Positions 1 to 64,000 are shown, counted from the first letter of the stretch. The stretch: 64,000 bases of DNA from Vicinamibacterales bacterium (GCA_963730445.1 CAVSRX010000007.1:115554-179553), one strand, 5' to 3'. Notes: generated by a model not told the origin, from the letters alone. Numbers and translations: made by a program.

Positions 1-2
1 CG

Positions 3-1874
3 TACGCGATGGAAGGCTGCGCCATCTACCGTGAAGACCAGCGCAAGTTCGTGTACTACGCGCGCAAGGGCAACGACTTCGACGAGTGCCAGATCGACAA
101 GAGCGGCAAGTGGCTGCTCATCAAGGAACAGCTCGACGGCGCGGCCGGCGAAGATAACCGCGTCATCGACATCGATCGCAATACCGAGCGCGTGCTGAAC
201 GATCCGGATGGTGCGGCAGGACACTCCGACCTGGGCTACGGCTATCTCGTGGCCGAAGACAACTTCAACAACCGTCCAGGCGCGGTGCGCGTGTGGGACT
301 TCAACAAAGATCTTCGCGGCGGACAGCCGAACTCTCCAGTGCAGGGACAGGGCACGCTCGTGTATCAGATAGCCGACTGGATGTCGCTTGCGCAGCACAT
401 CGCGCACGGCAACTCGAAGCCGGGGCTCCCGCTGGATCAGCAGGTTGCCTGCGCCAGCAACGGCACGGGCGCACACGCGCCGCGCACAAACGAGATCGTC
501 TGCTTCAGGCTGAACGGCTCGCTCGAAACGCTCGTCGTTGCGCCGACGCTGACCGATGTGAACGCGTCGGGCAACGGCGGCATGGACGGCGAAGCGTATT
601 GGAAGTTCCCGAAGGGCAACCTCGATATCACCGGCGAGTACTTCATCTGGACGACCAACGGCGGCACGAGCCGAAACGACGCGTTCATCGTGAAGGTGCC
701 GCTCAATCGCCTCGGCGCGAGCGGGTCCGGATCGCCGGAGCCCGACTCCGGTTCGACTGGTCCGGCTGCCCCGCCGCCGCCGGCACCGGCGCCAGCACCC
801 GCACCAGCGCCAGCACCCGCACCAGCGCCGTCGCCCGCTCCGGCGCCGACCTCAACGAGCGGCGGCACGTCGCCCGTGAGCTGGACGGACGTCGTGAATG
901 CCTCCACGGTCGGCAACAGCCTCATGAAGGCGGGCGGATGCGGTGGATGTCCCGACGCCGGCGCCATCTCGGCGCAGTCGATTTCGTCGGGCGACGGGTA
1001 CGTCGAGTTCACGGTTCCCGAGACGGGCACGCTGCGCTTCATCGGCCTGAGCTCGGGCAACAGCGGCACCGACCCGAGCGAGATCAAGTTCGCGCTGCGG
1101 CTGCAGGGTGGCAACGCGGAAGTGCGCGAGTCGGGCGCCTATCGCACCGAGACCCAGTTCTCGACCAGCGACGTGATGCGCATCGCATACGTTGGCGGCA
1201 CCGTGCAGTACTCGAAGAACGGCAACGTGTTCTACACGAGCGGCAACGGACCGGCCTATCCCGCCATCGTCGACACCACGCTGTTCGATGACAACGCGTC
1301 GGTATGGAACGTCATGATCAGTTCCGGTTCCGGTTCCGGTTCCAGTTCCGGTTCCGGTTCAGGTTCCGGTTCTGGCGGTTCTGGCTCGCCCGCACCGGCA
1401 CCACAGACCTCCGGTCCGGTCGGTGTGAGCTGGACGAGCGACTCGAACGTCGCCATCAACGGCAACAGCCTGGTCAAGACGGGCGGCTGCAGCGGCTGCG
1501 GTGACGCAGGTGCCGTCTCGGCTCAGCAGATCTCATCAGGTGATGGATACGTGGAGTTCTCGGGGGCGGGCGACGGGCTTCGCTTCATCGGGCTCAGCTC
1601 GGGCAACAACGGAACGGACGCGAGCGAAATCAGGCACGCGCTGCGCCTGCAGAGCAACACCGCCGAAGTGCGCGAGTCGGGCGGGTACCGCAGCGAGGTG
1701 GGCTTCTCCGGCGGCGATACGCTGCGCATCGCCATCGTCGGCGGCAACGTGGAGTATTCGAAGAACGGCAGCGTGTTTTATACCAGCGCGCTGCAGGCGT
1801 CGTATCCGATGCTGGTCGACACGTCGCTCTTCGACGGCAACGCGTCGATCAACAACGTCGTGATCTCTCAGTAG
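3..1874 (+). CDS. secreted multidomain protein, 5'-partial (beta-propeller-like region plus two tandem ~150-aa Cys-pair domains, possibly glycan-binding)
   Basis: The frame of ORF 9..1874 stays open to the window edge. The C-terminal half is an internal duplication. The block VSWT..GNSL.K.GGC.GC.DAGA.SAQ.ISSGDGYVEF..LRFIGLSSGN.GTD.SEI..ALRLQ..AEVRESG.YR occurs twice, after a (PA)n linker (~nt 770-850) and across an (SG)n linker (nt 1321-1386). No family name recognised. Confidence 0.55.
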   Translation, partial: YAMEGCAIYREDQRKFVYYARKGNDFDECQIDKSGKWLLIKEQLDGAAGEDNRVIDIDRNTERVLNDPDGAAGHSDLGYGYLVAEDNFNNRPGAVRVWDFNKDLRGGQPNSPVQGQGTLVYQIADWMSLAQHIAHGNSKPGLPLDQQVACASNGTGAHAPRTNEIVCFRLNGSLETLVVAPTLTDVNASGNGGMDGEAYWKFPKGNLDITGEYFIWTTNGGTSRNDAFIVKVPLNRLGASGSGSPEPDSGSTGPAAPPPPAPAPAPAPAPAPAPAPSPAPAPTSTSGGTSPVSWTDVVNASTVGNSLMKAGGCGGCPDAGAISAQSISSGDGYVEFTVPETGTLRFIGLSSGNSGTDPSEIKFALRLQGGNAEVRESGAYRTETQFSTSDVMRIAYVGGTVQYSKNGNVFYTSGNGPAYPAIVDTTLFDDNASVWNVMISSGSGSGSSSGSGSGSGSGGSGSPAPAPQTSGPVGVSWTSDSNVAINGNSLVKTGGCSGCGDAGAVSAQQISSGDGYVEFSGAGDGLRFIGLSSGNNGTDASEIRHALRLQSNTAEVRESGGYRSEVGFSGGDTLRIAIVGGNVEYSKNGSVFYTSALQASYPMLVDTSLFDGNASINNVVISQ

Positions 1875-1887
1875 GAATCAGTCGCGC

Positions 1888-3246
1888 TCACCACTGGGAT
1901 CGCACAGAGCACACGGAGGAGATGAACGCATCCGTGACCTCTGCCGTCTCTGTGGTCACCAAGACAGGCCGCGAGACAACGCGCGGTCCGGGTTCTCCTG
2001 GCATCCTTTCCCAGGTAACCCGCTGCCGGCGGGCCACGATACGTGAACATCCCACGATCGTGGCCCAGCCGAGCAGACACATCGTGTAAGGGACGCTGAA
2101 GACCGGCGTGCGCTTCGGCGCACGGATCACCTGGCGGCGGTCGCTGTTCATTCGCCGTCCCGTTTTGGTGCGCGCGATGCGACGCCGCTCGATTTGGGCG
2201 CGCCGGGTCCGCTCCGGGCGTCCCTGGATATACCCCGTCAGCGCCGCGGCATAGAACATCGACTGACCTGCCAGGAACACCCGAAAGAAGACGGCATCGA
2301 TCAGCGCCACGTTGGCGACGAGCACTGCGAATTGCAGCGCCGGTATGGCGAGACGAAGCGCTTTGTGCGACAGCACCTCGAACCACACGCGGCAGCGCAG
2401 CGGATTCAGCATCCACGGATGGCGCGCGAGCAGCTGAAAGGTTCCCGCGATCGTTCTCGCCTTCCTGATGAAATCCTCGCGCGGGTTCATGGCAATCAGG
2501 TCGTGCGCGCGCGCGTCGGCTTCGAAAACCACCCGATAGCCCTTGCGCACGATCTGCATCGGGATGAGCACGTCATCCAGGATGGTGTCCGCAGGGATCG
2601 GCTGGAAGAGGTGGCGGCGGATCGCGTAAATCGCACCGGTCGCGCCGACCGTTGAGCCGGACCAGCTTTCGTTCGCGCGGATGAATTTCTCGTACTGCCA
2701 GTAAAACCCGGCGCCTTCTCCGCCAGGCGACGTGCCACTTCGCTTTCGCAGGTGAAGCTCACCGCTGACAGCGCCGACCTCGGCGTCGGCGAAATTGGCG
2801 ACGAGCGCCCGAATAGCGGCAGGCTCGAACCGCTGACGGGCATCGGCAAGCACGACGATCTCACCCTCCGCCGATGCGATCAGATCGTTCAGCACGGAGG
2901 TCTTGCCGCGGCGCTGGCCGAACTCGCGCACCGTCACGCCCCGATCCTCGTACCGCAGAGCGACCTCGACCGTGTTGTCGGTCGATCCATCGCTGCCGAC
3001 GATGATGGCAAGGCGTTCGCGCGGGTAATCGGAGGCGAGCAGATTTTCGATACGGCGGCCGATACGGTGTCCCTCGTTGTGCGCCACCACCACCACCGTG
3101 ACGTGAGGCTCGATCGGCGCACGCGCGACGGGTCGCGGGCGCGCCTTGCGCCGCAGCCACGCGATGAGCGGATAGCCGAAATACACGTACACCAGCAGCG
3201 CGAGGGCGCACCAGAATACGAGCAGCGGCGCGCTCAGTTGCGCCAT
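1888..3246 (-). CDS. family 2 glycosyltransferase, membrane-bound
   Basis: ORF 1888..3615 trimmed to the ATG at 3246. It starts MAQLSAPLLVFWCALALLVYVYFGYPL (N-terminal TM), followed by VTVVVVAHNE, GSDGSTDNT and VLADARQ GT-A motifs and C-terminal TM helices. The upstream 369 nt of the long ORF overlap the beta-helix gene in another frame. The start overlaps the upstream stop by 13 nt. Confidence 0.8.
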   Translation of the reverse strand: MAQLSAPLLVFWCALALLVYVYFGYPLIAWLRRKARPRPVARAPIEPHVTVVVVAHNEGHRIGRRIENLLASDYPRERLAIIVGSDGSTDNTVEVALRYEDRGVTVREFGQRRGKTSVLNDLIASAEGEIVVLADARQRFEPAAIRALVANFADAEVGAVSGELHLRKRSGTSPGGEGAGFYWQYEKFIRANESWSGSTVGATGAIYAIRRHLFQPIPADTILDDVLIPMQIVRKGYRVVFEADARAHDLIAMNPREDFIRKARTIAGTFQLLARHPWMLNPLRCRVWFEVLSHKALRLAIPALQFAVLVANVALIDAVFFRVFLAGQSMFYAAALTGYIQGRPERTRRAQIERRRIARTKTGRRMNSDRRQVIRAPKRTPVFSVPYTMCLLGWATIVGCSRIVARRQRVTWERMPGEPGPRVVSRPVLVTTETAEVTDAFISSVCSVRSQW

Positions 3247-4890
3247 ACCGCCACCTCGCCCATCGCATCCGTCAACGCACGCACGTCGGCGCCGGCACGA
3301 CGCGCATCCCGCCCGTCGCGCGCAAAGACATTGTCGAGCGGATACTGGTCGGGCTTCCCGCCGGGAAACACGTTGCCTGTAATGACCGCGCCCGGAAAGT
3401 ACCGATCGATCGAGGCCCTGCCGACGCCTGTCCCCGATCCGACAAAGCCCGCGCCGTTGTCCGGCATCATGTTGTTCTGAAAGACGAAGCCCGTGTGCGG
3501 GTCGTGATCGCCCCCAAACACGACGCCGCCCGTTGTGCGTTCGGCGGTGTTGCTGGTAATCGCGACGCCGGCTGTTCCGTCGAGCAGTTGAAACAGGCGG
3601 CCGTTGCCGCCCCACTTCCCGCCGACGTCGGAGAGCAGGTTGTTGTGAATGGCGATGCGCCGCGTCTGTTTGCTTTCCTGGTTGTCGTCACGGCCGAGAA
3701 TGTTGAAGCCGGCTGCGACGTTGCGGAGAACGTTGTTGCGGAACGTCACGTCTTCGACGACCGACCACGGCGCGCGCCCATCCTGGTTGCGCGGCGTAAA
3801 CAGAATCGCAAAACCGTTCTGCGCGTGCGGCCAGTTGTGCTCGAGCAGGTTGCCCTCGACGAGCACGCGCCGCGCGTTCTTCAGCTCGAACAGGTTCTTC
3901 ACGGCCCACGGCGTGCCTTCGTAGGTCGGATGGTCCATCTTCCAGCGCAGCGGCTTGGCGAAGTGATTGCGGACGATCTCGATGTCGGACGGCACGAGGC
4001 CGTGCACGGCCGGATCGGCGCCGCCGAACATGACGTTTTCGCCGGCCGCCTCGAGATAGTTGTTCGCGATTTTGAAGGGCCCGGGCCCGTTCCATCCCGA
4101 AATCGCCTGCGAATCGGCGCCGACTTCCTTGAAGTCGGAAAAGTACGAATTGACCACTGCGATGTCGCGGCCGTTCAACGCGATGCCCCGGCGTCCGCCC
4201 TTGCGCGCGTCGCCATGAATGTAGGAGCGGTCGAACACGATGTGATGCGGAATCTCCGTCAGGTTCGCATCCTCACCGCCGAGCTCGATGAGATTGTAGA
4301 GAAATGCTCCAGCCGCGGGTGCGACCTCGACACCAGCAAAACGGTAATGATGCGCGCCGGGATCGGTGATGACGGCCGACCGTGACGCCGCGACGAGCTT
4401 CGCCATATGTCGGGCGTCCGAGGGACTGACGCGCTTGGCTGCCGGGAGCTCGCGCAGCCGGTTCGACGCGATGACGATCCACGCGTCGCCGTCTTTCTTC
4501 CGCAGCTTGAACGGTCCTTCGTAGGTCGCACCCGCCTCGAGCGTGATGCGATCGCCTGGCTGCGCGGCGTCGAGCGCCGACTGCAGCGACTCGCCCGCGG
4601 CGACGTGAAGGGTGCGGCCGTGGTCCGCCTTGCGTGTTCACTTTCGCGCGTAGTCAGACGGTCGCCATCGTCGATCGTCGAGCGGCATCGGATCGTAGAG
4701 TCGCTGTCGTCGATCGTCGATCGGCCATCGTCGATCGATCGTCGATCGCCTGACGATAGACGATGGACGCTGGACGATCGACGATCGGCGATCGACGATG
4801 GACGATGGCCGATGGACGATCGACGATCCGCGGTCCGAAGGCTGCCGCCGTACCCAGCAGCACTCCAAGGACCGCAGTAGCAGGCATCAT
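3234..4890 (-). pseudogene. secreted right-handed parallel beta-helix protein (pectate-lyase fold, putative glycanase), disrupted at the 5' end
   Basis: ORF 3234..4406 carries beta-helix turn motifs (IANNYLEAAGENVMFGG, VEGNLLEHNW, FRNNVLRNV, IHNNLLSDV, FQNNMM). The same frame continues upstream as clear coding sequence with no start codon (..RTLHVAAGESLQSALDAAQPGDRITLEAGATYEGPFKL..) until a TGA at 4638-4640. A signal peptide MMPATAVLGVLLGTAAAFGP starts at ATG 4890, overlapping the TAA of the upstream gene by 1 nt. It lies in another frame and is separated from the mature part by the 4661-4829 repeat. Confidence 0.6.
4661..4829. repeat. 7-nt-periodic imperfect palindrome (units ~CGTCGAT on the left, ~ACGATSG on the right), rich in CGATCG/GATC
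   Basis: Read directly. 4708-4750 (cgtcgatcgtcgatcggccatcgtcgatcgatcgtcgatcgcc) is ~90% reverse-complementary to 4787-4825 (ggcgatcgacgatggacgatggccgatggacgatcgacg). The intervening ~36 nt are built of the same heptads. There are about 12 GATC sites in ~170 nt. Several frames are open on both strands, as expected for a stop-free low-complexity repeat. Confidence 0.85.
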
Positions 4891-6212
4891 TACGCGACGC
4901 ACGTCCTGCTCTCGGCGCTCCGCGGCGCCATCTCGTGGACCGCGCCGCGCGTCAGATCGACGACGACCTGATCGGGCCGCGCGACCGCAAGCACCTTCAA
5001 GGCATCCTGCCCGGCCGTGCCGAACACGAGCACTTCCGCGTGCTCGGCCAGGCATTCCGGCGTGTCGCACAAGAGCGACGACACATGCGGGATCTCCTGC
5101 TCGATATAACTGCGATTGGCGCCCTTCAGCCGCGCCATCACCACATTCGGGTCGTAAATCTTCACGTCGCAGCCTTTGCCGATGAGCGTTTCGACGAGCG
5201 TCACCATCGGGCTCTCGCGCAAATCGTCGGTATTCGACTTGAACGCGAGACCGACGACGCCGACCTTCTTCTTGCGCGTCTGCAGAACGGCATCCACCCC
5301 GCGCGCAATCTGCGCCTTGTTGGACTGGACAACGGCCGTCAGCACAGGTGTCGAAACGTCGTAGATGCGTCCCGAGCAGAGCAGCGCGCGCACATCCTTC
5401 GGCAGGCACGACCCGCCGAACGCGAATCCTGGCTTCAGGTAGGCCGGCGCGATGTTGAGCTTCTTGTCCTGCCGAAACACGCGCATCACGTCCTGCGCGT
5501 CGGCGCCGAGCGCATCGCAGAGGTCGGCGATCTCGTTGGTGAACGTAATCTTCAGGGCGTGGAATGCATTGCACACGTACTTGACCATTTCTGCCGTGCG
5601 CACGGACGTCTGCAGGAACGGAGCGCTGATGCTCGCATACAGCTGACGCAGCGCCGTCGCCGTATCGGGATCGTCGCACCCCACCAGCACGAAGGGCGGC
5701 TGATCGAAGTCTTCGATCGACGAGCCTTCGCGCATGAACTCGGGATTGACGGCGATGCGCAGGGGCCCGGCCATGCGGCCGCCGTTGGAACATTCCGACA
5801 ACACGCGCGCGAGCACGCGCTCGGTCGTGCCAGGCAGCACGGTGCTGCGCAGCACCACAGTGAGCGGAGTCGTGCGCGACTCGCATGCCGCGCCGATGGC
5901 CGACGCGACGCGCGCGAGCCCGTCGTAGTCGGGCTGACCGTGGCCGAGGTCGGGTGTGCCCACACAGATGAGCGCGACATCCGCATCGGCAAGGCCCTCT
6001 TCAGCCGAGTCCGTGGCCGACAGCCGCCCCTGCCGCACGACGCGCGAGACGAGATCGGCGAGCCCCGGCTCGATAATCGGCGACGAGCCCGCGTTGATCA
6101 TCGCCACCTTCTCGGCGTTCACGTCGACGCCGATCACATGATGACCATCGCGCGCGAGGCAGGCGGCCGTGACACATCCGACATATCCGAGACCGAAGAC
6201 ACTGACGTTCAT
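4890..6212 (-). CDS. nucleotide-sugar 6-dehydrogenase (UDP-glucose/GDP-mannose dehydrogenase family, AlgD-like)
   Basis: ORF 4890..6833 trimmed to the ATG at 6212. It starts MNVSVFGLGYVGCVTAACLA (Rossmann GxGxxG) and contains NPEFMREG and GFAFGGSCLPKDVRAL catalytic-Cys motifs. There is an ATGA overlap with the upstream deacetylase stop (6209-6212). Confidence 0.9.
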   Translation of the reverse strand: MNVSVFGLGYVGCVTAACLARDGHHVIGVDVNAEKVAMINAGSSPIIEPGLADLVSRVVRQGRLSATDSAEEGLADADVALICVGTPDLGHGQPDYDGLARVASAIGAACESRTTPLTVVLRSTVLPGTTERVLARVLSECSNGGRMAGPLRIAVNPEFMREGSSIEDFDQPPFVLVGCDDPDTATALRQLYASISAPFLQTSVRTAEMVKYVCNAFHALKITFTNEIADLCDALGADAQDVMRVFRQDKKLNIAPAYLKPGFAFGGSCLPKDVRALLCSGRIYDVSTPVLTAVVQSNKAQIARGVDAVLQTRKKKVGVVGLAFKSNTDDLRESPMVTLVETLIGKGCDVKIYDPNVVMARLKGANRSYIEQEIPHVSSLLCDTPECLAEHAEVLVFGTAGQDALKVLAVARPDQVVVDLTRGAVHEMAPRSAESRTCVA

Positions 6213-6954
6213 CGCGCTCCTCCGTAAATCCAGTCCGCGACCCGCGGATAGGACGACCCAAGTAACGGCTTCACCAATCCCTTTGCGTTCCACGCCGCCC
6301 ATTCCTTCGAACGCGCCCACGGCGCGCCTTGCACCAGCCGGCGCGCGAGATCTGCGGGCGCTCCGCTGCGAATCACGAAGCGTCCGGCAATCGCGCACCC
6401 GTCGATCGCACGCGCCGATCGAACCGGCTCCGAGTTGAACAACAGGAAGAGTCCCGACTCCGCCGCTGCACGGCCAACCTCTTTCGAGAAATAACCGCCA
6501 GGCACCGAGCCCGTCGTCACGGCGTGCCCGAGCACGTCCTCGAGCCGCTGGCGGCTCTCGGTCCACTCGCGGCGCATGTCCGCGCGGCTCAGCGCGCTGA
6601 ACCGAGTGGGATGCGACGCCGAGTGAGTGCCGATGACATGGCCGCGGGCATCGAGCTCGCGCACCTGCGCTGCATCGAGAAAGCCGGGCCGTCCGATGAA
6701 ATCCGTGGTCACGAAGCAGTACGCGTGCAACCCACGCGCTTCCAGCTTGTCTGCCACGATCGTGTAAAACGACACGCCGCCATCGTCGAAACGTCAATCG
6801 CGCCGCACGCACATCCGGCGCACCCGATTGCACCGAGTTGCGTCTCGAACTCGCGCAACGACAGCTTGTAGCGATCGGCGGCCGGCGAATTGAAGCCGCT
6901 CTCGCCGACGTCGCTCACGTAGACGTCATGAAACAGCAGCGATACTGGTTGCAT
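6209..6954 (-). pseudogene. polysaccharide deacetylase (NodB-like), one frameshift in this assembly
   Basis: The N-terminal part is ORF 6709..6954 (MQPVSLLFHDVYVSD..YKLSLREFETQLGAI..). The C-terminal part is ORF 6209..6775 (..FDDGGVSFYTIVADKLEARGLHAYCFV..HSASHP..). The two join at ..AIDV|FDDGG.. if one base is added to the AAA run at 6788-6790. Confidence 0.75.
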
Positions 6955-6999
6955 TCGATTTCTTACTCCGAGCGGCTTTCTTCCACCGCAGGTAATCGG

Positions 7000-7761
7000 T
7001 CAGCCGGGCTGGCCCCACACGGCCGACGTGCGGCCTGCAGTGGAAACCGGGTCCACTTTCTTTCCGTTGAACAAATCGATCAGCGTCGCCGCGATGCGGT
7101 CGAGATTTTCCGTGACGACGCGGTACTGAATGACGATGTGCGATTCGGCGAGCTCGTCGATGGGGCACCCGGCCTGCAGATACACCGGACCGGTGTCGAC
7201 CCCTTTGTCGATCTTGAGCAGCGTCATGCCGACGCGGTCGAGATCGCGGTTGACGAGCGCCCAGAAACACCCATGCGCGTTGCGATACTCGGGGCAGATG
7301 CCGGGATGCAGTGCGAACGCGCCCACGCGCGCGAGCGAAAAAATGTCCGGCTTCAGGATGAACTTGCAGCGCGCGATGACAATGTCAGGTTTAACGCTGT
7401 TCAGGAACTCGCGCGAGGCCTCGCTGTTCGGATTGGCGACAACGAGCCGCGGCACGCGATCGAGGTCCGCGGGATACTGCGCCTTGAGCGCCTCGATCTG
7501 CTCCGCCTTCCACGCATCTTCCCTGGCGCGCAGCCGCAGCCGCGCGAACACACGGTAGGCAACGACGTCGAGAAACCCGAACCAACCGACGCGTCGAAGC
7601 TCGCGCCGTGCAGCCGTCCACAGACGGCGTCCTTTGTCAGAAATGACGATGAGGCCGGCCAGGTTCATCGTGCCGGCGAGCCACGACGCGAGCCCCTCGG
7701 TGTCGAGGCGATCGCCTTCGTGGCATATCAGCACGACTGTCGGCCGGTTCGTCTTCATCAT
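7000..7761 (-). CDS. formyltransferase-family protein (sugar N-formyltransferase candidate)
   Basis: LHPGICPEYRNAHGCFWAL and LLKIDKGVDTGPV match formyl-transferase core motifs. The C-terminus probably continues to 6926 (..QPG|LTDYLRWKKAARSKK..) after a 1-nt indel in the G/C run at 7003-7008. Confidence 0.7.
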   Translation of the reverse strand: MMKTNRPTVVLICHEGDRLDTEGLASWLAGTMNLAGLIVISDKGRRLWTAARRELRRVGWFGFLDVVAYRVFARLRLRAREDAWKAEQIEALKAQYPADLDRVPRLVVANPNSEASREFLNSVKPDIVIARCKFILKPDIFSLARVGAFALHPGICPEYRNAHGCFWALVNRDLDRVGMTLLKIDKGVDTGPVYLQAGCPIDELAESHIVIQYRVVTENLDRIAATLIDLFNGKKVDPVSTAGRTSAVWGQPG

Positions 7762-8962
7762 GCGTTGGCACTACCCCTTCGCAGTGCGCTTCGAACTCGC
7801 GGGCCACTTGCGGCCAGGAGTAGCGCTCAACCACGAGCGCCCGCCCGGCCTGGCCGAGTTCGTTTCGTCGCCCTTCGTCGTGCAAGAGGTGGACCACCGC
7901 TGCAGCGAAATCCTCGGGGTTGTCAGCTGCGATGAATTCTTTCTGGTCACTCAATGCGAGCCCCTCGGCTCCCACTGTCGTGGACACGACAGGCTTGGCC
8001 ATGCCGAGGGCTTCGAAAATTTTCATGCGCGTTCCGCTGCCGGCTCGCAGCGGCACGACATAGACCGCGGCTTCATCCAGGTACGGCCGCACATCGTCGA
8101 CGGTGCCCGTGACGATCATGCCGAGCCGCTCCGCCGCGTCGCGCAATTTCTGAGTGGGATTCCGCCCGACAATCGCGAACGACGCGTCGGGCACCTGCTC
8201 GCGGATTTTCGGCAGAATCGACTCGCCGAAATAAATGACGGCGTCCTCGTTCGGATGCCAGTCCATCGATCCGCTGAAGACGAGCCGCGCGGGAATCTGC
8301 GGCCGGCCGGCTGGCGCGAAATACGCCGTGTCGACGCCCGTTGGTATCGCGCCGGTTTTTGCGGCCGGCGCCATCTCGGCAAGGCGCGCGCGATCTTCCT
8401 CCGATACCGCGATCGTCAGATCGGCGCGGCTGCAGAGCTCGGATTCTTTGTTGCGCAGCTTGCGCCACTCGATCTCGAACAGCAGCTTCTTGATCGGATT
8501 GCGCTCGAGCGCGCTGAGCCGCTTCCAGATCAGGTACTCGACGTTGTGCTCGAACAGCACGACGGGAACTGTGCCGCCGAGCGGCACGTTCGCGGCCGCG
8601 AACAGAAAGTCGGACACGACGACGTCGATCTGATCTTTCTCGACGAGCGCCTGTACCGTGTCGCGCACTTCGGCGACGCGCCACTTCCAGAGATCCACGG
8701 GATACGACGAGAACCACGATCGCGCCACGGTCAGCGGAAACGCCGACGAGCCGCGCTTCGGCACGTCGTACGGAATCGACACGACCTGCTGGCAGTCGGG
8801 CAGCTGCCGGGCGAGCCCCTCGGGATCGTCGCCGGCCCCGTGCGTCGTCACGAGCGTGACTCTATGATGCCGGGACAGCGCCGACACGATCTGCAGGCTT
8901 CGCACTCGCCCGCCAGTCGTTGACGGCCACAGCCCGCCCATCTTGACCCAGAGGATTCGCAT
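7637..8962 (-). CDS. GT4-family (GT-B) glycosyltransferase
   Basis: Begins MRILWVKMGGLWPSTTGGRVRSLQIVSAL.. and contains ..VPLRAGSGTRMKIFEALGMAKPVVST (E-x7-E region). The last ~45 codons overlap the next gene. A 1-nt change in the C4 run at 7774-7777 would give ..EFEAHCEG-stop just before ATG 7761. Confidence 0.8.
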   Translation of the reverse strand: MRILWVKMGGLWPSTTGGRVRSLQIVSALSRHHRVTLVTTHGAGDDPEGLARQLPDCQQVVSIPYDVPKRGSSAFPLTVARSWFSSYPVDLWKWRVAEVRDTVQALVEKDQIDVVVSDFLFAAANVPLGGTVPVVLFEHNVEYLIWKRLSALERNPIKKLLFEIEWRKLRNKESELCSRADLTIAVSEEDRARLAEMAPAAKTGAIPTGVDTAYFAPAGRPQIPARLVFSGSMDWHPNEDAVIYFGESILPKIREQVPDASFAIVGRNPTQKLRDAAERLGMIVTGTVDDVRPYLDEAAVYVVPLRAGSGTRMKIFEALGMAKPVVSTTVGAEGLALSDQKEFIAADNPEDFAAAVVHLLHDEGRRNELGQAGRALVVERYSWPQVAREFEAHCEGVVPTHDEDEPADSRADMPRRRSPRHRGARVVARRHDEPGRPHRHF

Positions 8963-10881
8963 TCATCACCTGCATGACCGTTGCGGGGTCTTCGCCCTCG
9001 CAGAACATGCGCTGCCAGATTTCGAGATTCACCAGCAGCCACAACCGATCGCCGTGCTTGCCGCGCCCCGACCGGTGTTCGTCGGCCATGCGCGCAAGCG
9101 ACGCGCGATCGAAGTACCCGCGGCTCGTCGCGCGCGGGCCGAGCACGAACTCCTGCACGACCGGCCAGAAATCGTCACGCAGCCAGCGGCCGACCGGCAC
9201 CGGAAATCCCATCTTCTTGCGCGTGAGAATCTCGGCCGGAATGATGTCGCGCACCGCTTCGCGGAAGATCGCCTTGGTCTGCCACATGCGCACCTTGAGA
9301 TCGCTCGGCAGCGCGGCGACGTGCTCGACGAGCTCGTCGTCGAGAAACGGCACGCGGCTCTCGATCGAGGCCGCCATGCTCATCTGGTCCTGCTTCATCA
9401 GCAGCTCGTGCAGATACGTCTGCAGATCCGTGCGGCTCATGCGATCGAGGATGTCTCCCTCGGCGTCCGCATAGCACTGCATCTGCACGGCGTAGGGATC
9501 GCGGCGGGCGAGCATCTCAGGGCGCGAGAGCAGCGTCCGCTGCACATCCGCGGTATGCACGGCAAAGTTTTCGAGGAACAGGCTGCGGATGCCAGGATCG
9601 AGCGCGAGGAACGTCCGCTCGCCCACGCGTCCAAGCCGCGACGGCAGCGCCTGCACCATGCGGCGCACCTGAGTGCGCAGCGCCGCCGGCATCGCGGCCC
9701 AATACGGCCGCCCCAGTCTGTCGTTCCACATCGTCACGCGATAGCGGTTGTAGCCGAGGAACAGCTCGTCGGCGCCCTCGCCGGTCAGCACGACCTTGAC
9801 GTGGTTGCGCGCCAGCTTGGCGACGAAGTAGAGCGGCACGCTCGACGGAAACGCAATCGGCTCGTCTTCGTGCCACACGAGATGCGGCAGCGCTTCGAAG
9901 AAGTCGGACGGCGTGACCGTGACATCGCGGTGCTCGCGCCAATCGCGCTTGGCCACGGTCCGCGCGTACGGGAGCTCGTTCGCCTCTGCCTCTGCGAACC
10001 CGACAGAGAACGATTGGATCGGGATCGCGCACCTGCGCGAGACATCATGGCCGCGAGCGCGCTCGAATCGAGTCCGCCTGAGAGGAACACGCCGAGCGGC
10101 ACGTCGCTCATCAGGTGGCTTTCGACCGACGCTTCGAGGCGCGCGCGAAGGTCTTTCGCCTGCGCCTCGAACGGAATGTCGCGCACATCGCTCGAAGGGG
10201 CGGGCAGCTGCCAGTAGCGGCGTGTGCGAATCCCCTTCTCCGCCGACCAGGTGAGCACGTGACCCGGCAGCAGCTTCCGCACGCCGTGGAAGAACGTGTC
10301 GGCTCCCGACACGAAGCGCGTCGAGAGATACTCGGGCAGCACTTCTTCGTTGAAGGTCGCCCGAACGCAGCCCGAGGCGAAGAGCGACTTGATTTCCGAC
10401 CCGAACACGAGCTCGCTGCCCGTGCTGGCGTAGTAGAGCGGCTTGATGCCCAGCCGATCGCGCGCGAGCAGCAGCTCCTGCTTCTTCTTGTCCCAGATCG
10501 CGAAGGCGAACATCCCGTGCAGCTTCTCCACGCACGCGTCGCCGTCCTCTTCGTACAGATGGATGATCGTTTCGGTGTCGCACCGCGATGCGATAGCGGT
10601 GCCCCTTCGCCTCGAGGCCCGGCCGCAGTCGAGGCGTGGTTGTAGATCTCGCCGTTGAAGGCGATCCACACGCTGCCGTCCTCGTTGGTCATCGGCTGCT
10701 CGCCGGCCGAGCTGACGTCGACGATGGCGAGCCGCCGGTGCGCGAGGCCGACGGCACCGTCGATGAACAGACCGGCGCCGTCGGGACCGCGATGGCTCAA
10801 CACATCGCGCATCCGGCGGAGACGATCCACGTCGACGGGCTGACGCGGGTCGAAATGAGCGATGCCAGCAAAGCCACACAT
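8862..10881 (-). pseudogene. asnB: asparagine synthetase B-type glutamine amidotransferase (exosortase-locus type), at least 3 frameshifts
   Basis: MCGFAGIAH..NGEIYNH lies in the frame of ORF 10111..10881. [43 protein letters not shown] lies in the frame of ORF 9785..10879. IQSFSVGFAE..VLTGEGADELFLGY..DLQTYLHELLMKQDQMSMAASIESRVPFLD lies in the frame of ORF 8862..10583. Two shifts fall within ~60 nt at 10585-10640. The 3' end overlaps the next gene by ~100 nt, so the true stop is uncertain. Confidence 0.8.
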
Positions 10882-10887
10882 AGATTT

Positions 10888-10923
10888 ATCTACTGATCTA
10901 GAGATCTACTGATCTCGAGATCT
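10888..10923. repeat. AT-rich 16-nt direct repeat (ATCTACTGATCTNGAG x2 plus a partial copy), with two AGATCT sites
   Basis: atctactgatct at 10888-10899 recurs at 10904-10915. This is the only AT-rich patch in this part of the operon. It spans the heparinase-like stop (10906-10908) and the 24-nt spacer before the asnB ATG (10881). No SD-like motif precedes that ATG. Confidence 0.6.
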
Positions 10924-11333
10924 AAAGATGTCCGAGTCGTCGACGAAGACCGATTCGCGTCGATCCTCGAGCTCGATGCCAATCGGCAGATCGTGGTCGT
11001 CGAACAGCGCCGAGACGGCCGGCGCAGACGACCAATCGCCGCGCTGCGGCATCAACAGCGTGATGCTGCGCCACGGCAGCGGCGCTTTGGCCGCGTACAC
11101 CAGAGCGGCGCCGGTGTCCGCTGGCCGTAGTCGGCTCGACACCCAGCCGCGAATCGGCGCCAGCTCTCCGAGCTTCACGTGAGGCCTCATCGCAGCCGGT
11201 CGCGAACGACCCGATCCAGAACGTATTGCCGGCCGGCGTCTGCGCCCGCGCCCATCGATCGCGCACCGAGGGACACAGACATCGGCGCGAACTGAAATCC
11301 GAGATCGATTTGATGAAGGGCGATGTTCGTAGT

Positions 11334-11360
11334 GCCGACCTTGAGGTCGGCTGTCACATC
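11334..11360. repeat. REP-like hairpin element, copy 1 (GTTCGTAGTGCCGACCTTGAGGTCGGC)
   Basis: These 27 nt are identical to 16207-16233. The stem is GCCGACC/GGTCGGC with loop TTGA. It lies inside the heparinase-like coding sequence and is read as ..[25 protein letters not shown].. Confidence 0.8.
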
Positions 11361-13111
11361 GTCGACAACGACCCAATAATCCGGCTTCACGAACAGCACG
11401 CGGCGGCGATGCGTGATGCCGTCGTAACCGTCGTGGCTGGCGTCGACAAAATCGCACTCGGCATTGCGTGCGCCACTCGCGCACGTGCACGCGCGGACGT
11501 CCTCGCCAGCCGAACGGGCCTGTCGGTCTCGACCTGGTCGCAGCCGTCGATCATCACGGTGCTGTGCGCTGCCGTGCCGCGGAAGATAGTTGCGCCATTC
11601 CGTTTCCGGCGTGTAGCAGTAGGTGCCCGCATCGACGAGCACGGGCTCGCCAAAGGCCGAGCACTGGATGCTGAGCAGGTCGGCATGGCCGTGGCCGGCG
11701 CTGACCGGGCATCCGAGCGGGCCGACATCGACGATCATCTGGTGCGCATCGCGCTCCCATCCGGTTCTCATCACGGCGTAGCCGCCGGACGGAAACATCC
11801 GCGAGAGCACGCCGGCCGGTTTGCGAAGGCGGTCGCCGCCGCAAACGCGCGCACGCCTTCCGCGCCCATGAGCCACGGCACCTCCGGCGTCATGCCTTCC
11901 GCCGCCTCGGCCAAATCTCCGCCGCCCGAACATCGCCGCGGCCACGGCGAACACGCCGCGCGGATCGCACTGCCCTCGCTCGACGAGCGGCAGCAGGCGC
12001 CCGCCGTCGGCATCGCCGATCTCCGGCATCGCGCCGTCGGGCCTGTCGCACCGCAAGCAGGAAGTCGACCATGCGACGCACGTGGTCGCCGAGGTCCGCA
12101 GGCACCGGCACGCGGTTGCGCGCGGCGAGCAGCAGAAACTGCTGATAGGTTTCGACGGTGTAGCGGTGGTAACAGGTCGACCGCTCGAAGTGCACGCCGT
12201 CGGCGCAGATCTGCGTGCGGCTCTCGGCGATCAGCACGCGAGCGCCGAGCCGCCGCCAGCGCGCGCGTCCTTGAACTCGGAGAACAGCGTGCCTGCGTAG
12301 AACAGCCCGAGCGCCTCGCCCGTGAGGTGCGTGTTCGGCGAGAAGTAGAACGACAGGTATCGCGCGACGTAATGGGCGTGCAGCCACACGCCCGCGAGAA
12401 TTCCAGTCGAGCCGCTCGGCCGACAGCGCAGCGGATTCGCGAATCAGCATGCAGCGTCCAGGACCACGACATCAGCCGGTACGCCACTTCGAGACTGCTC
12501 GCCCAGTTGACCCCGATGCCGTGCGGGTTCGCCTCGATCCACGACTCGATCGCGCGAAGCGCGCTTTCGGCGTAGCGCTCGTCGCCGCTCACCGCATACG
12601 CCTGTGCGAGGCCGGACGAGCCACTGATGCCGATTCAGCTCCCAGACGACCTTGCTGTCGCCGACTTCCGCCGGGTCGAGCGGGTTCAACTGCGTCCAAT
12701 GCACGCGCGGCGCGCGGCGCGACCACACCGGATCGAGATGCCAGTCGATCGGATCGCCGAACCACAACGTCTGATAGCCAAGCAGGTCGAAGCGATGCTG
12801 CAGCGTCGCCGCCGCGCTGCTCAGCACCGCGTCGCGGTCCCCGGCAACCGCCTGAGCGACAAACTGAAGATTCTCGACTCCTGCGAAGAACCTCGACGGC
12901 GCCACCCGTCGGAGAATCTCGAGCGCCGCAGCAGGGTTGACGAACGCCGGCGCCTGATCGCGCAGGATCGTTGCAGGATCGACGGGTCGATCGACGGTCG
13001 TGACGCGATCGATCAGCTTCGCGGCTTCCTGTCGGCTGCGGCCCGCGATCTCGGCAACGGCATGCGTCCGCAACCGACGAAGCTTGTCGATGACGGACGC
13101 GCGGCCCGTGA

Positions 13112-13129
13112 GCCGACCTGAAGGTCGGC
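13112..13129. repeat. REP-like hairpin, variant copy (GCCGACC-TGAA-GGTCGGC)
   Basis: Same 7-bp stem as the 27-nt family with loop TGAA. It lies 35-52 nt downstream of the heparinase-like ATG (13164), next to the GAACCGG array. Confidence 0.7.
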
Positions 13130-13160
13130 ACGACGAGCGTCGGTTGTGCGGAGGTCTTGT

Positions 13161-14281
13161 TCATTGAACCGGCACCTCAGAACTTGAACCGGAACCGCAG
13201 AACCCGGAACCTGAACTCGGAACCGGCATAAACCGCGCTCCATTGGTCTCTGACTGCCCGCCACGTGTATTTGCCGAGCTCCGCGATGCGCCTGCTCCGC
13301 CATCTGCAGCGCGCGCTCGGGCCGGTTGAGCGGCGTCGGCGATCGCGCGCGCCATCGCGACCGGCGCTTCAGGCGGAACGATGACGCCGGTCTCGCCGTG
13401 GCGCACCATCGACGGGATGTCTCCCGTCGGCGTCGAGATGACCGGCAGACCCGAGGCGAACGCCTCGAGAATCGAGACCGGCTGGTTGTCGACGACCGAC
13501 GCGTTCAGGAAGATGTCCGAATCGGCGTAGAGCTTCGGCATCCACTCCGGGCGCCACCTTGCCGACGAACCGCACGCCGCCTGTCGTCAATTGCGCGGCC
13601 ATCGCGCGCAGCCGCGGCTCTTCGCTGCCGTAGCCGGCGATCGTCAGCGTCGCAGTCGGGACAGGTCTTCTGGAAGCGCGCGAACGCCTCGATGATGACG
13701 TCGACCCGGTAGTACGTCTCGAGGTTGCGCGTCGACAGCAGCCGCGGGCGCAGCGGCGGCGCTCGCGATAGTCGAACACGCGTCAGATCGACGACGTTCG
13801 GAATCACGCGCGCGCGATAGCCGTAACTTCGCGAACACGTCGCGCAGGTACTCCGACGGCACGACGATCTCGTCCGCCAGCCTCAGCCACGGGATGCACG
13901 AGCGCGCCCCAGTGCGCGAGATGATCGTCGGCCTCGCCGCTGTGGTAGTGCAGCACGACGCGCTTGTTGAACAGCCGCGCGGCCAGCATCGCCGGCACCG
14001 GCGCGAGCAGGAACGACGAGTACGACGCGGAGAACACGTGCACGACGTCGAGCGCGCGCGAGCCGCGACAGGCCGGGAACATACAGCGGCTGGTTCAGCG
14101 AGCGTGCGCAGCGTACGGCAGCCGCCGCATCCAGCGCAGGCCGCGCGGAAACCGCGGATTGATCGGGAACGAGCGCCGCATCGACTCCGTCGTCGCGCAG
14201 CGAGTCGCACGAGCGTCTGCGCCTGCACTCCCTGGCCGCCCGAGGATGTCGAGGCTCGCGGCGACAATCGGCGACACGCAT
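13161..14281 (-). pseudogene. GT4-family glycosyltransferase, multiple frameshifts
   Basis: Blocks lie in different frames. Examples: SPIVAASLDILG (ORF 14095..14277); GGQGVQAQTLVRL and PWLRLADEIVVPSEYLRDVFAK (frame of ORF 13644..14897); DVVHVFSASYSSFLLAPVPAMLAARLFNKRVVLHYHSGEADDHL (ORF 13804..14082); NLETYYRVDVIIEAFARFQK (ORF 13505..13807); LYADSDIFLNASVVDNQPVSILEAFASGLPVISTPTGDIPSMV (ORF 13161..13541). The start is ATG 14281 or GTG 14277. Confidence 0.65.
13166..13226. repeat. degenerate GAACCGG short tandem array
   Basis: gaaccgg..gaactt gaaccg gaaccg ca gaacccg gaacct gaactcg gaaccgg. It encodes the odd C-terminal tail ..PVPSSGSGFCGSGSSSEVPVQ of the GT4 gene. The 14-mer gaactcggaaccgg (13213-13226) recurs inverted at 16190-16203, beside hairpin copy 2. 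Confidence 0.7.
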
Positions 14282-16175
14282 CACGCGAGCCGCCTTCGGG
14301 CTTTCGAGGGGGACGTCGAGGAACCGGCGGCACCACAGCTCGAACGACAGAATCGTCCACAGGTGCAGATCGAGATCGCGGCCGCGCTGGTGCAGCCGCA
14401 GCAGCCGCTCGACGTAGCCGACGTCGAAGAATCCGCGCTGGCGGCAGGTGTCCGACAGCAGGATGTCGCGCGCGAATCCGAGCAGCTCGCCGCGGAACCA
14501 GCGCGCCAGCGGCACGGCGAAGCCCTGCTTCGCGCCGGTCGATGATGTCGTCGGGCAGCACGCCGCGCATCGCCTGCTTGAACAGGTATTTCGTGGTGTC
14601 CGTCGCGCAGCCGCAGGTTCGACGGAATCTGTCGCGGCGAACTCGACAAGGCGGTGATCGAGCAGCGGCGGCCGCGCCTCGATCGAGTGCGCCATGGTCA
14701 TGCGATCGACCTTGGTCAGGATGTCGAGCGGCAGATACGTCTGGAGATCGCAGTACTGCGCGGCCGACATCCAGTCGCGATCGCTCTGCGAGATACGACA
14801 GCCGATCGACCCACGGATCGAACCGCGACGATGTGCTCGAAGGCGCTCGTCTGGAACAGCTGCTCCATTTCGTCGGCGCGGAACAGCGTCGACGCATCGA
14901 GATAGCGCTGCGGGCCGTCGAGCGCGAGATGGCGCAGGAAGCGGCGGCCCCGCATGCCTTCCGGCATCGCGTCGCCGATCGCGCCCGCCATTCCCCGCAG
15001 CGCGGCCGGCACGCGGTCGTACTCGCGCTCGCGGCGCTCGACGACGTACTTGTCGTAGCCGGCGAAGAGCTCGTCGCCGCCGTCGCCGGTGAGCACGACC
15101 TTGACGTGCTCGGCCGCCAGCTTCGACACCATGTAGGTCGGAATCGCCGACGTGTCGCCGAACGGCTCGTCGAGATACCACGCGAGGTCCTCGACGATGC
15201 GACACGACGTCGGGCTTCAGCACGAGCTCGTGGTGCTCGGTGTCGAACGCCTTGGCCACTTTGCGCGCGTGCACCAGCTCGTCGAACCCGTCTTCGGCGA
15301 ACCCGATCGAGAACGTCTTGATCTGCGGCCCGGCTGCCTCGCCGCCATCGTCGCGACGACGGCGCTCGAATCGATGCCGCCGCTCAGGAACGCGCCGACC
15401 GGCACGTCGCTGATCTCGTGGAGCGGCGACGGACTCGGCGAGCAGCTCGCGCAGCTGCTCGACCAGCTCGCCTTCGGTTGACATCTCGTCGGGCTCGAAC
15501 TCGACGTCCCAGTAGCGCTCGATCCGCAGCGACGAGCCGCGCTCGGCCACCGCGAGGCGCGCCGGCTCGAGCTTCTTCACGCCGTCGACGATGCTCTGCG
15601 ACGGCCGGCGTCGCCAGGAACGTGAACAGATGGCTGACGCGCCTGCCAGTTGACGGTGCGATCGACCTCGGGCAGCGCGCAGGATCGGCTTCAGCTCGGA
15701 GGCGAACGCCAGCCGCCGTCGCGTCTCCGCGTAGTAGAGCGGCTTGATGCCCAGGCGATCGCGGGCCAGCAGCAGCCGCTTGTGCCGCGATGTCCCAGAT
15801 CGCGAACGCGAACATGCCGCGCAGCTGGTCGACGCACCGCGCGCCGTAGTCCTCGTAGAGGTGGACGATCGTTTCGGTGTCGCTGTCGGTGCGGAACGTG
15901 TGGCCGCGCGCGCTCGAGCTGCGCCGCAGCTCGCGGTAGTTGTAGATCTCGCCGTTGAACACGACCCAGACCGAGCCGTCCTCGTTGAGGACCGGCTGCT
16001 GGCCGCCCTCGAGGTCGATGATGCTGAGCCGGCGCATGCCGAGCCCGACGCCGCCGCCGACGTAGATGCCCTCGTCGTCGGGTCCGCGGTGCACCATCAT
16101 GCCGCACATCGAGCGGATCTCGTGCTCGAAGACGGGTTGACCGTCCCAGCGGATGATTCCGGCGATGCCGCACAT
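14281..16175 (-). pseudogene. asnB: second asparagine synthetase B-type amidotransferase, at least 8 frame switches
   Basis: [35 protein letters not shown] is in ORF 15384..16175. [15 protein letters not shown] and KTFSIGFAEDGFDE are in the frame of ORF 13883..15580. [16 protein letters not shown] is in ORF 15217..15405. KVVLTGDGGDELFAGY is in ORF 14716..15132. DLQTYLPLDILTKVDRMTMAHSIEARPP is in the frame of 13883..15580. TKYLFKQAMRGVLPDDII is in the frame of 13644..14897. The exact 3' end is uncertain. Confidence 0.75.
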
Positions 16176-16182
16176 AAGGGTT

Positions 16183-17702
16183 CTAATTTCCGGTTCCGAG
16201 TTCGACGTTCGTAGTGCCGACCTTGAGGTCGGCCGCGACGGACTTCACACGCACAACGGACGGCTTGCGGCGCTCCCAGCGAAATGCCGCATACGCGATC
16301 GCGGCATACACCGCCCAATACAAGGCGCCGGCTGCAACCAGCACGACCGGCCGCGGAAGCGTCGAGGTGCGGCTCAGCCAGTACGCCGGACCGGCCGCGG
16401 CGATGGCACAGAGCGCGATGCCTGCCAGATGGCGCGAACGGCAGAATATTCGTGAGCGGCGCCTTCAGCAGGTACGCGATCCGCCCGATGCTGATGATGC
16501 GCACGGCGGTCGTCGCCAGCAGCGTGACGAGCACGGCGCCGACCAGTCCGAACGTCGAGAGGCACCACGAGATGAGCGCCAACGACGAGGGCCAGCCGAG
16601 TCAGGTTCATCGCAAAGAGGAACCGCGTCTGCGCATACGCCCGCAGCACCGCGTCGACGCAGAACACCGCCGGAAGATCGTCAGCGTCCAGGCCATGAAG
16701 ATCGGCACGCTCGCGACATACTGCCGGTGAACAGCGTGATGATGACGTCGCGCGACAACAGCAGCAGCACGACGGCCAGCGGGAAGATGAGCAGCGCGAG
16801 GCGCGACATCGTGTCGTGCCACAGCTCGAGCGCGGTGCCCCGCTGCTCGTGCAGCCCGTCCTCGGCCATCTTCACCATCATCACGTTCGCGCGTCGACGT
16901 GGTGATGAGATCGACCAGCGGAATCTGCAGGCAGCCGACCGCGTAGATCGCGAACGTCGCCGCATCGAATTTCGACGCGACGACGTAGGGATGCAGGTTC
17001 GCCTGCAGCACTTCGATGCCGACCGCGAGCGCGAACGGCAGCGCGTAGGCCAGCTGGTACTTCCAGAGCGCGCGGTTCGGCCGCAGGTCTGCGCCGATAC
17101 TCGCGGCGCAGCCAGTGCAGCATCGCCACCACGCGGACCGCGCCGAATGCGACGCCGCCCCACAGGACCGCGCGCAGCCCGCCGTGCACGAACGCCGGAA
17201 TCACGAGCAGAATCGTCCGCGCGACGTCCGAGGCGCCATACGTCCAGGCCGCTGTCAGTATGCCGCTTGCGCGCGACCATCACGATCTCGAACGCGCGCG
17301 GAGACGAGCATCAACATCAGGAACGCGCCGAGCAGCACGATGTGGTCGGCGAGCTGCGGATTGCTCAGCCACGCGACGATGCGATCTTCAGCGATCCACA
17401 GCAGCCCGAGGCACGCCGATGCCGGCCAGGGCCAGCGTGATGAGCGCGTTCGCGATGTACGGCCCCGCCTCCTGCGGCTTGCGCGGCACGAAGTAGTAGA
17501 GGCTCTCGGCCATGCCGAATTGCGCGAGGCCGTACAGCGTGCCGTAGATCAGGAAGAGCTGCTTGTACGTGCCGAACTCCGCCTGGTTGAACGTGCGGAC
17601 CAGGAGCACGGGGATGATGAACGACGCCGCGAACCCGATGGTCCGGCCGACCACGAGCAGAAATGCGGGCTTCGAGATTGCGTCGCGGGTAAATCGGCTC
17701 AT
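16183..17702 (-). pseudogene. Wzx-like polysaccharide flippase (MOP superfamily), multiple frameshifts
   Basis: The N-terminus is MSRFTRDAISKPAFLLVVGRTIGFAASFIIPVLLVRTFNQAEFGTYKQLFLIYG (ORF 17388..17741, with an ATGA overlap at 17699-17702). Later hydrophobic blocks sit in ORFs 16681..17283, 16607..17011, 16374..16667 and 16097..16582. The last fragment ends ..[38 protein letters not shown] at 16183, so the tail is encoded by hairpin copy 2 plus the inverted GAACCGG motif. Confidence 0.6.
16207..16233. repeat. REP-like hairpin element, copy 2
   Basis: Exact 27-nt match to 11334-11360. It is preceded at 16190-16203 by ccggttccgagttc, the reverse complement of 13213-13226. Confidence 0.8.
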
Positions 17703-18796
17703 ACCTGATGGGTCCGCTCGCACCGCCGAGCCGGCGGCCACAAGTCGTGGATTTGACAGTTGAAGACAGCCGACGAAAATTCACCGTCGGCATCGATGGA
17801 CGAGCCTTCCCACAGGAGCAGACGCTCGAGCGTCAGCTCGGGATGCGTCGCATCACCGTGCGTGCACGCGGTATACGCGTACCGGTATCCGGCCTCGTGC
17901 AGCGCGCTCACGACTCCGGCGTTGAACTGGCCGCCGGGATACGCGAAATGATCGATCGGCTCGCCGAGCTCGGCTTCGAGCACGCGCTTCGATCCTTCGA
18001 GCTCTTCCTTCACGTCCGCCGGCTTTTCCAGCGGGAGACACACGTGGCTGCGGGTGTGCGACCCAATCGTGATGCCGCCACGCCGCATCTCGTGAATCAT
18101 TGGCCACGTGACGCTGAGCGGAATGTCGCTCGTCTCGGTGCCGACGCGTGTCTCAAGACAATCCATTAGGCGAAGCACATCTGCCTGCGGCAGGACAGGA
18201 AGCAAAGCGGATACCGCCGACATCGATGACGACAGCGATCCGCGGCGAAACATCTGTCCTGTTGGAATACGCAGTTCGGTCATCAGCTCGAACAGCCGGC
18301 GCCTCGGGTCGTCCCACGCGTTGAACGCCTTGTCGACGAGGTAGTACAGCCTGTCGTGCGTCTGCCAGAGCGGCCCGCCGATCAAATCTGTGACGACGAA
18401 CATGGCGGCCGGGATGCCCTTGCGGCGAAGGAACGGGAATGCGTTCTCATACACGTCTCGGTAGCCGTCGTCGAAGGTAATGGCGGCGACAGGCTCGGCG
18501 AACGGCTCGCCCCGCGACACGTGCTCGCCGATCTCGTCGAGGGAGACGAAGCGGAAGCTCTTGCCGATCGACTCAACGTGGCGCTCGAACATCGCCTGGC
18601 CGATGAGCATGCTCGGCATCTCGGTTTGCGATGCGGCCGCAAAGTCGGAGACCACGCGGTGGTATCCGAGAATCAGCGGACACCGCTGCTCGCGCGCCTT
18701 GCGCGCGTGCTGCTCGAGGCCGCACGCGCCCGCAATGGCGGACGCAAGAGCCGCTCTGAGATGCCAGCGCCAGCGGTCAGCTCGTTTGCGGGGCAT
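17699..18796 (-). CDS. polysaccharide deacetylase family protein
   Basis: ORF 17699..18985 trimmed to the ATG at 18796 (MPRKRADRW..). Motifs present: ILGYHRV, AITFDDGYRDVYENAFPFL, GSHTRSH and FAYPGG. Intact. Confidence 0.8.
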   Translation of the reverse strand: MPRKRADRWRWHLRAALASAIAGACGLEQHARKAREQRCPLILGYHRVVSDFAAASQTEMPSMLIGQAMFERHVESIGKSFRFVSLDEIGEHVSRGEPFAEPVAAITFDDGYRDVYENAFPFLRRKGIPAAMFVVTDLIGGPLWQTHDRLYYLVDKAFNAWDDPRRRLFELMTELRIPTGQMFRRGSLSSSMSAVSALLPVLPQADVLRLMDCLETRVGTETSDIPLSVTWPMIHEMRRGGITIGSHTRSHVCLPLEKPADVKEELEGSKRVLEAELGEPIDHFAYPGGQFNAGVVSALHEAGYRYAYTACTHGDATHPELTLERLLLWEGSSIDADGEFSSAVFNCQIHDLWPPARRCERTHQV

Positions 18797-19883
18797 GGGC
18801 AGATATGACGCGGCGCGCGAAGGCGCGCAAGGTACGTTCGGTTTCCAGCGCTCGCCGCTGCACGCGGCCGCCAAGACCGGCCGGAAAGACGTCGTAGCGC
18901 GCGAGCGGACGCTTCTCGCTCGTCCAGGCAGATTTGTAGGCTTCGCCGCCGTACAAGAGATCGAACTCAGCGAGCCCTTCCTCAATCGCTGCGCGAATGC
19001 TCATGTCGAGCACGGCGCGTCCGACACCGTGGGACTGGAACTGTGAATCGTAGCCGTGCTGATAGAAGTAGAAGCGCCCTTTGAACGAGATCCCGTACAT
19101 CACGCCGACAAGGCTGTCGTTCAAATGCAGCACGAAGAGACGCAGCATGCCGGCCCTTTGCAGACGATCGGTGACGTCGAGATGGAACTCGCGCAGGGCC
19201 GTCGTGTGAAATGCCGTTCCGCGGCTTCCGAAGCGCGCGCGATGGAAATCGAAGAGCTTTGCGAGCGCGTGCTGCCGCATCGCTTCGTCCGTGATCTGCT
19301 CGAACCGCATGGTGAAGTCCCGCTCGAGCGAGCGCAGACGGCGGCGAGTCGTGGCGCGATGCGCAGGACCAATCGTGGCAAGAAACGAATCCCACGAGTG
19401 CCCTGCAAGCCGAATGAACGGGCAAAAGCCGTCGGCCGCCGCGCGCACCGACCATCCGCTTTCGGCCAGCGGTGCCGCGAGTCTGGACAACGACGAGCTC
19501 GGCGGCAGGCGCACGAGGTGAAGCGCAGCGTCCTTCTGCTTGACGTAGTCGGCGAGCGCACGCATGGCTTCGAGCTCGTGTCCGCGGCGAACGATGGCAT
19601 CGAGGTAGTCCGACCCGGCGAAACCACTGCCCATCAGCTCGAAGCGCCACAAGAACGGCAGCCTCCCGCGTGATGCGCAGAAGGGCGCGATCGCCATCAG
19701 CTGGTTGCCGTCGCGCACTGCGACGATCGAAAGGCGGCGCGAGCCGCCGAGATGCGCCCACCACGCGTTGAGCCATTCCCATGTGAGGAACGGCGACTCA
19801 GCCGAGCTGGCCTCGACGAGCTCGGTCCACTCCGCGCGCAGGGCAGCAAACTGGCCGGCGTTATCGATGAGCTCGATCGTCAC
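18777..19883 (-). CDS. FemAB/CelD-like GNAT acyltransferase (PEP-CTERM-locus type)
   Basis: GTG 19883 forms a GTGA overlap with the upstream stop. The sequence reads VTIELIDNAGQFAALRAEWTELVEASSAESPFLTWEWLNAWW..YFYQHGYDSQF..GVGRAVLDMSIRAAIEEGLAEFDLLYGGEAYK. It is a paralog of 21007..22128. Confidence 0.7.
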   Translation of the reverse strand: MTIELIDNAGQFAALRAEWTELVEASSAESPFLTWEWLNAWWAHLGGSRRLSIVAVRDGNQLMAIAPFCASRGRLPFLWRFELMGSGFAGSDYLDAIVRRGHELEAMRALADYVKQKDAALHLVRLPPSSSLSRLAAPLAESGWSVRAAADGFCPFIRLAGHSWDSFLATIGPAHRATTRRRLRSLERDFTMRFEQITDEAMRQHALAKLFDFHRARFGSRGTAFHTTALREFHLDVTDRLQRAGMLRLFVLHLNDSLVGVMYGISFKGRFYFYQHGYDSQFQSHGVGRAVLDMSIRAAIEEGLAEFDLLYGGEAYKSAWTSEKRPLARYDVFPAGLGGRVQRRALETERTLRAFARRVISAHAPQTS

Positions 19884-21034
19884 GACATCCTCAGATTCAG
19901 CCGGGCGACCTGCTCGGCCACGTAGTCGATGTGCCGATCGGTGAGATCCTGGTGAATGGGCAGGCCAAGGACGTGCCGGCGCAGATACTGCGCGTTTTCG
20001 CCTTCGGCTTCGGCGCGACCGGCACCTTCGGCGCCGTGATTCCAGAATTCGAGCACGTCGATGTCGCAACTTCGCAGGACCTCTGCCGTTTCCTGTTTGT
20101 CCTCGACCAGAATCGGAAACAGCAGCGGGCAGACACCAATGGGAAGCTCGTCGTGCAGCGGGGTCACCTGTCCCGCGAGCTGCATCGCAAGCCGGCGATA
20201 GTTCGCCATGCGGCGGGTGCGCACCTCTTCGAAGTCGAGACGCTTCAGCAGGCGCGCCGAAATCTCCGACATCGCGAGATCGACATCGTCGATGTTGAAC
20301 CCGATGTCGCCGATCTTCGCGCGCGGCACGTCCATCGCGCCAACCGCCCGTCCCGCCGCGCGCTTCATCGACTCCATCGCAGCGCCGAGACTGTCCGATC
20401 GGCTTCGGATGTTTCGCACGACGAGCTCGGCCGTGCGGCCGAGCACCGACGGCAGTCCTGCCTGGCGAAGGCTGATGTGGTCGAGCCCGGCGAGGTGCGT
20501 GCCGTTCTCGACGAGACACGCGCCATTGGGCAGCGGCAGCGTCTTATAGAGACAGAACACCGAGAAGTGACCGAACGTCCCGAGCGGCTGCTCACCGGCA
20601 TCGCTCAAGAGCGCGAGCGCGCAGTCTTCGACGAGCCACATGCCGCGGCGGCGCGCGAGATCGGCGAACTGCCGAATCGGCTGCGGCCAACCGAGGTAAT
20701 GAATCACGTAGAGCACGTCAGGATGGTGCACCGCGCACAGGCGCTCGACTTCGGCCGCATCGGCCTGCCCATCGGGGCCGACCGGGTAATAGCGGATCGT
20801 GGCGCCTGCCGCCTCGAGCGCGAGCACTTCGTTGCCGCTGTTGTAATCGGGCACGAGAACCGTCAGCTGCTCGTTGGTCGACTTGAGCACTCGAAACAGG
20901 TGATAGATCGCATTCCTCGCGCGATAGAACGTGAGGTGCGGCACGTCGAACGGGTACCGGCGCGCCGTCGTTTTGCCGGACGCGGACAGCACGAAGTCGG
21001 TGGCGGTCAGGCCCTGGAAGGTTGGGATGAACAT
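19880..21034 (-). CDS. PLP-dependent aminotransferase (DegT/DnrJ/EryC1-like fold)
   Basis: ORF 19880..21457 trimmed to the ATG at 21034 (MFIPTFQG..). Contains ..VEDCALALLS..GHFSVFCLYKTLPLPNGACLV, a putative PLP-Lys context. Confidence 0.6.
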   Translation of the reverse strand: MFIPTFQGLTATDFVLSASGKTTARRYPFDVPHLTFYRARNAIYHLFRVLKSTNEQLTVLVPDYNSGNEVLALEAAGATIRYYPVGPDGQADAAEVERLCAVHHPDVLYVIHYLGWPQPIRQFADLARRRGMWLVEDCALALLSDAGEQPLGTFGHFSVFCLYKTLPLPNGACLVENGTHLAGLDHISLRQAGLPSVLGRTAELVVRNIRSRSDSLGAAMESMKRAAGRAVGAMDVPRAKIGDIGFNIDDVDLAMSEISARLLKRLDFEEVRTRRMANYRRLAMQLAGQVTPLHDELPIGVCPLLFPILVEDKQETAEVLRSCDIDVLEFWNHGAEGAGRAEAEGENAQYLRRHVLGLPIHQDLTDRHIDYVAEQVARLNLRMS

Positions 21035-22128
21035 GTCCGTCGTAACGCTGGAACGACTTGAAATTTCAGAGGATGAAGGAGCCGCCCTCGCGGCGTGCCG
21101 GCAAACACGAACAGCCAGTCGTGCGGGCGCGTGGTCGATGTCCACTCGAGCTTCCACGGTTCGGTGTCGCCAAGAAAATCGAATTCGCTGTAGCGCTTGT
21201 CGAACGCGTGCCGCAGCGCGAAATACGTGAGCATCTTGAAGGGCGAGCACTTCGCGAATTCCGGGTCGTACCCGGTCTTCAACAGGAAGAGCCTGTTCGC
21301 GTACACCGCTGCGTAGCACGCCGCGATACGGCGGCCGCCGACGGAAAGAAACATCAGGCGCAGCCAGGGGCACTCGTTCGCACGCTCGGTCATCAGCGTG
21401 TAGAAGCGCTGCACCGATTCGTCTGACGCGATCGCGGTGCCCTCGGTCGCCTTCCATCCCGAGTCTTCGAGCCGCTGCGCATCGGCCCGACCCGCGCCAA
21501 TCGCGTCGGCATCGTCAAGCACTTCAAGCGTGGGCTCACCGATCTGCGACAGACGGCCCAGCCTGTTTCGCAGGTTCCCCTTGAACTTCGAGCTCAGGCC
21601 GTTCATATACGCGTCCCACGTCGATGAGAGCTGCAGGTACGGAGCCGCGCCGCTCTCCCACACGCCTGTCTGCCGTCCCGCGGCCGCTGCAAACTGCCGG
21701 AACTTTTCGCGACTGCCCGAGTCGGCGGGCATCTGGCTCAGCTGAAGCACATCCCAGCGAGGGCCCGCATCCAGAACGGCATGCCACAGCGCACGGTAGG
21801 CATCTTCGACGTGGTCGGCCCCATCATTGACAACGATGACATCGGTGCGCGGCGTGTGATCGTTCTGCAGGAACCGCATGCGGCGGACGGGCATGCCATA
21901 CATCTGCGCGCGCTCGAACATGAGCGGCGCGATCGCGCACACGCGCGCGGCGTGGCGCACAACAAGAATGTTGAGCTGATGCGACTCGCCGAAGGCGTCC
22001 CACCACGTCCGCACCCACTCGTGGCGCAGAAAGGGATGCGCGATCGCGGCGCGATCGACCGCGTCGTTCCACTCCCCTTCGAGGGCCAGGAACGCGGCCT
22101 TATCGGAGACTAGGTCTACCGAGTACAT
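21007..22128 (-). CDS. FemAB/CelD-like GNAT acyltransferase, second copy
   Basis: ORF 21007..22254 trimmed to the ATG at 22128. The sequence reads MYSVDLVSDKAAFLALEGEWNDAVDRAAIAHPFLRHEWVRTWW..LFLLKTGYDPEFAKCSPFKMLTYFALRHAFDKRYSEFDFLGDTEPWK. Confidence 0.7.
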   Translation of the reverse strand: MYSVDLVSDKAAFLALEGEWNDAVDRAAIAHPFLRHEWVRTWWDAFGESHQLNILVVRHAARVCAIAPLMFERAQMYGMPVRRMRFLQNDHTPRTDVIVVNDGADHVEDAYRALWHAVLDAGPRWDVLQLSQMPADSGSREKFRQFAAAAGRQTGVWESGAAPYLQLSSTWDAYMNGLSSKFKGNLRNRLGRLSQIGEPTLEVLDDADAIGAGRADAQRLEDSGWKATEGTAIASDESVQRFYTLMTERANECPWLRLMFLSVGGRRIAACYAAVYANRLFLLKTGYDPEFAKCSPFKMLTYFALRHAFDKRYSEFDFLGDTEPWKLEWTSTTRPHDWLFVFAGTPRGRLLHPLKFQVVPALRRTCSSQPSRA

Positions 22129-23296
22129 GACTGAATCCTGCGGAGGTCTTCCGCTGTTTCCGCGCGAGCAGATCGAGGTACAGAGATTCGGTTGCGCGCA
22201 CCATCTTCTCGACAGAGTAACCATCGGCGATCGCTTTGCGCGAGGCGTCGCCAAGCCGGCGCGCGAGCGCCGGCTCGCTCAGCAGCCTTGCGACCGCCTC
22301 GGCGAGCGCCGTGGCATCGCCAGGCTCCACGATCAGGCCGGTCACTTCGTTGACGATGGCTTCTGGGGTACCTCCCACGCGCGTCGCGACGGTCGGGGCG
22401 CCGGCGGCCATCGATTCGAGCAGCACGTTCGACAACGCCTCGTTCAGCGACGGCATGACAGACACGGTCGCGCCGGCGAGCAGCGCGGGCACATCCTGTC
22501 GAAGGCCGGTGAAAATCACGCGATCGCTCAACCCCAGACGCTCGGTGAGCGCTTTCAGCGCGTCCTCGTACTCCCGCTCGGCGGGATTCGCATAGCCCAC
22601 TATCACGAAGCGCGCGTCCGGGAACCGGGGCGCGAGCATTTGTGCGGCTTCGAGAAATTGCTCGAGACCTTTCTGGCGCGTGAGGCGCGACACCACCATC
22701 ACCACCGGCGAGCCCGCAGCGATGCCGAGCTCGCGACGCACCCGCTCGGGATCGGGACGCTCGGAGAAGCGATCGAGCTCGACGCCGTTCGGAATGACGA
22801 CGATCTTCGCGGGGTCGTACCCTTCGCTCGTCAGCCAGTCCTTGACAGCCTCGGCATTCACGAGCACGCAATCGGCAAAGCGGCAAACGAATCGCTGCAC
22901 CCGCTTCTGCATCGGCGTGAGGTACGCCGCCCGGTCGCGAATCGACGCAATCACAACCGGCGTCCCCGCCAGCCGTGAGGGCAGAATCCCGAAGACGTTG
23001 CCGTAAAAGCTGTAGGCATGCATCACGTCGATGCGTTGCTTTGCCATGCGGCGCGCGAACTTCGTCATCTGCGCCACCGCTGCGAAACTGTAGAAGCCGG
23101 GGATGGGGTAATCGGACAGCGGGATACCGCGGTCGCTGAGTTCTTTGATGAACGGACCGATCCGGCGCAGGCACGCCACCTCGAGGCTGAACCCCTGCTC
23201 GTGGAGCGATCGCGCGAGCGTGATGGCCTGATTCTCGGTACCGCCGCACAACAGCGTCGGCACGATCTTCAATAGGCGAATCGGCGCTGTGTTCAT
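22100..23296 (-). CDS. GT4-family glycosyltransferase
   Basis: The 805-aa ORF 22100..24517 is trimmed to the ATG at 23296 (MNTAPIRLLKIVPTLLCGGTENQAITLARSL..). Contains ..VMPSLNEALSNVLLESMAAGAPTVATRVGGTPE. ATGA overlap with the upstream stop (23293-23296). Confidence 0.85.
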   Translation of the reverse strand: MNTAPIRLLKIVPTLLCGGTENQAITLARSLHEQGFSLEVACLRRIGPFIKELSDRGIPLSDYPIPGFYSFAAVAQMTKFARRMAKQRIDVMHAYSFYGNVFGILPSRLAGTPVVIASIRDRAAYLTPMQKRVQRFVCRFADCVLVNAEAVKDWLTSEGYDPAKIVVIPNGVELDRFSERPDPERVRRELGIAAGSPVVMVVSRLTRQKGLEQFLEAAQMLAPRFPDARFVIVGYANPAEREYEDALKALTERLGLSDRVIFTGLRQDVPALLAGATVSVMPSLNEALSNVLLESMAAGAPTVATRVGGTPEAIVNEVTGLIVEPGDATALAEAVARLLSEPALARRLGDASRKAIADGYSVEKMVRATESLYLDLLARKQRKTSAGFSHVLGRPSLR

Positions 23297-24657
23297 GCGG
23301 CGACTACCGTCTGCTCTGAGCCAAGTCGGAGGGCCTGCTCGTCGGACGTCCGCAGCATGGCCAGCTCGGTTCTGCAGGTGTTCTGCAGCGCCACCGCAAG
23401 CCCGCCGATGCAGTAGAAGTAGAACTGATACGCCACTGGATGAAAGAACGACTCGACCGCGAACGCCACGAGCGCAATCTGCACGCCGCCCGCGAGCACA
23501 ACCAGGTCGCGCAAATGCGGCTCGCGCGCGGCGCGCACGCGCACGCGCTTGGCGCCGCGGAACGTCGCCACGAGCAGCCAGATGAACAGCACCGCGCCGG
23601 GCAGGCCGAGGTCGACGGCGTACTGGAGGTAGACGTTGTGAACGGATCGCCACGTCGCGCCGCGCTCTTCGTTCAACGCCAGGATGTCCTGGCCGAGGCC
23701 CACGCCCGTGATGGGATTCTTGATGACGACGTCGACGGCTGCACCGAAGTCTTCCCAGCGCCCTTGCGCCGATCCCGTTCGATCGCTCTCGATGTCGGTG
23801 ATGGTGTTCAGGCGATTCAGATAGCCCGGGGGCAGCATCGGCGGGACGACCAGCGCCAGCAGCAGAATCGCGATTGCCGCTCCCGGAAGGCGTCGCCGGA
23901 TGAGCGCGACGAACCCGAGGAAGACGATCACGATGAGCGCGATGAACCCGGCGCGCGAGAACGTGATGACGACGGTCATCACGCTCAGCAGCAGCGTGAA
24001 TGCGGCAGCGGCCTTGAGCGGCACCTTCCTCGTCATGATGAGCAGCGCGCCGGCAATCGGGATGAGCAGGTTCAGCATCAGCGCCAGATCGTTCGGATTG
24101 CTGGCGATGCCCGAGCCCGCATAGCCCGCAATGCGCTGCACTATCGCGCGGCGGCTCGTCACGAACTCGCCCGACAGAAAGTTCTGCACGCCTGTTGCGG
24201 CTAATGGAATCGAGCAGAGCACGAGCGTCCACGTAAACACCATCAACCGCTTCTTGGTGATGACGAGCGTCCCGATCAGCCAGAAGAACATGACGGCTTT
24301 CAGAAAGTGCTCGGTCAACTCCGTCACGCTGCCGCCGGGCCAATACGACAAGGGAATGGTGAGGATCGACCAGGTGACCAGCGCGAGGCAGATGCCCATC
24401 TCCTTCGAAAAGGTCGAGACGGGCCTGCGCTGCACGGCCGAGTCGAACATGTAGGCGACGAAAGACACGGTCGCCGCCAGAAGAGCGATGCGCAGGCTCT
24501 TGAGCACGGGAAACCATTCCTGCGGCGCGAGCAGCAGGATGGCCGTGAATGCGACCAGGGCCTTGAACGCGAGGTCGGTGTCCGGAACAGCTACGGACGC
24601 CGGCGTCGCGACAGGCTCAGGACGCCACCAGTCTTGGGAAAGTTCGGACGTCAGCAC
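23293..24657 (-). CDS. O-antigen-ligase/Wzy-like polytopic membrane protein (exosortase-locus O-glycosylation-ligase type)
   Basis: About 10 TM segments, with SNPNDLALMLNLLIPIA..VITFSRAGFIALIV (Wzy_C-like loop). Intact 454-aa ORF. Confidence 0.75.
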   Translation of the reverse strand: MLTSELSQDWWRPEPVATPASVAVPDTDLAFKALVAFTAILLLAPQEWFPVLKSLRIALLAATVSFVAYMFDSAVQRRPVSTFSKEMGICLALVTWSILTIPLSYWPGGSVTELTEHFLKAVMFFWLIGTLVITKKRLMVFTWTLVLCSIPLAATGVQNFLSGEFVTSRRAIVQRIAGYAGSGIASNPNDLALMLNLLIPIAGALLIMTRKVPLKAAAAFTLLLSVMTVVITFSRAGFIALIVIVFLGFVALIRRRLPGAAIAILLLALVVPPMLPPGYLNRLNTITDIESDRTGSAQGRWEDFGAAVDVVIKNPITGVGLGQDILALNEERGATWRSVHNVYLQYAVDLGLPGAVLFIWLLVATFRGAKRVRVRAAREPHLRDLVVLAGGVQIALVAFAVESFFHPVAYQFYFYCIGGLAVALQNTCRTELAMLRTSDEQALRLGSEQTVVAA

Positions 24658-25601
24658 CAGACTCCGCCAGCTTCTTGCCGCTCATCCGGATTGGGCCGTC
24701 GAAGATCTCGACGTCGTGAAATCCGTTTTCGCGGAACCATCGGAAAATTTCGGGATAGAGATATTTGAACTGGTACTTCGGCGTGTACCAGTCGAACGTG
24801 TCGAGCCACCGCCAGCGCGCCTCGGGCTCCATCGAGATCGGCGCGGCGAGCTGGAAGAGCTTGCCGACGACCGGCACGCGATAGAGGTAGTAGAGCGGAA
24901 TCGCGACGGCCGAGAGCCCCCACATCACCTTCAGCGGCAGCCGCGTCGTCACATGGCGGATGGCGTCCGAGGCTTTGTGCGACGGGCCGTAGCGCGCATA
25001 CATGTAGACGGCGAGCTTGCCGCACGGCTTCACGGTGGCGGCAACGCGCGCGAACGCGCCGCGCGGGTCCGGCGTGTGGTGCAGCACGCCAATCGAGTAC
25101 GCCAGATCGAACGTGTCGTCGCGGAACGGCAGCGCGAAAATATCGGCCTGGAACAGATGCACGTTCGGCCGCGTGCCGATGTTTCGATACGCCGCATCCA
25201 CGGCCATCGTCAGATCGACGCCGAACACCTCGGCGCCCTTCGCCGATGCGCGATCGGCAAACCGTCCGGCGCCGACACCCGCGTCGAGCAGGCGGCTTCC
25301 CTGGAAATCCTTGTCGCTCCAGCCGGTCGCGCCGACGAGCGCCTGTTCGGACTCAGGCGACTCGTTGATCGAATCCAACTGAACGGTCCTGAACCAGTTC
25401 CACTGATAGCCGAAGCTCTGGGCGTAGGCATCCTGCGGCACGAAGCGCGGCACGCCTTTCGTAATCGGATAGACGTTGCCGCACGCGTTGCAGGTGAGCG
25501 TGCCTTCGATGATTTCGGCGGCTTCTTTCACGCTCGTCACGCAGCGCGAGCTCGCCTTTACAGTGCGGGCAGACGATGACGTCGAGCGCCGAGAGTTTCA
25601 T
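24617..25601 (-). pseudogene. Trm112-like zinc-ribbon plus class I SAM-dependent methyltransferase, one frameshift
   Basis: MKLSALDVIVCPHCKGELAL (ORF 25353..25601, ATG 25601, ATGA overlap with the upstream stop) and ..IIEGTLTCNACGNVYPITKGVPRFV (ORF 24617..25540) are the two halves of one CxxC..CxxC ribbon, split near 25535-25545. The SAM motif LLDAGVGAGRFA follows. Confidence 0.75.
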
Positions 25602-26726
25602 TGCTCCACCGCCTGCGCCGTCACGAGCGCTGCGCGCAGCTTCACGGCCTGTTCACGGCGCACCTGGCGGCGCACTTCGGCAGCGCCGTGGCCGGTCATC
25701 ATGATGAACACGGTTTCGAACAGGATCTTGAAGTCGAGCCACAGCGTGTGGTTCTTGATGTAGTAGAGGTCGTAGCGCATCTTCTCCGTTTCCTGTTCGA
25801 GGTTGTTGGCATAGCCGTAGCGCACCTGCGCCCAGCCGGTGACGCCCGGCCGCACCGTGGACCGGAGGCCGTAATACGCGATGTACTCGAGGAAGATCTG
25901 CTGATTGCTCGTCGGATGCGGCCGCGGCCCGATCAGGTTCATCTCTCCGCGGAGCACGTTCACCATCTGCGGCACTTCGTCGAAGCGGAACCGGCGCAGC
26001 CACTTCCCCACTCGCGTGATGCGTCCGACGTTGTCCTGCACCCACTCCGAGGTGGGCGGCGCCGACCCGGCAGGATGCATCGTCCGGAACTTGAAGAGGC
26101 TGAACGGCTTTCCGTTCCAGCCCGCGCGCTCCTGAACGAAGAAGACCGGGCCGCGCGAATCGATCTTGATGGCGAGCGCGACGAGGAGAAGAATCGGCGC
26201 GCACAGGACGAGTCCGACGAGCGCGATCGTGAGGCTCATGGCGCGAGCCACCGCCTGTCCGAATCCCTCGTGCCGGAACCCCTTCGACAAGAATCAGCGT
26301 GCCCGGCGTGAGCTCTTCGATGGCGATCTTGCCGGTGAGGCGCTCGTAGAACTCGAGCACGTCTTCCACGACGACCCCTTTGATGCGCGACTCGAGCAGC
26401 GCCTCCAACGGGAGACGGCCGCGGCGATCGGCGAGCGCGACGATAATGCGCGACGGGCGCACGCGATCGACGATTTCTGAAAGATGATCGAACGATCCCA
26501 GCCAGGGAATCGAGCGCAGCGCGTCGTCGGTGGGCCGCTGGTGATCGACGAGGCCTGCCAGATGGCAGCCGTCGTTGGACGAATCGACCTCTTCGATGAG
26601 CTTCGACGTCATGGGCCCCGTGCCAAGAATCACGATCGGCCTGGCGTCGAACCTCTGTTGTCGCCGCACCAGCACGATGGTGCAGATAATCGCGAACGAG
26701 AGTGCAACCAGGAGAGTCATCACCAA
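25598..26726 (-). pseudogene. polyprenyl-phosphate sugar phosphotransferase (EpsB/WbaP-like initiating enzyme), one frameshift
   Basis: The N-terminal TM and linker domain is in the frame of ORF 25653..26726 (MVMTLLVALSFAIICTIVL..IVILGTG..RIIVALADRRG..). The catalytic domain is in ORF 25598..26290 (PVFFVQERAGWNGKPFSLFKFRTMH..DEVPQMVNVLRGEMNLIGPRP). They join near 26285. Confidence 0.8.
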
Positions 26727-26730
26727 ACCC

Positions 26731-28575
26731 CTATTCGACGGTTACGCTTTTTGCGAGATTGCGCGGCTGATCGACGTCGGCGCCGCGGAGGGTCGCCAGG
26801 TGGTATGCCAGCAGCTGCAGCGGAATCGCCGTGAGGAACGGCTGCAGCCAGTGTGGAGCGCGCGGAATCGGAATCTGCACGTCGGCGATCCCTTTGCTCG
26901 CCTCGTCCCCCTCGGTGACGATGGCAATCACGAATCCATCGCGCGCCTTCACTTCCTGAATGTTGCTGGCCATGCTCGCCAGCGTCGGCCCGCACGGTGC
27001 GAGCGCGACAACCGGCGTGCCCGATTCGATGAGCGCGATTGGCCCGTGCTTCATTTCGCCGGCCGGGTAGCCCTCGGCGTGCTGATAGGAAATTTCCTTC
27101 AGCTTGAGGGCGCCTTCGAGCGCCATCGGGTACTGGAGTCCGCGGCCGAGGTACAGGAAATCCCTCTTGTCGACGAGCGGCTCGGCAATCTTTCGAATCG
27201 CGTCGCTCTGCTCCAGCGCCTTGCGCATCAGGTCGGGCAGCGCGAGCAGCTTCGCGACGATGTCTGTCGAGAAATGAGTGTCGACGGCCCCGCGCGCGAG
27301 CGCGATCTTCAGCGCGAGCAGCGTGACCGCCGCGATCTGCGTCGTGAACGTCTTGGTCGCAGCCACCCCGATTTCGAGGCCTCCGCGCGTGTAGAGCACG
27401 CCGTCGGCTTCGCGTGCCAGCGCGCTGCCGACGATATTGCTTATCGCGACGACGCGTGTGCCGAGCGACTTGATGAGCCGGCTCCCCGCAAGCGTGTCGG
27501 CGGTCTCTCCCGACTGCGAGATGGGCACCGCCAGAAGGCCCGGTTCGGCGACGGGCCGCCGATGCCTCAGCTCGGATGCAATCTCCGCTTCCGCCGACAG
27601 CCGCGCCCACTCTTCGACGAGGTATTTGCCGAGTAGCGCCGCGTGCCACGACGTGCCGCACGCGAGGAACGACACGCGCGAGAGCGAGGCGAGATCGCGA
27701 TCCTCGAGACCGAGGCCTTCGAGCTGCACACTTGCCTTCGACGTGGCGATACGGCCGGCCAGCGTGCTCTGCACCGCGTCCGGCTGCTCGAAGATTTCCT
27801 TGAGCATGAAGTGCGCGTACCCGTTGCGCTCGACCGCCTGGGCGTTTATCGAGATGGGCGTCGCGCGCCGCCGGACCGTGCGCCCATCGAGCCGCTGAAT
27901 GCTCGCCTTGCCGCGAGTCAGAATGGCGACGTCCCCTTCTTCGAGCACGACCGCCTCGAGGCCGCGTCCGAGCAGCGCGGGGATGTCGGACGCGAGAAAC
28001 GTTTCGTCGTTGCCGAGGCCCAGCACCAACGGAGATCCGCCGCCGCGCACGGCGACGAGCATGTCGGGACGATCTTCGGTGATGCACGCGATGGCAAACG
28101 AGCCTTTCAGCTCCTTGACCGCTCGCGAGATGGCCTCGATCAGATCGCCGCCGGTCTGTCGGCGATGCGACTCGATGAGGTGCGCGATCACCTCGGTGTC
28201 GGTCTGCGACCTGAACGTGTGCCCCTTCGCCGTCAGCGACGCGCGAAGCTGCTGGTAGTTCTCGATAATGCCGTTGTGGACGACGGCCAGGTGGTTGTCA
28301 CAATCGACGTGCGGATGCGCGTTCACTTCGCAGGGACGGCCATGCGTCGCCCAGCGCGTGTGCGCAATCCCCAGCGAGCCGGCCGGCGAACCGACCTTCG
28401 CGAACTGCGCCTCGAGGTTCGAGATCTTGCCGAGGGCCTTGCAGATCTCCAGGCCGTGGCCGTTGATCGTCGCCACTCCCGCGGAATCGTATCCGCGGTA
28501 CTCGAGCCGCTTGAGGGCGGGCACGAGCACGTCGACGGCTGTGCTCGTGCCGATGTATCCGACTATGCCGCACAT
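26731..28575 (-). CDS. glmS: glutamine--fructose-6-phosphate aminotransferase
   Basis: Intact 614 aa. Starts MCGIVGYIG (Ntn Cys), with two SIS domains (PISQSGETADT) and the C-terminal ..NLAKSVTVE. Confidence 0.95.
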   Translation of the reverse strand: MCGIVGYIGTSTAVDVLVPALKRLEYRGYDSAGVATINGHGLEICKALGKISNLEAQFAKVGSPAGSLGIAHTRWATHGRPCEVNAHPHVDCDNHLAVVHNGIIENYQQLRASLTAKGHTFRSQTDTEVIAHLIESHRRQTGGDLIEAISRAVKELKGSFAIACITEDRPDMLVAVRGGGSPLVLGLGNDETFLASDIPALLGRGLEAVVLEEGDVAILTRGKASIQRLDGRTVRRRATPISINAQAVERNGYAHFMLKEIFEQPDAVQSTLAGRIATSKASVQLEGLGLEDRDLASLSRVSFLACGTSWHAALLGKYLVEEWARLSAEAEIASELRHRRPVAEPGLLAVPISQSGETADTLAGSRLIKSLGTRVVAISNIVGSALAREADGVLYTRGGLEIGVAATKTFTTQIAAVTLLALKIALARGAVDTHFSTDIVAKLLALPDLMRKALEQSDAIRKIAEPLVDKRDFLYLGRGLQYPMALEGALKLKEISYQHAEGYPAGEMKHGPIALIESGTPVVALAPCGPTLASMASNIQEVKARDGFVIAIVTEGDEASKGIADVQIPIPRAPHWLQPFLTAIPLQLLAYHLATLRGADVDQPRNLAKSVTVE

Positions 28576-28582
28576 ACAGTTT

Positions 28583-29081
28583 TTACCGTCCGTTCGCCAT
28601 CAGATTGACGAGTTCGGACTGCAGGTTGACGGCGTTGCCGTTCGAGTCGGTGCCGCTGAACGTGTGCTGCGCGGTGTGCTTCCCGCTCGTCGAGCTGCAC
28701 CACCGCGGGTTCAGCTTGATCTCGCCGTTGGCCGGCACCACCACTTTGATGCCGGTGAGGTTGTTGACGACGAACCCGTCGAAGGCGTCGATCTGCGCGT
28801 TGAACGTGACCGGGGCGCCGCCCGTTTCCTTGAGCGTCAGCTCGTAGTACCACGTGTTGTTGCGGTTCGTGCATCCGGCAATATCGGTGATGGGCTTGCC
28901 GTCGAACGGCACAGGGTTCGGGTTGATCGCCACGGTGACGCCTCCCGTCCTGCCCGTCGACGAGCTGCGACGGGTTGTTGTCGGACGGCCCCGCTGGATT
29001 CGACGAACTGCTGCAGCCCGAGGTTGCGATGAACCCGGCGAGAAGGAACACCACGCAATAGGATGTCGACTTCGAGGACAT
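28583..29081 (-). pseudogene. small lipoprotein of unknown function, one frameshift
   Basis: ATG 29081 is preceded by AGGAG. The lipobox is MSSKSTSYCVVFLLAGFIATSG-C-SSSSNP (ORF 28563..29081). The body is in ORF 28583..28933 (..VTVAINPNPVPFDGKPITDIAGCTNRNNTWYYELTLKETGG..). They join near 28950-28990. Confidence 0.55.
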
Positions 29082-29112
29082 GGCTTTCTCCTATATTGAG
29101 ACTTCGGTAGTT

Positions 29113-29130
29113 GTCCGGCTTCAGCCGGAC
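29113..29130. repeat. REP/terminator-like hairpin (GTCCGGC-TTCA-GCCGGAC)
   Basis: A perfect 7-bp stem with a 4-nt loop abutting the stop of the kinase gene (29130-29132). Same architecture as the GCCGACC hairpins. No T-tract follows. Confidence 0.55.
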
Positions 29131-29825
29131 TAGTGAGACCTGCGGGAGAAGTACCGGCGGTAATTCGTGTCGTAGCCGTATAGCGGCCGGTCGTCGTTAT
29201 TGAAGACGATGCCGACGACCTTGGCGGGATCGAGCTCGTTCAACGCTTCTTCGAGCAGCTTCCGAGGCGTCTTGTTGGCCGACACGACCACGAGCACGCC
29301 ATCGACCACGCGCGACAAGAGCGCGGAGTCGACGACGGGCACAATCGGCGGCGTGTCGAGGATTACGTAGTCGTAGCGTTCGCGAGCGTGGCTCAGCAGC
29401 TGGGGAAGCCGGGCAGAGCGAAACACTTCGTGGATCGGGCCGGCGACGGTGCCGGCCGGAATCACATCCACGTTATGGCCGTCGAGCGGCCGAATGACCT
29501 GCTGGAACGATACGTCGCCGGGGCCGACGAGATCGGCGAAGCCGAGGGCGCCGGAGCCGAGGCGCAGCTGGTTGGCCACTTCCGGCCGGCGCAGGTCGGC
29601 GTCGATCAGCAGCACGCGCGCCGCGGCGCCGCGCGCAAGGGCGCCGGCGAGGTTGATCGACGTGACGGTCTTGCCGTCGGCAGCGCCCGGGCTCGTAATC
29701 GCGATGACGCGAAGATCGCGCGTCTGGCGCAGCCGCTCGATCTTGAGCCGCAGGTTCTGATACTGCTCGGCGGCGAACGACGCGGGGTTGTTAAAGCTGA
29801 CGAGTCGAGTCGAGAGAGTTTCCAT
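29130..29825 (-). CDS. BY-kinase-type tyrosine autokinase ATPase subunit (EpsG/CpsD-like)
   Basis: Walker A ITSPGAADGKT, Walker A' LLIDADLRRP, Walker B YDYVILDTPP, and a Tyr-rich tail PLYGYDTNYRRYF. Intact 231 aa. Confidence 0.85.
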   Translation of the reverse strand: METLSTRLVSFNNPASFAAEQYQNLRLKIERLRQTRDLRVIAITSPGAADGKTVTSINLAGALARGAAARVLLIDADLRRPEVANQLRLGSGALGFADLVGPGDVSFQQVIRPLDGHNVDVIPAGTVAGPIHEVFRSARLPQLLSHARERYDYVILDTPPIVPVVDSALLSRVVDGVLVVVSANKTPRKLLEEALNELDPAKVVGIVFNNDDRPLYGYDTNYRRYFSRRSH

Positions 29826-29834
29826 GACGTGTAT

Positions 29835-31404
29835 TTATCCCCTCACCAGCAACCGCACGAGCTGCTCGTTGTTCTGAGCCATGCGAATGGAAAGCGTGAC
29901 GACCACGAAGAGCACCGCGGCCAGACAGCCGGTCGCGGCCGCCCACCGAAGCACGCGCGTCGTCGGTTTCGGATACATGCGCGGAATCGACCCGAGCACC
30001 GGAATCCGCGTGAACTGGCGAACCTCGTCGACGTTGTGAAATGTCGTGTCGAACTGCTCCACCGCGAGGACGGCGATGAACGCCAGCACGAGCGCGAGAA
30101 TGAACCCCATCATCAGGAGGCGCATCCGGTTTGGCGCGCTCGGATCGGCCGGCGGAATCGCCGCTTCCATGATGCGGAAGCGCTCGCCCGACTTGTCGGT
30201 CTCCATGCTTTCCGACACCTGCGCTTCGCCGTATCGCGTCAGCAGTGAGTTGTAGATCTCCTGCGCGGCATTGTGGTCGCGCGAGATCATCGCGTAGTCC
30301 TGCTGGCGCGTCGGCATGCTCTCGAGCTTCTTCTCCGTGGCCACGATCTGCGCCCGGATCGATTCCTCTTCGCGCTTCTGCTTGTCGAGCTCCGCGTCGA
30401 GGTTGCCGAGCACCGCCGCACGGCCTCGCGCCTGTCCCGCAGCCATCGCCTCTTCAGGCGTGGGCGCGTTCGGCTTGCCCTGCGTGGCTTCGAGCGCGGC
30501 AATCTCCTGTTTCAGCCGCATGACGTCGGGGTGCTTGCTCGTGAATCGCGACTCCAGGTCGCCGAGCGCGGCTTTCTTCTGATCGAGCAGGTCGGCGGTC
30601 GGCGAATCGGATGCGGACATCCGGCCGCTGGGGCTGCCCGACGCCGGAATGCCGTCCATCAGCCGCTGGCGCTGTTCGAGCGTTCTGATCTGCTGCTCGC
30701 TGATGAGCCGCAGCTGCGTGTTCAAGCGATCCAGCGTCGCGAGGTTCATGTCGACCTGCTGCGGCAGCTCGCCGTTGTGCGCCGACGTGTAGGAGCGAAG
30801 GCGCCCTTCCTGCACGTCGAGCTGGCGTTTGGCCTCCTCGAGCTGCGACTTGAGGAAATGCGAGGTCTTGCTTGCGTCGCCCGACCGCATGGCGTCGTTC
30901 TGCGCGACGTAGAAGGTCGCGATGTCGTTGGTGACCAGCGCGACGGTGTCCTGCCGTTCGCCCGTGTAGCTCAGGTTGAACGCGACGGTTTTGATCTTGC
31001 CGCTCAGCATCTCGGGACCGGTCGGGTCGACGTTGACGTCGCGCCGCATCTGATCGAGCGCGCCTTCGATTTGCCCGCCGCCTCTGAGCTCGGGATACAG
31101 GTTGTACCGGGTAATGAGCTGCGTGAGCCGTCGCGCGGCTCAGAATCTCCTGCTTGATGATGTGCAGCCGGCTCTCGAGCTCGCCGCTCACCGCGGCTCG
31201 GACGAATTGTTCCGATACCGGGCGCTCGACGAGCACGACCGCCGTGGCTCGGTAGAGGTTCGGCAGATACAGCGCAAACGTCACAGCCGACGCCAGCACC
31301 GTGGCGAACACGACGAGAGCAATCATCTTGCGCCGCCGGAGAATCTCCAGCGAGCGAAGCATCATGGAATCTTCCTGCGCAGTCGAGAGAATGTCGCGGG
31401 GCAT
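29835..31404 (-). pseudogene. polysaccharide chain-length determinant (Wzz/GumC/EpsF-like), one frameshift
   Basis: The N-terminus is in ORF 30454..31404 (MPRDIL..MIALVVFATVLASAVTFALYLPNLYRATAVVLVER..IIKQEILSRA). It continues in ORF 29835..31049 (..RLTQLITRYNLYPEL..MRRDVNVDPTG.., a long coiled coil, and the C-terminal TM LLMMGFILALVLAFIAVLAV). The join is near 31130-31140. Confidence 0.8.
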
Positions 31405-31413
31405 GAGGACCTC

Positions 31414-32091
31414 TTATGGAACGACGATGATGTCGCCGGGCTGCACGACCAGGTTCGCCTGCTCGTCGCCGGCCGCTACTTTGCGGTAGTTGAACGGGAT
31501 TCTCTTGGTCTCGCCGTTCTCCTGGCGGAGGACCACGACGCGATCGCGCGCCGCGAAGTCGGTGAAGCCCTGCGCGAGCGCAATCATCTCGAGCACCGTG
31601 GCCGCGCTCTTCAGCTCGTAGCGCCCCGGGGTCTTCACCGACCCCACGACCGCCACTTTCATGCTGTGCACTTCGCGGACGATGACCGCCACTTCCGGCG
31701 CCGGAATGAACTCGGACAGCCGATCGATCAGCTGCTGCCGCAGCGCGGTCGGCGTGAGGCCGGCGGCCTGAATGTCGTTGACGAGCGGCAGCGACACTTT
31801 GCCGTCGGGGCGCACCGGCACGGTGCGGCTCAGCTCGGGGTTCTTCCACACCGAGATGTCGAGCAGATCCTCGGGCCCGATCTTGTAGTCGTTGGCGTTA
31901 TTGAGGATCGCGGTTTCGATTTTCGTGGCGGCCGGAGCGGCGGCAACGGCTGGCGTAGCCGGCGTGCCCGCCGTAGCGCCGTCAGGCGTGGAAGCGGGAG
32001 CTGGCGTCGCGGTCGCGGCCAGCTCCTGCGCGGACGCTGCGCCCGCGACGAGAAGAGAGGCTGCCGCGGCAGCAAAGATACGACGGATCAT
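31414..32091 (-). CDS. periplasmic polysaccharide export protein (Wza-like, Poly_export plus SLBB)
   Basis: ORF trimmed to the ATG at 32091. Signal peptide MIRRIFAAAAASLLVAGAASA, then YKIGPEDLLDISVW..VRPDGKVSLPLV..VAVVGSVKTPGRYEL. ATGA overlap with the upstream stop. Confidence 0.85.
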   Translation of the reverse strand: MIRRIFAAAAASLLVAGAASAQELAATATPAPASTPDGATAGTPATPAVAAAPAATKIETAILNNANDYKIGPEDLLDISVWKNPELSRTVPVRPDGKVSLPLVNDIQAAGLTPTALRQQLIDRLSEFIPAPEVAVIVREVHSMKVAVVGSVKTPGRYELKSAATVLEMIALAQGFTDFAARDRVVVLRQENGETKRIPFNYRKVAAGDEQANLVVQPGDIIVVP

Positions 32092-33283
32092 CGGAACACT
32101 CCTTTGGAACGCGGATCGTTCGGATCCGCCGGTCTGATGCGGCTGAGGCGCGGCGCGAACGTCACGCTCACCTTCAGGACGTGACGGACGATTTCCCTGT
32201 CCGAGAGGAACTCGCTGCGAACATCGCCCTTCTGAAAGTCGACGCCGTAGGAACCGGCGACGACATACGAGGACCCCGGACTGTACGAGACGACCATCTC
32301 GGGGTGAAACACACGTGCGTGGCCTTGAAACAGCGTTTGGCTTTGGAACACGCCGGCGTGGCCGCCGACCTCGATATTGCGGCGAACGGGCCACGACGAC
32401 TTCAGAGAGAAGCTCTGGATGTCGACCGGGCCTCGAATGCCCATGATGATCGTTTCACCCTGCCAGTAGTCGAGCCCGAAGCGCCCGGCGCGAAGCTGCT
32501 TCGAAAAGTTCGCCAGCACCTCAGGCTTGTTGTTTCCGTACGACGACGAACGCGGTCCGCCCTGCACACTGAAATTTGTTCCCACTCCGACAGCGCGGCT
32601 GTATCCCAGGAGGACGGCGTGCGAGCGCTCCGTGGCGGCCGGGTTGAACATGTCTGCACCACTCGCAAAAGTCCGGCCGAGATAATTGACGGACCAGACG
32701 TCGCGAGTTGTTTGCATCCTCGACACCCCGAAGCGCGCGATGAACATGTCGCCCTGCATGTCCGCGCCGAGCATTTCCTTCGTCGCGTCGTACTGCGCCG
32801 TGACGATCGTCCGCGAACGAATGCGATACGGAGATGGCCGGTGTCAGCTGATACCGGCGCGCGCGCTGGCGGCCGAGCAGCACGCCGGTGTCGAACATGA
32901 GATCGCCCGGGCGGTCCGACACGTCGTAGCGGCCGATGAGCGACAGCCGGAACTGCGGGTTGATCTGGAAGCCCGTGTTGATCATCGCGTGCCGCTTGGC
33001 GTCGAGCGAGTTCAGCGTCGAGAAGCCGACGGCGCGCTGCATGTCGAAGTTGAACAGGCTGCGGAACGTCGTGGTCGGCGATTCGTAGAACGCTTCGAAG
33101 GCCGGCGTGACGAGCATCATCGCGTCGCCGCTGCCCTGCTGCGTCGTGAAGATGTTGTCGTCGTAGGTCGTGCTGAACGACACCGACGGCACGAGCTCCA
33201 TGCGCGCCTGCGCACCGGCATCGGCGGCGGCGAGCAACAGCCGCAAGAAGAATGAGCAGAGGAATGCGTGATGGCATGGTCAT
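32088..33283 (-). pseudogene. outer-membrane beta-barrel protein of the EPS locus (EpsL-like), 2-3 frameshifts
   Basis: ATG 33283 forms an ATGA overlap with the NusG-like stop. The signal peptide MTMPSRIPLLILLAAVA shifts into ..AAADAGAQARMELVPSVSFSTTYDDNIF (ORF 32521..33246), then into ORF 32088..32774. The sequence shows an alternating beta-strand pattern ending ..DPRSKGVFR. Confidence 0.6.
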
Positions 33284-33813
33284 CGCTTTGAACGGACGGC
33301 CGTGCAGTCGACCTCGACCGCAACGCTGCGTCCGAGAAGGTCGACGTTCAGCACGAGTCGCCCTTTGGTTGGCTTGTCCTGCACGAACAACCCTTCGAGG
33401 CCCGAGAGCGGGCCCTCGGTCACCTCGACCCGATCGCCCTGGGCGAGGTGCTCGTGCGCGAACACCGGCACTTCGGCGGTGACGACCTGTTGCAGGGCAT
33501 CGATCTCGACGTCGGGTACCGGCGTGAGGCGGGTCCATCCGTCTTCGAGAATGCGCACGACGCCGCGTGCTTTCAGAATTTCGACGTAACTCTGCTTGTC
33601 CATCCCGTCGCGCACGAACAGGTACCCGGGGAACATGGGGACGCGAATCAGGCGCTGCTCGCCGCCGCGCTTCGACCAGACGCTCATCTCCGGCAGAAAT
33701 GCCGTGAACCCTTTCGCCGACAGCTGTTGCGACACGGACTGCTCGAAGTGGCTCTGGGTCCACACCGCATACCATGCCGGATTCTGAATTCCCGTCACTC
33801 CCGAAACTGCCAA
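33280..33813 (-). CDS. NusG/RfaH-family transcription antiterminator paralog (UpxY-like), first gene of the EPS operon
   Basis: ..NPAWYAVWTQSHFEQSVSQQLSAKGFTAFLPE..PMFPGYLFV (NGN domain) plus the KOW motif GDRVEVTEGPLSGLEGLF. The start is TTG 33813 (AAGGGGG sits 7 nt upstream) or GTG 33798. The long ORF 33280..34341 is a start-less extension. Confidence 0.75.
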   Translation of the reverse strand: MAVSGVTGIQNPAWYAVWTQSHFEQSVSQQLSAKGFTAFLPEMSVWSKRGGEQRLIRVPMFPGYLFVRDGMDKQSYVEILKARGVVRILEDGWTRLTPVPDVEIDALQQVVTAEVPVFAHEHLAQGDRVEVTEGPLSGLEGLFVQDKPTKGRLVLNVDLLGRSVAVEVDCTAVRSKR

Positions 33814-34174
33814 GGCTTCGCCCCCTTCGGTTTGCGATTTCCTTTTCTGAAATCGCCGGCCGCTGCCGAGTCGTATAAGTCGCGCTCTTCGTCTCCGCCT
33901 TCGCGGAAACGTTGACCGCGACCGTTTGGTTCGCGGACGACAGCCGACACTGCATTTTGTGTTCCCGATTTTCAGGAGTGATTGGAAAAGTCGGTGATTC
34001 GGCGGGCGAGTGTTTGCGAATCGATACAGATCATTGGAGATCGCGGAACGAAACAGCCGGAAAATATATTTGTCGCGCGGAACGAACTTGATCGCAAAAA
34101 GTGCCGCAAGTGGCGAACAGCGTTCAACTTGTATGCTTTTTGTGGTGTTCGGCCTGACCTCGTATGAAAAAGTA
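33814..34174 (-). promoter_or_regulatory. ~360-nt comparatively AT-rich leader/promoter region of the EPS operon
   Basis: This is the only long non-coding gap in the 32-kb locus, lying between the arsR stop (34175) and the NusG-like start. It contains A/T tracts (caaatatattttcc, cacaaaaagcatacaagttgaac on the minus strand). No promoter could be assigned confidently. Confidence 0.45.
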
Positions 34175-34630
34175 TCAAATGCGCGCGCGCCGGCGATCCT
34201 TGCGGCGCTCGGTTCGACGATTGCCCCCCTCCTTCGCGCGCGCTCCGGCGGATGAACAGCATTCGAGATGCGTGGACTCCATCGGCACACAGCATCCGGT
34301 CTGCGCTTCGAGTCGCTGACGATCTCTTGTGACGGCGTCACAATGCGAGAGGACGTGCGTGACGGCGCTCATCAGCACGCGCATGACGGGTTCGTCGAGC
34401 GCGGCGAGCTTGTAGTGCACCCACAGCCCATCCTTTCGCGTCTCGACGAGATGTTTGCGGCGCAGATACGCGAGATGACGCGAAGCAGCGGGCTGCGAAA
34501 TGCCCAGGCAGTCGTGAATATTGCAGACGCAGATCTCTCCTCCCGCCAGCAAGCCGAGGATGCGCAGCCGTGTCGGGTCGGCGAAGGCCTTGAACGCGTC
34601 TTCCAATGTGGTGAGCCGGGCGTCTTTCAT
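34175..34630 (-). CDS. arsR: ArsR/SmtB-family metalloregulator
   Basis: FKAFADPTRLRILGLL..GEICVCNIHDCLGISQPAASRHLAYLRRKHLV (winged HTH with a CVC metal site) and a Cys-rich C-terminus (CCVP..ECC). GGAG lies 3 nt before the ATG. Confidence 0.9.
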   Translation of the reverse strand: MKDARLTTLEDAFKAFADPTRLRILGLLAGGEICVCNIHDCLGISQPAASRHLAYLRRKHLVETRKDGLWVHYKLAALDEPVMRVLMSAVTHVLSHCDAVTRDRQRLEAQTGCCVPMESTHLECCSSAGARAKEGGNRRTERRKDRRRARI

Positions 34631-34638
34631 GTCTCCAG

Positions 34639-34706
34639 TATATGCCTATTGACATATATATACGTACGGGAATATTGTCCTGGTAGTGTATTCGTATAGG
34701 CATATA
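34639..34706. promoter_or_regulatory. divergent arsR/arsM control region with an 11-bp perfect inverted repeat (candidate ArsR operator)
   Basis: TATATGCCTAT (34639-34649) and ATAGGCATATA (34696-34706) are exact reverse complements 46 bp apart. They flank an ATATATATACGTACG core in a 75-bp intergenic region. Confidence 0.6.
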
Positions 34707-35482
34707 TGGAGGGCAGCATGAACGGCACAGACATCAGGCAGGCAGTGCAGCAGAAGTACGGCGAGATCGCGGCGGCGGTGAAATCGGGCGGGGCGGCGTG
34801 TTGCGGCCCCTCCTGCTGTTCCACCGAGGACCCTATCACCGGGAACCTCTATAAGAACGAACAGACGTCCGGTCTTCCCACTGAAGCGGTGACCGCATCG
34901 CTCGGATGCGGCAACCCCACGGCCCTCATCGATCTGCACGAGGGGGACACGGTGCTCGACCTCGGCTCGGGCGGAGGCATCGACGTGCTGCTGTCGGCCC
35001 GCCGCGTCGGCGCGACCGGCAAGGTCTACGGCCTCGACATGACCGACGAGATGCTCGAGCTCGCGCGCGACAACCAGCGCAAGGCCGGCGTCGGGAACGT
35101 GGAATTCCTGAAAGGCGATATCCAGGCCATCCCGCTCCCCTCGCGCTCGGTGGACGTGGTCATTTCAAACTGCGTGATCAACCTCGCGCCCGATAAGAGC
35201 CAGGTGCTGGCCGAGGCGTTCCGCGTCCTCAAGCCGGGTGGGCGGTTCGCGGTCTCGGACGTCGTGGTTCGCGGCGAGGTCTCCCCTGCCCTGCGCCGCG
35301 ACATGGAACTGTGGGTCGGATGCATCGCCGGGGCCCTGGACGAGACCGACTACAAGAACAAGCTCGTGGCTGCGGGATTCGAGGATGTCAACGTGGAGAC
35401 ATGGCGGGTCTACGAAGGGCTGGCCGGAGAAGCGGAGGGCACGTTCGCCAGCGCATTCATCAGGGCGACGAAACCTGCCTGA
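34706..35482 (+). CDS. arsM: arsenite S-adenosylmethionine methyltransferase
   Basis: Cys-rich N-terminus (GGAACCGPSCC), SAM motif VLDLGSGGGIDV, ..VISNCVINL.., WVGCIAG. The true start may be ATG 34718, since GGAGGG lies at 34708-34713. Confidence 0.88.
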   Translation: MEGSMNGTDIRQAVQQKYGEIAAAVKSGGAACCGPSCCSTEDPITGNLYKNEQTSGLPTEAVTASLGCGNPTALIDLHEGDTVLDLGSGGGIDVLLSARRVGATGKVYGLDMTDEMLELARDNQRKAGVGNVEFLKGDIQAIPLPSRSVDVVISNCVINLAPDKSQVLAEAFRVLKPGGRFAVSDVVVRGEVSPALRRDMELWVGCIAGALDETDYKNKLVAAGFEDVNVETWRVYEGLAGEAEGTFASAFIRATKPA

Positions 35483-35512
35483 TTGGCACTGTTATGGCAG
35501 AGGGGCAAGGCC

Positions 35513-37597
35513 ATGAGCCCGACCGCGGCCCGTCGCGCCCGACGGCTGCCCGCCAAAACGACAGCAGCATCGGCGGCGGGTCCCGATCTCCGGGATCCGT
35601 CGCTCTACTTCGACCGCGAGCTCAGCTGGCTATCCTTTAATGATCGGGTGCTGGAGCAGGCCAGGGCCGGCCATCCGCTGCTCGAGCGTGCCAAGTTTTT
35701 CGGCATTGCCGCCAACAACCTCGACGAGTTCTTCATGGTGCGCCTCGACAAGGCCGATTCGCGCGCGCGGGACCGCGCCACGACGATGCTCGCCGAGCTG
35801 TCGGACTTCTGGCAGGAGACGCTGCGCACACAACTCGCCGAAGAGGGCATCATCGTGCTCGAAACCAGCGATTACACCGACGACGATCGCGCGTATCTCG
35901 AGCGGCAGTTCAACATCGATGTCTGCCCCGTGCTGACGCCGCTGGCGTTCGACCCCGGGCATCCGTTCCCGCTCGTCTCGAATCGCAGCAAGAACCTCGC
36001 GGTGGTGGTCGAACACAAAGGGCGGACGAAGTTTGCGCGCGTGAAGGTGCCCGATCTGCTGCCGCGCTTCGTCGCGCTTCCCCGTTCTGAGGGCATCCGC
36101 CGCTTCGCGATGCTCGAAGACGTCATTCGCGAAAACCTCGGCCAGCTCTTTCCCGGCGTGGGCATTCGCACCGCACACATGTTCCGCGTCGTCCGCGACA
36201 TGGAAGTGGCGGTGACCCATCCCCAGGACACCGCAGAAACCATTCTGGAAGTGGTCGATCGCGGACTGCGCGAGCAGCAGCGCGGACCGGTCTCGCTGCT
36301 CGAGGTCGATCACGCCATGCCCTCGCGCGTGCTGGATCTGCTGATCGAGAATTTCGAAACGAGCCGCGATGTCATCCATCGGACTCGCGGCCGGATGGGG
36401 TTTGCCGATTGGATGGCGCTCGCCGCGATCGCGCGCCCCGATCTGCACGACCGGCCGCTGAAGCCGGCCCAAATCTGGCGGAAGGGATCGCCGGACATCT
36501 TCGATGAGATCCGCTATCGCGATCAGCTGGTCCACCACCCCTTCGACTCGTTCCAATCGGTGGAGTCGTTCGTCGACGCGGCCATCGACGACCCGCGCGT
36601 CGTCGCCATCAAGATGACGCTCTACCGCATCGGCACCAACTCGCCGGTCGTCGATCGGCTCATCAAAGCGGCCGAGCGCGGCAAGCAGGTCGCGGTACTC
36701 GTGGAGTTGAAGGCGCGATTCGACGAGCGCAGCAACATCGAGTGGGCAAAGCGACTTGAAGACGCGGGGGTGCACGTCGTGTACGGCGTGGAAAAGCTGA
36801 AGACCCATTGCAAGCTCTGCCTCGTCGTCCGGCAGGAAGAAGACGAGATTCGCCGCTACGTCCACATCGGCAGCGGCAACTACAATCGAACGACTGCGAG
36901 GCTGTACACCGACATCGGCCTCTTCACCGCGCGGCCCGGAATCGTCGCCGACGTGTCCGAGCTGTTCAACTATCTGACGGGCTATTCGAACCAGAAAGAT
37001 TACCGCGAGCTGCTGATTGCCCCGGTCGCGCTGCGGCGGCGATTCGGCAAGCTCGTCGCGCGCGAGATGGGGCACGCCAAGCGCGGGAAGCCGGCGCGCA
37101 TCATCGTCAAGTCCAATGCCCTGACCGATCCGGGCCTCGTCCGGCTGCTCTACCGCGCATCGCAGGCCGGCGTGAAAATCGACCTGGTTATCCGCGGCGT
37201 TTGCGTGCTCCGGCCCGGGGTGCCCGGCGTCAGCGAAAACATCATGGTGCGCTCGATCGTCGGCCGCTTCCTCGAGCATTCGCGCATCTGGTATTTCGAG
37301 AACGACGGCAAGCCGCAGGTGTATATCGGCAGCGCCGATCTGATGGAGCGCAACCTGAACAAGCGCGTCGAGGCGGTCTGCCCGGTGCTCGACACGGAAC
37401 TGGCTCAGTTTCTCCGGCATGTCGTGCTCGAGGCGTATCTGCGCGACAATGTCCGCGCGCGCGTGCTGCAGGCTGACGGCACGTACGTGGCGGTCGAGCG
37501 CGACGGCGTGCCATTCGATGCGCAGTACACAATGATGAGCCGGCGCCTCCGGTCGATGCTGGCGCGCGAGCGGCTTGGGGATCAACTGCAACAATAG
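35513..37597 (+). CDS. ppk: polyphosphate kinase 1
   Basis: ORF 35483..37597 trimmed to the ATG at 35513. Motifs: LYFDRELSWLSFNDRVLEQA, NLDEFFMVR, KTHCKLCLVVRQEEDEIRRYVHIGSGNYN (autophosphorylated-His region) and two PLD-like C-domains. Intact. It starts 30 nt after arsM and ends 2 nt before arsC. Confidence 0.93.
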   Translation: MSPTAARRARRLPAKTTAASAAGPDLRDPSLYFDRELSWLSFNDRVLEQARAGHPLLERAKFFGIAANNLDEFFMVRLDKADSRARDRATTMLAELSDFWQETLRTQLAEEGIIVLETSDYTDDDRAYLERQFNIDVCPVLTPLAFDPGHPFPLVSNRSKNLAVVVEHKGRTKFARVKVPDLLPRFVALPRSEGIRRFAMLEDVIRENLGQLFPGVGIRTAHMFRVVRDMEVAVTHPQDTAETILEVVDRGLREQQRGPVSLLEVDHAMPSRVLDLLIENFETSRDVIHRTRGRMGFADWMALAAIARPDLHDRPLKPAQIWRKGSPDIFDEIRYRDQLVHHPFDSFQSVESFVDAAIDDPRVVAIKMTLYRIGTNSPVVDRLIKAAERGKQVAVLVELKARFDERSNIEWAKRLEDAGVHVVYGVEKLKTHCKLCLVVRQEEDEIRRYVHIGSGNYNRTTARLYTDIGLFTARPGIVADVSELFNYLTGYSNQKDYRELLIAPVALRRRFGKLVAREMGHAKRGKPARIIVKSNALTDPGLVRLLYRASQAGVKIDLVIRGVCVLRPGVPGVSENIMVRSIVGRFLEHSRIWYFENDGKPQVYIGSADLMERNLNKRVEAVCPVLDTELAQFLRHVVLEAYLRDNVRARVLQADGTYVAVERDGVPFDAQYTMMSRRLRSMLARERLGDQLQQ

Positions 37598-37599
37598 CG

Positions 37600-38017
37600 A
37601 TGGCTGACACGCTCGGTCCGTCCAAGGTGGTCTTTGCCTGCGTCGCGAATGCGGGGCGATCGCAGATGGCGGCTGCGCTTTTTCAACACGCTCGCCAAAC
37701 CGGCGCGCGCCCGCGCGATCTCCGCGGGCACCCGTCCAGGGACCGCGGTTCACCCCGAAGTGGTGACGGCAATGCGCGAGCTGAACATCGACATCTCCTC
37801 TGCCACGCCGCAGTACCTCTCGACCGACCTCGTGAAGGATGCGCACATCCTGATTACGATGGGATGCGGCGACGAGTGCCCGCTCATCCCCGGCGTCGAG
37901 CGCGACGACTGGCCGCTCGACGATCCGAAAGGACAGCCGGTAGAAACGGTGCGGCGGATACGGGACGAGATCAAGATGAGAGTGGCGGAGTTGGTGAAGG
38001 AGAGGAAGTGGGGGTAA
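37600..38017 (+). pseudogene. arsC: arsenate reductase, LMW-PTPase type, one frameshift
   Basis: MADTLGPSKVVFACVANAGRSQMAAALF (CX5R P-loop, ORF 37600..) continues as NTLAKPARARAISAGTRPG..ITMGCGDECP..DPKG (ORF 37634..38017). Removing one T from the T5 run at 37679-37683 restores one frame. Confidence 0.8.
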
Positions 38018-38126
38018 GAGTCGGAGAGAGTCGGAGAGAGTTGGAAGAGTCGGGAGAGTCGAGAGAGTCGGGGATAGTTGGAAGAGTCGAGAGAGTCGAT
38101 AAGAGTCGGAAGAGTCGAACGAGAGT
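38016..38126. repeat. degenerate 8-10-nt tandem array (A)GAGAGTCGG x ~12, containing ~9 GAGTC (GANTC) sites
   Basis: The array fills the whole arsC-map spacer: taagagtcggagagagtcggagagagttggaagagtcgggagagtcgagagagtcggggatagttggaagagtcgagagagtcgataagagtcggaagagtcgaacgagagt-ATG. It is strongly purine-rich on the plus strand. Confidence 0.85.
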
Positions 38127-38870
38127 ATGTCTATAGAAACGGCCGCCGATCTTGAGGGCATCACGCTCGCCGGGCGGGTCGTGGCTGAAGCGCTTTCTGC
38201 GATGGTGCGTGACGTCCGGCCCGGCATGACGACGAGGGATCTCGATGAGATTGGCGCCGGCGTCCTGAAGCAACACGGGGCGCGATCGGCACCCCAGGTT
38301 GTCTACGGGTGTCCGACTGTCAATTTGATTAGTGTGAACGACGAGGTCGTGCATGGACTGCCTGGATCGCGGGTGCTGCACGCCGGCGACGTCGTGAAAA
38401 TGGATGTGACCGCTGAGACCGGAGGATACATCGCGGATGCTGCGACCACTGTTGTGCTTCCCCATGCATCGGCCGACGCGTTGAAGCTTCGCGATTGCGC
38501 TGTCGCAGCGTTCGCGGCGGGCGTTGGAGTGGCGCGCGCAGGCAGCCGCGTTTCCGAGATCGGACGGGCCGTTGAACAGGAAGTTTCAGCCCGCGGATTT
38601 CACGTCCTCCGCGAGTTATCCGGGCATGGCGTCGGCCGGACGATTCATGAGTCGCCGACGGTTCCGAACTATTTCGATCCATTTCAGCGCGATCGACTGA
38701 CAGAAGGACTGGTGCTCACAATCGAGCCGCTGATTTCAGAACGCCGGACGCGCATTCGAACATGCGCCGATGGCTGGACTCTAAGAACCGCGAACGGCTG
38801 CCTCGCCGCGCATCACGAGCACACGATCATCGTGACAAACGGCGCTCCTATAGTTGTCACGGCTCTTTAA
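38127..38870 (+). CDS. map: type I methionine aminopeptidase
   Basis: Intact 247 aa, with ..VVHGLPG..DVVKMDV..GGYIADAA..HGVGRTIHE..LTIEP..HHEHTIIVT metal-ligand pattern. Confidence 0.9.
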   Translation: MSIETAADLEGITLAGRVVAEALSAMVRDVRPGMTTRDLDEIGAGVLKQHGARSAPQVVYGCPTVNLISVNDEVVHGLPGSRVLHAGDVVKMDVTAETGGYIADAATTVVLPHASADALKLRDCAVAAFAAGVGVARAGSRVSEIGRAVEQEVSARGFHVLRELSGHGVGRTIHESPTVPNYFDPFQRDRLTEGLVLTIEPLISERRTRIRTCADGWTLRTANGCLAAHHEHTIIVTNGAPIVVTAL

Positions 38871-38873
38871 CGC

Positions 38874-38889
38874 GACTCTCCGACTCTTT
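38874..38889. repeat. inverted copies of the GAGTCGG unit (GACTCTCCGACTCTTT)
   Basis: This is the reverse complement of aaagagtcggagagtc and lies 4 nt after the map stop. A degenerate third unit (ccccgacttt) follows at ~38904. Together with 38016-38126 it brackets map in inverted orientation. Confidence 0.7.
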
Positions 38890-39383
38890 CAAGACGCCCA
38901 CACCCCGACTTTCAATCGCCGCGCCATTGCCTCGAGCGCGATGAACTCGTCGCGCCGCGGGTGTGAGCCCTGGCGATCGGCGTAGCCGTAGCCGCGCTGG
39001 ATCATCTGCGCGTTCACGAGCGTCTTGTCCGCGAGAAATACATAGGCGTACCGGCGCCCTTCCAAATCCCCGATTCGCCACCCGTCGTATACGGGCGTTA
39101 CGCGCTGACCGACGAGAGTCGAGAGGAATGCGGCCGCATCAGGTGCCACGTTCTTGCCGCCCAACAGCTCGCCGCCACCAATTGGTGCGTGTGCGATGAC
39201 GGCAGAGCGCAGCGGAGGTTCGACGCCTCGCAGCGCGACCAGCCCGGCGCCGCAGACGTTGAGTGTGTAGTCGCGTCCATGATCGACGGCCATCACCTGG
39301 CCTGGGATGCACTGCACATTTTGCGCGATTGAGATTACCGACAGGAGCGCAAATCCAAGCGCGATAAGCATGGCTTTAGGCAA
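38889..39383 (-). CDS. secreted thermonuclease (SNase)-like protein
   Basis: Signal peptide MPKAMLIALGFALLSVISIAQ. The tail RRYAYVFLADKTLVNAQMIQRGYGYA..EFIALEAMARRLKVGVW resembles the staphylococcal-nuclease C-terminal region. Confidence 0.6.
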   Translation of the reverse strand: MPKAMLIALGFALLSVISIAQNVQCIPGQVMAVDHGRDYTLNVCGAGLVALRGVEPPLRSAVIAHAPIGGGELLGGKNVAPDAAAFLSTLVGQRVTPVYDGWRIGDLEGRRYAYVFLADKTLVNAQMIQRGYGYADRQGSHPRRDEFIALEAMARRLKVGVWAS

Positions 39384-39570
39384 CGTCCGGCGGCTCCGTC
39401 GAATCAGACGCCACCGAAACAGCCCATCGCTTGTAACAGCTGAGACACACGATCACGATGTACTCGCCTTCTGGCGGAGCGACGTGCACCTGCGCCGACT
39501 GACACGCGGGGCATCGAAGCTGATGCGACCCGCGCGGAACCTTCTTTTGCGGAACCTTCTTCTGCACCAA
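39376..39570 (-). CDS. small zinc-ribbon protein (CPAC..CLSC)
   Basis: 64-aa ORF overlapping the nuclease start by 8 nt. It has a Lys-rich N-terminus followed by RCPACQSAQVHVAPPEGEYIVIVCLSCYKRW. Same architecture as the 56-aa ORF at 45348..45518. Confidence 0.5.
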   Translation of the reverse strand: MVQKKVPQKKVPRGSHQLRCPACQSAQVHVAPPEGEYIVIVCLSCYKRWAVSVASDSTEPPDVA

Positions 39571-39657
39571 GTCCCCTTCATGCTACGCCTTCTGACTGGT
39601 CGTCATCAATTCGGACGTGCCTGCCCGCCGATCGGCGGTACACTTACCCGCTTGACG

Positions 39658-40542
39658 ATGCGATTTTCGCTCTGGTTGTGGATGGCGGCGACGCTCGTGG
39701 CCATGGCTGCGACGATTGCGCACACCCAAACGCAGACGGTGCGCCTGTATCTCGAAGCGCTCGACGAGCGTGGCCCCGTCGAGGGGCTCGCGCCGAGCGA
39801 CGTCGCGATATTCGACAGCGGAGCAACCCGCACGATTACGCAGCTCGTTCGCGCGGACGATCCAATGCGCATTCTCCTGCTCGTCGACAACGGACGCTCC
39901 GCACAACCGTTCATCCAGGAAATCCGCGGCGGCATTGTCGCGTTTGCCGATGCGATTCCGGCTGTGCACGAGCTCGGCCTCGTCACCATCGGGAACACTC
40001 CCGTGGTGCGCCAGGAGCCGTCACTCGACCGGATGAAGCTCAAACAGATCGCCAGGACGCTGACAAGCGGCGGCACAACCGTGCTGGTCGGCGCCGTCTA
40101 CGAGATGTACGACCGCTTCTTGCGCAACGCCGGCGATCGCTGGCCTGTGCTGGTCATCATCACGAGCGACGGCTCGGAAGGCAGCGGCCAGTTCTACCCC
40201 GAGAAGTTCGCCGCGTTCGGCCGCGACATGCAGGCGAAGGACGTCGTCGCGCACGCGATTGTGCTGATATCGGCGAAAGGGGATGCGCTGCAGGTTCAGA
40301 TCGCTCGTGCACTGACCGAAGGCACGGGCGGCACCTATAACACCACGGCCACTGGCGGCGACCTGACGAGCAGGCTCGCGGCGATGGCGCAGGATATCGT
40401 CGCGGACTTCGATCGCACGTCCACGCAATATCGTCTGGAGTACGCCACCGAATCTGCGCAGCCGGCCTCCGATTTAAAAGTCAGCTTGCTCCGCGACGGT
40501 GTGAAGATGCGGATGTCGCGCGCGGGACGCATTCGGGACTGA
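39658..40542 (+). CDS. secreted VWA-domain protein (VWFA-related acidobacterial type)
   Basis: ORF 39307..40542 trimmed to the ATG at 39658. Signal peptide MRFSLWLWMAATLVAMAATIAHTQ, then VRLYLEALDERG..DVAIFDSG, ILLLVDNG and VLVIITSDGSEGS. It resembles the N-terminal part of the 57293 ORF. Confidence 0.65.
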   Translation: MRFSLWLWMAATLVAMAATIAHTQTQTVRLYLEALDERGPVEGLAPSDVAIFDSGATRTITQLVRADDPMRILLLVDNGRSAQPFIQEIRGGIVAFADAIPAVHELGLVTIGNTPVVRQEPSLDRMKLKQIARTLTSGGTTVLVGAVYEMYDRFLRNAGDRWPVLVIITSDGSEGSGQFYPEKFAAFGRDMQAKDVVAHAIVLISAKGDALQVQIARALTEGTGGTYNTTATGGDLTSRLAAMAQDIVADFDRTSTQYRLEYATESAQPASDLKVSLLRDGVKMRMSRAGRIRD

Positions 40543-40557
40543 CGCTCGCTCGGTTCC

Positions 40558-41127
40558 TCACCGCTTGGCGCGCGCCATATCCGTGACACGGCGAACGAAC
40601 TCACCTTTTCCATCTGTGTACGCCGTCCGATCGTTGGGGAACTCAGCAGCGAGACGCAGCTTCAGCTCGAGATATTGCTGCGCGACGTCTGGATGCGCGA
40701 TGAGATAGTCGCGAAACAGCAGCGCCTCCCACTGCGGAAAATCGCGCTCCACCATGTGAATGTGATGCGTGCGCCGCCCCTCTCTGTCGCGCTTGATGAA
40801 CCAGGCGTAGAACGGGGGCACATCGTCGCCGCTCGTCGGCCGCCACAGATAGTCGTAGCCGTCACCTTCCAGCACCGGCACAATCTGCTCCGTGGTTGCT
40901 TCGAGGCTGGTCACTTCGATTAACATGTCGACGATCGGCTTTGCCGAAAGACCCGGGACTGCCGTGCTGCCCATGTGTTCGACGCGCCGCACGAGCGCCG
41001 GAAAGAGATCGACAAGGCGCGCGCGCTCTTCGAGAAACAGCCCAGGCCATCGAGAGTCGTAGGGCACGATCTCGACCGTCTCGCGCCCAAGGCGCTCGAT
41101 GCGCTCGCGCAGGTGCTCCGGAATCAC
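40558..41127 (-). CDS. GrpB-family (UPF0157) protein
   Basis: VEIVPYDSRWPGLFLEE..VEHMGSTAVPGLSAKPIVDMLIEV..HIHMV..FRDYLIAHPDVAQQYLELK. Confidence 0.8.
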   Translation of the reverse strand: MIPEHLRERIERLGRETVEIVPYDSRWPGLFLEERARLVDLFPALVRRVEHMGSTAVPGLSAKPIVDMLIEVTSLEATTEQIVPVLEGDGYDYLWRPTSGDDVPPFYAWFIKRDREGRRTHHIHMVERDFPQWEALLFRDYLIAHPDVAQQYLELKLRLAAEFPNDRTAYTDGKGEFVRRVTDMARAKR

Positions 41128-41453
41128 GGAATCGGCTGTAGCGTCGGCGGCTCGCGCATCACCCGCACGAGCAGCGTCGGATTGGTGATCGCGACCGGCA
41201 GCGATGCATTGTTCACGTTGACAGGAAGCGATGCATTACTCACGATGACGGGAAGCGCCCTCGCGCCAAGGTTGACGCGAAATCCTTCCGACGTAAACAG
41301 CGGCGTCCCCTTCGCATCGACGAGCATCACCGGCGCCGGCTCGGGCTTGCCCGCCTGCGCTTGTGCCACTGGCGTTGCGCCGTTCACGCACATCCACACC
41401 AGACACGCCGCTATGACGGTGAGCACGGCTTTCGTATAGAAGTCGACTTTCAT
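41124..41453 (-). CDS. small secreted hypothetical protein
   Basis: 109 aa with an N-terminal TM/signal segment (AVLTVIAACLVWMCVNG) and a repeated NASLPV motif. The stop overlaps the GrpB start (ATGA). Confidence 0.45.
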   Translation of the reverse strand: MKVDFYTKAVLTVIAACLVWMCVNGATPVAQAQAGKPEPAPVMLVDAKGTPLFTSEGFRVNLGARALPVIVSNASLPVNVNNASLPVAITNPTLLVRVMREPPTLQPIP

Positions 41454-41552
41454 GGCTCCTCCTCCGCACAGGATCGCATGAAAGGCGACCGGCCAAACCG
41501 GCGGTCTCGTCGTCTAAAGCTGCCACTAATAGCATTTCTGAGGAGGGTGCCG

Positions 41553-42092
41553 ATGACTCGGGTCCTTTCGCTATTCGTGTGCCTTGCCGCGGCGACGGTG
41601 TGTCCAGCTTTCGCCCAATCGTTGAATACTTCGGTCTCGACGCGCATTGCATTCTTCAGCCCATCACGAGCATTTGCCGAGTCTGCCGACGGCAAGGCGG
41701 CCACCGCGCGCCTGACATCGCTCGAAGCTGTTCGCGTAAAGGCCGCTCAGGAGAAAGAGGCCGCGCTCCAAAAGCTGGAGCGATCGCTCGAGCAATCGAC
41801 GGCGGTGCTCAGTGAATCCGCGCGTGGGGTACGCACAAAAGAGCTGGAGCGGTTTCGCCTCGATACGCAACGGTTTATCGAGGACGCGCAGGCTGAGCTG
41901 ATGGGCGTGCGCCGCGATGCGGAGAGCGCATTTCTCGTGAAGTTGCGGCCGGCTATTGAGCGGGTCATCAAGGACAACGGTATTCAGCTGTTGTTCAATT
42001 TCGACAGCGGCGTGCTGGCGTGGGGTGATCCGTCCCTCGATGTGACCAGCGAGATCCTCAAACACGTTGAAAGTCCTCCCGCGGCAAAGTAG
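41553..42092 (+). CDS. OmpH/Skp-like periplasmic chaperone
   Basis: ATG 41553 follows GAGGAGGG. Signal peptide MTRVLSLFVCLAAATVCPAFA, then a long coiled-coil region rich in E, K, R and L. Confidence 0.65.
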   Translation: MTRVLSLFVCLAAATVCPAFAQSLNTSVSTRIAFFSPSRAFAESADGKAATARLTSLEAVRVKAAQEKEAALQKLERSLEQSTAVLSESARGVRTKELERFRLDTQRFIEDAQAELMGVRRDAESAFLVKLRPAIERVIKDNGIQLLFNFDSGVLAWGDPSLDVTSEILKHVESPPAAK

Positions 42093-42110
42093 GGTTTATA
42101 CGGAGGTCAC

Positions 42111-42431
42111 ATGCCGAAATACCTCATGGTTGGGTCCTACTCTGTGGAAGGCGCGAAGGGACTGCTGAAGGACGGCGGGTCGAAGCGGCGGAAGGTTGCC
42201 GAAACCGCGTTGAAGAGCGTGGGCGGAACCGTCGAAAGCTTCTACTTTGCATTCGGGGAGCACGATCTCTACATCATCCTTGACCTACCCGATAACGTGT
42301 CCATTGCGGCGGCGTCGATGACGATTAGCGCCGCGGGCGGTTTCCGGGCGAGGACCGTCGTGCTGCTCACTCCTGAAGAAATCGATCAGGCCACAAAAAA
42401 GACGACGAATTACCTGCCACCCGGGCGTTAG
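42111..42431 (+). CDS. GYD-domain protein
   Basis: MPKYLMVGSYSVEGAKGLLKDGGSKRR..GGTVESFYFAFGEHDLYIILDLPDN. Confidence 0.75.
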   Translation: MPKYLMVGSYSVEGAKGLLKDGGSKRRKVAETALKSVGGTVESFYFAFGEHDLYIILDLPDNVSIAAASMTISAAGGFRARTVVLLTPEEIDQATKKTTNYLPPGR

Positions 42432-42439
42432 AGGCAGGG

Positions 42440-43457
42440 CTAACGCGCTGCGCCACCTGCGGGATGCTCGCGTACGACTGCGCGAGCATCCTTGTCACCC
42501 CGCATTCCCACGAACGCGGAATGGCGCAAGTTGCCGTCGCGGGTCCACTCGGTAAAGGCAATCTCGGCGACAAGCGTGGGTTTCACCCACTTGAGGAGCT
42601 TCATGTCCTCCACCGTCACGCCTTCGCCCCAATGGCCTGTCCGGGTGCTCGGCAGATCGGTGAACGGACACGTCTCGACTTTCAACGGGCGCAGCAGGTC
42701 GAACAGCGCGGCGCGCTGCGGCGCCGTGAATCCGGCGCGCACGCGTGCGGCAAACCGCAGCTGCTTGTTCTCGTAATATCCGACGACAATGGATTGAAAG
42801 TTGGTGTTCTCCGGTTTGTAGCCGCCGATGACGAACTCCTGGCGAAGCTGCACCTTGAATTTCTGCCAGACGCCGCTGCGCTTGCCGGCTTCATATCGCG
42901 AGTTTCGCCGTTTCGCAACGACACCTTCGAGCCCGACATCCGAAACAGCTTGAATGACATCGCTCAGCTGTACCGGGAAGCTCTGCTGAAAACACCACGT
43001 CGGAACCGCTCAGGACTCTCTCCAGCGCGGCACGGCGCGCCTCGAGAGGCTCGGCCTGCAGATCCTTTCCGTTGAGATGGAGCAAATCGAATGCGAAGTA
43101 CCGTATCGCCGCGGGGTTGGCGGAACGGTGGTGGAGCTGTTGAAACGATGGGCGTCCGGTTTCGTCGAAGGCGACGATCTCGCCGTCGACCACGGCAGAC
43201 TTCGCTTTCAACGCGGCGACCGCTTGCCTGATTGCCGGGTAATTCGCGGTCAGGTCGTTTCCCTTGCGCGACAGGATCTTCACGCTCGCGCCGTCCTTCA
43301 ACGTCAGCGCGCGGTATCCGTCGAACTTCGCTTCGTACAGCCAGTCGTTGCCCGTCGGCAGCGCATCGACCAGGGCGGCGGCCATGGGCTCGACAAAGCG
43401 CACTGCCGATAAGACTGGTATGGCCCGTTTCATTCTGGCGGTTCTATTCTTCTTCAT
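42440..43457 (-). pseudogene. ATP-dependent DNA ligase (LigD ligase-domain type), one frameshift
   Basis: ORF 42891..43457 holds ..NDWLYEAKFDGYRAL (motif I KxDG) ..VVDGEIVAF. After ..AELPGT the sequence continues in the frame of ORF 42440..42853 (QLSDVIQAVSDVGLEGVVAKRRNSRYEAGKRSGVWQKFKVQLRQEFVIGGY..LRHSAFVGMRGDK). The join is near 42985. No Ku gene in the window. Confidence 0.8.
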
Positions 43458-44152
43458 CGGCAGCGCCGACGCGCAAGCGCAAAGTCACTGGGAGTATCTC
43501 TCGAAAACCCCAGAGCGTCTCATCGGGCTTCTCGATTTGCCGGACATCGTCGCGGGTGGCTGCGGCCCGGCACCGAACCGAACCACGACGCGCGCGTTCG
43601 GCGCACCTTCGCAGAATGGACGCAGCGTTGGAACGATTTACATGCGCGACGATGCGGAACGCCGGCTGCGGATTGATGATTGAGAAGACCGGCGGCTCGA
43701 AAGAGGAAATTCCCACGCTGGAGAGCGGTTACGAAATCCCGGCGGCCATCGTCTACGAACGGCGCGGTGCGTGGTTGCGCATCAGGCTGAGCGTCGGTTC
43801 GGCCTGGGTACGACACGCCGACCAGAAGGATTTTCTTCAATATCCCGAAATCCTCCGCGAGAACCTTCCGTACACGCTGCAAAGCTGGGACGGCATGCTC
43901 CGCGCGACGCCCGGCCGTTCCGGGCGGGTCACGCCTCTCTCGTCGGGATGGAAGGCGTTACTCGATCGCCAGTTGAGCATCCAGTATCTCGGCTCTCGAA
44001 GAGTGGGCGATGAACTGTGGCTACACATTCGGCTGGCTGCAAAGAGCGGGTGCGACCAGACCTACGAGGGTGTGACAGATGTCGCGGGATGGATTCCCGC
44101 ATATCAGCCCGATCGGACGCCTTCGGCTCGGTTCGCGTCGAGGGGATGCTAG
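43420..44152 (+). pseudogene. secreted hypothetical protein, one frameshift
   Basis: ATG 43420. Signal peptide MARFILAVLFFFIGSADAQA (frame of ORF 43264..43683), continuing in ORF 43232..44152 (..GCGLMIEKTGGSKEEIPTLESGYEIPAAIVYERRGAWLRIRL..). The join is near 43660. Confidence 0.45.
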
Positions 44153-44165
44153 ACTGAGACGCAGT

Positions 44166-44242
44166 CGGGGCGTAGCGCAGCCTGGTAGCGCACCTGCCTT
44201 GGGCGCAGGGGGTCGCTGGTTCGAATCCAGTCGCCCCGACCA
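44166..44242 (+). tRNA. tRNA-Pro (anticodon TGG)
   Basis: Cloverleaf folded by hand. Acceptor CGGGGCG/CGCCCCG; D-arm GCGC-AGCCTGGTA-GCGC; anticodon arm CCTGC-CTTGGGC-GCAGG; variable loop GGGTC; T-arm GCTGG-TTCGAAT-CCAGT; discriminator A; encoded CCA. 77 nt. Confidence 0.93.
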
Positions 44243-44261
44243 CTTAGAATCAATCACTTAA

Positions 44262-44287
44262 GGCTCGGCCATCCGCCGGGCCTTTTT
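44262..44287 (+). terminator. rho-independent terminator candidate after tRNA-Pro
   Basis: GGCTCGGC-CATCC-GCCGGGCC (8-bp stem with one G-T pair) followed by TTTTT. Confidence 0.6.
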
Positions 44288-44339
44288 CATTTGTGCAACG
44301 TTTGGGCAACTCAGCCACCCTTCCCGCCGTCCCCCTCCA

Positions 44340-45251
44340 GTGTCGATCATCTGTTTCGACGCGAACGCCGCCACGAACGACGACGTACAGAAGGCCACAC
44401 GGGCGACCGCGGCCATGCTGGAGAAGCGTGGAGCCGTCGTGCGTATCGCGCGGGTGCCTGTCGAGGACGGTGTCAACGGGCCGGACGACTTCATCGGCCA
44501 GCATGGTGCCGTAGCGTTCTGGAAGCTGATCGACGCCGCGGTCCCATGCACCACCACGAAGAACGCTGGCACACAAGATGAGGCGACGAAGGACTCGCAG
44601 GCGACGATCCTGGTTCGGCTGGCCCGCGAAGCCGGCGCCGAGTTCTTCCACGACGACGACACGTCCTATTTCGGTGTGTGCGTCGGCGATCACCGGGAGA
44701 CACACAAACTCCGCTCGCGTAGCGGCAAAGCCTGGCTCGTCTCACTGTTCGTCGACAAGTTCGACAAGTCGCCGGGATCGCAGGCCATGGCGGACGCCGC
44801 GAACACGCTCGAGGCGCTGGCTCTTCGAGGTTCAGAAGAGCGCGTGTACGTGCGCATCGCAGCCGTAGACGGCAGGATCTATATCGACCTGGTCGATGCT
44901 ACCTGGCGCTGCATCGAGATCAACCGCACAAGCTGGCGCATCATTTCCAACCCGCCAGTCCGATTCCGCCGGCCGAAGGGGCTGCTTCCTCTTCCAGTGC
45001 CCCAACCCGGAGGAAGTGTCAGCGATTTGCGGAAGTTCGTGAACGTCACGACCGACAACGACTTCGTCTTGCTCGTCTCATTGCTCGTGGCGTGGCTCCG
45101 CGGGCGGGGACCGTATCCCGTGCTCGTGGAGAACGGCGAGCAAGGGAGCGCGAAGTCGACCCTGACGCGCATCCTCAATGCCACTTCTAGAGGTCGATTT
45201 CTGATTCAACACTTTGCAGAAGTTGTCAGCGGCCGTACAAGTTCACGGTGA
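44340..45251 (+). pseudogene. primase/helicase-like replication protein fragment (Toprim-like C-part plus Walker A, truncated at both ends)
   Basis: It starts mid-domain (IICFDANAATNDDV..RIARVPVEDGVNGPDDFIGQHG, Toprim-like) and stops ~20 codons after a P-loop (VLVENGEQGSAKSTLTRIL). Proteins of this type normally continue for several hundred more residues. Confidence 0.55.
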
Positions 45252-45347
45252 ACCGTGGTGAGTTCGATGCTCTGCAATTGCGTCGCGCGCGTTCGGATTC
45301 GGATGTCAGGGAGCTTATCGAACAACACCCTGACAGAAGATGAACCG

Positions 45348-45518
45348 CTACTGAAGGGTATCTGGAAGGCGGGGAAAACGCCGCTCAATGGTCCACTCGT
45401 GCGCGCAGGGAGCGCACCGCAGGTAAATGAGCAGCTGCGTAGCGTTGAGCGTCAGCTTATACGGTGTGCACGTCTCTTGGCAGTTGGGGCATGGATGCGA
45501 TTCTTGAGCGTCAGCCAT
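45348..45518 (-). CDS. 56-aa zinc-ribbon protein (below the ORF-track cut-off)
   Basis: Hand translation: MADAQESHPCPNCQETCTPYKLTLNATQLLIYLRCAPCAHEWTIERRFPRLPDTLQ-TAG. It has a CPxC..CxxC.(H)xW layout like 39376..39570. Confidence 0.4.
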   Translation of the reverse strand: MADAQESHPCPNCQETCTPYKLTLNATQLLIYLRCAPCAHEWTIERRFPRLPDTLQ

Positions 45519-45624
45519 TAGGGTAATCTACACACGACTCAACAGACTATGACGTGCAAGGCTTTTGCCTATGGCGTGCCGCTAAAAGGGCGGTGCGCGA
45601 GTCGCGCGAGAAAGGCAAAAAATA

Positions 45625-45846
45625 GTGGACCCGATCCAAAAGCGCGGGCCGACCGGCGTTGTGAAGGTAAAGAAGGTTGCGGCTCACCAGTTTATTCCAT
45701 TCGTTTGCGGGGATTGCCAGGAAGAATTCCTCTTTAACATTGAGAACGTTGGACATCGACTGATGCGCGATCGACCTTACAAGCGCACGATGCCATGCTC
45801 GTGTGGTGGCGTTATGAAGCGGAGTCGGTTTCGAGCCCCCTTTTAG
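45625..45846 (+). CDS. small zinc-ribbon protein (FmdB-like CxxC..CxCG), tentative
   Basis: ..VKVKKVAAHQFIPFVCGDCQEEFLFNIENVG..RTMPCSCGGVMKR. It competes with antisense ORF 45547..45858. The region is low-GC, so codon bias gives no help. Confidence 0.3.
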   Translation: MDPIQKRGPTGVVKVKKVAAHQFIPFVCGDCQEEFLFNIENVGHRLMRDRPYKRTMPCSCGGVMKRSRFRAPF

Positions 45847-45869
45847 AGGCCGGGCCACCGTGAGGGTCT

Positions 45870-46548
45870 TTAGGTTTTGGCAAAAATGAGCCGCAAGATC
45901 ACACCAACGGCAACTAAGGCGACGCTGGTCGGCTCAGGGACGTTGTTCGAGGGTGAGGGCACAAACGGATCAGCCTCTTGAACAGTCGACGTGCCAGGAA
46001 CCCCAACAGCGGCCGCACCCACTACTGCACCCGCTTGATTTCCTGAGTCGCTTGCATGAGTGGAACCCAGGCCAAGTTCCCCAACGATGTCGGTGATGTC
46101 GAACACGTCCGTGATCGAGGCGCCAGTGGACGCATCATTGGCAAAAACTCCAACTAGCGCGGTCGCTGTCTGGGGGGGCGAAGCCGATACGGAACCAGCG
46201 GTGACGAGATCTTCGATGGTGTTCGAAGTCTGCGAAGCAACGCTCACTTGGCCGATCAAATTGGCCCAGGGCGGCGGGATGTCAGCATGAAGCGATGCGA
46301 CGCTGAAGTTCGCGATTGTTTTCGAGTCGTTCCAGGGCGGCGGTATGTCGGCATGAAGAGACGCTGCGCTGGGATTGGTGCCCAGCGGTGAGTCTGGCGC
46401 GTTCACCAGCGATAAGTCGGACGCTGCGCATTGTGGAAGACATTTCATCAGTCCGGGAAATTCAGTCAGGTCGTTGCCCAGGGTACTGATAAATCGGTAA
46501 CGCATCAACCGTTGAGGCGAGACCGAGCAAAAGAGCACTCGCACACAT
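45870..46548 (-). pseudogene. PEP-CTERM-tailed secreted protein, one frameshift
   Basis: The C-terminus ..NNVPEPTSVALVAVGVILRLIFAKT has VPEP, a TM segment and basic residues. The signal peptide MCASALLLGLASTVDA-LPIYQYPG starts at ATG 46548 in another frame. It joins ORF 45870..46544 (..NDLTEFPGLMKCLPQC..) if the C3 run at 46477-46479 loses one base. An internal repeat ASLHADIPPPW occurs twice. Confidence 0.65.
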
Positions 46549-46724
46549 GAGATGTTTAGGATTTAAAGCCACGGAGTTCTCCTGGGGGAAGTTGACCACC
46601 ACAAACACTTATAGCGCAGCGGTAATGTCGCGGCAATGCAAATTGCCAGAAGCGCTGAAGTCGTCAGGACGGCGACCTTTAGTCCGCAAATCAGCGTCGC
46701 AGAAGCCGTGGCGGCGAGTGGCTC

Positions 46725-47678
46725 GTGATTGACATCACGACCGACGCCATCGAGCAGTATCGTGAGGCGCGTTTACCATCCGGGCTCGCCGCGACGAATC
46801 GGGATCTATCGCTGCTCCGGGCGATGTTCAATTGGGCGATTCGCACAAAGCATGTGAAAGAAACACCATTCAAACTAGGGACAGAGTCGATCGTGAGACT
46901 GGCTCGCGAAGCCCCGCGGTCTCGCCGGCTTGAACCTGGGGAGGGTGAGCGGCTGCTCGCGGCCTGCGGGCCGCACCTTCGCGCCGTGGTCGAGGCAGCG
47001 CTCGAGACGGGGATGCGCCGCGGCGAAATCTTGTCGTTACAGTGGTCACAGATGCGATCGGAGCCACGGGCGGAGGTGTTTTTGCCGGCGAGCAAGACGA
47101 AGACACGAACCGATCGCCGGATCCCGATCTCGGGGCGGTTGCAGATGATTATCGACATGCGGAAGATCGGCCCCGATGGGCAGGAACACGCGGCCGATGA
47201 CTACGTCTTCGGGAACGAGTGCGGCGAACAGGTGACGACGTTCAAACGGGCATGGGAACGCGCGGTGCTGGTGGCTCACGGCCACAAGGCGCAGTACGTG
47301 AAGCGCGAGGCTGGCGAAGGCAAGAAGCCTGTGAAGACGGCCGTGTTGACGATCGAGAGCCGCGTGCTACTCCGCGGCATCAACCTACACTTCCACGATC
47401 TTCGGCGCGAGGCCGGCTCACGATGGCTGGAAGGCGGCGTCGGGTTGCACATCGTGCGTGACTGGCTCGGCCATACAAACGTCGCGCAGACGTCCACGTA
47501 CTTGTCGGGCACGATGCAGGGTCAGCACGACGCGATGAAGCAGGACCAAGCCCGCCGAGAGGCTGTGCAACAAAGTGCAACGGCATCGGGGAAACCCGGC
47601 AAGAAACGGCGACGACTCGCTATGATCCCGAAGACGAGACCACGAAAGGGTTCAACAATCTCCCATCGGGCACATTAA
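46725..47678 (+). CDS. tyrosine recombinase/integrase, probably N-terminally shortened
   Basis: ALETGMRRGEIL (Arg), HFHDLRREAGS (H-x-x-R), WLGHTNVAQTSTYL (His and the catalytic Tyr). GTG start, only 317 aa, with no arm-binding domain visible. Confidence 0.85.
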   Translation: MIDITTDAIEQYREARLPSGLAATNRDLSLLRAMFNWAIRTKHVKETPFKLGTESIVRLAREAPRSRRLEPGEGERLLAACGPHLRAVVEAALETGMRRGEILSLQWSQMRSEPRAEVFLPASKTKTRTDRRIPISGRLQMIIDMRKIGPDGQEHAADDYVFGNECGEQVTTFKRAWERAVLVAHGHKAQYVKREAGEGKKPVKTAVLTIESRVLLRGINLHFHDLRREAGSRWLEGGVGLHIVRDWLGHTNVAQTSTYLSGTMQGQHDAMKQDQARREAVQQSATASGKPGKKRRRLAMIPKTRPRKGSTISHRAH

Positions 47679-47681
47679 TTT

Positions 47682-47733
47682 CCTGCCTTGGGCGCAGGGG
47701 GTCGCTGGTTCGAATCCAGTCGCCCCGACCACT
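47682..47733 (+). repeat. attR: duplicated 3' 52 nt of tRNA-Pro
   Basis: cctgccttgggcgcagggggtcgctggttcgaatccagtcgccccgaccact is identical to 44193-44244. It lacks the 5' acceptor and D-arm, so it is not a tRNA gene. Confidence 0.9.
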
Positions 47734-47734
47734 C

Positions 47735-48440
47735 CTAATTCGTCACCCTCACGTTAGTCGGGCTGCCGGGGGGTGAAACATTTCCTATCTGGGTAATCGT
47801 CACGGTCTGTCCGGCAATCGTCAGGGTGCCTGTGCGTGACGTGGGCGCCGAGTTAGCCGCCACTGTGTAGCCGGCAGTACCGCTGGATATGGTGCTTCCG
47901 CCGCTGGTGACCGTGATCCACGATGCATTGCTGACCGTGTTCCAGATGCACCCGGTGGTCGTCGTCACGGCGGTGGTGAACGCTCCACCAGCCGCCGCCG
48001 CGGTTTGCGCGTTCGGTGAAATCGTAAAGCTACAAGCGTACCGCTCTGAGTGACGGTGAGCGTCTGTCCCGGCGATCGTTAGCGTTCCGGTGCGCGGACT
48101 GGTCGCGGTGCGCGCCGCGACATTGTAAGTAACCGTGCCAGTGCCTGTGCCGCTGCTGCCGGCCGTGACCGTGATCCACGCCGTACTGTTGCTCACGCCG
48201 GTCCATGTGCATCCGCTCGTCGTGGTCACGGCGGCTGTCTGCGACCCGCCAGCCGCAATCACGCTTTGCGCCGTCGGTGCGATGCTGAAACTGCACGCGC
48301 CCCCCTGGGTGCCGTCACCGTCTGGCCGGCGATCGTCAGCGTGCCGGTGCGCGGAGTGGCCGAGGTGTTTGCTGCCACTGTGTACGCCACAGTGCCGTTC
48401 CCCGTTCCACTTCCGCCGCTTGTGACCGTGATCCAGGACG
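47735..48440 (-). pseudogene. BACON-like/Ig-like repeat protein fragment (three repeats, no start, abrupt end)
   Basis: Three repeats of ..CSF.I.P.AQ...AAGG..T.AVTTT.GC.W..VSN..WITVT.G.SG.G.G.V.Y.VAAN....[15 protein letters not shown] are spread over ORFs 48259..48483, 48030..48296 and 47735..48262. It begins mid-repeat right after the stop of the neighbouring gene (48441). It ends ..PPGSPTNVRVTN-TAG, 1 nt from attR. Confidence 0.6.
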
Positions 48441-48926
48441 CTAGGGGACCCAGCCGGGCAGCGCGGCCGCCTGCCTGATCCACGTCGTCATCTGCGCCTC
48501 GTCGAGCTGGTCGCCCTTGCGGATGTCAAGGTAGCGCACTTCCTTGTGCTTGGACTCGCCAGGCGGGACAGGACGCAGCAACGTGCCGCGGAAGAAAGCC
48601 ACCTTGACGTAATGCGTGAAGGTATGGAAGCTGAGGAACCAGCCCTGGCCCTCGACTCCGTAGAAGGGCGAGTTCCATTTGACCGCCTTGCGCACGCCGG
48701 GGACGGTGCGCTCGATGAGCGCGTCGAGGCGGCGCCCGACGTCGCTTTTCCAGCCCGGCATCGCCGCAATGTAGGCCTGCACGGGAGCGTCGCCGTCGGC
48801 TTTCGCAATCTGAGGGTTGCCGCCTGCGAGGAGCGCCGGCTTTCCGGCAACTCGCCGGGCGGCCCTCTTCTTTGCGACCTTCGCCGATTTCCTCGCGGTC
48901 TTCTTCTTCGCCGCCGCCTTCTTCAT
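48441..48926 (-). CDS. DUF1801 (YdhG-like) domain protein with a Lys/Ala-rich N-terminal tail
   Basis: [25 protein letters not shown].. followed by ..[64 protein letters not shown]. Confidence 0.6.
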
Positions 48927-48991
48927 CGTATTGCCCTCACATGAATGTGGCGCTCCTCACCCGCTCAATCTCGGCAATGTTTTCGCGCCAT

Positions 48992-49012
48992 AAATTTCGT
49001 CCGCCGAAATTT
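48992..49012. promoter_or_regulatory. perfect 8-bp palindrome AAATTTCG-TCCGC-CGAAATTT in a divergent promoter region
   Basis: Read directly. It lies 39-59 nt upstream of the proline dehydrogenase ATG (49051), in the 124-bp gap shared with the divergent DUF1801 gene. Confidence 0.35.
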
Positions 49013-49050
49013 TCGATCTATTCTCGGACGGACATTTCTGACCTCACATT

Positions 49051-50010
49051 ATGGGCCTGATGCGCAGACTGTTGCTCGCCGGCTCCGAGAGCCCGTGGTT
49101 GCGCCGCCACGCGCCGCACCTGCCGTTTATCAGGAAGGCGGTGAGGCGCTTCATGCCCGGTGAGACGCTCCACGATGCGCTGACCGCGGCCGCCGAACTG
49201 CGCCAGCGGAGCATAAGCACCGTGCTCACGGAATTGGGTGAGAACGTCTCCGACGCGGCTCAGGCCGATGACGTCACTCGTCACTACGTGGATGCGCTAA
49301 CAAAGATTGGCGCCAGTGGACTGGATTGCCACATCTCTGTGAAGTTGACCCAACTCGGTCTCGACGTCGATCGTGCGCGGTGTTTCGCCAACCTGCGCTC
49401 ACTCGTCGCATGCGCGAAAGAGCACGGCACCATCGTCTGGATCGATATGGAGCAGCACGCGTACGTCGATGCGACGTTGGAGATCTATCGTCGCGTGCTG
49501 GCTGATTTCCCCAATGTCGGCGTGTGCCTGCAGGCATACCTGTATCGCACGGCCAATGATCTGACGACGCTAATTCCGCACGGCCCGCCTTCGCCAGGCT
49601 TCGGCGCGGCAGGCGGTGTGCGGCTGGTGAAAGGCGCATATCGCGAGCCCGCCAGCGTCGCCTACCCGAAAAAACACGACGTCGACGACAACTTTCTGGC
49701 GCTTGCCAAGCTGATGATGGGGCCCGACTTGCGGACAGCCGGCTTTCGTGCCGTGTTCGGCACGCACGACTGGCGGCTGATTACAGCGATTCACGACCAC
49801 ATGGACGCGACCGGCCAACCTCGTGAGTCAGTCGAATTCCATCTGCTGTTCGGTATTCAACGCGCGTTGCAGGCGCGGCTGGCGCGCGAGCGCTATCGGG
49901 TTCGCGTCCTCGTCAGTTACGGCGAGCAGTGGTTTCCCTGGTACATGCGACGATTGGCAGAGCGCCCCGCGAACGTGCTGTTTGTCGCGAAGTCGATGCT
50001 GTCGCGCTAG
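49051..50010 (+). CDS. proline dehydrogenase (monofunctional PutA-like)
   Basis: ..ISVKLTQLG..IDMEQHAYVDATLEIYRRV..GVCLQAYLYRT..VRLVKGAY..FGTHD..LVSYGEQWFPWYMRRLAERPANV. Confidence 0.85.
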   Translation: MGLMRRLLLAGSESPWLRRHAPHLPFIRKAVRRFMPGETLHDALTAAAELRQRSISTVLTELGENVSDAAQADDVTRHYVDALTKIGASGLDCHISVKLTQLGLDVDRARCFANLRSLVACAKEHGTIVWIDMEQHAYVDATLEIYRRVLADFPNVGVCLQAYLYRTANDLTTLIPHGPPSPGFGAAGGVRLVKGAYREPASVAYPKKHDVDDNFLALAKLMMGPDLRTAGFRAVFGTHDWRLITAIHDHMDATGQPRESVEFHLLFGIQRALQARLARERYRVRVLVSYGEQWFPWYMRRLAERPANVLFVAKSMLSR

Positions 50011-50022
50011 ACTCTCCGTCTC

Positions 50023-51204
50023 ATGCCCTCGACGCTTACGCATCTCCAATGTTCACGCGACAGGTGCGCAGAGGTGGTACCGCACACCTCACTGCAGAAC
50101 CTCTGCCCCGCTTGCAAGGCGCCGCTGCTCGCACGGTACGACCTGGCTGCGGCAAAACGAACGCTCAACCTCGAAGCGCTGCGCACACGAGCGCACTCGA
50201 TGTGGCGGTACGAAGAAGTGCTTCCCGGAGCGCCGCCGATTACGCTTGGCGAAGGGATGACGCCCCTGATTCAGGCCGGCCGCCTCGGCGAGCGGGTCGG
50301 ACTCCGGCACTTGTATATAAAGGATGAGGGATTGAACCCGACGGCGTCATTCAAAGCGCGGGGGCTCGCGGCCGCGGTCACTATGGCAAAAGCCCTCGGG
50401 GCTACGACCCTCGCCCTGCCGACGGCCGGTAACGCGGGCGGCGCCGCGGCGGCCTACGCGGCGAAGGCCGGAATGGGATGCGTCATCGCGATGCCTTCCG
50501 ACACTCCGACAGCGAACATCGTCGAATCGCGAGCGTTCGGCGCCGACGTGCGGTTGATCGACGGGCTTATTTCCGACTGCGGGAAGTTCATCGCCGACCG
50601 CGCCGCTAAAGAAGGCTGGTTCGAAGTCTCCACGCTGAAAGAGCCGTATCGCATCGAAGGCAAAAAAACGATGGGGCTTGAGCTATGGGAGGAGTTCGGC
50701 GGTAGATTGCCCGATGCGATCGTCTATCCGACGGGCGGCGGGGTTGGACTGATCGGCATGTGGAAGGCGTTCGAAGAGCTCGAAGCGATGGGCCTCATCG
50801 GACGCGAGCGCCCGCGGATGATTTCTGCCCAGGCCGCAGGCTGCGCACCCATCGTCAAAGCGTTCGAGCAGCATCGCGACAGCTCCGAGTTCTTCGACAA
50901 CGCCGCCACGCTCGCCTCCGGCCTGCGCGTACCGAAACCGCTCGGCGATTTTCTGATCCTCGCAGGCCTCTATGCCAGCGGCGGCGACGCCGTCTCCGCG
51001 ACCGACGATGAAATGCTCAAAGCCTGTCGCGATATGGCGGCGTTGGAAGGTATCTTCGCCGCGCCCGAAGGCGGCGCCGGGCTCGTCGCGATCGAGAAGC
51101 TTGTGAAGGATAGAAAGATTCAGGCCGACGAAACCGTCGTGCTCTTCAACACCGGCAGCGGCTACAAATACCTCGAGTCCTGGCAAACAGCTTTGGAGAG
51201 TTGA
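50023..51204 (+). CDS. thrC: threonine synthase-family PLP enzyme with an N-terminal zinc ribbon
   Basis: LQCSRDRC..CPACKAPL, then ..LYIKDEGLNPTASFKARGLA (PLP-Lys) ..YPTGGGVGLIG..LFNTGSGYKY. It starts 12 nt after the previous gene. Confidence 0.8.
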   Translation: MPSTLTHLQCSRDRCAEVVPHTSLQNLCPACKAPLLARYDLAAAKRTLNLEALRTRAHSMWRYEEVLPGAPPITLGEGMTPLIQAGRLGERVGLRHLYIKDEGLNPTASFKARGLAAAVTMAKALGATTLALPTAGNAGGAAAAYAAKAGMGCVIAMPSDTPTANIVESRAFGADVRLIDGLISDCGKFIADRAAKEGWFEVSTLKEPYRIEGKKTMGLELWEEFGGRLPDAIVYPTGGGVGLIGMWKAFEELEAMGLIGRERPRMISAQAAGCAPIVKAFEQHRDSSEFFDNAATLASGLRVPKPLGDFLILAGLYASGGDAVSATDDEMLKACRDMAALEGIFAAPEGGAGLVAIEKLVKDRKIQADETVVLFNTGSGYKYLESWQTALES

Positions 51205-51205
51205 C

Positions 51206-52024
51206 ATGAAAATCCTGCTTGCTCTCGCCGCGTTGCTGCAGACCGTCGCACCGGCAGCCGGACCAAACCCGGCCGACTTTCCTCAGCAGAAAAAACTCGC
51301 GGAGCACGTCTACGTCTGGTCCGACGTGCACCCATCGGGTCTCTACACCACGAACAACCTCATCGTCATTACAACGGATGGCGTGCTTGTGGCCGACGCA
51401 CAGAGAGACGCGGCGACGACGAAGAAGATGATCGACGGGATCGGGGCGCTCACCCGGCAGCCGATCAAGGTGGTGGTCATTGGATCCGAGCATGGCGATC
51501 ACACGGGCGGCAATGCGGCGTTCCCGTCGAGCGTCACCTTCATCAAGAACCCGTTGCTCAACGGCAAACAGACCACGCTGAAGATGGGAGGCACGGAGAT
51601 TCAGGTGCTCGACCGTGGCCGCGCGCACACCGGAACCGACCTCGTGGTGTACCTGCCGAAGGAGAAGATCCTCTTCGCGAGCGAGGCGTATTCGCATCAC
51701 ATTTTTCCGAACATGCGCGCCGCAGTTCCAGCGGAGTGGATTCAGACGATCAAGAACATCCGCGCAATCGATGCGAGCACCATCATCCCTGGCCACGGCT
51801 ATGTCGAGGACGGGCCGGCGATGAGGGCGTCACTGGCCGAGTTCGACAACGCTCTTCAACACATTGTCGCGGAAGCCACGCGCCTTCACACCGCAGGCGC
51901 CTCGATTGAGGCGGCGACCAAACAGGCCAACTGGGGCCCCTATGCCGCGTGGACCGCAAGCGATCGGAACGCGCCGGTTGCCATCCAGCGGGTCTACGAC
52001 GCGCTTGACGGAAAACTGAAGTAA
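51206..52024 (+). CDS. secreted metallo-beta-lactamase-fold hydrolase
   Basis: Signal peptide MKILLALAALLQTVAPAAG. Motifs VVVIGSEHGDHTGG and ..IIPGHGYV. It starts 1 nt after the thrC-like stop. Confidence 0.7.
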   Translation: MKILLALAALLQTVAPAAGPNPADFPQQKKLAEHVYVWSDVHPSGLYTTNNLIVITTDGVLVADAQRDAATTKKMIDGIGALTRQPIKVVVIGSEHGDHTGGNAAFPSSVTFIKNPLLNGKQTTLKMGGTEIQVLDRGRAHTGTDLVVYLPKEKILFASEAYSHHIFPNMRAAVPAEWIQTIKNIRAIDASTIIPGHGYVEDGPAMRASLAEFDNALQHIVAEATRLHTAGASIEAATKQANWGPYAAWTASDRNAPVAIQRVYDALDGKLK

Positions 52025-52027
52025 GAC

Positions 52028-53452
52028 GTGAGACGCGACTGGAGAACACTCCACCTGCTGGGTGGACCGCTGGCGTTTCTCGCGTTGCTGCTGCTTCCGG
52101 CTTCGGTGCTGGACTATCCAGTGCGCGGTAGCCTTGGGCTCCTCGTCTGGATGTCGTGGTGGTGGATATTCGAGCCGGTGAATCTGGCGGTTACTGGATT
52201 CCTTCCGCTGGTCGTGCTCGCCCTCTTCAACTTCCTTCCGGTCGCCAGAATCCTTCCGTCCTATTCAGAAGAGCTGATCTTTCTGCTGCTCGGCGCCAAC
52301 ATCCTCTCCACTGTCTGGACCAGGTGGGGATTGGATCGGCGCATCGCGCTTGCGTCGTTGATAGGAGTAGGCACCGGCACGCGGCGGCAAATCATGGTGT
52401 GGTTTGCCATCGCAACATTACTGAGTGCGTTTCTGCCGAACACGGTCGTCGCGGCGGCGATGATCCCCGTCGTCCTCGCGATGCTTCGCTTCATCGGCAT
52501 CGAGGATATCGGCACGAGCGTGTTCGGGTCGGCGCTCGTCATCGCAATCGCATGGGGCACGAGCGTCGGAGGATTCTGGACGCCGCTCGGCGGCGCTCCC
52601 AATCTGCTGACGATCAAGCTGCTGCAGCAGACGGTCATATCGCACGAGTTTCTGTTCATGACGTGGGTGACACGGCTACTCCCACTGACCATAGCGGTCG
52701 CCATCGTGTCGTTCGTCTTCATGTGGTTCGCGTTCACGCCGGAGATCGAGCACGTCGAAGGCACGCGCGACTATTTCGCTCAGGAACTGCGTTCGCTTGG
52801 GAACATGACGACGCCCGAGAAGTGGGGGTTGGGGTTTTTTCTCGCAGCGACGATGCTTGCGTTCACCCGGCAGTTCTACTCGACTCTTCTACCGGGCTTG
52901 AACCCGGCTTATGTCTTCCTGACCTTCGCGATGCTCTGTTTCGCGATCCGCCACAAGGGCGAGCCGCTGTTGACCTGGGAGTACGCGCAGAAAAACATGG
53001 CGTGGGGCCTGTTCTACCTGTTCGCCGGCGGCGCCGCGCTCGGCGAGATTCTCAGCCAGACCGGCACCGCAAAGCTCGTCGCAGACCTGCTCATCCCCTT
53101 CGCCGGCGGCGGAGGATTTCGCGCGGTGCTCGTCTTCTCACTGATCACGATGGCCGTCACGCAGATTACGAGCAACACGGCTGCGATCGGCATCATGGTC
53201 CCGATTACGATCAGCACCTTTCAGAGCCTGGGGATGAACCCGATCCCGTACGTCTATATCGTCGCGGTGGCGGGAAACTGCGGTGTGATGTTGCCTTCGT
53301 CTGCTGGTGGCCCGGCGGTCGCCGCGGGCTACGGGGTGAACCTGAAGATGATGTTCTCGCGCGGCGCGTGGCTCGCGGGCCTGCTGTGGGTCGTCATCGC
53401 CCTGGTGGGATACGCGCTGTTCGCGTATTGGCCGGGCTTCGGGATTGCCTGA
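52028..53452 (+). CDS. DASS/SLC13-family anion:cation symporter
   Basis: GTG start 3 nt after the MBL stop. 474 aa, highly hydrophobic, with ..SAFLPNTVVAAAMIPV.. and ..TQITSNTAAIGIMVPI.. hairpin-like repeats. Confidence 0.7.
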   Translation: MRRDWRTLHLLGGPLAFLALLLLPASVLDYPVRGSLGLLVWMSWWWIFEPVNLAVTGFLPLVVLALFNFLPVARILPSYSEELIFLLLGANILSTVWTRWGLDRRIALASLIGVGTGTRRQIMVWFAIATLLSAFLPNTVVAAAMIPVVLAMLRFIGIEDIGTSVFGSALVIAIAWGTSVGGFWTPLGGAPNLLTIKLLQQTVISHEFLFMTWVTRLLPLTIAVAIVSFVFMWFAFTPEIEHVEGTRDYFAQELRSLGNMTTPEKWGLGFFLAATMLAFTRQFYSTLLPGLNPAYVFLTFAMLCFAIRHKGEPLLTWEYAQKNMAWGLFYLFAGGAALGEILSQTGTAKLVADLLIPFAGGGGFRAVLVFSLITMAVTQITSNTAAIGIMVPITISTFQSLGMNPIPYVYIVAVAGNCGVMLPSSAGGPAVAAGYGVNLKMMFSRGAWLAGLLWVVIALVGYALFAYWPGFGIA

Positions 53453-53522
53453 GGGTATTATCCCTTTTGCCTCTGGTGAGCCACACTCCGCTTCGTTTGC
53501 GCATTGGTACTAAGGAGCGTTC

Positions 53523-54449
53523 ATGAACAGTGCGCGCGCTGTCGCAATTGTCATCGCTATTGCCGCGCTTTCCGGGTGCGCCACGGCCAACTCGCTTGCC
53601 GTCAAGGGGGTCGCGAGCACGCTTTCAGAAGGCGGCGACACCGTCAGGTCGCACGACGATCCGGACCTGATCGCGGGCGCCATGCCGTTCGCCTTGATGC
53701 TGCACGAATCGCTGTTGGCCTCCGTGCCCACACACGAGCCGCTGCTCACCACGACGTGCAGCCTGTTCACGCAGTACGCGTTCGGATTCGTTGCCGCCGA
53801 CGCCGAAATGCTGCAGCGGGACGATTACGAACGATCGAAGCAGCTCAGCGACCGCGCGTTCAGGCTCGCGGAGCGCGGACGGCATTACTGCTGGCGCGGA
53901 CTCGAAGTGAGGTTTCGCGGCATCAGCCAGGCGCTCAAGGCCGATCCCGTCCATGCGCTCGACCGCGCGAAGAAGGAAAATGCGGCGCTCCTCTACTGGT
54001 CTGCGGCCTCACTGGGCGCGGCCATCTCGACCGGCGGCATCGAGCACCCGGAACTGCTGATTGACTGGCCGGTCGTGCGGGCGCTTGCGGAGCGGGCGCT
54101 CGTCGTGGACGAAACGTGGAACAACGGATCGATTCCCGAGCTGATGATCACGGTCGAGAGCCAGGGCGACGCCCTCGGCGGCTCCGAAGAGCGCGCGCGC
54201 CGGTACTTCGCGCGCGCGGTCGAGATTCAGCGAGGCCTGTCGCCGGGCCCGTATGTCGCGCTGGCCACAGGTGTGGTCAAGAGCAAGCAGGACCGTGACG
54301 AGTTCAAGAAGCTGCTCGACGCAGCGCTCGCGATCGACCCTGAAAAGGATCCGGGCCACCGACTCGTGACACTCATCACGCAAAAGCGCGCGCGCCTCCT
54401 GCTCGAGCGCATCGACGACCTGTTCCTCGAACCCGCACCGCGTCCCTGA
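53523..54449 (+). CDS. TatT-type TRAP-transporter accessory lipoprotein (TPR-like T-component)
   Basis: Lipobox IAIAALSG-C, then ..DDPDLIAGAMPFALMLHESLLASVP..LLTTTCSLFTQYAFGFV.., typical of TatT-family proteins. It abuts the DctP-like gene. Confidence 0.7.
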   Translation: MNSARAVAIVIAIAALSGCATANSLAVKGVASTLSEGGDTVRSHDDPDLIAGAMPFALMLHESLLASVPTHEPLLTTTCSLFTQYAFGFVAADAEMLQRDDYERSKQLSDRAFRLAERGRHYCWRGLEVRFRGISQALKADPVHALDRAKKENAALLYWSAASLGAAISTGGIEHPELLIDWPVVRALAERALVVDETWNNGSIPELMITVESQGDALGGSEERARRYFARAVEIQRGLSPGPYVALATGVVKSKQDRDEFKKLLDAALAIDPEKDPGHRLVTLITQKRARLLLERIDDLFLEPAPRP

Positions 54450-55487
54450 TTGGTGGAGGCCATGACTATGTTCGGCACGATCCCATATCGATTCGTCACC
54501 GCGCTGGCAATCATCATGACCGTCTCGCTCAGCGCGCAAGCTCCCGTTAATATCCGCCTCGCCACGCTCGCGCCGGACAATTCTCCCTGGACGAGCGCGC
54601 TGCGCTCGATGGGAACGGCCTGGGAGAAAGCCACCGAACGGCGCGTGCGCCTGACGGTGTATGCCGGCACGATTCCGAGCGAGTCGTCTGCGATCGCGCG
54701 CATGGCAGTGGATGGGCTTCAGGCGGCGACGCTGATGGTCGCGGGGCTCGCCGAAATCGATGAGTCCTTCAACATCTTTGGCGTGCCGTTTTTCTTCGAG
54801 TCGGACGCCGAGCTGGCCCACGTGCAGCAGAAGCTGACACCGCTCATCCAGCAGCGCCTTCAAGCGAGGCACTATCACCTTATCAACTGGGGCAACGCCG
54901 GCTGGGTGCAGCTCTTCTCGAAAATGCCGATTCGAACGCTTGCCGATGTGAAGCAGGCCAAGCTATACACGACGGAAGGCAACCCGAAGATGGTGCAGTG
55001 GTACACCGCCAACGGGTTTCACGCCGTACCGCTGTCGGCCGGAGAAATTCCCAAGCAATTGAAGCTGCCCACCGGCGCGATTAACGCAGCGCCGATGCCA
55101 CCCGTGTATGCCGTCGCCCTCCAGATCTTCAAGGACGCACCGCACATGCTCGACATACGCCTGGCGCCTCTGGTTGGCGCAACGGTCATGACCGACGCCG
55201 CCTGGAAGAAGATCTCGCCAGAGGATCGCCCGAAGATTCTCGCGGCTGCCTCGGCGATGGAACAGCAAATCAACACGCAAGCACCCGGGCTCGACGCCAA
55301 GTCAATTTCGGCGATGACGGCGGCGGGGCTTCAGGTCGTGAAGCTCGACGCTAACGCGGTCGCCGAATTTCGCGCCGCCGCCGAGCGTCTGGGCGCAACC
55401 CAGCGCGGCGCGATGATTCCGGCCGACGTGTACGACCTGGCCGTCCGCGAGCGCGATGCGTTCCGGAAGGCGAAGCCCGCAAAATGA
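54450..55487 (+). CDS. TRAP transporter substrate-binding protein (DctP family)
   Basis: Signal peptide, then VNIRLATLAPDNSPW..GVPFFFESDAE..INWGNAGWVQLFSK... The start may be ATG 54462. It overlaps the permease start by 4 nt. Confidence 0.75.
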   Translation: MVEAMTMFGTIPYRFVTALAIIMTVSLSAQAPVNIRLATLAPDNSPWTSALRSMGTAWEKATERRVRLTVYAGTIPSESSAIARMAVDGLQAATLMVAGLAEIDESFNIFGVPFFFESDAELAHVQQKLTPLIQQRLQARHYHLINWGNAGWVQLFSKMPIRTLADVKQAKLYTTEGNPKMVQWYTANGFHAVPLSAGEIPKQLKLPTGAINAAPMPPVYAVALQIFKDAPHMLDIRLAPLVGATVMTDAAWKKISPEDRPKILAAASAMEQQINTQAPGLDAKSISAMTAAGLQVVKLDANAVAEFRAAAERLGATQRGAMIPADVYDLAVRERDAFRKAKPAK

Positions 55488-57262
55488 GGTTGGCGAAGAC
55501 CGAGGACCTCATCGCCTCGCTCGCCGCGCTCGGCATCATGATTCTGCCCCTGAGCGAAGTGGTGCTGCGGCGCTTCTTCAATACGGGCGTTCCAGGCGCG
55601 GCGCCGTTCACCTCGCATCTCACGCTCGTCGTCGGGTTGATCGGCGCGGCGATTGCCGCACGCGAAGGCAAGCTGCTCACCCTCGCCACGGGGACGATGC
55701 TGCCCGAGGGGCGTCCACGACACCTTGCCGGAGTACTTGCCGCGTTCGTCGGAGCGCTGGTGACGACGATCCTCGCCCTTGGCGGATGGCGGCTTCTCGA
55801 GGTGCACCGCGCGGCGGCGAAGGAAATTGCATTGGGCGTGCCCATCTGGGTTGCCGATCTCGCATTTCCAGTCGCCCTCGGATTGATCGCGCTTCGCCTT
55901 GTCTGGAAGTCCTCGCCAACCATGATCGGCCGCGCGCTTGCTGGATTCGGCATCGCGGCCGGCGCATGGATTTCGATCCACCCGGAGCTGCTGCTCGATC
56001 AGTCTGCCTGGCCGTGGATTGTGGTGCTCATCGGCGCCGCCATTCTGGGCATGCCGATTTACGCGCTGATTGGCGGCGCGGCCGTGATTCTGTTTCTCGT
56101 GCAGGGGGACAGCCCGGCCAACGCCATCATCGGCAGCTACGATCAGCTCACATCGACCGACCTCCCGGCCATTCCGCTGTTCACGCTCGCCGGGTTTCTG
56201 CTTGCCGAGGGGCATGCGTCGGATCGGCTGCTGCGTCTCTTTCGAGCGTATTTCGGCTGGGCTCCCGGCGGTACGGCTGTCGTGACAGCCATCCTGTGCG
56301 CGTTCTTCACGCTCTTGACCGGTGGATCGGGCGTAACGATTCTCGCGCTCGGCGGACTACTGCTGCCCGCGCTGCTCGCGGACGGCTACAGCGAGACATT
56401 TTCGCTCGGCCTGCTCACGGCAGCCGGCTCACTCGGCCTGCTCTTTCCGCCTTCGCTTCCACTGATTCTCTACGGCATCGTCGCCGAAGTGCCTATCGGC
56501 GATCTGTTCATCGGAGGCTTCCTTCCGGGGACGCTCATGCTCTGCGCACTCGCAGCGCTCGGCGTTCGCGAGGGATTGATCACGGGCAGCGCGCGCCGGC
56601 CGTTCACGATTCGCGAGGCGATCGACGCAACGTGGTGCGCAAAGTGGGAGCTGATGCTACCGGGCGTCATCGTCGGATCGCTCCTCGCCGGAGCCACGAC
56701 GGTGCAGTCCGCGGCCCTGGCGGCGCTCTATACGCTCATCGTGCAGCGATTCATCCAGCGCGATCTCGCGGGATTTGCCGATCTGCGGCGCGCGATGAGC
56801 CACTCGATTGCGCTGGTCGGCGGAATCCTGATCATTCTTGCGGTCGCCGTGGGGTTTACGACCTACCTGATCGACGCGCAGGTGCCGGCCCGCCTCGCCG
56901 ACTGGGCGAGAGAGAACATCCACTCGAAGTGGCTGTTCCTGCTCGGCCTGAATGCCTTTCTCATCGTCGTCGGCGGGCTGATGGATATCTTCTCGTCGAT
57001 CATCGTCGTCGTGCCGCTCGTCGTGCCGATTGCGACGCACTTCGAGGTCGATCCGATTCATCTGGGCATCATCTTCGTCGCGAATTCCGAGCTCGGATAC
57101 CTGACACCGCCGGTCGGCGAGAACCTGTTCGTCGCGTCGTACCGATTCAACAAGCCCGTGCTTCACCTCGCGCGGGCGATGCTGCCGATGTATGTGATTC
57201 TGCTGATCGGCGTGCTGCTCATCACCTATCTGCCATGGCTGACGACAGGGCTGTTGCGGTAA
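55484..57262 (+). CDS. TRAP transporter fused small/large permease (DctQ-DctM)
   Basis: 592 aa. The N-terminal ~150 aa are DctQ-like (4 TM). The rest is DctM-like (..IPLFTLAGFLLAEG..GGSGVTILALGGLLLPAL..GYLTPPVGENLFV). Confidence 0.85.
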   Translation: MRLAKTEDLIASLAALGIMILPLSEVVLRRFFNTGVPGAAPFTSHLTLVVGLIGAAIAAREGKLLTLATGTMLPEGRPRHLAGVLAAFVGALVTTILALGGWRLLEVHRAAAKEIALGVPIWVADLAFPVALGLIALRLVWKSSPTMIGRALAGFGIAAGAWISIHPELLLDQSAWPWIVVLIGAAILGMPIYALIGGAAVILFLVQGDSPANAIIGSYDQLTSTDLPAIPLFTLAGFLLAEGHASDRLLRLFRAYFGWAPGGTAVVTAILCAFFTLLTGGSGVTILALGGLLLPALLADGYSETFSLGLLTAAGSLGLLFPPSLPLILYGIVAEVPIGDLFIGGFLPGTLMLCALAALGVREGLITGSARRPFTIREAIDATWCAKWELMLPGVIVGSLLAGATTVQSAALAALYTLIVQRFIQRDLAGFADLRRAMSHSIALVGGILIILAVAVGFTTYLIDAQVPARLADWARENIHSKWLFLLGLNAFLIVVGGLMDIFSSIIVVVPLVVPIATHFEVDPIHLGIIFVANSELGYLTPPVGENLFVASYRFNKPVLHLARAMLPMYVILLIGVLLITYLPWLTTGLLR

Positions 57263-57292
57263 CTAGAGAGCGATCTGGGTTACCCTAACATT

Positions 57293-60200
57293 GTGAGACG
57301 GTCAGTGATCCTGTGCGCCGTCGTCCTCCTGAGCGCGAGCGCCGTCGCGCAACAGCAGCCGCCGCCAAAGCCCACGTTTCAGAGCGCCGTCACCCTCGTC
57401 ACCTCGGACGTCGTCGTCCGCGATCGACGCGGACAATTCCAGGCGAATCTCGCGAAAGAGCACTTCGAGCTGTACGAAGACGGCGTGAAGCAGGCACTCA
57501 CGTCATTCGTGCTCGTGCATGGCGGGCGCGTGTATCAGACCCCGGGCGCGGCGCAGGCCTCCGCGCGCGAAGGGGTCGTCCTGCCTGCGTCGCGGCCGGC
57601 GAACGACGCGGCCGGGCGCATCATCATCTTCGTCATCGACGATCTCCATCTCACTTCGCGCGACACACCGCGTCTGCGGCAGCTCTTCAGGCAGATGGCG
57701 AAGGAACTGGTGCACGACGGCGATCTCTTCGGCGTGGTGTCGACGGGCACGTCGTCCATTGCGATCGATCTCACCTACGACCGCGCGCGGCTCGAAGAGG
57801 CGGCCAACAAGATGAGCGGCAGCAGCCTGCGCCCTTCTGAAATCCTCCAGCAATCGGCCATGGGCACAGGGCAGGTCCCGCAAGAGGTCATGCATCGCGC
57901 CAACGTGGCCTTCTCGACGATCTACGACATGTTGAACAATCTTCAACAGACACAGCACCGGCGCAAGGCGGTCGTGCTGATCAGCAACGGCTACGACTTC
58001 GATCCCTTCGCCGCGACGCGCGCAGCAGCGAGCGATCCGCTCTTGAGCCAGGGCACGCAGTTCAATGACGCCGATCTCACCGGCCGCCTCGCCGAGCTGA
58101 CACGCCAGGCCAATCGCGCGAACGCCACAATCTACACCTTCGATCCGCGCGGCCTTGTGGCGGGACAGGACATCGACGAGCCGGTCGATGCCGTTGAATG
58201 GCAGACGCACGTGCGCAAGACGCAAGACAGCATGCGTGTCATTGCGGACTTGACCGGCGGCTTCGCCGTCGTGAACACGAACGACTTCGCGAAGGCGATG
58301 AGGCGCATCGACAACGAAACGAGCGATTACTACGTCCTCGGCTACTACTCCACCAATCCCGATCCGACACAGCGGCGCCGAACGATTGAAATCAGGTTGA
58401 ACGTGAAAGACGCAGAGAGCATGGAGCTCGTCTACCGGAAGGATACACATTACGTAACCGTTAGTGCCAGCACAAATTTGAAAGTTGCACGCAATTTCGA
58501 TTTTTTTTGCTCGCCTCAAAAAAAGTCCCCTACACTCGACCACATGGCTCGAATGTCCATCTCCGCCTCAGTCATCGTCGCGGCGATCGGCGTGCTGCTC
58601 TTTCCGGTGGCGATCTCTTCACAAGGCCGCCGTATCGGTACGCTGGAGGTCGAGAACATCAATAATCGACCCGCCGCCGCGCGCGAAGTGCTCGTGAAAC
58701 TGCGCTCGCCGCTTCCGGGCGCACAGGCCGCGCAATTTGCCTCTGGCGTCGATGCTGAAAGCGTCGAGGCAGTCGGGCGAGCCGGCATCTTCCGCGTCCG
58801 GTCGCGATCGTTTCGGGTCGCAGCGCTCATCGATGCGCTCTCGAAGCGCCCGGATGTCGTCTATGCCGAGCCGAACTTCATCGTCCACGCATTTGCCGAG
58901 CCGAACGACCCGCTGTACCCGCAGTTGTGGGGACTCAAGAACATCGGGCAGCCGGTGAATGGCGTGCCAGGAACCCCCGGCGCCGACATACGCGCCCCCG
59001 AGGGCTGGGACATGGCCCTGGGAAGTACCTCTTCTGTCGTGGCCATCGTCGATACGGGCATCGACTACACGCACCCCGATCTCGCCGCCAACATCTGGTC
59101 GGCGCCGGCGCCATTCACGGTGACGATCGGCGGCGTGTCGATCACCTGCGCGGCTGGCACGCACGGGTTCAACGCCATCAATCGAACCTGCGATCCGATG
59201 GACGACCACAATCACGGCACGCACGTGTCCGGCACTATCGGTGCGGTCGGAAACAACGGCGTCGGCGTGGCCGGCGTCAGCTGGGTGGCGTCGTTGATGG
59301 GCCTGAAGTTTCTCGGGCCAGATGGCTCTGGCACCACCGCGGATGCTATTGACGCAGTCGAGTTCGCGATTCAGGTCAAGAACATCTTCGCTGGAAGCGG
59401 AGCGGCCAACATTCGGATCCTGTCCAACAGCTGGGGCGGCGACGACTTCTCGCAAGCCATGCTGGATCAGATTCACGAGGCCAACGAAAGCGAGATGCTG
59501 TTTGTGGCGGCCGCTGGCAACTACGGCATCCCGAACGAGTTCCTGCCGAATTATCCCTCGAGCTACGACGCCCCAAATGTGGTCGCCGTCGCGGCCACGA
59601 CCAACACCGATGCGCGCGCGTACTTTTCGAACTACGGCCCAACCACTGTGCATCTTGGCGCGCCGGGTATGGATGTGCTCTCAACGATGCGGGGCAACAC
59701 CTACGGGTTCTCCAGCGGCACGTCAATGGCCGCCCCTCACGTATCGGGCGCGGGGGCGCTCGCGTTGTCGCACTGCACGCTCAACACCGCTGAGCTCAAG
59801 GCCACGCTCGTCGATTCGGTCGATGTCATTCCGTCGATGGCGACGACGACGATTTCCGGCGGCCGCTTGAACGTGCGGAGAGCGCTCGAATCGTGCTCGG
59901 CGCCTCCCTCTGCGCCCACCAGCCTGAGCGCGATCGCCGGAGACAAACAGGTGAAGCTCAACTGGCCCGCCGCGACGAACGCGTCGAGCTATCGCGTGAA
60001 GCGCAGCACCACGTCCGGCGGACCTTACACGCTCGTCGCGTCGAACATCAAGACGCTGCAATACATCGACAGCGGCCTCGTCAACGGGACAACCTACTAC
60101 TACGTTGTTTCCGCCGCGAACGTGCGGGGAGAAAGCGCGCCCTCGCCAGAAGCCTCGGCCACGCCGAAGCTTCCCGCAGATGTGATCGTGTCGGCGTTCA

Positions 60201-61573
60201 TTGTCCCCGCCAGTGCGGCGGCCGGTTCAACGTTAGCGGTCACCGCGACGACCAAGAATCAGGGCACGGGATCGGCCGGCGAGTCGACGACACGGTTCTA
60301 CATTTCCACGAACACTGTGGTGGACGCTCTCGACGTGCGCCTTCTCGAGGTGCACGCGGTTCCGTCCCTCGCGCCTGGCGTTTCCGCAACCGCGTCGATC
60401 TCGCTCGGCATTCCTTCCGATCTCGGCGCGGGCAGCTACTATCTGATTGCGAAGGCCGACGCCGATGACGTGCTGTGGGAAAACCAGGAAGCGAACAATA
60501 CGACCGCCAAGGCGCTGAAGGTCGGTCCCGATCTGCTCGTGTCGGCTCTTACGGTGCCGGCCGCCGCCGCGGAAGGTGCACTCATCACCGCGACCTATAC
60601 CGTGCGAAACCAGGGCACCTCACAGGCTGCGGCATCGACGCTGCGGTTCTTCTGGTCGGTGAATACAAGTATTGGCGCCACCGACACGGTGCTCGCCACC
60701 GTGAATCTCCTGCCGATCGGCGCCGCCGGCACGGCTTCCGGTGACGCGATGCTGACGATTCCGCCCGGCGCTGCGACAGGCACCTACAGCATCATTGCAG
60801 AGGCCGATTCATTGAAGGTCATTCAGGAATCAACGGAAACGAATAACACCCTGGCGCGAACTGTGCGCATCGGCGGCGATCTGGTGGTCTCCACATTCGA
60901 TGCGCCGGCGGTCGGTGGCGCCGGATTGCAGATTTCCATCAGCGACACGACCAAAAACACCGGCGCGGGCGAGATCGAAGCATCTCTCACGCATTTCTAT
61001 CTCTCACCAAATGCGGTGCTCTCGGCATCGGACACGCCGCTTGGAACACGCGCGGTCGGCGTGCTCGCAGCGAATCAGGCCAGCGCAGGCGTCACGCCGG
61101 TGACGATTCCCCCAGGCACAGCGGTCGGTTTGTATTATCTGTTTGCCAAAGCGGACGGCGGCGATCTCGTCGCCGAAACGCAGGAAGGCAACAACAGGGT
61201 CGTGCGATCCTTCTCGATCGGGCCAGACCTGACCGTCTCAATTACGCAGGTTCCGTCGCCGATGCTCGCCGGCACGGCAGGCCTCGTCAAAGATACCGTC
61301 ACAAACCGAGGCGGCGGTGAGGCAGGGCCGTTTGTCGTCAGGTATTACCTGTCGACGAACTCCACGTTCGACGCCGGCGATCAACTACTCGCCGAGCGGT
61401 CGATCAACTCACTCGGCCCTGGTGCGACAAGTATTGCTTCGACATCGATGACCGTTCCCGCGGGCACGGCGCCTGGGTACCACTATCTGATTGCCAGGGT
61501 AGACGCCGGCGGCGCCGTGGTGGAAAGCTCTGAGACGAACAACACCTCGGCGCATCTGATGCGAGTGAACTGA
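57293..61573 (+). CDS. uninterrupted 1426-aa ORF: VWFA-related acidobacterial-type domain protein followed by an S8 subtilisin-like protease (I9 propeptide, S8, FN3, 4x CARDB); probably two genes
   Basis: Part 1 (57293-~58464) has signal peptide MRRSVILCAVVLLSASAVA, then FQSAVTLVTSDVVVRD and IIIFVIDDLHL. Part 2 has its own ATG at 58544 and signal peptide MARMSISASVIVAAIGVLLFPVAISS. It carries the triad motifs VDTGIDYTHPDL, HGTHVSGTIGA and GTSMAAPHVSG, then FN3 (YRVKRSTTSGGPYT) and four ~115-aa CARDB-like repeats. The two parts are linked by an AT-rich spacer containing T8 and A7 runs. Confidence 0.8.
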   Translation: MRRSVILCAVVLLSASAVAQQQPPPKPTFQSAVTLVTSDVVVRDRRGQFQANLAKEHFELYEDGVKQALTSFVLVHGGRVYQTPGAAQASAREGVVLPASRPANDAAGRIIIFVIDDLHLTSRDTPRLRQLFRQMAKELVHDGDLFGVVSTGTSSIAIDLTYDRARLEEAANKMSGSSLRPSEILQQSAMGTGQVPQEVMHRANVAFSTIYDMLNNLQQTQHRRKAVVLISNGYDFDPFAATRAAASDPLLSQGTQFNDADLTGRLAELTRQANRANATIYTFDPRGLVAGQDIDEPVDAVEWQTHVRKTQDSMRVIADLTGGFAVVNTNDFAKAMRRIDNETSDYYVLGYYSTNPDPTQRRRTIEIRLNVKDAESMELVYRKDTHYVTVSASTNLKVARNFDFFCSPQKKSPTLDHMARMSISASVIVAAIGVLLFPVAISSQGRRIGTLEVENINNRPAAAREVLVKLRSPLPGAQAAQFASGVDAESVEAVGRAGIFRVRSRSFRVAALIDALSKRPDVVYAEPNFIVHAFAEPNDPLYPQLWGLKNIGQPVNGVPGTPGADIRAPEGWDMALGSTSSVVAIVDTGIDYTHPDLAANIWSAPAPFTVTIGGVSITCAAGTHGFNAINRTCDPMDDHNHGTHVSGTIGAVGNNGVGVAGVSWVASLMGLKFLGPDGSGTTADAIDAVEFAIQVKNIFAGSGAANIRILSNSWGGDDFSQAMLDQIHEANESEMLFVAAAGNYGIPNEFLPNYPSSYDAPNVVAVAATTNTDARAYFSNYGPTTVHLGAPGMDVLSTMRGNTYGFSSGTSMAAPHVSGAGALALSHCTLNTAELKATLVDSVDVIPSMATTTISGGRLNVRRALESCSAPPSAPTSLSAIAGDKQVKLNWPAATNASSYRVKRSTTSGGPYTLVASNIKTLQYIDSGLVNGTTYYYVVSAANVRGESAPSPEASATPKLPADVIVSAFIVPASAAAGSTLAVTATTKNQGTGSAGESTTRFYISTNTVVDALDVRLLEVHAVPSLAPGVSATASISLGIPSDLGAGSYYLIAKADADDVLWENQEANNTTAKALKVGPDLLVSALTVPAAAAEGALITATYTVRNQGTSQAAASTLRFFWSVNTSIGATDTVLATVNLLPIGAAGTASGDAMLTIPPGAATGTYSIIAEADSLKVIQESTETNNTLARTVRIGGDLVVSTFDAPAVGGAGLQISISDTTKNTGAGEIEASLTHFYLSPNAVLSASDTPLGTRAVGVLAANQASAGVTPVTIPPGTAVGLYYLFAKADGGDLVAETQEGNNRVVRSFSIGPDLTVSITQVPSPMLAGTAGLVKDTVTNRGGGEAGPFVVRYYLSTNSTFDAGDQLLAERSINSLGPGATSIASTSMTVPAGTAPGYHYLIARVDAGGAVVESSETNNTSAHLMRVN

Positions 61574-61602
61574 CACGGCCCGCGATTTGCTCCTAAGTCT
61601 GC

Positions 61603-62217
61603 GTGGGCGTATTCGGGCGAACCCTGGCGGGGATATTCCTCTCTTCGGGCGGACTGTTCGTACTGGCGGCGGCGGAATCGACGGTGTTCTTCTGGTTCCC
61701 TTTCGGTGTCGATGCTGCGGTCATTCTTCTCGTTGCGCGCAACACGGAGCGCGCCTGGCTGTACCCGCTAATCGCGACGGCCGGATCTGTGCTCGGCACC
61801 GCGGTGACGCTGTGGATAGGAAAAAAAGTCGGCGAGAGCGGAATCGCCCGCTACGTTCCCGCGAGGCGGCTCAAGGCCGCGAAAGCGAAAGTCAAAAAGA
61901 AAGGCGCCGCCGCGATCGCGCTGCTGGGCATCGTGCCGCCGCCGTTTCCGTTCACCGCGTTCGTCCTGGCATCGGGTGCACTCAAGGTGAACCTGCTGCG
62001 GTTTCTTGCCGTGCTGACTGTCGTGAGGCTTGTCCGGTTTGGCACCGAGGCGTTGATCGCAGCGAGATTCGGCCGCCTCGCCATCAGATGGCTCAACTCC
62101 GACGCCATGCAGTTCATCGTGGGGGGGCTTATCGTGCTGGCCTTCGCCGGTACTGCCGTGATGCTGTTCGGGCTGGCACGCCAGCGACATGTTGCGGCAA
62201 GTAAGCATAGCCGCTAG
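61603..62217 (+). CDS. YqaA/DedA-family (VTT-domain) membrane protein
   Basis: GTG start. AAESTVFFWFPFGVDAAVILLV..LIATAGSVLGTAVTLWIGKK..LLGIVPPPFPFTAFVLASGAL. Confidence 0.6.
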   Translation: MGVFGRTLAGIFLSSGGLFVLAAAESTVFFWFPFGVDAAVILLVARNTERAWLYPLIATAGSVLGTAVTLWIGKKVGESGIARYVPARRLKAAKAKVKKKGAAAIALLGIVPPPFPFTAFVLASGALKVNLLRFLAVLTVVRLVRFGTEALIAARFGRLAIRWLNSDAMQFIVGGLIVLAFAGTAVMLFGLARQRHVAASKHSR

Positions 62218-62401
62218 CGGGAGAGGACCGACCTGGCGTATTCCGCTACGCGAAAGACCGCTGACAGCGTCGCGCGCGAGAGAACCACCCCGAGGGTCAT
62301 CGAACCAGCCACCAGAACGATCGTCACCATTGCTCAGTAATATCGGCATCACCCCGCAGCACCTTCATGCCCTACTTTGGGAATGCATCTTGCAGTACCG
62401 T

Positions 62402-63091
62402 ATGGTACAAAAGGACATGCTTCGAAGATATTCGTACGCCTTAACGGCTGGAGTGTTTTCAATGGGTGCACCCGACCTGCTGGGTGTCCGTTTGGCGCGC
62501 TCTGTCCTCTTCGCCGCATTCGGATACATCCTTGGGCGCCAGGCCGACGAGTTGGCCCAGCTGTCCCAGACCGACCCGCTCACCCGGTTGCTGAACGCCC
62601 GCGGGTTCGCGGGGCGGCTCGACGCCGAAATCAAACGCTCACGGCGCTATCGCGAGCCCCTCAGCCTGTTGTTCCTCGACGTCGACGGGTTGAAGAACAT
62701 CAACGATCGCCACGGTCACCGCGCCGGCAGCGAGGTGCTGCGCGAGGTCGCCGGCGTCATTCGCACCCAGCTGCGCGAAACCGACACGGGTGCCCGTTGG
62801 GGCGGCGACGAGTTCACCGTCATCGCGCCGAATACCAGCAAGGACGCGGCAACGAGATTTGCCGAGCGCATTCGCGCGCGCGTGGCGGAACATCGCGGAG
62901 ACTGGCCCATCACCGCGTCGATCGGCGTGGCCACACTTTGCGGTGATGAAGCTGGACTGCCTGCGGATGCCGTGGCGCTGATGCGCGCGTCAGACGATGC
63001 GATGTATGAAGCGAAGCGGCGGGGAAAAAATGCCGTCGTCGCCGCAAACACGAACGGCGCGGCCGAAGCCGCGCCGTTGTGTCTAGCCTAG
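62402..63091 (+). CDS. diguanylate cyclase (GGDEF domain)
   Basis: ORF 62189..63091 trimmed to the ATG at 62402. DPLTRLLNARGF..LLFLDVDGLKNINDRHGHRAGSEVL..RWGGDEFTVIAP..SIGVA..ADDAMYEAKRRGKN. Confidence 0.85.
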   Translation: MVQKDMLRRYSYALTAGVFSMGAPDLLGVRLARSVLFAAFGYILGRQADELAQLSQTDPLTRLLNARGFAGRLDAEIKRSRRYREPLSLLFLDVDGLKNINDRHGHRAGSEVLREVAGVIRTQLRETDTGARWGGDEFTVIAPNTSKDAATRFAERIRARVAEHRGDWPITASIGVATLCGDEAGLPADAVALMRASDDAMYEAKRRGKNAVVAANTNGAAEAAPLCLA

Positions 63092-63115
63092 ATCCCGAAA
63101 GCCCGATCGTTCTTC

Positions 63116-64000
63116 CTACCAGTACAGCTTCAACCCCAACTGCATCTGGCGCGGTGAATTGCCCTGCGAGGTAATCATGCCGAAGTTCGCGTCGTTGAAG
63201 CTCGTATTCGGCGCGCCCCAGACGACGCGATTCAGCACGTTGAACGCTTCCAGACGGACGTCCATGCGAAGCGCATTAGTCATGCCGATCGTCTTGGCGA
63301 GGCTGATGTTCTCCGACAGGTTCCAGAATCGCCGCACATCGCCGTTGATCCGCGGCGTGTTGCCCAGCTGCCCGACAGGCTGCACGAACGCGGCGCTGTT
63401 GAGGAAGCGGTCGACGCGCGGATTGAACTCGTCACCGGCAGTCTTCGCGCGCCAGTCGGCGCCGGTCACGTTCGGACGATTCGTGCCGTTGAAAATCGGC
63501 AGCGGCGCGCTGGTCGTCACGCCGATCGGAAGACCGCTGACGTAGCTCTGGACCGCGGCAATCCGCCAACCACCCAGCACATGGCTCCCGATACCGCTGG
63601 TGAGCCAGCGCTTTCCGCTGCCGAACGGCAGTTCAAAGACGGTATTCAGCTTGATGCTGTGCGTCTGATCGAACCGGCCGATCGAATATTCGAGCTCAGG
63701 CTGCGCCGTATCCATGGCGCCGGTGCTGCCGCTGAACGCGTCAGCGTTGGTCATCAGCTTTGAATAGGTGTAGCTCCCCTGGAACAGGAACCCGGCGGAC
63801 AACCGCTGCGTCAGCTTCAAGACGCCGGCGTGATACATCGATCGGCCGGTCTTGTCGCCGCCGCTATTGGTGGTGTTGATGTTGTTGTACTGCGGAAACG
63901 GACGCAGTGACTGCGCAACGTTTCGGTTCGTCTGTATGGCCGCATTCGTGAAATTCGTGTACGGGATCTTGATTCCGGCCGCGACGGCCGCCGGCGAGTT
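63116..64000 (-). CDS. TonB-dependent receptor, C-terminal part (5' end outside the window)
   Basis: The frame stays open from 63838 to the window edge (..PFPQYNNINTTNSGGDKTGRSMYHAGVLKLTQR..). It shows a beta-barrel strand pattern and the terminal ..PRQMQLGLKLYW aromatic residue. Confidence 0.75.
   Translation of the reverse strand, partial: NSPAAVAAGIKIPYTNFTNAAIQTNRNVAQSLRPFPQYNNINTTNSGGDKTGRSMYHAGVLKLTQRLSAGFLFQGSYTYSKLMTNADAFSGSTGAMDTAQPELEYSIGRFDQTHSIKLNTVFELPFGSGKRWLTSGIGSHVLGGWRIAAVQSYVSGLPIGVTTSAPLPIFNGTNRPNVTGADWRAKTAGDEFNPRVDRFLNSAAFVQPVGQLGNTPRINGDVRRFWNLSENISLAKTIGMTNALRMDVRLEAFNVLNRVVWGAPNTSFNDANFGMITSQGNSPRQMQLGLKLYW

Follow-up and report, generated by a model that had tools for sequence, protein, structure and literature searches.

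Downstream of an intact tRNA-Pro(TGG) gene in a soil member of the Acidobacteriota, probably one of the Vicinamibacterales, the 3′ part of this gene occurs a second time and closes off a segment of about 3.4 kb, which raises the question of what the segment once was, how it came to lie there and whether it can still move. We analysed the 64-kb stretch of DNA that contains this locus (the window, in which all positions are counted; Table 1). The answer that we consider likely is that the region is what deletions have left of a phage-like integrative element, which inserted into the 3′ half of tRNA-Pro(TGG) by means of its own lambda-type integrase and is probably unable to excise itself.

Table 1. 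Features of the tRNA-Pro(TGG) locus and of the segment between the 52-bp repeats.
Feature	Position	Strand	Basis or detail
tRNA-Pro(TGG), intact	44166-44242	+	ARAGORN; Rfam RF00005, 65.5 bits
attL core, left 52-bp copy	44193-44244	+	Repeat search; inside tRNA-Pro(TGG)
Intrinsic terminator of tRNA-Pro	44260-44289	+	10-bp stem (44260-44284), 5-nt loop, U5 run
Candidate P′ arm-type sites, TTTGTGCAAC and TTTGGGCAAC	44290-44310	+	Motif search; tandem, 11 bp apart
DUF3854 (Toprim-like)-helicase replication protein, internal fragment	44340-45251	+	Pfam, tblastn
Low-GC spacer	45183-45624	.	56-aa CPxC...CxxC ORF (45348-45518, -) and overlapping 88-aa ORF (+)
73-aa zinc-ribbon gene	45625-45846	+	L259 homologue directly upstream of, and abutting, full-length integrase gene
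PEP-CTERM-like orphan gene cassette	45870-46694	-	Coding from 45870 to ~46572, plus upstream region
Lambda-type tyrosine integrase, 3′ two thirds	46695-47678	+	Pfam, tblastn, family alignment, structure model
Candidate P arm-type sites, GTGCAAC twice	47565-47581	+	Motif search; 10 bp apart, in integrase 3′ coding region
attR core, right 52-bp copy	47682-47733	+	Repeat search

The tRNA-Pro gene and its repeated 3′ half

ARAGORN called a single tRNA in the 64-kb window, tRNA-Pro(TGG), with the anticodon stem-loop CCTGC-CTTGGGC-GCAGG. The perfect direct repeat of its 3′ part, reported in a preliminary description of this DNA, proved to be exact: the attL and attR cores are identical over all 52 bp, begin at tRNA nucleotide 28, the first base of the anticodon stem, and stop 2 nt after CCA, comprising the last 50 nt of tRNA-Pro plus 2 nt more. 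There is no third copy in the 64-kb window, and the chance expectation for an exact 52-bp repeat in 64 kb is estimated at about 1e-22. This arrangement suggests that at attL the 3′ 50 nt of the tRNA are now supplied by the element, and that attR would be the original 3′ half of the host tRNA, displaced.

The same order of integrase stop codon and tRNA 3′ half was found in five other contigs carrying relatives of the integrase (64-71% identity), in which the stop lies 0-16 nt before the tRNA half and the tRNA is clearly tRNA-Pro in four cases, a layout that bears out the signature of integration into a tRNA 3′ half. The intrinsic terminator lies on the element side of attL (folded together with its surroundings, 58 nt in all, it gave -18.6 kcal/mol and z = -3.4), and L259 (sample SRR26786777), which of the integrase relatives with genomic context is the closest, has an equivalent hairpin in the same place, 3′ of its att core. 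Both observations agree with the earlier proposal that the tRNA terminator is supplied by the element. On the far side of attR, a weak match to the Rfam family CcsR1 (47927-48006; 24 bits against a threshold of 65 bits) was treated as chance.

The tRNA half itself is widespread, since more than 119 genome stretches carry the identical 50 nt; in 116 of the matches the downstream sequence was long enough to be scored, and only 2 of these have a motif pair of the element type described below after the tRNA. No empty tRNA-Pro site was found in a syntenic relative: the left flank recurs in L048 alone, where synteny breaks off at the tRNA. An exact-protein lookup of the DUF1801 neighbour, made in the search for an empty site, returned no record.

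The integrase, its relatives and the candidate arm sites

The integrase ORF (46725-47678) encodes 317 aa, its homology to relatives starting at 46701, and its TAA stop codon (47676-47678) lies 3 nt ahead of the attR core, as had been described. Pfam Phage_integrase matched the ORF with E = 1e-21. The R, HxxR and Y motifs noticed previously are part of a full catalytic set on a proper family alignment (A1), in which R98, K124, H224, R227, H250 and Y259 are all present and occupy invariant columns, and no stop codon interrupts the 317 codons.

The suspicion that the N-terminal arm-binding domain is missing was also borne out, and the loss goes further. By comparison with 24 family members, the homology of the window integrase begins at about family residue 132-140; absent are the arm-binding domain and, with its first two helices, half of the core-binding domain. 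Full-length members of the family measure 430-470 aa, the relatives being 60-71% identical, and share a conserved C-x-C...C-x-H pattern in the N-terminal region. The structure model of the full-length family member P0007 comprises an N-domain of beta-sheet and helix (residues 9-69), four core-binding helices (90-180) and the catalytic domain, and its best structural matches were full-length lambda Int (1z1g, 1z1b and 5j0n, E = 3e-9 to 5e-7).

A frameshift artefact as the source of the short integrase was rejected, since tblastn with full-length relatives detected no integrase N-terminal coding sequence in any frame of the whole 64 kb, nothing being present upstream of family residue 132. A natural short isoform starting with 'M-x-D-I/V-T-T-D' was likewise discarded: the only case with context (L260) is a frameshift, the family integrase being split in two frames as ORFs of 161 and 306 aa, and the recurrent start is a conserved GTG (Val) codon chosen by gene callers. 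Several neighbouring genes, ligD, a BACON gene and a secreted-protein gene among them, look frameshifted, and the assembly may contain indel errors; such errors do not account for the truncations described here, since no frame holds the missing sequence.

The lineage to which this integrase belongs is large and previously uncharacterised, with 2146 matches in Acidobacteriota metagenomes. In prophage-like elements that carry TerS, TerL, portal and tape-measure-like genes, its full-length members were found in last position. At least three integrase lineages use the tRNA-Pro(TGG) gene as a hot spot, and in L029 a second integrase follows directly past attR in a tandem arrangement. This crowding favours a reading, which we nevertheless regard as unlikely, in which at least two elements accreted in tandem at tRNA-Pro, deletions removed the middle att site, and the replication fragment and the integrase never belonged to one element.

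The short motifs next to the two cores bear on this point. TTTG[N]GCAAC occurs in the 64-kb window only at 44290-44310, and GCAAC-N3-6-GCAAC has two matches in the window, one at the same position and the other in the integrase 3′ end. A GTGCAAC-type pair was found in the same place of the integrase 3′ end in L259, L002, L001, L257 and L258, and L259 has TTGCAA pairs at both arms, one of which matches the place of the P′ pair of the window. One pair is found some 100 nt upstream and the other some 45-65 nt downstream of the cores. Within an element the two vary together, being of the GTGCAAC type in the window and of the TTGCAA type in L259. Since they accompany both cores and co-vary in this way, we take them as candidate arm-type binding sites. 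For the lineage as a whole, this would give an att layout with the core abutting the integrase stop and candidate arm sites within the integrase coding region. The attL-side motifs GTGCAAC/GGGCAAC match the two GTGCAAC motifs of the integrase 3′ end, just as TTGCAA is found at both arms of L259, suggesting that both ends derive from one element type, which argues against tandem accretion.

The replication fragment and the low-GC middle

The primase/helicase-like ORF on the attL side, said earlier to start within Toprim and to stop about 20 codons after its Walker A motif, is indeed truncated at both ends, but the figure was approximate, the stop lying 30 codons after the motif. Of the 130 positions of the Pfam profile DUF3854, the ORF (303 aa) covers only 73-128. 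Its homology to relatives spans 44346-45182, ending 8 codons past the Walker A motif GEQGSAKS (45135-45158), and its last 23 codons are read-through outside the homology. What survives is the last ~55 positions of DUF3854, a linker domain and the Walker A motif, the P-loop helicase domain not being complete. A continuation of the helicase in another frame past 45182 was considered and none was found. A full-length relative of 883 aa, of which the fragment covers residues ~200-480, is encoded on L203, an IMG/VR phage contig with a serine integrase, a ParB-methylase and TerS/TerL. The IMG/VR relatives were obtained with alignment-based scans; single-protein queries of IMG/VR with the window integrase and primase fragments gave no matches.

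The search for an intact parent yielded full-length relatives of each gene but no single locus with both: none of the ~130 helicase-family loci carries the integrase family of the window, and the replication module of L259 consists of PrimPol and AAA_25, not of a DUF3854-helicase. Both findings count in favour of separate origins of the two genes. However, the replication fragment and the module of L259 occupy the same place, immediately past the P′ arm, and point the same way, and related elements commonly exchange replication genes as modules. In L259 the order integrase, att core, terminator and replication module may reflect a circular attP form or a tandem array.

The lower GC noted for the middle of the segment is real (0.549 at 45183-45869 and 0.564 at 45870-46694, compared to 0.62-0.64 in the gene fragments and flanks), but the middle is not uniform, being made up in part of a native zinc-ribbon gene and of a separate PEP-CTERM-like cassette. 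Both small zinc-ribbon or Cys-rich ORFs that had been pointed out, of 56 and 73 aa, exist; neither the small ORFs nor the PEP protein had usable matches in PHROGs, Pfam or NCBIfam. The spacer is identical in L123 and L256. The 73-aa zinc-ribbon gene is native to the element, since its homologue directly precedes the integrase gene in L259, and its product may be an accessory protein of Int or a directionality factor.

The PEP-CTERM-like cassette (0.8 kb) sits in place of the 5′ end of the integrase gene, with the junction at 46694/46695, and was found alone in another context in L255, where the limits of homology are exactly 46694 and ~45874. The earlier designation of its gene as PEP-CTERM stands in part: the C-terminus has VPEP, a hydrophobic helix and a weak basic tail ('...RLIFAKT'), but the protein matched no NCBIfam or Pfam model, and in the window a frameshift at 46481 (GGG vs GG) leaves the signal peptide in the other frame. 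Only in L123 and L256, which are short-read contigs, is the gene intact with its signal peptide in frame. The cassette shows that foreign DNA has entered the segment, which is a further point for a composite origin.

Decay, mobility and likeness to known systems

Taken as one element, the features can be arranged in a single course of events. The element would have entered by site-specific recombination at the 3′ half of tRNA-Pro(TGG), catalysed by its own three-domain, arm-binding integrase. Its attP would have carried the 52-bp tRNA copy (anticodon stem to CCA plus 2 nt), flanked on one side by the arm-site pair in the integrase 3′ end and on the other by the terminator and then the second arm-site pair; strand exchange may have taken place in or near the anticodon loop, the stem of which would provide the inverted core sites. 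The predicted products are an attL with an intact tRNA, its 3′ half and terminator contributed by the element, and an attR with the displaced host half. At least three rearrangements would then have followed, in an order that we can only infer: the loss of everything from the P′ arm to codon ~200 of the replication gene, the loss of this gene from just past Walker A (45182) onward, and the replacement of the first ~130-140 codons of the integrase gene by the inverted 0.8-kb cassette with its secreted PEP-CTERM-like orphan gene. Both att cores, both candidate arm regions and the zinc-ribbon gene survive, as does a shortened integrase whose active site is complete, and the remnant would persist as a fixed island that provides the tRNA 3′ half, the terminator and one cargo gene.

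The reading as a decayed integrative element, already put forward in the preliminary description, fits the fact that only fragments lie between the perfect repeats and that both the integrase and the replication gene have been cut down. Two negative results given above count against it: no empty tRNA-Pro site turned up in a syntenic relative, and no contig with both gene families that would point to a single parental element.

Whether the remnant still moves can be judged from what it has kept and from how it occurs elsewhere. Its short integrase could in principle work by itself as a simple recombinase; alternatively, a full-length integrase of the family, encoded at another place of the genome or brought in by a newly arriving element, could serve it in trans, as for CIMEs, which are cis-mobilizable, att-flanked ICE derivatives without recombination genes. 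Continued mobility of this kind would fit the perfect 52-bp cores, the preservation of both candidate arm regions, the complete and uninterrupted catalytic part, the retention of the 73-aa gene that accompanies the integrase in L259 and the abundance of the integrase family. We consider it extremely unlikely, however: the integrase has lost its arm-binding domain as well as the first half of its core-binding domain, and fragments of lambda Int without the N-domain are not known to carry out integrative or excisive recombination; tblastn found no second family integrase in the 64-kb window; and the integrated, identically rearranged form was seen, with no junction variant, in another three assemblies that stem from different samples or runs. 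Left with an integrase stub devoid of the arm-binding domain and reduced to half in the core-binding domain, the element most likely cannot excise alone, and we conclude that it is probably not self-mobile.

Two short-read contigs from independent metagenomes carry the remnant, with its junction at 45182 and up to the integrase junction, at 99.6-99.7% identity. A Logan contig of 3495 bp spans the interior between the repeats exactly and includes ~29-30 nt of the repeat on either side; it was considered as an excised circle, but we read it as the product of a break in the de Bruijn graph, caused by a repeat that exceeds k, and not as evidence of excision. The retention of integrase and replication fragments without internal stops, together with perfect att repeats, would also fit a young or still-used element. 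A more far-reaching proposal, which we hold to be very unlikely, is that the remnant is a minimal att-flanked, CIME-like hitch-hiker (cores, arms, zinc-ribbon gene and secreted cargo), moved in trans by a full-length family integrase and spreading a fast-evolving PEP-CTERM-like surface protein among Vicinamibacterales.

Seen as the deletion remnant that we favour, the locus shows cleanly how an element can decay by deletion: its att sites and the terminator that restores the tRNA have lasted longer than its genes. Genomic fossils of this sort are ordinary. This one leaves the knowledge of how such elements work unchanged, and its main value lies in annotation and in marking an integration hot spot at tRNA-Pro(TGG) of Acidobacteriota.

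Among known systems, the replication fragment resembles the cyanobacterial plasmid Rep protein CyRepA, which has the architecture DUF3854 plus helicase (PMC10079941), with DUF3854 and the P-loop helicase in the same domain order. Unlike CyRepA, the closest full-length relatives of the fragment lie in phage-like contigs and not in plasmids. As a whole, the locus is akin to cryptic prophage or island remnants and to CIMEs, with intact att sites on a short segment, recombination and replication genes deleted or truncated, and cargo kept; it differs in that an integrase catalytic-domain stub is still present.

The closest likeness of the integration site is to lambda-type (heterobivalent) integrase elements that use the anticodon-loop sublocation of tRNA genes. 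Classes of such sublocations have been distinguished (anticodon loop, T loop, 3′ end), and the recombination sites of some integrase groups extend from the anticodon loop to CCA (bioRxiv 10.1101/2020.11.02.365908). Shared with these elements are an identity block that starts at the anticodon stem and reaches the 3′ end, the regeneration of the tRNA at attL, the integrase gene abutting attP, the three-domain fold of the family model and the candidate arm-type repeats on both sides of the core. In contrast to them, the integrase of the window lies at the far end, next to attR, and is co-directional with the tRNA, the stop falling 0-16 nt before the core in the window and in the five relatives; and the family bears an N-terminal C-x-C...C-x-H pattern in the very domain that the window copy has lost.

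Repeats at tRNA-Pro and an integration hot spot

The evidence supports a phage-like integrative element, now reduced by deletions to a remnant, whose lambda-type integrase belongs to a lineage targeting tRNA-Pro; the decayed element of the preliminary description is borne out by an exact att repeat, a truncated integrase and a doubly cut replication gene. The tRNA-Pro(TGG) gene is the only tRNA gene in the window, and its 3′ part recurs as an exact 52-base direct repeat at an offset of 3489 bp, with no further copy in the window. As described earlier, the repeat runs from base 1 of the anticodon stem (CCTGC/CTTGGGC/GCAGG) to two bases beyond CCA; by our own estimate, a chance origin of such a repeat within 64 kb is excluded. 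The terminator of the tRNA, also correctly predicted, is supplied by the element. The att cores are intact, as are the two candidate arm regions, and it is conceivable, though unlikely, that a full-length integrase of the family still mobilises the remnant in trans.

Coordinates of the features of the remnant in the window
Feature	Coordinates	Strand	Remarks
tRNA-Pro(TGG)	44166-44242		Rfam 65.5 bits
Left repeat (attL core)	44193-44244		exact 52-bp match to right copy
Terminator (hairpin + U-run)	44260-44289		strong hairpin
Candidate motif pair TTTGTGCAAC, TTTGGGCAAC	44290-44310		pattern unique in 64 kb; equivalent in L259
Replication fragment ORF	44340-45251		DUF3854 tail; Walker A 45135-45158
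73-aa Zn-ribbon ORF	45625-45846		65%-identical homologue beside int in L259
PEP-CTERM-like gene	45870-46572	-	homologous cassette in L255: window 45874-46695
Integrase ORF	46725-47678		317 aa; homology 46701-47666 by tblastn
Candidate motif pair GTGCAAC x2	47565, 47575		same pairing at int 3′ end of relatives
Right repeat (attR core)	47682-47733		exact 52-bp match to left copy

More than 119 genome stretches, most of them from Acidobacteriota and Vicinamibacterales, contain an identical 50-nt tRNA half, six of them as a partial (attR-like) copy, and at least three integrase lineages adjoin the tRNA-Pro half in different genomes; the site is therefore an integration hot spot. In an Acidobacteria MAG (L029, 1660-6308), a different element of 3.4 kb, whose 376-aa integrase is complete, lies between tRNA-Pro and a second copy of the identical half (copies 3397 bp apart), and a convergent integrase of a third lineage directly follows attR, in what looks like a tandem array at the hot spot. 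An empty tRNA-Pro site was not found in any syntenic relative; contig L048 shares the ligase side and not the tRNA neighbourhood.

Several stretches have a frameshifted look (42440-43457 (-), 43232-44152 (+), 47735-48483 (-) and position 46481). The LigD-like ATP-dependent DNA ligase is split into two ORFs in the window and runs in one uninterrupted frame in L048. The frameshifted look extends to the BACON-repeat and PEP-CTERM-like genes and to the gene for a secreted protein immediately before the tRNA. Since many related genomes are "MFD" MAGs, the window possibly comes from a long-read assembly that contains indel errors, and local frameshifts are therefore weak evidence for pseudogenes. 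The BACON gene (47735-48483, -), which ends 2 nt past attR and is built of 257-258-bp tandem repeats (66-75% identical), has no obvious signal peptide or N-terminus and may itself be a fragment.

Loss of the integrase N-terminus to an inverted cassette

The integrase ORF stops 3 nt ahead of the right repeat, at the length and place claimed, and a search at E ≤ 0.001 gave 2146 relatives of it; the nearest of them, where named, belong to Acidobacteriota or Vicinamibacterales. Full-length relatives are nearly all of 430-470 aa. In an alignment of 25 sequences the window protein begins at the family motif V-x-D-I-T-T-D, with about 140 N-terminal residues missing, and R98, K124, H224, R227, H250 and Y259 all fall in invariant columns, confirming the catalytic motifs reported before. 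When full-length relatives were used as tblastn queries, family residues 132 to the end were matched and no other match was obtained in any frame of the whole window; this is therefore a true deletion, and a frameshift is ruled out. The situation differs from that of L260 (849-kb MAG contig, 9519-10921), where a family integrase without a tRNA half after it is merely split by a frameshift into ORFs of 161 and 306 aa in two frames. Several "short" family proteins in databases begin at one conserved GTG (Val) codon for a similar reason.

P0007, a full-length relative, was modelled with AlphaFold (mean pLDDT 84), and the model has three parts: a three-stranded sheet plus helix (residues 9-69), core-binding helices (90-105, 107-122, 145-156 and 160-180) and the catalytic domain; its closest PDB structures are full-length lambda integrase chains (about 390-416 aligned columns). 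The window integrase thus retains only the catalytic domain and the final two of the four core-binding helices, so that, besides the arm-binding domain already noted as seemingly missing, half of the core-binding domain is gone. On the sheet and helix fold the family carries a nearly invariant C-x-C...W...C-x-H...W (residues about 8-45), which Pfam does not recognise and which suggests a metal-binding variant of the arm-binding domain.

These domains were lost to cassette replacement. Contig L255 carries, between unrelated flanks, an 84%-identical copy of exactly the PEP-CTERM-like gene and its upstream region; cassette homology ends at 46694 and integrase homology begins six bases later, so an inverted 0.8-kb cassette replaced the first 130-140 or so integrase codons. 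Just two homologues of the PEP-CTERM-like protein exist among 5.8 billion clusters, which makes it an orphan. The low GC claimed for this middle part is real (0.55-0.56 over 45183-46694 vs 0.62-0.64 in the surroundings), as are its small Cys-rich ORFs, two in number. The homologue of the 73-aa Zn-ribbon protein (76 aa) lies directly 5′ of a 449-aa family integrase in L259, abutting its start; the gene is therefore native to the element, and its product may possibly be an integrase accessory factor.

Two metagenome contigs, L123 (JGI Ga0190270) and L256 (ENA ERZ27251491), match window 44770-46697 at 99.6-99.7% identity, contain the junction at 45182 and reach the integrase junction, and a 3495-bp Logan contig (ERR11630401) spans the interior between the repeats. 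The rearranged remnant therefore really exists at the population level, which counters an assembly artefact. We interpret the Logan contig not as a circle but as the product of a graph break, caused by a repeat longer than k. L123 and L256 differ from the window by substitutions that are all confined to the PEP-CTERM-like gene and the region upstream of it; the four in the coding sequence give three amino-acid changes and none is synonymous. An extra G at 46481 puts the signal peptide out of frame in the window, and the gene is intact in the two short-read contigs. These independent contigs break at the same spot in the replication fragment (about 44770), and one terminates exactly at the cassette/integrase junction (about 46697), which hints that the outer parts are present in more than one context in these communities.

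Att layout and candidate arm sites in the integrase family

An integrase stop adjoining a tRNA 3′ half is a family trait: the distance is 0-16 nt in contigs L001, L002, L257, L258 and L259, whose integrases are 64-71% identical to that of the window. The half belongs to a UGG-type tRNA-Pro in L001 and to CGG-type tRNA-Pro in L257 and L258, and is a related one with a different acceptor stem in L002 and L259. In L001, L002 and L257 the integrase comes last, behind genes of terminase, portal and tape-measure-like type, so prophages carry at least some of the lineage. The L259 order (642-5996) of Zn-ribbon gene, int, att core, terminator, TTGCAA pair, 272-aa ORF, HTH_17, PrimPol and AAA_25 corresponds either to attP (excised/circular) or to tandemly arrayed copies of a small family element, and the two ends of the contig show no overlap.

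Every family member has a paired 6-7-bp motif about 100 nt ahead of the stop codon, with copies 10 bp apart, so that the two are read in different frames. The window has GTGCAAC, and TTGCAA(A/C) takes its place in L259, L002, L257 and L258. Beyond the window attL stand TTTGTGCAAC and TTTGGGCAAC, 11 bp apart, and L259 has TTGCAA twice at the equivalent spot, just after the equivalent terminator hairpin. Within each element the two arms therefore carry corresponding motif variants, a co-variation that would fit arm-type integrase sites. Among 116 tRNA-half matches from other genomes with enough downstream sequence, only two have the pair after the tRNA: L045 (about 4925-4960) and L081 (about 4925-4957, - strand), each with a full tRNA-Pro(TGG) and, 15-17 nt on, a TTGCAA(C) pair resembling the P′ arm of the family. 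No family integrase lies within the 8-kb block at either, and HigB toxin and multicopper oxidase genes follow the pair in L045; these are possibly further occupied or scarred sites.

The replication fragment and the parent element

The 303-aa ORF matches the DUF3854 profile over its last 55 positions only and aligns with relatives solely at 44346-45182, in agreement with the primase/helicase-like ORF first described as starting mid-Toprim and ending after Walker A. P0122 has the upstream DUF3854 portion, absent here, and P0123 the about 290 helicase residues expected after GEQGSAKSTL; the gene is truncated at either end, retaining roughly residues 200-480. The two gene fragments may come from one mosaic parent or, less probably, from two accreted elements: no contig carries both the integrase and the replication-protein families, but the arm-motif match would tie the attL flank to the element type of the attR-side integrase.

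The remnant is a further example of a well-known kind of element, of low general interest. A full-length 883-aa version of the replication protein (DUF3854 at residues 126-253) lies in IMG/VR contig L203 beside genes for a serine integrase, a ParB-methylase and both terminase subunits, small and large, and such full-length relatives share their architecture, DUF3854 followed by a helicase, with the cyanobacterial plasmid replication protein CyRepA (PMC10079941).
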